Both the position numbers and the translations under genes were made by a program. Under the pieces are notes generated by a model that worked only from the letters and a program-made list of their open reading frames with translations, ran no database searches and was not told where the DNA came from. DNA of 24,592 nt from the NCBI GenBank assembly GCA_043750125.1, contig JAYVCD010000380.1, positions 1 to 24,592 of the forward strand, written 5' to 3'. Position 1 is the first letter of the stretch; every line of letters begins with the position of its first letter. Source of the stretch: Archangiaceae bacterium (GTDB taxonomy: Bacteria; Myxococcota; Myxococcia; Myxococcales; Myxococcaceae). Shown here piece by piece: positions 1-24,592 of this stretch.

Positions 1-315
1 ATGCTCGAGCGCATCGGCTTCAAGTACGTCAACCACATCGACCCCTTCGACGGCGGCCCTCACTACGAGGCAGACGTGAAGGACATTTCCCTCGTCCGAC
101 GCCATCGCACCGCGAAGCTCTCGGCCGATGACTTCGAGCTCGATGAAGGCGACGACATGCTGGTGGGGAAGGAAAAGACTTCCGGCAAGAATCGGTTTCG
201 CGCGGTGCGGTGCCTGGTCCGTTTCGAAGATCAACTCGTCCATCTGCCCGCGCGGGCCAAAGAGATGCTCGAGGCCAGGCCCGGTGACAAGTTGGGTCTC
301 ATTCCGTTCGAGTGA
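1..315 (+). CDS. astA: Arginine N-succinyltransferase (AstA family), C-terminal part; gene begins before the window
   Basis: LERIGFKYVNHIDPFDGGPHYEA matches the AstA C-terminal motif (LE.EGF...Y(V/I)D.FD(A/G)GP..EA). It is followed by the beta-rich tail (FRAV...L...PGD) typical of AstA. Confidence 0.8.
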   Translation: MLERIGFKYVNHIDPFDGGPHYEADVKDISLVRRHRTAKLSADDFELDEGDDMLVGKEKTSGKNRFRAVRCLVRFEDQLVHLPARAKEMLEARPGDKLGLIPFE

Positions 316-331
316 CCGTTATGATTTGCCG

Positions 332-1375
332 ATGCGGACCGCGGCGCTGATTGTTTGGCTGGCGTCCGTGGGCGGCGCTGCCCAGTCGAGATCCATTGAT
401 GTAGAGCCCAGCGATCCGCCCGCTTCGCCGCTCGTGCCCGTCACGTCGGCCGCCGTGCAGACCGGTCGCGAATTCAGCGCTCAGTTTTATGTAGGGAAGT
501 TCGAGGTAATCTGGGCCCGCGCCAGCCCGTCGCTGCGCCGCCAGTTCGGAAGCCTCGAGGGCTTCGCTTCCTTCGGTCGGAAGGTGAAGAGCGATTTTGG
601 CGTCGAGCTGCGCCTGGGCGCCGAGAAAATTCAGGAACGCGGCTCACTCACGCTCTACACCCGACTGTCCGTCTTCAGCCTCTTTGCCCGCGGCGTCGAG
701 CTCCAGTGGACCTGGGACAACAACGGGCTGCTGCTCGCCGTCGCCGCCCGCCCCGCATCCACCGAGTCCCCCAGCCCCTACGAGAACACCACCCCCAAGA
801 CCCACCTGCGCCTGCCCTTCGATGGAACCTGGAACGTGCTCTGGGGCGGGCGCACCTGGGAAGAAAATCGACACGCGTCCGTCGCGGATCAGCGGTTCGC
901 CCTCGATCTGCTCATCTGGAAAGGACAAGGCACTTTCGAGGGCGACGGCTCTCGCAATGAACAGTATTTTTGCTGGGGAAAACCCGTCGTCGCGCCCGCA
1001 GAGGGCAAGGTCGTCATCGCCGAGGACGGCGCCAGCGATAACACCCCCGGCGTCGCCAACCCCCAGAAGCTCTACGGCAACCACCTCGTCATCGACCACG
1101 GCAACGGCGAGTTCTCGCTCCTCGCTCACCTCATGCGCAGCTCCCTGATGGTCAAAGTCGGCGAGCGCGTTCAGGTCGGGCAGCTGCTCGCGAAAGCCGG
1201 TAACAGCGGAGTCAGCACCGAGCCCCACCTCCACTACCAACTGATGGATTCTCCCCTGTGGCTTCAGGCCCACGGACTCCCGTCTGTCTTCATCGACTTC
1301 TTCGCCGACGGAAAACCCATCTCCCGCGGTGAACCCCGCCGCGGTCAGGCCATCGCTCCTCGGTCGTCGCGGTAG
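332..1375 (+). CDS. Exported M23-family metallopeptidase with an N-terminal DUF3887/NTF2-like domain
   Basis: ATG at 332 gives a signal-like MRTAALIVWLASVGGAA. M23 motifs: H...FALD, VVAPAEGKV, GNHLVIDHG, AHL, V.VGERV.VGQ.LA.AGNSG.STEPHLHY. The extension to 128 overlaps astA and is rejected. Confidence 0.88.
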   Translation: MRTAALIVWLASVGGAAQSRSIDVEPSDPPASPLVPVTSAAVQTGREFSAQFYVGKFEVIWARASPSLRRQFGSLEGFASFGRKVKSDFGVELRLGAEKIQERGSLTLYTRLSVFSLFARGVELQWTWDNNGLLLAVAARPASTESPSPYENTTPKTHLRLPFDGTWNVLWGGRTWEENRHASVADQRFALDLLIWKGQGTFEGDGSRNEQYFCWGKPVVAPAEGKVVIAEDGASDNTPGVANPQKLYGNHLVIDHGNGEFSLLAHLMRSSLMVKVGERVQVGQLLAKAGNSGVSTEPHLHYQLMDSPLWLQAHGLPSVFIDFFADGKPISRGEPRRGQAIAPRSSR

Positions 1376-1488
1376 TTCGTTTTCCGTTCGTTGGGTCGTC
1401 GCCCGATTCGCTCGTCGACCTCTTCGTGCAGCGTCAGAACACCATTAGTCCGTCGTAGTGTTGAATTGATTTTACCCCATATTTTTCT

Positions 1489-1925
1489 TTACGGTGCACA
1501 GGTCCCTTCGGCGGGCGCTCCTCCGGGGACCCGCCCGCAGTTCCGAACGAGCACGCATTGCGCCACCGGGAAATCAATCGGCTGCAACAGCACCGACTGG
1601 TCAAGGATGCTCACCGAATTGGCCTTCAGGCGCACCCAGAGGTCGAAAATCCCTTCGCGCTTCCTCGCGTGGGGGTCGTCCAGCACCGGGTTGGTCTTCG
1701 GTAGGTGTTTCCCTGTGCCCCATCGAGCTCGAGAATCGCCGAAAGGTAGTGCTGCAGACGACAGCCGAAGCCGAGGTCCGCCGGGTAAATCGGTTCCAGC
1801 AGGTAACTCGCCGGTGGGTCGAACGTCCCGCGCACCGCTTCCACGAAAGGCTCGCCGAAGTCCGCGATCAGCTCGAGTTCAGAGCGCCGAACGTCACGCG
1901 AGATGGGGAAGGCGTCGCCCTTCAA
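1489..1925 (-). CDS. Hypothetical protein of about 145 aa, split by one frameshift near 1700-1715
   Basis: ORF 1626-1925 starts with TTG overlapping the YdcF stop (TTGA) and has GC-rich third positions to about 1700. The GC-rich third-position signal then moves to the frame of ORF 1489-1686 (VLDDPHARKREGIFDLWVRLK...). The two frames are offset by one missing base. Confidence 0.55.
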
Positions 1926-2509
1926 GGCCAGAGCATCGCCGGCCGCCTCAACAGCGCGAAGGCCTCGCGCATCGTCCAGTACGCGTGGGACCTTGCCGAG
2001 ATCCGGCGATCGGACCCGACCGGCTGGGTGCGGATTGCGACCTGCGCGAACTGCAGGCTGGCCCGTAGCAGGTGATAGCGGTCGGACACCAACAGCACTT
2101 CGGCGATCTTCCGTTGGTTGAGCAGGGGCGCGGTGAGCTGGGCATTTTCGAAAGTGCTGTGGCTCTGCTCTTCGAGCAGGCAGGCCTCGGGCGGCACCCC
2201 AAGCCTCACCGCGATGTCGCGCGCCACGCTCGCTTCGGAAGGCAGTGAGCCGCTGGCCCCTCCGCTGAAGATCACCAACGGGGCCAGGCCCTGGTGATAG
2301 AGCGCGGCCGCTTTTTCGGCCCGACCCACCAGCGCGTCGGCGGCCCTTCCGGACGGAAGCACCCGCGCGCCCAGCACGACAATCGCTGCACAGCGGGTGG
2401 GGGGTCTTGCGGTCCGCGCAAACGCGTCGACCCGATGCGCAAGCACCCCGGCCGCGCCCAGCGCTGAGGCCACGACGGCCGCCAAAAAGGTCCCGAGCTT
2501 GAAAATCAC
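1922..2509 (-). CDS. YdcF/ElyC/SanA family (DUF218) membrane-anchored protein
   Basis: GTG at 2509 overlaps the upstream stop (GTGA). N-terminal TM helix, then [41 protein letters not shown] and RE motifs. Confidence 0.9.
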
Positions 2510-3306
2510 GGAGCCGGCACCCTTCGCAGCGTCCGTCGGTGAGCCCTCAGGTCGAGGTAGATGCCCGCCGCCTGCTCTTTGGGCAGGGCGAGGTAGCGGG
2601 TCGTCGGGCTGGCGTGGGGAGGATAGGAAGGGTCCCGTTCGTCGCGGCGGGCGCGGTCGATGACCCAGGCGTGGGGCCAGCCGAGGCGCCCGTCGTCGAT
2701 CAACCCGAGCACGACTTCGTATCCGGAATGTTCCTTCACCCACGCGTGGGCCGCGGCGAGGCAGTCCGGGTTTTCTCCGCCTGGAGTGGGAGTCGCGCGG
2801 CGGGCTCCTTCCAACGAGGGAACGAGGTCGAGAGCGTTTCCGTTGCCGGTGATGGCAAGGCCTTCGGCGAAAGGGTCGGCAAACACCACCGGGCCGACGC
2901 GGCGGGAAAACCGCGAGTCCCCCAACTCGAGCTGCTGCAGCGCGCCGCCCTGGTAGTGGGCGATGAAAGGTTGGCCCAGCAGCGTGCCCTTCGCCGTCTC
3001 GCCCGCCTGGGTGATGCAGGCTTCGCCCTTCTGGCGGGTGACTTCGTCTTCCACCGCCCAACAGCCCGCCGGGCGCGCCTGGAGCAGCGACTGCGACGCC
3101 CAGAGGGTGTCGGACTTCGGGGCGACGAAGCGCTCGACCGCGCCCAGCCCCGAGCGGAAAAAATGCTGCGAGAGGTAGGTGTACTGAGCCCCGTTCTGAA
3201 TCAACCGGATTTCTCCGACCGGAACGCCTCCCAGAAAATGGACGAAGCGGTCCTCGGCTTGAATCGGGGCAGCGAGGAGGAGGACCCAGGCGAACAGAGG
3301 CATCAC
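2506..3306 (-). CDS. Secreted protein with a C-terminal transglutaminase-like (Cys-His-Asp) domain
   Basis: Signal peptide [21 protein letters not shown]...H, VVLGL, WPHAWV and RDPS occur in transglutaminase-core order. Start is 3306 (GTG) or 3303 (ATG). Confidence 0.7.
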
Positions 3307-3345
3307 GCTGCAGTCTCGCCGAAAGCGTTAAGGTCCGCCGCGCTC

Positions 3346-6300
3346 ATGGGCAAGAGGAGGTACCTGTTCGCATTCGGACTTGGCGGGGGCCTGGCAGCGG
3401 GGCTGCTCTCAGGCGTGGTGCTGTCGATCTTCGTGCCCCTGCCCCTGACCGGTTGGGCGGTGTTGATCTGCTGCACCACCGGAAGCTTCACCGTCTTCGG
3501 CTACCTCACCTGGTTTCAATGGGCCCAGCGGCGCGCCGAACGGTTGCGGGTGCAGCTCGATCGCCTCGCCGCCGGAGACCTCACCCGCCCCACCGGCGGC
3601 GGTCGCAGCGACGACACCGAGCTTCAGCGGCTGACCATCTCTTTGCGTCGGGCGCTCGCCCAGGTGCAGCGCGTCACCCAGAGCCTTCACCGCACCAGCC
3701 GCGAGGTCGAGACCGAAGCGCGCGCGTTGCTCGAGGCCGCGCGCCGTCAGCAGTCGGCCGCCGATCGATCGCAAACCGCGGTGTCGAGCATGGGCCAGAG
3801 CTTGATCGGCGCAGGCAAGCGGGTGAACCAGCTCGAGGTCTTCGCGCAAGAGACGACCGGCGCGCTGACCGAGATGACCGAGCGAATCGAGCAGGTCGCG
3901 ACCGCGCTGCAGAAGCTCGACGGCGCCGCCCGCAGAACCAGTGAGAAGGTCGAAGCCGTTTCAAATCGCGCCGCCGGAGTCGTCTCGGCCGGAACCGTGC
4001 TCGCCGCGTTTGCGCTGCAAACCGCTGACTACGTTGCGTCGGTCGAAGGGGGAATCGATGCGGTGCGCCGCCGCGCCGAAGAGACCGGGGCCCTGGCGCG
4101 CGAAGTGACCCGCACCGCCGAGCAGGGTGAGGCGCTGGTCGCCGACAGCGTGAAGGCGATGTACCGCATCGAGGACACCGTTCAGCGCAGCATGGAATTG
4201 GTGAACGCGCTCGGGAAGAACAGCTTCGAAATCGGGCGGGTGATCGACGTCATTCAAGACATCGCCGACCAGACCAACCTGCTCGCGCTCAACGCGGCGA
4301 TCATCGCCAGCCAGGCCGGCGAGAGCGGCAAGGCCTTTGGGGTCGTCGCCGCCGAAGTCCGCAGCCTCGCCGAACGCACCGCGCGATCGACCCGCGAAAT
4401 CGGCCAGCAGATCAAGCGGGTGCGCGATGGCGTCGCGCGGGCCGTCACCCTGGTCACCGACGCCAAGCACCAGGCGTCTGCCGGAGTGGTGCAGGGCGAC
4501 AAGGCGGCGGTCGCGCTGAAGGAAATTCGCAGCATCACCCAGCGCACCTTCTCGGCCGTCGAGGCCACCGTCGCCGAGACCGCCCGACTCGAACAGCAAG
4601 GCAGCCGGGTCGTCGAGGCGAGCAAGCAGGTCTCCGAGCGCGTCGCCGAGGTCACCCGGCTCTCGTCCTCCCAACTGGACGAGGGCAAAGCGCTCGGGCG
4701 GCAGATTCAAGAGATGGCGAAGACGGCGCACGAGGCCGCCACCCAGGCCGACGCGCAGGTGAAGACCGGCCGCGAGTTGTCCGACTCGGTGCTGCGACTG
4801 ACTGCGGCGATCGACGAGATTCGGGCTGCCCAGAAGGTGCTCTCGCGCGGCGATGCCGAGATTGGGGAAGAGGTCGCCGAAGTGAGGGAAGACGCGCGGA
4901 AGGTCACCCGCATCGCTGACGGGCTCTCGCGCACCGTCGAGCAGCTGGGCCACGAAGCCGACGGGCTCGACGCTGAAGTCTTCCGTTTCAAGCTTCCGAA
5001 ACCCCGACCGGGCGGCACGTTGCACGCGGGCATTCACCGCACCAGTGAGCTGGCTCTCACCCGTGGGTTGGATCCGATCTTCACCACCGACCTGCAGCTG
5101 GCCGAGGTGTCTGCGTCGGTCTACTCCACGCTGCTGCGCTACGAGGAAGGCACGTTGGTCGCCGACCTGGCCGAGCGTTGGGATGCAGACCCGACAGCGC
5201 GCCGGTACCGCTTCTACCTGCGGCGAAACGTGTTGTTTCACGACTCGACCCCCTTCACGGCGCGGCACGTGAAGGACCACTTCGAACGGCTGCTCGACCC
5301 CAAGGTGGGCTCGCCCGACGTGGGCCTGCTCAAAGACGTCGAAGGGGCGGAAGCCTGGGGCCGGGGCGAGGCCCGGGAAGTCGTGGGAATCGAAGTGCTC
5401 GATGACCTCACGCTCGAGATTCGGCTCACCGAGCCGCGCGCCTTCTTCTTGCGGATGCTCGCCTTGCCCTCGACCGGAATCTGTCGTCGGGGCGAGGGCG
5501 GAAAGCTGCAGGGAACCGGGCCCTACCGGGTCATCGACTCGGGTCGAACCGATGCCTGGGTGCTCGAGAAAAACCCTTCCTACTACCGGGTGGGCCAGCC
5601 GCTGTTGGGGCGAATCGAGCTGCACCTGTACGCGGACCGCGCCGGCTCGCTCGCGGCGTTCCAGCGGGACGAAGTGCAGCTGGTCTCCTACCTTCACGCC
5701 GAACACCTTGCCGCCGGAGCCCTGGGCGAGCTGGCGCAGGTGGCGACCGTCTCGACGCCCTCGACGTGGTTTCTGGGCTTCAACGTCAAGCAGCCGCCCT
5801 TCGATGATCTGCGGGTGCGACGGGCGGTTCGCGCCGGGCTCGACGTGCGGGCCTTGGTCGACAAGTTTCACCCCGGAGCGAGGGTCGCGCGCTCTTTGAC
5901 TCCGCCGGGGCTGTTGGAAGTCGACCGGGTGCACGAGCCGCGCACCGACCTGTCACTGGCGCGGCAGCTGCTCGCCGAGGCCGGGCACGGCAAGCTGAAG
6001 CTGACGCTCTACTTTCCTGCGGACCGCGACACGAGCCTCGAAGACGCCGTGCTGTTCGCCCCCCTGCTCGAAGCCGGGTTGCTCGAGCTGCAACACGTCG
6101 CGCTGCCGAATGGTTATTGGGAACGGCTGCGCGAGGGGAACATCGCGGCCTTCCGCGGCAACTGGATCGCCGACTTTGCCGACCCGGACAATTTCCTCCA
6201 CTTCCTGCTCAATTCCAAAGCCCAGCACTACTACCAGGTCGGCTACTCCAACGCGGAGTTCGACCGGCTCACCGACGAAGCGCGGGTGAGCATCGACCCC

Positions 6301-6480
6301 GGACTGCGAGAGCAGCTGTACCGAAAGGCCGAGGTGATGGTGCGCGACGACTGCGTGCTCGTTCCGCTCTACCACCAGGGTTTTCACTGTGTGGCGGCGG
6401 GAACGGTGCAGGGGTTGCGGCTGCATTCGACTCCGCCGCAGGTTCGCTTCGAGTCGCTGTGGCTCGACCTCGATTCCTGA
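3346..6480 (+). CDS. Methyl-accepting chemotaxis protein (2 TM + HAMP + ~64-heptad signalling domain) fused to a C-terminal family-5 (OppA/DppA-like) solute-binding domain, 1044 aa
   Basis: ATG at 3346. Two adjacent hydrophobic helices, then HAMP ([10 protein letters not shown]...DTELQRL) and the hairpin tip [40 protein letters not shown]. From about 5010: [67 protein letters not shown]. One uninterrupted frame. Confidence 0.92.
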
Positions 6481-6570
6481 TCCCGTTCATTCCCTCGACT
6501 GCTCTTCCCTCGACTGCTCACGGGATGACCGGGACGGTCAAAACCCGTTCATTCCGAGAGCAGTCGAGGA
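6481..6570. repeat. REP-like cluster: an inverted pair of a ~29-bp element plus a 15-bp tandem duplication, lying between convergent genes
   Basis: 6506-6534 reverse-complements to TCCCGGTCATCCCGTGAGCAGTCGAGGGA. 6544-6570 reads CCCGTTCATTCCGAGAGCAGTCGAGGA. TTCCCTCGACTGCTC is repeated at 6490-6504 and 6505-6519. A partial TCCCGTTCAT lies at 6481-6490. Confidence 0.85.
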
Positions 6571-6845
6571 ACGCGCAGCTGCTCTTCCCGCTTCTTTCCC
6601 CGCTCGAGGGCCTTGAGCCGCTCGGCTTCCCGCGATCGGGCGGGGGTGTGGACCTCGAGCGTGTCGAACAACTTGAGCGTCAGCGCGGTGATCTTCTCGA
6701 CCGCTTCGTCGAACGCGGGTTGATTGGCCTTCGAGGGGTGCGGCATTCCACTGAGCTTGCGGACGTACTGCAGGGCCGAAGCCCGAACCTCGTCTCGCGT
6801 CGCTGGGGGCTCGAAGTGGTGGAGCGTCTTGATGTTTCTGCACAT
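6549..6845 (-). CDS. DUF2277 family protein
   Basis: MCRNIKTLHHFEPPATRDEVRASALQYVRKLSG...PSKANQPAFDEAV is the characteristic DUF2277 N-terminus. Confidence 0.9.
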   Translation of the reverse strand: MCRNIKTLHHFEPPATRDEVRASALQYVRKLSGMPHPSKANQPAFDEAVEKITALTLKLFDTLEVHTPARSREAERLKALERGKKREEQLRVPRLLSE

Positions 6846-6863
6846 GCTTCGAGGCTTAATCCT

Positions 6864-7487
6864 TCAGGCGGTCACCAGCCAGTCGAACGCCCTTTGGGCC
6901 GCGGTGCTCAATTCGTCCAGGCGGCCGGTGCACAGGTGGTCGGCGTTCGGCACCACGAACAGCTGATGCTTCGCCGGCACCTTCGCCAGCAGCGCGCGCA
7001 GGTTCTCGAGCTTCCCGTACTCGTCGGTGTCCGAGTGGACGAAGGCCGTCGGCTGCTGAAGCCGGGTGACGAACGACAGGTCGAAGATGTCGACCGCCAG
7101 TCCCACCGCGAGAATTTTTTCCACCCGGGGCTCTCGCAACGCCAGCTGCAGCGCGGTGCGGCAGCCGAACGAAAAGCCCCCGAGCCACAGCGGCAGCCCC
7201 GGCTGTTGTGCTGCCACCCACTCGAGGGCAGCGGCGGCGTCGTCGATCTCTCCGATTCCGTCGTCGTGGGTGCCGGTCGAGCGGCCGACGCCCCGGAAGT
7301 TGAAGCGGACGCAGCTGACGCCATTGTCTCGAAACGTCTTCGCCAGTCGGTAGGTGACGTGGTTGTTCATCGTCCCTCCGTGGACCGGGTGCGGATGACA
7401 CACCACCGCCACTGCGCGCGGGTTCTCGACTTTCCACCACAGCGCCTCGAGGCGGCCGTGGGAAACGGGGATGTCGACGGAGGCCAC
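6864..7487 (-). CDS. Alpha/beta-fold hydrolase
   Basis: VVCHPHPVHGGTMNN, RFNFRGVGRSTG, nucleophile elbow GFSFG, acid residue in DTDE, His in ADH. Confidence 0.92.
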   Translation of the reverse strand: MASVDIPVSHGRLEALWWKVENPRAVAVVCHPHPVHGGTMNNHVTYRLAKTFRDNGVSCVRFNFRGVGRSTGTHDDGIGEIDDAAAALEWVAAQQPGLPLWLGGFSFGCRTALQLALREPRVEKILAVGLAVDIFDLSFVTRLQQPTAFVHSDTDEYGKLENLRALLAKVPAKHQLFVVPNADHLCTGRLDELSTAAQRAFDWLVTA

Positions 7488-7505
7488 GTTTAAATTCAGC
7501 GACGG

Positions 7506-8078
7506 CTAAATCCGGACTTTTTCGCGCAGCACCTTGGCGCGGGCCTGGGTGTCGGGGTCTGTGCTGGTCAGCTCAATCGACTTCAGCCGTTGCTCGAGCG
7601 ACCGCGGAACCTTTTCGCGCGGCAGCTTGCCCTCGTCGTGAAGCCCTTCGAGCTTCCCGAGCGCCTTGTCGACGATTCGGTCTTTCGGATGGTCGAGCAG
7701 CGAGTCGAGGAAGAACGGATCTTCAGGCAGCTCGGGATATTTCTCGAGGTACTCGACGACGCCGGCCACCCACGCCTTGCGATCGGGCAGCTCGCGCAGC
7801 TTCGCCATCGCCTCTTTCTGCGCGGTGCGCTTTCCTTCCGGGTCGAACGTCTGGGCCAGACCCTGCGGCAGCTCGCCTCCTGAGAAGAGCGAGTCGGCGG
7901 CCTTCTTGTACTTCTCGTACGACGCGCTGCGCTCGATGCGCTGTTGGGCAGGGTCTTCCTGCCGCGAGTGGTACTTGCTCTTTCCACGCTGGGCATCCAG
8001 CTCACGAAACGTCTTGTTCCGCTTTCCGGTGAAGCCGCTGCTGCCCTCGTCTTCGCGCTCTTTGCCCGCCATCGTCAT
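7506..8078 (-). CDS. Hypothetical charged, helical cytoplasmic protein
   Basis: ATG 8078 overlaps the upstream stop (ATGA). ATG 8072 is better spaced from the GAAAGGAA SD-like motif. Codon usage is host-like. No motif recognised. Confidence 0.8.
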   Translation of the reverse strand: MTMAGKEREDEGSSGFTGKRNKTFRELDAQRGKSKYHSRQEDPAQQRIERSASYEKYKKAADSLFSGGELPQGLAQTFDPEGKRTAQKEAMAKLRELPDRKAWVAGVVEYLEKYPELPEDPFFLDSLLDHPKDRIVDKALGKLEGLHDEGKLPREKVPRSLEQRLKSIELTSTDPDTQARAKVLREKVRI

Positions 8079-8839
8079 TCCTTTCGGGCCTTCCAAAGGG
8101 CGCCAAGCGCCAGACCCGTGATCGAGTGGAGCCGCCGCGCCTCTTCCTGCGGCAACGGCTCTTCCTCGTCGTGCTCGGCCTCGAATACCGCTTCCTCCGC
8201 GTAGGCCGTCAGCGCGGGAGGCACCCAAATCGCTTCGTCCTTATTCACCGGCGCCTCAGCGACGCCGATACCTTTGGGACTGCCCAGCTCGAGCATGGCA
8301 AAGAGCTCGAAGAGAAGATGCTGGGCGAAACCGAACCCAAGCTCGGATAACCCCTGCTCGTCAAGCCACGTCACCACCCAGTCGGTGCGGTGGTCATAGG
8401 CGTGACGCAGCCGCTGATGCTCTTTGGGCGGCGCTCCCTCGACGTAGCGCCAGGCCTGCTCGACCCACGCGTCGTCTGGACCTTCCTTGGGAAAGAAGGG
8501 CGGAGCCGACCGCGGAAGCGGAGCTTTGGGTCGGACCGTGGGGGCCTGCAAGTCCACCTCGGTTCCCGTCTGAAGAAGCTCCCAGAGACCGAAAAGATTT
8601 CCAAACAGCGCGCGGGCGTCTTTCACCGAGGGAAAGTGGGGCTCGTCTTCGAACAGCGCGTGAATCACCGGCGCGGCCGGCTGGTTGTCTTTTTGCGCCG
8701 CGCGAAACGCTTCGGCCACCTGCTCCACGTCGAGCTCGACCCCGGCTTTCAGCAGCAGCCCCTGCAGCCGGGCCCGACCCTCGAAGTGACGATTCAGCTC
8801 CGCGCCTTCGGTCTGGGGTTTGTTTCGAGGAGGACTCAT
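8075..8839 (-). CDS. Hypothetical acidic two-domain protein
   Basis: ATG 8839 overlaps the methyltransferase stop (ATGA). Two helical regions are joined by a Pro-rich linker (APTVRPKAPLPRSAPP). No family recognised. Confidence 0.8.
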   Translation of the reverse strand: MSPPRNKPQTEGAELNRHFEGRARLQGLLLKAGVELDVEQVAEAFRAAQKDNQPAAPVIHALFEDEPHFPSVKDARALFGNLFGLWELLQTGTEVDLQAPTVRPKAPLPRSAPPFFPKEGPDDAWVEQAWRYVEGAPPKEHQRLRHAYDHRTDWVVTWLDEQGLSELGFGFAQHLLFELFAMLELGSPKGIGVAEAPVNKDEAIWVPPALTAYAEEAVFEAEHDEEEPLPQEEARRLHSITGLALGALWKARKE

Positions 8840-9570
8840 TTCAACCATCCGTGTTTCCAACCTTTGATTCCGATGAACGCCACCAGCGCAGACACTTCGA
8901 ATGCCGCAAGGACGCCCAGGGCTGCGGGTCGAAGTCCGTGACGTGCCCAGGACTCCCATGCAAGCAGCGCGACCAACCCGGTCATCCAGGCCATCGAAGG
9001 GTTGTGTTCCTTCTTCAGAGCCCTTCGCCAATCGAAGCTGCCGTCGCGAAGGGCCCCGGTGAAGGCCGCTGACAGTCGGGGTAACCAGCGCGGAACTTTC
9101 GCGCAATAATCGTCGAATGCGTGCACGAACCGCCCGCGCAGGAAGTCTTCTTCAGCGCGAATGATGAAGAAGTATTCGCCGAAGAAGAACCCCAGGCCGA
9201 CGAGATAGACGGAAGGGTCATTGGCGACGCAGAGCAGCCCGAGCACCAGCAGCAGGTTCGCCAGGTACAGCGGGTTGCGCACCCAGGCGTAGGGTCCGCG
9301 GGTGTTGAGGACGGTCGCTTCCAGCCGGTCGTTCTGACCGCTGGTGCCGTCGGGGACCCAGCCGGTGACGTAGAAGCGCAGCGCCTCGCCCAGGATTCCC
9401 AGGCCCACTCCGACCAGGTCGAGCAGCTCGTCGACCAGCGGGCCGCCCGGGCCTGGAACGCCGCGCGAGCGCCACAGCAGCCAGACGAGCAGTGCCACCA
9501 CCGGCAGCGGGGTGACCGAGCGGAACTTGAAGAGCACCCGGCCCAGGCGCAGGGTGGAAGAGGCGGTCAC
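8836..9570 (-). CDS. Isoprenylcysteine carboxyl methyltransferase (ICMT/PEMT) family membrane methyltransferase, LmtA-like
   Basis: Multiple TM helices, GTSG.N...A..LNTRGPYAWVRNPLYLAN, IIRAEEDFLRGRF and Y...VPRWLP. Confidence 0.85.
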   Translation of the reverse strand: MTASSTLRLGRVLFKFRSVTPLPVVALLVWLLWRSRGVPGPGGPLVDELLDLVGVGLGILGEALRFYVTGWVPDGTSGQNDRLEATVLNTRGPYAWVRNPLYLANLLLVLGLLCVANDPSVYLVGLGFFFGEYFFIIRAEEDFLRGRFVHAFDDYCAKVPRWLPRLSAAFTGALRDGSFDWRRALKKEHNPSMAWMTGLVALLAWESWARHGLRPAALGVLAAFEVSALVAFIGIKGWKHGWLK

Positions 9571-9666
9571 AGGGCCCGCGCCCTAGCACAAAGCGGGGTC
9601 GCCCCGCTCGAAGGCCATGGAACCACTGGGTGAATGGCAGGGGGGCCACCGGGCACTGAAGGATTG

Positions 9667-10308
9667 ATGCTCTCTGTAGACTCCAACGGTGCCGCAGCAG
9701 TACACGCCGCTCCCATGGCAGTTGCTGCGGAAGCCCCCGCACCCGCATCAGGAGATCTGCTCACCCGCGCCAAGGCGGGGGAACCGGCTGCGTTTCAACA
9801 GCTCTATGTGAAGCACCAGCGGCAGGTGGCCAGCCAACTGGCGTTCCTCGTTCCGCGCTCGGACCTGGAAGACACGCTGCAAGAGGTGTTCATCGAAGTC
9901 TTCCGGTCGATCAAGCGCTTCGAGGGCCGCAGCGCCTTCACCACCTGGCTGTACCGGGTCACGGTCCACGTCGCGATGAAGGCCCGCCGAAAGCAGACCC
10001 GCTCGCGCCTGGACATCGTCGAAGAGCTGCCCGACGTGGTGGACCCCGCGGCGGGTCCGGCCGAAGCCTCGCTGTCTGCCGAGCGACAGCTGCGGGTCGA
10101 AGCGCTGCTGGAAAATCTGTCGCCGAAGAAACGCGCGGTGCTGGTGATGCACGACCTGCGTGGAATGGAAGCGGCGAAGATCGCCGAAGTCCTCGACACC
10201 AACATTCTGACCGTGCGCACCCGCCTGTTCTACGCGCGGCGCGAATTCGAAAAGCTCGCGGCCGCCGATCCCGCGTTGTCCGAGTTCTTCACCGAGGCCC
10301 GCTCATGA
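9667..10308 (+). CDS. ECF (sigma-70 group 4) RNA polymerase sigma factor
   Basis: Region 2: EDTLQEVFIEVFRSIKRFEGRSAFTTWLYRVTVH. Region 4: LSPKKRAVLVMHDLRGMEAAKIAEVLDTNILTVRTRLFYARR. Start is uncertain (9634, 9667 or 9715); AAGGA precedes 9667. Confidence 0.93.
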   Translation: MLSVDSNGAAAVHAAPMAVAAEAPAPASGDLLTRAKAGEPAAFQQLYVKHQRQVASQLAFLVPRSDLEDTLQEVFIEVFRSIKRFEGRSAFTTWLYRVTVHVAMKARRKQTRSRLDIVEELPDVVDPAAGPAEASLSAERQLRVEALLENLSPKKRAVLVMHDLRGMEAAKIAEVLDTNILTVRTRLFYARREFEKLAAADPALSEFFTEARS

Positions 10309-11696
10309 GTCACCTGCCTTCCGAGCGGATCGAAGAGCTCGCTTCGTCCCAGGGTGCCGACGCGCACCTGGCCGGCTGCGCTGAGTGTCGCAAGGCCGTC
10401 GGCTCGGCGCGCGCGCGGCGGATGCTGCTGACGGGTCTGAAAGACGTGACGCTGACCGAGGCGGCCTTTCGGCGGGTCGAGGCCCGGCTGAGCAGCGAGG
10501 TGCAGGCTCCGGTTTCAGCGTGGGGACTGGTGTGGTCGCAGCTTCGAGTCAGCTGGTTGCTCGCCGCCGCGCTGGTGGGGCTGGTGGTGCTGTGGGTGGT
10601 CCCCAGCTCGACCCCGGCGGTCGTCCTACAGGCGCCGGTGACGAAAGCGATTGAGCCGAAGGTCATCGTCCGGCCCGACAACTCGGCGCAGTGGACGGCG
10701 ATGTTGGTCGAAGGAATCGTCCGCCGAAATGGGTCCGCGCTGGCCGCGGGCGAAGTCGTGCAGAAGTCCGACCGGCTCGACGCGCGAATGGGAAGGGTGG
10801 TGCTGGCCCAGGTCGGCGCCGAAGTTCAGCTCGAGCTGATCGGCGTCGCGAAGGTCGGCGGCACCGCGATGCTCAGCCTCGAGGAAGGAACGCTGGCGGT
10901 GGAGGCCCGGCCCGAGGTGTGGGTGGAAGCCGGAGGCGCCTGGGTCGTCGGCTCGGACGCCGCGTTCGTGGTGTCGCGCGCGGCCGCCGAGGTGATGGTC
11001 GAGGTGCTTCGGGGCAATGCGCGGGTCGGCTCGGACGGGGAGCTGCGCGACTCGGTGGCGCTCGTCGCTCCGCAGCGCTTGAAGCTGGGACTGCCGATCA
11101 AGCCCCCGTTCTCGCAAGTCGACCGCGCTGCTGAACCGTACCCGTTCTCGACGCTGCCCAAGCAGCCCTGGGCGCGGCTGGACGTGACGGATTTGCCGAC
11201 CGGGAGCACGTTCGATGTCGACGGGCGCCACCTGGGAACCCCGACCTCGCTGATGCTCACCGAGGGCCGCCACCGGGTGATGGCGCAGGTGCCGGGGCAG
11301 GGGAGCAAAGAGACCTGGGTGCAGCTGGTCTCGGGCCGCAACACTCTGCTGAAGCTTCCGCCCAGAAACCTCGGGCTGCAGAAAGACGAGCCGGCTCCGT
11401 CGCAGGACGCGATCGCCGAGCTGCAGAACGCGCTCAAGGATCAGCGGCCGAAGCTTCGGGCCTGCTACGAGAAATGGCTCAAGGGGAACCCGGTCGCGAT
11501 GGGCGATGTGACCCTCACGCTGTCGGTGTCGGCGAACGGAAAAGTGCTTGGGGCGCGGGTCGATGACGCGACGATTCCAGCCGAATCGGTCGACTGCCTG
11601 GTTCGCACCGGACTGCGGCTGGTGCTGCCTCCGCTGGGAAGTGAGCAGGAAATCGAGGTCCCGCTTTCCTTCACCCAGGGCAATCCGCGGCCCTGA
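10305..11696 (+). CDS. Anti-sigma factor: zf-HC2 zinc motif, TM helix, FecR-like and PEGA-like regions, AgmX/PglI-type (TonB_C-like) C-terminal domain
   Basis: ATGA-coupled to the sigma gene. HLAGCAEC (HxxxCxxC); TM WLLAAALVGLVVLWVV; LEEGTLAVE and VEVLRG.ARV (FecR-like); FDVDGRHLGTPTSLMLTEGRHRV (PEGA-like); LRACYE..L..NP...G.V.L.L.V..NGKV...DCL.....L.LP (AgmX/PglI-C). Confidence 0.8.
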   Translation: MSHLPSERIEELASSQGADAHLAGCAECRKAVGSARARRMLLTGLKDVTLTEAAFRRVEARLSSEVQAPVSAWGLVWSQLRVSWLLAAALVGLVVLWVVPSSTPAVVLQAPVTKAIEPKVIVRPDNSAQWTAMLVEGIVRRNGSALAAGEVVQKSDRLDARMGRVVLAQVGAEVQLELIGVAKVGGTAMLSLEEGTLAVEARPEVWVEAGGAWVVGSDAAFVVSRAAAEVMVEVLRGNARVGSDGELRDSVALVAPQRLKLGLPIKPPFSQVDRAAEPYPFSTLPKQPWARLDVTDLPTGSTFDVDGRHLGTPTSLMLTEGRHRVMAQVPGQGSKETWVQLVSGRNTLLKLPPRNLGLQKDEPAPSQDAIAELQNALKDQRPKLRACYEKWLKGNPVAMGDVTLTLSVSANGKVLGARVDDATIPAESVDCLVRTGLRLVLPPLGSEQEIEVPLSFTQGNPRP

Positions 11697-11708
11697 TATC
11701 GGGCGCAA

Positions 11709-12038
11709 ATGAAAATCCAGAACGTTCCGTTTCACACCACCGATTGGTCGACGGTGCCGGCGAGCGAGCACCCGGGCGAAGTGGGAACCGCCACCTGGCG
11801 AACGATCGAGCTGGGCAACATCCGGGTGCGGCAGGTCGACTACTCGCCCGGGTACGTAGCGGACCACTGGTGCGAGCGGGGCCATGTGCTGTTGGTTCTC
11901 TCAGGCGAGCTCATCACCGAGCTGCGCGACGGCCGACGCTTCGTCCTCCCTGCCGGACACAGCTACCAGGTCGCTGACGCCGATGGGGCGCACAGGTCGG
12001 TGAGCCCCCGCGGAGCCCGGCTGTTCGTCGTCGATTGA
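11709..12038 (+). CDS. DHCW-motif cupin-fold protein
   Basis: PF.TTDW, HPGE.G.A.WR, IRVR.V.YSPGYVADHWCERGH, GELITEL.DGR, SYQVAD, HRS, LFVVD. Confidence 0.92.
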   Translation: MKIQNVPFHTTDWSTVPASEHPGEVGTATWRTIELGNIRVRQVDYSPGYVADHWCERGHVLLVLSGELITELRDGRRFVLPAGHSYQVADADGAHRSVSPRGARLFVVD

Positions 12039-12123
12039 CTGCGCAGCTTCGCGCAGCCCGTTTGTCGCACCTGACCCTTCAACGAGTTGAACGCGGGCAT
12101 GCGAGCTGAAGTGTAGTGGGTGC

Positions 12124-15100
12124 ATGTACTGCGAGCCCTGTCGGGTCGAGCGGTTGGGAACAGCGCGATTCTGCGTCATCTGTGGAAGCACGCTGCTGCA
12201 GCGGCCGAGGGAACAAATCGAAGCCGACCTGGCGCGGGTGCGCTGGTTGCTCGCCGAGCTACCCGAATGGGACGCGAGCCTGGTCGCCGCTCGGCCCCGG
12301 CAGTACGTGATCGAGCGGTACCGGCAGCGCGAGAAGGTCCTGCTCTGGGCGCTCGCGGCGGATGAACCGGCCCCAACAGCAGTGGCCCCGCCCTCGCCGA
12401 CCCCCGCGGTGCCGCACGTCGCCGCCGCAATGCCGCCCCCTGTCCGTGCACCGCCGCCCCCCGTCGCTGCTCCGTCGTCCCAAACCGCAGAGCCCTCCCG
12501 TTCATCCGCAGAGCCCTCCCGTTCATCCCGAGAGCAGTCGAGGGAAGAAGCCTCTCGAGCCGCAGGGCCGGGGCCGTTGCTCGAGGTCGAGCTCGAGGCG
12601 CCTTCCCTCGAAGACCGGGTGGTCCTCGAAGCCTCGAGCTGGAGCCGAATCTGGAAGCCCTTCCTCAACCAGAGCATCGGCTGGTTCATCGGCGCGTTCC
12701 TGATTCTCTCGGGCACGTTCTACCTGGTGTCCGACTCGTGGTCGGGGCTGACATCGACCCTGCGTGCGCTGGTCGTCTTCGGGCTGGCGGCGGGGTGGAC
12801 GCTCGGCTTCTCTGCGTGGGCCCAGTTCCTCTGGCGTCGCGAGGCGACGCGCGGAGCGGCCCGGGTGCTGAAGCTGATTGGCGCCGCGATGGCCCCTCTG
12901 GCTCCCTTTGCGGTGGGGCCGGTGGCGAAGGACTCCCCGCTGTTGGTGACGGCGCTGGTGCTGGCGTGGAGCGCCGTCGCCGCCGTGCTCGCCCTGGGAG
13001 TGACCCGAGATCTGCAAAAGGTCGGGCTGCGAAATGTCCCGCTGGCGATGGCGGCGTGTGCGGCAATGATGGGCCTCGCCCCGATGATCGTCGGGTTTCA
13101 CGGCGCTGCGCTGTGGCTGATGGTGATTCCCGTCGGTCTGCTCTGGGCCAATTCGCGCAGTGGAGCGGGGCTCACGGAACGAACGCGCGGCTGTTCGCCT
13201 TCCTCGCTCCGCTCTACCTGGCGGCGATCTTCGCAACCCGGCTGCATTACGCGCTGATCGCCGACGCGCTCAACTGGGGCACCTGGGCCCCGTTTCTCGC
13301 GCTCTGTCTGACGGCGGCGCTCGAGCTGCGAGCTCCGCTGGGCCCGGACGGTCGGCCCCACTGGGAACGCGCCGCTGATCCGATTGCGATTCTGATTGTC
13401 GGCGGGCAGCTGGGCTTGATGGCCTGGGCCCTGCTCGGAGCGGCTCGGCCTTCTTCGTCACCAGTGTGATCGGCGCGCACACCTGCTTTCGCCTGCTTCG
13501 GGGCAGCAGCTCGCCCCGCGCCGCGCGATGGATCTACGCCCTCTACTTCTTCACCTGTTTCGCCTGGCAGACCTGCGGCCAGTTGATCCCCGGTGCGATT
13601 AAAGAGCTCATCCAGCAGCTCAAGACCAGCCTGGGCTACCCGCCTCAGGGCGCGCTGCCGTTCGCCTACAACGCGATCTACGCCGCGCTGTTCGTCATCG
13701 CCGGCGCGCTGCTGGCGGTGAAGTGGCTCAAGGGCAATCAGCGCGCGTGGGCCGAGCCGCTGCTGCGCTGTACGTGGATCACCAGCGCGCTGACCGTCGC
13801 GCTCGCCGTTTCCTCGCTCGGCACCGACACCCGGCCGGCGATGATCAGCGTCCCGTTGCTGATGGCGCTGTGCCTTGGGTTGGGCTTGTGGCTCGATCGC
13901 CCGGCGTTCACCCGCACCGGCTCGGCCCTGGCAATCGCGTTTGCCGCGACGCTGATGGCGTGGACGGGCCCCGAGGCGGGCGCGCTTCCGGTGGCGATCC
14001 TCGCGCTGCTGTTGGCGGGAGTGTCGATCTTCTCCCTCGAGTCGCACCGGGTGCCCTTGTCGTGGGCCGGCTACAGCCTCGTCGCGTTCGCGGTCGGCCT
14101 GGCGTGGGTGATGCCGGGAAACGCGGGGCAGGTGTTGGCGCTGGGAATCGCGTTCGCCGCCGCCTGGCTCATCGGCCGAAACGTCGACCTTCCGCTCGCG
14201 CAAGATGCTTCGTGGGTCATCCCCGCGATTGTCGTCGCGCGGGCGATGGCGCTGTGGGCGCCGACGTATGCCGCGCCGGCAATTGCACTCACCGCGCTGG
14301 TCCTGGCGCTGCTGGCCCGGAGCAAAGGACGGCTGCGTCACGCGGAAGCGGCGTCGGCGTTGGCGGCGCTGGTGGGCCCGGTGTGGCAAGGGGTCAGCCA
14401 GCTGTCGACCGGCGCACCGGTCTGGCTCGGAGCCGTGCTGCTCACTTCCGCCGCCGCGCTGGCGGTGGGAGCTCGCCGCACCAGGCCTGAGCCGACCGCC
14501 GACTGGCGCGACGCACTGGCAATGGTTTTCGGAACGCTGGCGCTCTTGCCGGTCATTCCGGAATTTCAAACGTGGACCGCCTGGACCCCCGAGTCGGCGG
14601 CATTCGCGTACGCGGCGCTGGGCCTGACCGCTTCGATCTGGGCCGCCCGCTTCGGTCGCAGTTGGCGCCCGGCGTTGCTGGCGACGCTCAGCATTCTGTT
14701 CGCCACGGGGGTCTGCCTTTACGCGCAGGACACTCACGCCTCTCCTGAATGGGTGGCGGCCATTTGTGCAGTCGGCGTGCTGCTGACGATGCGGGCCCTG
14801 CTGCCGTCAATCTCGGTGCCGATCGCCACGGTGTTCGCGCTGCGGGCCACGGACGGAAACCACACCGCGCTGCTGGCCCTCGCGGTCGGGCTGTCGGTGC
14901 TCGCGCTGTTCGAAGACCTGGACTTCACCTGGACCAGCATCCTCGGCAACCGCTCGGTCGCGTGGGCGGCGAGCCTCTCGTCGTTGGTCGTGCTGGGCCT
15001 GCTCGTCGTCCCGCTCAGGTTCTTCATCTTGCTGCGGTTCTCGGCCCCGTACGACGGACACCTGCAGCCCTACCTGATCATCGCGGCGGTGCTCCCCTTG

Positions 15101-17449
15101 TTGTGGGTGCGCGCGACCCGCTCAGGGATCCTCGCAATCGCCCTGGCTCCCCTGGTCCTGGTGGCCGGAGATCCCTGGATTGTCGCGGGCGTGCTGATCG
15201 CGCTGACGCACGGAGTGGAACGGGTGGCCCCGCTGCGCTCACTGCTCTTCGGGGCAAAAGATGCGCAGCGCCTGAGGTCCCAATTCGCGCCCTGGGTCCT
15301 GGGCGGAGCGGCGATCATCGGCGCGCTGTCGGTGCTGGAAGGCGGCTTGGGTTTGCCCTGGGCGCTGTTGATGCTGCTGGCCGCCAGCGAGCTGCTCGCG
15401 TTCCGCTTCGTCGCCGCGGCGCTGTTCTCGGTGTCCGCCCACGGGCTGGCGCAGATTCTCACCCCGGTGCTGATCGGCCTCGCCTTCCTCGAGCGCTTCA
15501 TTCCGGGGCTCGTCTCGAAAGTGCTCGGCGCGAAACCGCACCCCCACACGGTCCCCGCGGCCGTCCTCTCGGCGATCGCTCTGGCGGGCTTCGTTGCGGC
15601 CAGCGCCCCGGCCGACCCCACGTCTTCGGCCTGGCTGCTCGCCGCGACGCTGGCGGCCGGCGCAGTGCTGCTCAACCAGCGCTGGCTCGTTGCCGCCGCG
15701 GTGGTCGCTGCGGCCTGTCAAATCTCTCGTCCCGGGCTGCTTGCGCACTGCGGGTGGGTCGCCTTCGGTGCCGCCGCGCTCGCCGCGATGCTCAGAATCG
15801 AGTCGCTGCGCGAGCGGGTTCGGGCGACGTTTGCCCGGCTGAATTGTCCGCTCGATGGGGACTTCGGCTCTGCCTTCTGGTTGGGCTCGGCGATCGTGGC
15901 GTCCACCGCGCTGCTGGTGGCGGGCCCGCATTCCGCGTTGCTCGCGCCGCTGTTGGCGACCGGCGCGCTGCTGCTGCTCACTGCGCATCAGACCGAAGTC
16001 ATCGCCGCGGCGGTGCTCGCAACGGCGCTGGTATTCGTGCTCATTCCCCTGCCCGAAGGGGCAGCGGTGCTGGGATCGATCGGCTTCACCCTCTGTCTGG
16101 GCGGCGCCCTGCTCGAAGGTCGACACCGCTCGGCGTTGACCTGGCATCACGCGGGTTGGGCGCTGTCCGGGCTCGCGCTCGCAGGAGCCCACTCGCTTCA
16201 TCACCCTGCGACCGTGATCGCCTGGGGCTTTGCTGCCGGTTGTGCGGTGGTGATGGCCCACCGCAATCCGGCGCTCGAGTGGGTCCGGTGGTTGGGGCTG
16301 ATTGCTGCGGCGCACGTCGGCCTGTTCTACCTGGGCCTCGCGCTGGCGACTGGAGCGCCGCGCGAGCTGATCTTGCCGTGGGTCGCGAGCGCGTCGTTGA
16401 TTCTGGGAACCGTCGCGCTTCGAGGGGCGAAGTCGAGCCAGCGGGTGACGCAGCGGTTGGCCTCGGCGAACGGTCTGTTCTGCCTGGGCATGTTCGAGCT
16501 TTGCCTCGGGCTGATGACGCTCAACGGCGGACACAGCCGCGAAGCCGGGGTCGCGCTGTTGGCCGTGGGGCTCGCCGTCTGGGCGCTGGGCTCGCGGGTC
16601 CTGGAGGAAGACGACGCGCTCTGTGCCGCATTCGTCGGGCTGTTGCTTCCCCTGGGCTTCGTCGCCATTCGCCGTCTGGCTTTTGGCGCCGGGCCCGACG
16701 CGGTCGAGTCGCTGGTCGCGCTGGTGGCAGGCGCGGGGGTCGCAGGGCTCGCGCGCGCACTCGACGGGCGGAGCCTGAAAAAATCGGCCCTCGTCGCGCG
16801 CTCGTTCGCGTTCTGGTGGCCGCTGGCGGGGTTGGTCGCGGCTCCCTGGAATACGCCGTGGACGTTGTGCCTGTTGCTGCTCGCCCAGTCGGCGCACTTC
16901 GCCGTAGTGGCTCGCCTGGGCGCGATGAAGCGCCCGGCAGCGTTGCTGTCTACCGTCGCCTTCAACGCCGCGATGGTGTTCGCCTTCGTCGCCGCCGGGT
17001 CCCACAGCGCCGAGTACCTGTTGATTCCGTTCGGGCTTTCGTTGCTGGTGCTGCTGAAGGTCTTCGAAGCCGACCTGGCGGAAAGCTCCCGAACCCAGCT
17101 GCGTGCGATCGCGGTGACGCTCGTCTACGGAGCGGCAGCGTTCCGCCCGCTGACCTTCGATACGACCTTCGCCCTGTGGGTCTGCGTCGCCCTCTGCGTC
17201 GCCGGCGTCGCGTTGGGAATCGTCCTTCGGGTTCGCAGCTACGTGTACCTGGGTACCGCCTTCATGATCACCACCCTGGTCGCGAACCTGGTCCGCTACG
17301 GGGTGCGGGAGCCGCGCATGGGCGCGCTGTTCCTCTCGGGCCTGGGCCTGGCCGTCGTCGGCTTCATGGTGTTGGTCACCACCCGCCGCACCGAGCTCGT
17401 CGCGCGGTACCAGCGGGCTCGGGCGATGCTGCAAAACTGGGAAGGGTAG
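12124..17449 (+). CDS. Very large polytopic membrane protein (~1775 aa when restored) with an N-terminal zinc ribbon, interrupted by two one-base frameshifts (~13190 and ~13447)
   Basis: Starts with CEPC...CVIC and a Pro-rich linker, then W..IWKPFLNQSIGWFIGAFLILSGTFY. Hydrophobic coding runs through the frame of 12124, then the frame of ORF 12738-13469 (LFAFLAPLYLAAIF...), then the frame of ORF 13466-17449 (AFFVTSVIG...). Each switch is one missing base. Dozens of TM segments, ending R..LQNWEG. Confidence 0.8.
12485..12545 (+). repeat. Intragenic REP-like copy with a 21-bp tandem duplication
   Basis: CCGCAGAGCCCTCCCGTTCAT occurs at 12485-12505 and 12506-12526. TCCCGTTCATCCCGAGAGCAGTCGAGGGA at 12517-12545 is 27/29 identical to the reverse complement of 6506-6534. 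Confidence 0.85.
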
Positions 17450-17556
17450 CTGCGGACCGCAGACGGTGCATGGGGCGCGCGCCTGAGGCAGCAAGCCCCG
17501 CACCCTGAAATTTGGTTGTTGAAGGGTCTGAGTTCGCAGATGTATTGCGGTGCCTC

Positions 17557-18804
17557 ATGGGCTCCGATTCCAAGCTTCTTGTTGCGAATGACGCCTCGGT
17601 CCGCGAGGTGCTTCGTCGACTGAAGATAAAGGTCGAGTCCTATGGCGACGAATGGTTGTTGCTACCCTCACTCAACGCCATCGCGCTTTCGAAAGAGTTG
17701 GGGAAGCTCCCCACCCGGCCGCTCCTCGTTCAATGGTCGATTCAAACTTCGGTAGATCAGATCTGGATCAGCTGTTTTGAGAAGGGGCGAGAGGTGCGCA
17801 CTCTTCTCTATTCCGAAGGGGCCTGGACCATTCGCTTTGGAAAATCGCTACCGTTTGAAGATCAGCCGCGGCTGAAGAAATGGCTCACCAAGCGCAGGCT
17901 GCTTGCTTCTTCTGATGGCTACGAGGTCCTCAATGCCTTCCTGGGGATGACGCAAGCACCGGAGGACGACCAGAACGACGAACTGCCTCACCTGAAGGAA
18001 GAACTGTCTCAGCTGAAGGCAGACGTCTCAACAGCACTCGATCAGCTTGCCAGGAAGACCAGGCGCGAAAGCGTGTACGGCGTCGCCGCTCAATTGGGTG
18101 AACAGGGCCGAATCGTCCTCCGCGCAGGCACCGAGACGGGTCTGAAGGCGGCAGTAGCGGCAGAGGCCAAACGATCGGTGTTGTTGCGAAAGAGCCCTTT
18201 GGCCAAACAGCTCGGCCTGCGTTGGCGCATTCGGCATTGGCGGTTTGCGGCATCCCTCGGTCGTTCGAAACTTCCTTATCTGGAGGAGCTGCTCCTCGAT
18301 CGGATTTCATTCGGCGATGAGGTGCGAAGGCGCTTCGGCGTCGAGACGGCGGTCGGGTTTTGCCGGGCCAAGTGGAAAAACCAAACAATTGGTGGCTACG
18401 AGAAGTTCTCAAACGCTCGAGTCGTCAAACGACTTTTGCGTGAGATCCGGGATAGCGGTGTTCAGGCGAAGAAGGCTCTGGCTGAACTCAGTGCCAAGGA
18501 TGCATTTCGAGCCTACGGCGAACGTGTCGAGGTGTTCTCCATGCTTGAGGAATTCCGACAGGACGCCACCGAGTTTTTCGTGGCCCATCCAGTTGCGTTT
18601 GCGCCGTTCATCATTGATGCCCTCGAGCGGGATTTCAAAAGGCATGAGGGCCTGACTTTGGCTTTCACGTTCCGCAACGCTCGCACCCTCAAGCGCGACC
18701 AAAACCTTGTCGCTCGATTGGAGAGGCTCTCTGCACGCCACGGTGGGTTCAACACCTTCAACCCATTTTTGGACGTTTTGGCCAACTTCGGGCGGCAGGC
18801 CTGA
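17557..18804 (+). CDS. Hypothetical lower-GC orphan protein; central part weakly resembles DUF4303
   Basis: 415-aa open frame from ATG 17557 (alternative TTG 17512) with many A/T-ending codons. ESVYGVA...AGTE.GL...LRW...HW is reminiscent of DUF4303 (weak). Confidence 0.7.
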   Translation: MGSDSKLLVANDASVREVLRRLKIKVESYGDEWLLLPSLNAIALSKELGKLPTRPLLVQWSIQTSVDQIWISCFEKGREVRTLLYSEGAWTIRFGKSLPFEDQPRLKKWLTKRRLLASSDGYEVLNAFLGMTQAPEDDQNDELPHLKEELSQLKADVSTALDQLARKTRRESVYGVAAQLGEQGRIVLRAGTETGLKAAVAAEAKRSVLLRKSPLAKQLGLRWRIRHWRFAASLGRSKLPYLEELLLDRISFGDEVRRRFGVETAVGFCRAKWKNQTIGGYEKFSNARVVKRLLREIRDSGVQAKKALAELSAKDAFRAYGERVEVFSMLEEFRQDATEFFVAHPVAFAPFIIDALERDFKRHEGLTLAFTFRNARTLKRDQNLVARLERLSARHGGFNTFNPFLDVLANFGRQA

Positions 18805-18860
18805 GCGACGCTCCCGTCAAACCGAGCGCTCGCCTTGTCGCCCAGCAAGAGTAAGCGCCA

Positions 18861-18882
18861 CTCGACTGCCGGCCGAGTCGAG
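18861..18882. terminator. Hairpin between convergent genes, possible terminator or decayed REP
   Basis: CTCGACT-gccggccg-AGTCGAG forms a 7-bp stem. There is no U-tract. The left arm CTCGACTGC matches the REP core. Confidence 0.3.
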
Positions 18883-18926
18883 CAGATTCCCCCGTCGCAC
18901 TTCGAGTCTCTGCAGGCCCATCGCAG

Positions 18927-19301
18927 CTACTTTTTCCGACGCGCTTGCTTCGCTTCGTAGGTGACGTTCACCCGGGTGGCGATGCCTCCGCGAATGAACC
19001 AGTCGCCCTCGACCTGCACCCGTCGGGGGTGGGTCACCTTCACCACGTCATCGAGAATCTTGTTGGTGACCGCCTCGTGGAAGGCGCCTTCGTTGCGGTA
19101 GCTCCAGAGGTACATCTTCAGGCTCTTGAGCTCGACGCACAGCTTGTCCGGCACGTAGCGAATGGTGAAGCGGGCGAAGTCCGGCTGTCCGGTCAACGGG
19201 CACAGGCAGGTGAACTCGGGACAATCGAACGAAATCTCGTAGTCGCGGTCGGAGGCAGGGTTCGGAAAGGTGTCGAGCTGCTTGGAAGGTTTGGTTGGCA
19301 T
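18927..19301 (-). CDS. queF: NADPH-dependent 7-cyano-7-deazaguanine (preQ0) reductase, unimodular type
   Basis: [16 protein letters not shown], the QueF motif [21 protein letters not shown], and RGGI. Confidence 0.96.
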
Positions 19302-19315
19302 GCTAGGACTCAGGT

Positions 19316-19633
19316 GTGAGCGACATTCGACGGCAGGGCAAGCGGATCTCGCTTTCCGTCATCTTCAGCGGGGGCGGAGCAGCGACCAACCTCGACGGTC
19401 GGGTGACCGATCTCTCGCAGGTGGGGCTCTTTCTGGCCACCAAACATTTCATTCCCTTAGGTCAAATGGTGCACCTCGAGTTCGACCTTCCGACCGGGCA
19501 CGTCGAGGCGATGGGCGAGGTGCGGTGGATCGCGCGCGGGGCCCACGTCGCCGAGCAGGGCCTGGGAATCCGTTTTCTGCGCCTGTCGTCCGAAGCGGCC
19601 CAGGCGATTGATCTCGCGATCGACGCCGCTTGA
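19316..19633 (+). CDS. Stand-alone PilZ domain protein (c-di-GMP receptor)
   Basis: RxxxR (RRQGKR) and DxSxxG (DLSQVGLFL), V.LEF.LP, GEVRW, GLGIRF. Confidence 0.9.
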
Positions 19634-19636
19634 AGC

Positions 19637-21364
19637 TCAGGCCGCGGACTTCACCGCCACGTTCGACAACGCGGTGACCACTTCGGCCAGGCTCGGCACC
19701 ACCACGTCCGCCCCCGCCGCGCGAAAGCGCACCGCCGCCCGGGCTGCCTCGTCCCGGGTCCGGTCCGGCCGCAGCACGATCACCGTCAGCTTCGGGTAGC
19801 GCTCCTTCAACTTCCGGCACAGCTCCCGCGCCGGAGTGCCGCCCTTGGGAGGAAGCGCCGCCAGCACCACCGCGGTCGGGGCCCGGGTCGACAGCTCACG
19901 CAGATCCATTTTGGATCCCACGATGTCCAGTGGCCCCAGGTGCTGCGGCAAGGCCACGCTCAACATCTGCAGCATCAGCTCGCTCTCGGTTCCAGTCGCG
20001 AGGCCAATAAGCTGGGTTCGGCCTGGCCCCCGCGCTTCGCCCTGCATCTGCTGAACGTTTTCGCGGGTCGCTTCGACCAGGTGGGCGAGGTCTTCGTCGG
20101 TGATTTCCGCGCGGTCCCGCTCGTGGGTCGCCAGCACCAGCGCCGGCAGCATCACCTGGTCCATCACCCCCAGCGGGGACAAGGTCGGCATCAGCTTCTG
20201 CGCAATCTCACTCGCCTCGTCTTCATCGTGGGCCAACAGCCGCTGGTAGTAGGTGACCTCGGGCCCGAGCACCTCTTCGTCGCCCAGGACCACGGCCAGA
20301 AACCGCAGCGAAGACAGGTGGCGCCCGAGCACGGCCAGCGACACCGTCAGCGGAGTCGACAGCACCAGCCCAATCGGCCCCCACAGCCAGACCCAGAACA
20401 ACGTCGAGACCAGCAGCGCGATCGCCGTCACGCCGGTGCGGTGGCCAATCAGAATTGGCTCGATGAAGTAGGCGGTCACCACGTCCAGCCCCGCGAAGAG
20501 AAGAATGGTGAGCCCCACCTGGGTCCAACTGGGAAAGAGCGCGAACGCCATCGTCGCCGGAAGCAGCGCCGCCGCCAGCGAGCCCAGGTACGGCACGAAC
20601 CGCAGCACCGCCGCGAAAGAGCCCCACAGCACCGGGTAGGGAATTCCAATCACGTACAGCCCGAAAGCGACCAGCGCGCCGAGGCTGGCGTTGATCAACA
20701 GCTGCGCCACCAGGTACCGACTGATGCGATGCCCCGCTTCGTCCAGGGTGCGGGTGGTGAGGGTGACGTTTCGGGGGCCCGCCAGTCGAATCACCCGGTT
20801 CCTCAAGTCCTCTCGATGGCTCAAGAAAAAGAGCGTGAGCACGAAGATGATGCCCACCCCCGCCAGGGGTGACGCGTAGGGGCCGACCCCTTCTTTCAGA
20901 CGCGAGACCGCCGAGGCCTCGGCCGGAACCGTGCGCACCGTTTCAATCGGAGGGCCGATTCTGCGATCCAACCCGGCGGTGACCCGCTCGAAGGTGGTCT
21001 CGAGCTTGGCCAGCGGGCCGTTGGTCCCCAGTTCCAGCGCCAACACCCGCTTCCGCATCGAATCGGTGTACTGCGAGACCTTGTCGGCCAGGTCGTTGAC
21101 CTCGATCACCAAAAAGGCGCTGAAGCCCCCGACGGCCCCCAGCGCCACCACCATCACCAGCGCGAGGGCGACCATCCGGGGCACTCCCCATTTGATCAGC
21201 GCCTTGAGAGGAGCGGTGAGGATGAAGGCGAGAATGAAGGCGATTGCGATCGGCACCACCACGTCTCGCGCCACCGACAGAATGCCGATGATCAGCACCA
21301 CCGTCGCCAGTCGAACCAGTACAGGCAACCCGCGAAACAGGGACGGCGGAATGATCGGCTCCAT
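19637..21364 (-). CDS. AI-2E family transporter with a C-terminal cytoplasmic extension
   Basis: PIAIAFILAFIL.AP, DLRNRVIRLAG, ISRYL.AQL.IN, LRFVPYLG, IEP.L.G, FW.WLWGPIGLVLSTPLTV.L.VLGRH, followed by about 200 soluble residues. Start at ATG 21364. Confidence 0.9.
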   Translation of the reverse strand: MEPIIPPSLFRGLPVLVRLATVVLIIGILSVARDVVVPIAIAFILAFILTAPLKALIKWGVPRMVALALVMVVALGAVGGFSAFLVIEVNDLADKVSQYTDSMRKRVLALELGTNGPLAKLETTFERVTAGLDRRIGPPIETVRTVPAEASAVSRLKEGVGPYASPLAGVGIIFVLTLFFLSHREDLRNRVIRLAGPRNVTLTTRTLDEAGHRISRYLVAQLLINASLGALVAFGLYVIGIPYPVLWGSFAAVLRFVPYLGSLAAALLPATMAFALFPSWTQVGLTILLFAGLDVVTAYFIEPILIGHRTGVTAIALLVSTLFWVWLWGPIGLVLSTPLTVSLAVLGRHLSSLRFLAVVLGDEEVLGPEVTYYQRLLAHDEDEASEIAQKLMPTLSPLGVMDQVMLPALVLATHERDRAEITDEDLAHLVEATRENVQQMQGEARGPGRTQLIGLATGTESELMLQMLSVALPQHLGPLDIVGSKMDLRELSTRAPTAVVLAALPPKGGTPARELCRKLKERYPKLTVIVLRPDRTRDEAARAAVRFRAAGADVVVPSLAEVVTALSNVAVKSAA

Positions 21365-21509
21365 AAGACTCAATCCCACAGCACAAACGATGCCGTGAGC
21401 CTGGGCCCGTGGGCTCACCCTTCTCGAGTGGTGCTTTTTGTCTCTTTTGAGGCAGGAACGTTATGGTGCCCGGCCGTTCTGGCCGGGTGAGCTTTTAAGG
21501 GGAAATCCG

Positions 21510-23036
21510 ATGCGCCGTCTTTCGATGTTGTTGGCCGCCGTGGCCATGTCTTGCAGCAGTGGCAACCCGAGCTCCAGTCCGCTCGCCTTCTGTTCCGAGC
21601 TGGCCACCCGGTACTGCGATCAGCAGATCAGCTGCAGCAAAATCGCTTCCTCGCACCGCAAAGACTGTATCGAGAGCGTTCGGGTCAACCTGTGCGGAGT
21701 GCGCGCCAACGAGTCGAGCCGCGCCCTGTTCAAGCTGAACGAGAAGCTGACGACGAAATGTCTGGCCGACCTGAAGAGCACCGGATGCTCGCGCGAAGGC
21801 GCCTACCTGGACGGTGCGTGTCTGGCCGCCATCGAGCCGGCGATCGCCGCGGGTGGGAAGTGTGAGACCGATTCTCATTGCCGCGACGCCAACGACCGCT
21901 GCATCGGGGTCGGCTGTGATCGCACCTGCCAGGCGGCGGGCCTGGCAGGCCAGCCCTGCCGTCCTTCAGCCGCGGGCATCGGCAGCTGCAACCCGGGCCT
22001 CACCTGCGACGCGAGTGGTCAGTGCTCGAAGGGCGGGGTCACGGGCGCCGATTGCTCGGCCTTGCTTCCGTGCGACGGCGACAACTTCTGCGAGCCGATG
22101 AGCGACAAGTGCGTGGCGCTTCCTTCCGCGGGGCAGACGTGCCGGTTTGGCTTTCCGCAGTGCGCCGAGGCCGCCTACTGCGCGGCGGTCAGCTGCTCCG
22201 CACGCCTCGGAGTCGGCTCGATGTGCGTCGTCTCCAATCAGTGCGTCGTCGGCACCAGCTGCCGGGCTGGCACCTGCCAGTCTCTGGCGGCTGAAGGCGC
22301 GGCGTGCATGCAGTCGGCAGATTGCGCGACCGCGCTTTCCTGCGACGTAGTCACCCTCACCTGCCAGACGGCCAAGCGGGCGTACTTCGAAGAGGCGTGC
22401 ACCAGCACCAGCCGCTGCTACGGCGGCCTGACTTGCCGGAACCTCAAGCCGGCACGAGGGGGCGCTGCGGGGTCCCCGGGCGTGTGCGGGATCGGAATTT
22501 CGGGCGACACCTGCTTCTCTTCTCAGGGCTGCCCTCCGGGAAATTTCTGCCAGCTGCCGGCGACCGTGGGAGAGCCGGGAACCTGCACCGCTTCGGCGGG
22601 GGGAACGATGTGCGGCGCCGATGATGACTGCTCCGAGAGCGATGCCTGCCACGTCTCGGATCGCAAGTGCGTCACGCGCGCCTCGCTGGGAAGCAGCTGC
22701 GCCCAGGTCAGCTGCGTCGAGAACGGTTCCTGCGTCCGTCGCGGCGCGGCTCAAATCTGCGTCGAGCTGGCCGACACCGGCGGGGTTTGCAGCAACGACA
22801 TGGTCCAGGCGATTCCCTGCCGCGGGCCGTTGATCTGCGCGCGCAGCATCTGCATCTCTTCGGGCCGAAAAGGCGAGGCGTGCCTGGGCAGCGCGACGAT
22901 GGGCAGCTGCTTTGCCGGGGCCTGCATCGAAGGCGTCTGTGGAGACCAGCGCCCCGATGGCGCCACCTGCAAGCAGGACTCAGATTGCGTCAACTCCACG
23001 TGCGAACGGGGCATCTGCGTTCAGCAGTGCCGGTAG
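21510..23036 (+). CDS. Cysteine-rich repeat lipoprotein (Dickkopf-N-like 4-Cys modules), 508 aa
   Basis: AAGGGGA SD, signal MRRLSMLLAAVAMS-C (lipobox). 63 Cys by manual count, with 13 modules of the form G..C-x4-9-C-x4-6-C-x4-16-C. Confidence 0.87.
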   Translation: MRRLSMLLAAVAMSCSSGNPSSSPLAFCSELATRYCDQQISCSKIASSHRKDCIESVRVNLCGVRANESSRALFKLNEKLTTKCLADLKSTGCSREGAYLDGACLAAIEPAIAAGGKCETDSHCRDANDRCIGVGCDRTCQAAGLAGQPCRPSAAGIGSCNPGLTCDASGQCSKGGVTGADCSALLPCDGDNFCEPMSDKCVALPSAGQTCRFGFPQCAEAAYCAAVSCSARLGVGSMCVVSNQCVVGTSCRAGTCQSLAAEGAACMQSADCATALSCDVVTLTCQTAKRAYFEEACTSTSRCYGGLTCRNLKPARGGAAGSPGVCGIGISGDTCFSSQGCPPGNFCQLPATVGEPGTCTASAGGTMCGADDDCSESDACHVSDRKCVTRASLGSSCAQVSCVENGSCVRRGAAQICVELADTGGVCSNDMVQAIPCRGPLICARSICISSGRKGEACLGSATMGSCFAGACIEGVCGDQRPDGATCKQDSDCVNSTCERGICVQQCR

Positions 23037-23040
23037 TCGG

Positions 23041-23181
23041 TTAGCGCCAGGGGTGCCCACAGCCATGAAAGTGGATGTGGGCCCTGGGCACCCAGGGCAT
23101 CACGGGGCGAGTGCGGACCAGACAGCCGCTGGCCCCCAACATCGTCAGCACAGCGATCGCAAGCAGGGGAAATCGTTTCAT
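23041..23181 (-). CDS. Putative 46-aa lipoprotein with an HxHxxGCGH motif (not in the ORF track)
   Basis: Manual translation: MKRFPLLAIAVLTMLGASGCLVRTRPVMPWVPRAHIHFHGCGHPWR*. Basic N-region, hydrophobic core and ASG-C lipobox. It fits the gap between the flanking genes without overlap. Confidence 0.72.
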   Translation of the reverse strand: MKRFPLLAIAVLTMLGASGCLVRTRPVMPWVPRAHIHFHGCGHPWR

Positions 23182-23217
23182 CTCCGATGAACACTCGGGG
23201 GTGCGAATCGTTGCGGG

Positions 23218-23967
23218 TCAGGCGGGGGGGTGCATCGCCCACCAGCTGGTCGGGGCCAGGTCGCGCGCGTCGAGCCATTCTTTTGCTTTGGGCGACACGA
23301 AGGCTTCGAGCTCGATTTCGCGCTGGGCCGAGTAGCCGCTCTTCAAGGTAATCGGGGCGTAGCCGGGGTGGCACATCAGCTCGACCGTTCCTTGCGCGGG
23401 CAGCGCCCACAAATGGGTGCGCAGCCGTTCGGAGGTCCAGTACGGCTGCTCGCCCGCCTCGCCGATGAATTCGTCGTTCGTCACCACCCCACGCCCCTTG
23501 AGGGCGCGCCGCATTCCGGGCTCGATGCTTCGCAGCGGCAGCTTGTGGCGCAGCGCGAGGCGAATCAGCGCCTCGAGCACGTTCGGGTGTTTGTGAAGGT
23601 GCTTGTGGACATCGAGGTGGGAAGCGCCGCGACCGGTGAGCAGCTTCAGCCGGTCGAGCTGCGCCTGGGCTTCGGCCTCGATCACCTCGGTCGGAAGCTC
23701 GATCACCCGCCCTTCGAGCCAACCGCCGTCGGGGCCGAGCAGGCATTTGGGGACCTTCGAGACCGGGGGCCAGCGCGCCAGATTGACGTGAAGTCCGATT
23801 CCGAGCGCGGTCCCCAGCACCTTCTTCCCCGCGTCTTCGCTGTGAGGGCCGTTGACGATCATCGTCGTCGAGCTGACGATGCCCAGGTTCATCGCCTCGA
23901 GAATTCCCCGCGTGACGGCCGGGTCGTAGCCGAGATCATCGGCGTTGATGATCAGGGTCGCGGTCAT
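23218..23967 (-). CDS. ChbG/YdjC/HpnK family carbohydrate deacetylase
   Basis: LIINADDLG, GIVSSTTMIVN, IGLHVNL, HLDVHKHLH, ELMCHPG, RE.EL. ATG 23967 is ATGA-coupled to the TPR gene. Confidence 0.92.
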   Translation of the reverse strand: MTATLIINADDLGYDPAVTRGILEAMNLGIVSSTTMIVNGPHSEDAGKKVLGTALGIGLHVNLARWPPVSKVPKCLLGPDGGWLEGRVIELPTEVIEAEAQAQLDRLKLLTGRGASHLDVHKHLHKHPNVLEALIRLALRHKLPLRSIEPGMRRALKGRGVVTNDEFIGEAGEQPYWTSERLRTHLWALPAQGTVELMCHPGYAPITLKSGYSAQREIELEAFVSPKAKEWLDARDLAPTSWWAMHPPA

Positions 23968-24592
23968 GGCTTGGGGGTGCAGCGGCTGAGCAGGGCGGGG
24001 GAGTCTTTGACAAAACGGGTGCTGATCTTCTTGCGCGTCTCGCTGAGCGTCACCGCCTGGGTCTGCGCTTCCAGCTCGCACAGCGCGATCAACGCCCGCG
24101 GATCATCGGCGGCGGCGAGCCGGTCGGCCTCGAGGTACGACTCGCGGGCGTTCTTCACCTCGCCCTGTTGGTACTGCACCGTGCCCAGGTAGTAGTGGCC
24201 CACCATCAGCCCGGGCGATTTCTTCAGCGCCCGCTTCAGCAATGTCGCGGCTTCCTCGAAGTTCTTTTGGCGGTAGCGAACAAACGCCAGCTCGGCGGCT
24301 GCGGTGGAATCGAATTCTCGGCTCAGCACCGCGGTGAGCGCCTTCGCCGCTTCCTCGAGGCGTCCGGCCTGCGAAAACAAGTAGCCCTGGCGGATCAGCA
24401 GCGAAGTCGAAGACTTCTTCTTGATCGCGCGGGTGAGCGCTTCGAGCGCCCCGGACGCATCGCCCTGCGCCTCGCGCAAAGACGCCAGAGCCAGGTTCGC
24501 GGCCGGATCCTCGGGCATCAACGCATCTGCGCGCGCCAAAGCCGCTTCGGCCCGTTTTCCCTTTCGCAGCGCACTGGCCGCGCGGCCCTCGA
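23964..24592 (-). CDS. Tetratricopeptide repeat protein, C-terminal part (starts beyond the window)
   Basis: Frame is open to the window edge. Repeated TPR helices (ANLALASL...G...GA...L..A; GHYYLG.V....G....A...Y..A). Confidence 0.85.
   Translation of the reverse strand, partial: EGRAASALRKGKRAEAALARADALMPEDPAANLALASLREAQGDASGALEALTRAIKKKSSTSLLIRQGYLFSQAGRLEEAAKALTAVLSREFDSTAAAELAFVRYRQKNFEEAATLLKRALKKSPGLMVGHYYLGTVQYQQGEVKNARESYLEADRLAAADDPRALIALCELEAQTQAVTLSETRKKISTRFVKDSPALLSRCTPKP

Follow-up and report, generated by a model that had tools for sequence, protein, structure and literature searches.

An McpK-like myxobacterial chemoreceptor with a family-5 solute-binding domain behind its signaling hairpin

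The Locus and Its Reading Frame

The window analyzed here, a stretch of 24,592 nucleotides from an Archangiaceae bacterium (contig JAYVCD010000380.1 of GCA_043750125.1, a draft genome of 460 contigs), contains the gene for an McpK-like chemoreceptor whose features are collected in Table 1. Two domains are recovered by Pfam within the single frame of this gene: MCPsignal (PF00015) at residues 250–437 (E = 2.9e-33; 115.6 bits against a gathering cut-off of 34.6) and SBP_bac_5 (PF00496) at residues 604–959 (E = 1.7e-63; 215.4 bits against a gathering cut-off of 32.4). The fusion of a chemoreceptor and a solute-binding protein (SBP) in one frame, first suggested by a sequence-only reading of this DNA, is upheld by a stop-free ORF in which both domains score far above their gathering thresholds. 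That reading had also allowed for a stop or frameshift at the point of fusion; there is none, and full-length homologs likewise run in a single frame without internal stops. The start codon at 3346 is supported, since the N-terminus MG.RRYL is kept in the aligned homologs.

As to the surroundings of the gene, the earlier statement that the window lacks che and ABC-transporter genes agrees with our scan, which found neither type of family among the 27 ORFs scanned out of the 50 in the window that are at least 150 aa long. A genome-wide search places no other CheW or MCPsignal match on this contig; the genome as a whole has 14 MCPsignal loci above cut-off and 26 CheW-domain matches. The sole recurrent neighbor across 12 related loci is an unrelated 266-aa protein, present in seven of them and lying directly upstream and divergent in six of those seven. 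A seeming resemblance of this protein to a Cys-His-Asp transglutaminase-like core was discarded, there being no Pfam match at E ≤ 1.

Table 1. Coordinates of the receptor gene, of the segments of its product and of the recurrent neighboring gene in the window
Feature	Position	Strand	Basis or remark
McpK-like chemoreceptor gene	3346..6480	+	1044 aa plus stop; uninterrupted ORF
TM helix 1 (residues ~4-29), after K3-R4-R5	3355..3432	+	hydropathy block 6-57; AF2 helix 4-29
TM helix 2 (residues ~34-58)	3445..3519	+	Kyte-Doolittle hydropathy; AF2 helix 34-76
Divergent HAMP-like segment (residues ~59-104; AAGDLT motif, connector 77-87)	3520..3657	+	AF2 helix-loop-helix
N-arm of hairpin (residues ~105-323), low-confidence stretch 191-210	3658..4314	+	AF2 helices 88-196, 200-323; C239 alignment
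Hairpin tip (residues 324-328), Glu326 in 11-residue motif	4315..4329	+	alignment; AF2
C-arm of hairpin (residues 329-548), low-confidence stretch 442-460 mirroring 191-210	4330..4989	+	AF2 helices 329-443, 459-545
Conserved 9-residue linker K549-G557 (F-R-F-K-L-P-x-P-R-x-G-G)	4990..5016	+	conservation in 50 sequences
Complete family-5 (cluster C) solute-binding domain, residues 558-1041	5017..6468	+	Pfam; PDB matches; Foldseek
Pocket motif R937-x2-W940-x-A-D943-x2-D946-P-D948-x-F950	6154..6195	+	alignment to OppA 9rd1_A
Divergently transcribed 266-aa protein, signal-peptide-like N-terminus	2506..3306	-	only recurrent neighbor

Membrane Anchor, Hairpin and the Attached Solute-Binding Domain

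At the N-terminus, Kyte–Doolittle hydropathy confines the hydrophobic block to residues 6–57, and the AF2 model, a monomer with a low-confidence stretch in each hairpin arm (Table 1), resolves this block into two helices joined by a loop of about four residues (30–33). This bears out the earlier description of two TM helices only a few residues apart and, with residues 30–33 alone between them, the claimed absence of a periplasmic sensor domain. The one other peak of at least 1.5 lies at residues 208–228 (1.53), within the N-arm of the signaling hairpin; by the same measure there is no hydrophobic segment between residues 437 and 604, and hydropathy reveals no export signal, be it a signal peptide or a lipobox, ahead of the SBP domain. 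The pattern holds across the family: hydrophobic segments are restricted to the first ~60 residues in 47 of 50 members, with the other three having none at all; no hydrophobic window is seen from the post-tip region of the hairpin to the SBP core in 49 of the 50; and a hydrophobic N-terminus occurs in none of 15 short Bacillota-type forms. Further, the positive residues of the stretch QRRAERLR after TM helix 2 would, by the positive-inside rule, predict an N-in/C-in topology. Because there is neither a hydrophobic segment between the hairpin and the SBP nor a signal sequence, we place the SBP in the cytoplasm, in line with the sequence-only reading, which had seen no third TM helix. The exported stand-alone relatives of the SBP (31–36% identity) begin with a signal or lipoprotein peptide followed by the same GGTL start. 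The fused SBP is complete and corresponds to a mature SBP, the receptor standing in for the signal peptide. Conservation is lowest in the TM region itself (mean pairwise identity 0.42 and 0.23).

A HAMP domain had also been read after the TM helices, and for this claim the evidence is weakest. Pfam HAMP is absent from the window protein at E ≤ 1 and is recovered in just 2 of 25 close homologs (best E = 1.7e-5). A divergent HAMP-like segment is nevertheless favored by the AAGDLT motif, by the AF2 helix-loop-helix with its loop at residues 77–87, and by homology to the HAMP region of a paralog from the same genome, C239: the alignment of the two proteins extends to residue 68, into the Pfam HAMP region of C239. 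Within this segment, G77 and L79 are nearly invariant in the family alignments.

Conservation peaks at the tip of the signaling hairpin (mean pairwise identity of 0.86 across 25 homologs), which departs from the usual AIEAARAGE by an Ile and a Gln. From the tip Glu326 to K549 there are 223 aa, i.e., ~32 heptads per arm, matching the earlier estimate of a tip Glu near residue 326, ~222 residues to the end of the hairpin and ~64 heptads in all. This C-arm is matched by an N-arm beginning at about residue 101–105, such that the antiparallel arms are of equal length. Chemoreceptors are reportedly sorted into heptad classes in a scheme of Alexander and Zhulin; the 223–227 aa from the tip to the helix end or the SBP start fit class 64H by arm length, as distinct from an assignment by the published class HMMs. 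In the same genome, paralog C239 likewise has 224 aa from tip to stop, whereas this distance is 140–143 aa in most of the other MCPs and 155 aa in one. The window hairpin matches that of this McpJ-like paralog rather than those of 40- or 44-heptad receptors. C239 is a 700-aa protein with a sensor region, HAMP at 205–252 and MCPsignal at 400–581; it shares with the window protein a gapless 450-aa alignment over the whole hairpin, the unusual tip NAAIIA.QAGE and the 32-heptad arms, but differs in its conventional N-terminal region and in ending where the SBP of the window protein starts. Indeed, the SBP begins exactly where this long-hairpin paralog terminates, with the stop codon of C239 marking the point of fusion.

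The junction between hairpin and SBP is conserved in sequence and spacing. In the linker, 90% or more of 50 sequences retain F548, P551, G556 and G557, and its identity is 0.55 against 0.30–0.33 for the hairpin arms. The distance from tip to SBP is 225–227 aa in 215 of the 232 fused proteins compared (exactly 227 in 178 of them), while another 15 have a distance of 138–150 aa. Deduced from the lengths of the arms, the returning helix ends, and the SBP attaches, level with the HAMP-like segment, in keeping with the earlier suggestion of an attachment at the membrane-proximal end of that helix near HAMP.

The SBP itself spans ~490 residues (from ~553/558 to 1041 by the SBP-part profile and the AF2 model, with pLDDT ~90), and its PDB sequence matches cover approximately residues 25–489 of the 523-aa chains of mature SBPs. 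Foldseek aligns it over ~500–530 columns with DppA, YliB, OppA and NikA chains at target-normalized TM-scores of 0.78–0.84; near-equal scores are obtained with a set that includes NikA, GbpA (glutathione), AgaA (agropinic acid), a sialic-acid binder and Aapf. At the sequence level, solved SBPs reach only 19–25% identity to the domain, and the best matches are the peptide binders 8upi, OppA3, OppA, DppA and MppA. Conservation of the domain is comparable to that of the hairpin arms (0.60 against 0.57–0.67, and 0.37 against 0.30–0.33). Its pocket motif places R937, W940 and D943 opposite positions 413, 416 and 419 of the OppA chain 9rd1_A in the alignment. We take R413, W416 and D419 of OppA to be the residues of a peptide-type pocket, in which the Asp binds the amino group. 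Of 50 sequences, 47 retain D943, 49 retain W940 and 31 retain R937, which varies in distant members. The wider W..AD..DP.NF motif is a general feature of family 5 and weak evidence for any specific ligand.

Distribution and Relationship to Known Systems

The suspicion voiced in the sequence-only reading, namely that similar fusions might exist in other myxobacteria, proves well founded: the fusion is present without internal stops in 22 of 24 genomes of its own family in one sample and in 20 of 21 in another, in two other families of the order (1/1 and 2/3) and in another family of the class (1/1). Nor are the homologs two separate genes, the alternative that had been entertained, for the identical single frame recurs in five complete single-contig genomes, and stop-free in dozens of independent assemblies. 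Full-length relatives at 57% identity occur in Myxococcus, Corallococcus, Pyxidicoccus and Archangium species, those of the named Myxococcus species being 1047 aa long. Fused forms of 24–47% identity are found among representatives clustered at 50% identity, and the distant fusions that can be named come from Acidobacteriota (Thermoanaerobaculia) and Bacillota (Alkaliphilus metalliredigens and Symbiobacteriaceae). Among the Atlas clusters with both domains in 100% of their members, the most frequent phylum is Myxococcota in one, Acidobacteriota in another and Bacillota in a third. The Bacillota also possess fully soluble 40-heptad forms, in which the SBP is the sole domain besides the hairpin. 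Another search, seeded with aligned distant fusions, returned 79 loci that we set aside as ordinary MCPs: they match only before query residue 566, and the search patterns included the universal MCP tip.

Outside the chemoreceptors, the SBP5 domains nearest to that of the window protein (30–33% identity) are found in STAND-type proteins, with the architectures Pkinase+AAA_16+2xSBP5, BTAD+AAA_16+4xSBP5 and AAA_16+2xSBP5. These are cytoplasmic by architecture, like the location proposed here for the SBP, but differ in having another signaling module and the SBPs in tandem copies. In a tree from a quick search, built on similarity-picked sequences with no outgroup, their SBP5 domains intermix with those fused to MCPs. 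We know of no characterization of STAND proteins with tandem SBP5 domains.

SgrR, by way of its family-5 domain, and regulators of the LacI/GalR and LysR types use periplasmic-binding-protein folds as intracellular ligand sensors; their output is DNA binding as against the chemoreceptor hairpin of the window protein. Among chemoreceptors, the input domain likewise follows the signaling hairpin in Azospirillum Tlp1 and Azorhizobium Cbp1 (both PilZ) and in Helicobacter TlpD (CZB), as far as the available text of the reports goes (PMC3604760, PMC6454048, PMC13001251). Those domains are small (~100–150 aa) and devoted to c-di-GMP or zinc, whereas the SBP of the window protein is a 490-aa bilobed domain of the transporter type. 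A family-5 SBP also supplies a ligand signal to an MCP in the E. coli pair of Tap and DppA (PMC8050422); there, however, the SBP is separate, periplasmic and docks on the N-terminal periplasmic domain, as opposed to being fused behind the hairpin in the cytoplasm.

The closest counterpart is the orphan MCP McpK of Myxococcus xanthus (MXAN_6456, ABF92748), which Table 1 of Moine et al. (2014, PLoS Genet; PMC3945109) lists with a solute-binding domain. Given this entry, and the annotation of both domains in databases, the novelty of the architecture had been overstated. The domain order and length of McpK match those of the window protein, a comparison of architecture and size rather than an alignment with ABF92748 itself, and on the grounds of length, architecture and genus we infer that the two are probably orthologs. 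The listed particulars differ: McpK is placed in class 44H, with three TM helices, without a HAMP and with a proposed coupling to the Dif system, as against the two TM helices, HAMP-like segment and 64-heptad-length hairpin of the window protein, figures obtained by means other than the classifiers of Moine et al. From its arm length, the window protein would be predicted to cluster with the 64-heptad McpJ-like receptor in preference to DifA. In the available text of that article, mcpK is absent from the list of S-motility-defective mutants, McpK-GFP gave a weak, diffuse signal in vegetative cells, and we found no discussion of the topology or function of McpK. Its expression may be low, since the GFP fusion is not among the ten that were clearly localized. 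A search of the literature, as distinct from supplementary files, likewise returned no functional study of the MCP–SBP5 architecture.

Proposed Function, Alternatives and Significance

Taking these features together, we propose, with a fair degree of conviction, that the window protein is an McpK ortholog that senses a cytoplasmic, probably peptide-like ligand by way of a C-terminal input. The reading frame, both domains, the lack of an export signal, the conservation and the fixed geometry are observed; we infer that the SBP binds a ligand, that this ligand is of the peptide class, how binding is coupled to the hairpin and which Che pathway receives the signal. Briefly, we advance the following plausible mechanism. 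The two-helix hairpin at the N-terminus would anchor the protein in the inner membrane, exposing a mere ~4 residues to the periplasm. The HAMP-like segment would lead into the long antiparallel signaling hairpin of ~32 heptads per arm, after which the linker would join the SBP, which would lie in the cytoplasm directly beneath the membrane, one per subunit, and serve as the sensor of the receptor. Its Venus-flytrap closure on a small cytoplasmic ligand might then alter how the C-terminal helix packs, or its register, and thereby the control of CheA at the tip. The most likely ligand would carry a free amino group, be it a short peptide or some other compound, a reading that draws on the OppA-type Arg/Trp/Asp motif and on the peptide binders at the top of the fold matches. 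On a broader canvas, it is possible, if more speculative, that the fused proteins constitute a cross-phylum class of receptors in Myxococcota, Acidobacteriota and Bacillota that monitor the small peptides or amines of the cell itself, with a C-terminal input of fixed register that bypasses both membrane and HAMP, and with an SBP5 cassette that is exchanged with STAND ATPase and Ser/Thr kinase proteins and serves as a general sensor module inside cells.

Two of the competing explanations would undercut the architecture itself. One might suspect, from the unusual architecture and the draft state of the genome, that misassembly or a frameshift has artificially linked an MCP gene with an adjacent SBP gene; this explanation is refuted by the stop-free single frame in independent assemblies and complete genomes, together with the conserved linker, and we attach practically no weight to it. 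Alternatively, the SBP might lie outside the cytoplasm, as an ordinary periplasmic sensor, by virtue of a cryptic third TM helix or some unconventional topology. In this direction point the three TM helices predicted for McpK in the table of Moine et al. (PMC3945109), the weak peak at residues 208–228 and another at ~352 (1.57–1.66) in the Myxococcus homologs. Both peaks, however, fall inside the hairpin, before or within MCPsignal, and neither is conserved across the family; with a TM helix at these places, the tip to which CheA and CheW bind would end up on the exterior of the cell. With TM-free members in the family, and 49 of 50 sequences devoid of a hydrophobic stretch between the end of the hairpin and the SBP, we judge such a topology highly improbable.

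The remaining two concern what the SBP does. It may have ceased to bind any small molecule and become a structural, oligomerization, localization or docking module, with input reaching the receptor via the membrane anchor or partners; such an input has been proposed for DifA-like receptors lacking periplasmic domains. The variation of R937 in distant members would suit this explanation, as would the fold-wide nature of the retained pocket motif, the tandem SBP5 copies of the STAND proteins, which could be scaffolds, and the diffuse signal of McpK-GFP in the available account (PMC3945109). Against it, the whole bilobed fold is kept, as the above TM-scores attest, and the aligned counterpart of the Asp by which OppA binds the amino group persists in 47 of 50 sequences from three phyla; the soluble Bacillota forms have no domain other than the SBP besides their hairpin, and the poor conservation of the TM region is not suggestive of a sensor there. 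On balance we regard a role of this kind as unlikely. As for a genuine cytoplasmic sensor with a ligand other than a peptide, the family offers ample precedent, since its members also bind nickel and metallophores, glutathione, haem, opines, sialic acid, oligosaccharides and AI-2. The near-equal fold scores of NikA, GbpA, AgaA, the sialic-acid binder and Aapf, the low identity to every solved SBP and a weak match (E = 0.0038) to SgrR, a regulator linked to sugar-phosphate stress, are all compatible with such a ligand. Yet the top sequence matches bind peptides, and the equivalents of R413, W416 and D419 of OppA are in place; we therefore think a non-peptide ligand rather improbable, and retain a peptide-like ligand sensed in the cytoplasm as our preferred reading.

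The knowledge of chemoreceptor input comes mostly from domains at the N-terminus, either periplasmic or of the PAS type, whose signals pass through the membrane and HAMP. Against this backdrop, the proteins described here carry a 55-kDa Venus-flytrap domain on the returning helix, with a spacing held to within two residues across phyla, and include soluble variants with no other domain. Because the spacing is so conserved and the soluble variants are otherwise domain-free, they present a natural test case for the entry of a signal into the four-helix bundle from its C-terminal side. The question is directly addressable, since ligands can be screened against the SBP domain expressed by itself, and in the model organism M. 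xanthus an answer would provide an orphan receptor with a function. The link to the STAND kinases with tandem SBP5 domains points to a broader use of transporter binding proteins as sensors in the cytoplasm, one that has yet to be studied. If the broader, cross-phylum reading is true, such a receptor could couple the nutritional or proteolytic state of the myxobacterial cell to its development or surface behavior.

A receptor and a binding domain in one frame

The sequence-only reading had placed a methyl-accepting chemotaxis protein (MCP) and a family-5 solute-binding protein domain (SBP5) in the same frame, and this is confirmed: a single open frame carries significant Pfam matches to both (see the table), with NCBIfam giving only sub-threshold similarity to OppA, DppA, NikA, SapA, GsiB and several chemoreceptor models. 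The frame remains open upstream of 3346, as is usual in 68% G+C DNA; a start there is favored because homologs begin with the same MG.RRYL.

The fusion is real. Among the best 120 of 776 protein-database matches, nearly all are 1036–1052 aa long (three are partial, 700–909 aa) and every one has both Pfam domains. Matches occur in 26 of 41 related genomes, namely 22/24 of the same family and, from two other families, 1/1 (f2) and 2/3 (f5); six further families of the order gave none. Sampling 151 genomes evenly across the phylum gave full-length matches in 20/21 genomes of the same family and 1/1 of family f10. The fusions suspected in other myxobacteria thus exist, close homologs being named Myxococcus, Corallococcus, Pyxidicoccus and Archangium. 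A stop or frameshift near the linker had been considered; none of the 31 matched places in the related genomes contains a stop. Several matched genomes are single-contig assemblies, which excludes misassembly as the source of the fusion.

Features of the receptor, its neighborhood and its paralog
Feature	Position	Strand	Basis or description
Receptor gene	3346–6480	+	1044 codons; translation of window
Divergent 266-aa protein	2506–3306	−	~40 bp from receptor gene; signal-peptide-like N-terminus
ECF-type sigma factor	9634–10308	+	Sigma70_r2/r4_2
463-aa ORF	10305–11696	+	start overlaps sigma-factor stop; only faint zf-HC2 and PEGA matches
Hydrophobic ORF	13466–17449	+	at most 1327 aa; apparently polytopic membrane protein
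C239 paralog	contig C239 of source genome G000, 24292–26394 (L098:4293–6395)	−	700-aa orphan MCP
TM-region helices	residues 4–29, 34–76		AlphaFold2
Loop after second helix	residues 77–87		AlphaFold2
Hairpin helices before tip	residues 88–196, 200–323		AlphaFold2
Low-confidence Gly-containing stretches	residues 191–210, 442–460 (window 3916–3975, 4669–4725)		AlphaFold2
MCPsignal	residues 250–437		Pfam, E 2.9e-33
Hairpin tip	residues 324–328		AlphaFold2
Hairpin helices after tip	residues 329–443, 459–545		AlphaFold2
Mixed alpha/beta domain	residues 558–1040		AlphaFold2, pLDDT ~90
SBP_bac_5	residues 604–959		Pfam, E 1.7e-63

Hairpin length and point of attachment

We modeled the protein with AlphaFold2 from a 50-sequence alignment (mean pLDDT 83, pTM 0.62). 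The tip glutamate is residue 326 and K549 lies 223 residues away, so that the earlier description of a tip at about 326 and an arm of about 222 residues was accurate. The HAMP domain proposed alongside it is less certain: Pfam HAMP is not detected in this protein at E<=1 (it is in 2/25 close homologs), and we call the segment HAMP-like because it has an AAGDLT motif, is modeled as a helix-loop-helix and aligns with a paralog's HAMP region. Model confidence falls symmetrically on either side of the tip, about 125 residues away in each arm; these stretches may form a hinge splitting the long hairpin into two modules.

The paralog emerged when residues 101–560 were compared with the genome's 13 other MCP frames. 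The C239 frame aligns with residues 101–550 without a gap over 450 residues, ending at its own stop codon. It is built as a conventional receptor (N-terminal region; HAMP at 205–252 and MCPsignal at 400–581 by Pfam) and shares with the fused protein the unusual tip NAAIIA.QAGE, other receptors of the genome having AIEAARAGE-like tips. From tip to stop it measures 224 residues (32.0 heptads); among the other twelve receptors this distance is 140–143 residues (20 heptads) in nine, and 155, 160 and 202 in the rest, the 202-residue frame having a second MCPsignal match further on. The gapless match and the 32-heptad arm imply that the SBP was joined exactly where a 64-heptad-length hairpin naturally ends, level with the HAMP-like segment, as the sequence-only reading had it. 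Hairpin-only matches of the C239 type, followed by a stop, recur in families f7 (4/9 genomes) and f12 (13/18) of the phylum sample, where the fusion was not found. The C239 paralog could be both the ancestral form and an array partner.

The spacing was compared in 282 single-SBP5 proteins, a sample biased by its selection on similarity to two queries. An MCP tip lies upstream in 232, at 225–227 residues from the SBP in 215 (exactly 227 in 178), of which 205 have a hydrophobic N-terminus; at 138–150 residues in 15, none of which has one; and at other distances in two. In the 50-sequence alignment, mean pairwise identity is 0.55 in the linker (F-R-F-K-L-P-x-P-R-x-G-G), 0.37 in the SBP domain, 0.30–0.33 in the hairpin arms and 0.23 in the TM region.

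Location, fold and relatives of the binding domain

As the hairpin that binds CheA/CheW must be cytoplasmic, an SBP outside the cell would require a TM helix beyond the hairpin. Residues 6–57 are the sole strongly hydrophobic block, and no 19-residue hydropathy window reaches 1.2 between residues 437 and 604. Across 50 family members (20–87% identity), hydrophobic segments are confined to the first ~60 residues in 47 and absent from three; a weak peak (1.52–1.65) anywhere from the post-tip region to the SBP core occurs in one sequence, the other 49 lacking it. The absence of a third TM segment thus holds, and a complete, C-terminal and cytoplasmic SBP is well supported. Moine et al. (PMC3945109) list a third TM for McpK (MXAN_6456), the probable Myxococcus xanthus counterpart, and the passages covered do not discuss its topology or an SBP role. 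That segment is probably the peak near residue 352 (1.57–1.66) of Myxococcus homologs, which, like a peak at 208–228 (1.53) in the present protein, lies inside the hairpin and is not conserved. Stand-alone SBP relatives (31–36% identity) have a signal or lipoprotein peptide followed by the same GGTL strand, so that in the fusion a receptor has taken the place of the export signal. The short Bacillota-type forms (~800–830 aa) are soluble, with hairpin and SBP as their only domains; one of them, from Alkaliphilus metalliredigens, carries the annotation of methyl-accepting chemotaxis transducer.

By sequence, the domain matches solved structures over nearly the entire mature protein, the best matches being peptide-binding protein 8upi (1.1e-35), OppA3, OppA, DppE, DppA and MppA. 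Foldseek TM-scores (target-normalized) of 0.78–0.84 to DppA, YliB, OppA, MppA, NikA and others are too alike to choose a ligand class. R937, W940 and D943 align with positions 413, 416 and 419 of the OppA chain 9rd1_A; in OppA, the first of these binds the carboxylate of the peptide, the second stacks on the backbone and the third binds the alpha-amino group. R937, W940 and D943 are kept in 31, 49 and 47 of the 50 family members.

Searching 50%-identity representatives exhaustively recovered full-length fused forms, about 35 of them and as low as 24% in identity, together with many proteins of 1500–2843 aa that contain either two SBP5 domains or four. Pfam scanning of 17 matches of non-MCP length (735–2843 aa) found, beside SBP5, Pkinase+AAA_16 (two), AAA_16 alone (two), BTAD+AAA_16 (one), DyP peroxidase domains (one), CARDB (one) and MCPsignal (two: a short 827-aa form and P0248, with two MCPsignal and two SBP5), the rest having SBP5 only. 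Five of these database proteins (P0165, P0173, P0158, P0167, P0140) are large and cytoplasmic: each joins two or four SBP_bac_5 domains in tandem to a Ser/Thr kinase, an AAA_16 STAND ATPase or both, and one also has BTAD. Two SBP5 domains occur in 72 proteins of the similarity-collected set. In a quick maximum-likelihood tree of 56 SBP5 domains, the eight exported proteins all lie to one side of a branch with support 85, MCP-fused domains are interspersed with tandem ones, and TM-less MCP forms are sister to kinase-type tandems (support 99); having no outgroup and rows chosen by similarity, it shows mixing, not direction. Relatives of a distant member (P0138) are labeled Acidobacteriota, Thermoanaerobaculia and Pyrinomonadaceae, and short forms Alkaliphilus and Symbiobacteriaceae. 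Three protein-atlas clusters have both domains in 100% of members, their commonest phyla being Myxococcota, Acidobacteriota and Bacillota, one each.

Genomic setting and proposed signaling role

The receptor gene is an orphan: as the sequence-only reading had noted, no che or ABC-transporter family occurs among the 27 window ORFs scanned. Profile searches find 14 MCPsignal loci, 26 CheW-domain matches and only two other SBP_bac_5 genes in the genome, and all the CheW matches and other loci are on other contigs. The only recurrent neighbor is the 266-aa protein, present in 7/12 related loci and lying immediately upstream in divergent orientation in six of them. No Pfam family matches it at E<=1; by eye, a Cys...His...Asp arrangement near its C-terminus looks transglutaminase-like. 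Elsewhere in the window, the sigma factor and the 463-aa ORF look like a sigma/anti-sigma pair. The very hydrophobic ORF has no match to a Pfam family at E<=1e-4 and is the probable cause of the strongly negative AT skew at 13–17 kb; long ORFs in other frames or on the opposite strand nearby look like high-GC artifacts.

Moine et al. (PMC3945109) list McpK with a solute-binding domain in their Table 1 and place it in phylogenetic group 1 together with DifA, McpB, McpJ and Mcp7. In their scheme McpK shares class 44H with DifA, and Dif is its proposed signaling target; mcpK is in neither their S-motility-defective nor their no-defect mutant list, and McpK-GFP is not one of their ten clearly localized fusions. 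The 44H assignment disagrees with the 64-heptad-length hairpin measured in this genome, where, by length, the likely array partner is the McpJ-like receptor and not a receptor of 40 or 44 heptads. A signaling review (PMC8050422) treats SBPs as extracytosolic partners, and the words "fused" and "domain architecture" are absent from its available text; we found no functional study of the SBP_bac_5 chemoreceptor architecture or of MXAN_6456 in the literature searched. Sensor domains after the hairpin have precedents in PilZ of Tlp1 and Cbp1 and CZB of TlpD (PMC3604760, PMC6454048, PMC13001251). The gene is a further member of a receptor family already cataloged and unstudied, for which the best-supported mechanism would be the sensing of a cytoplasmic peptide-like ligand via the C-terminal helix.
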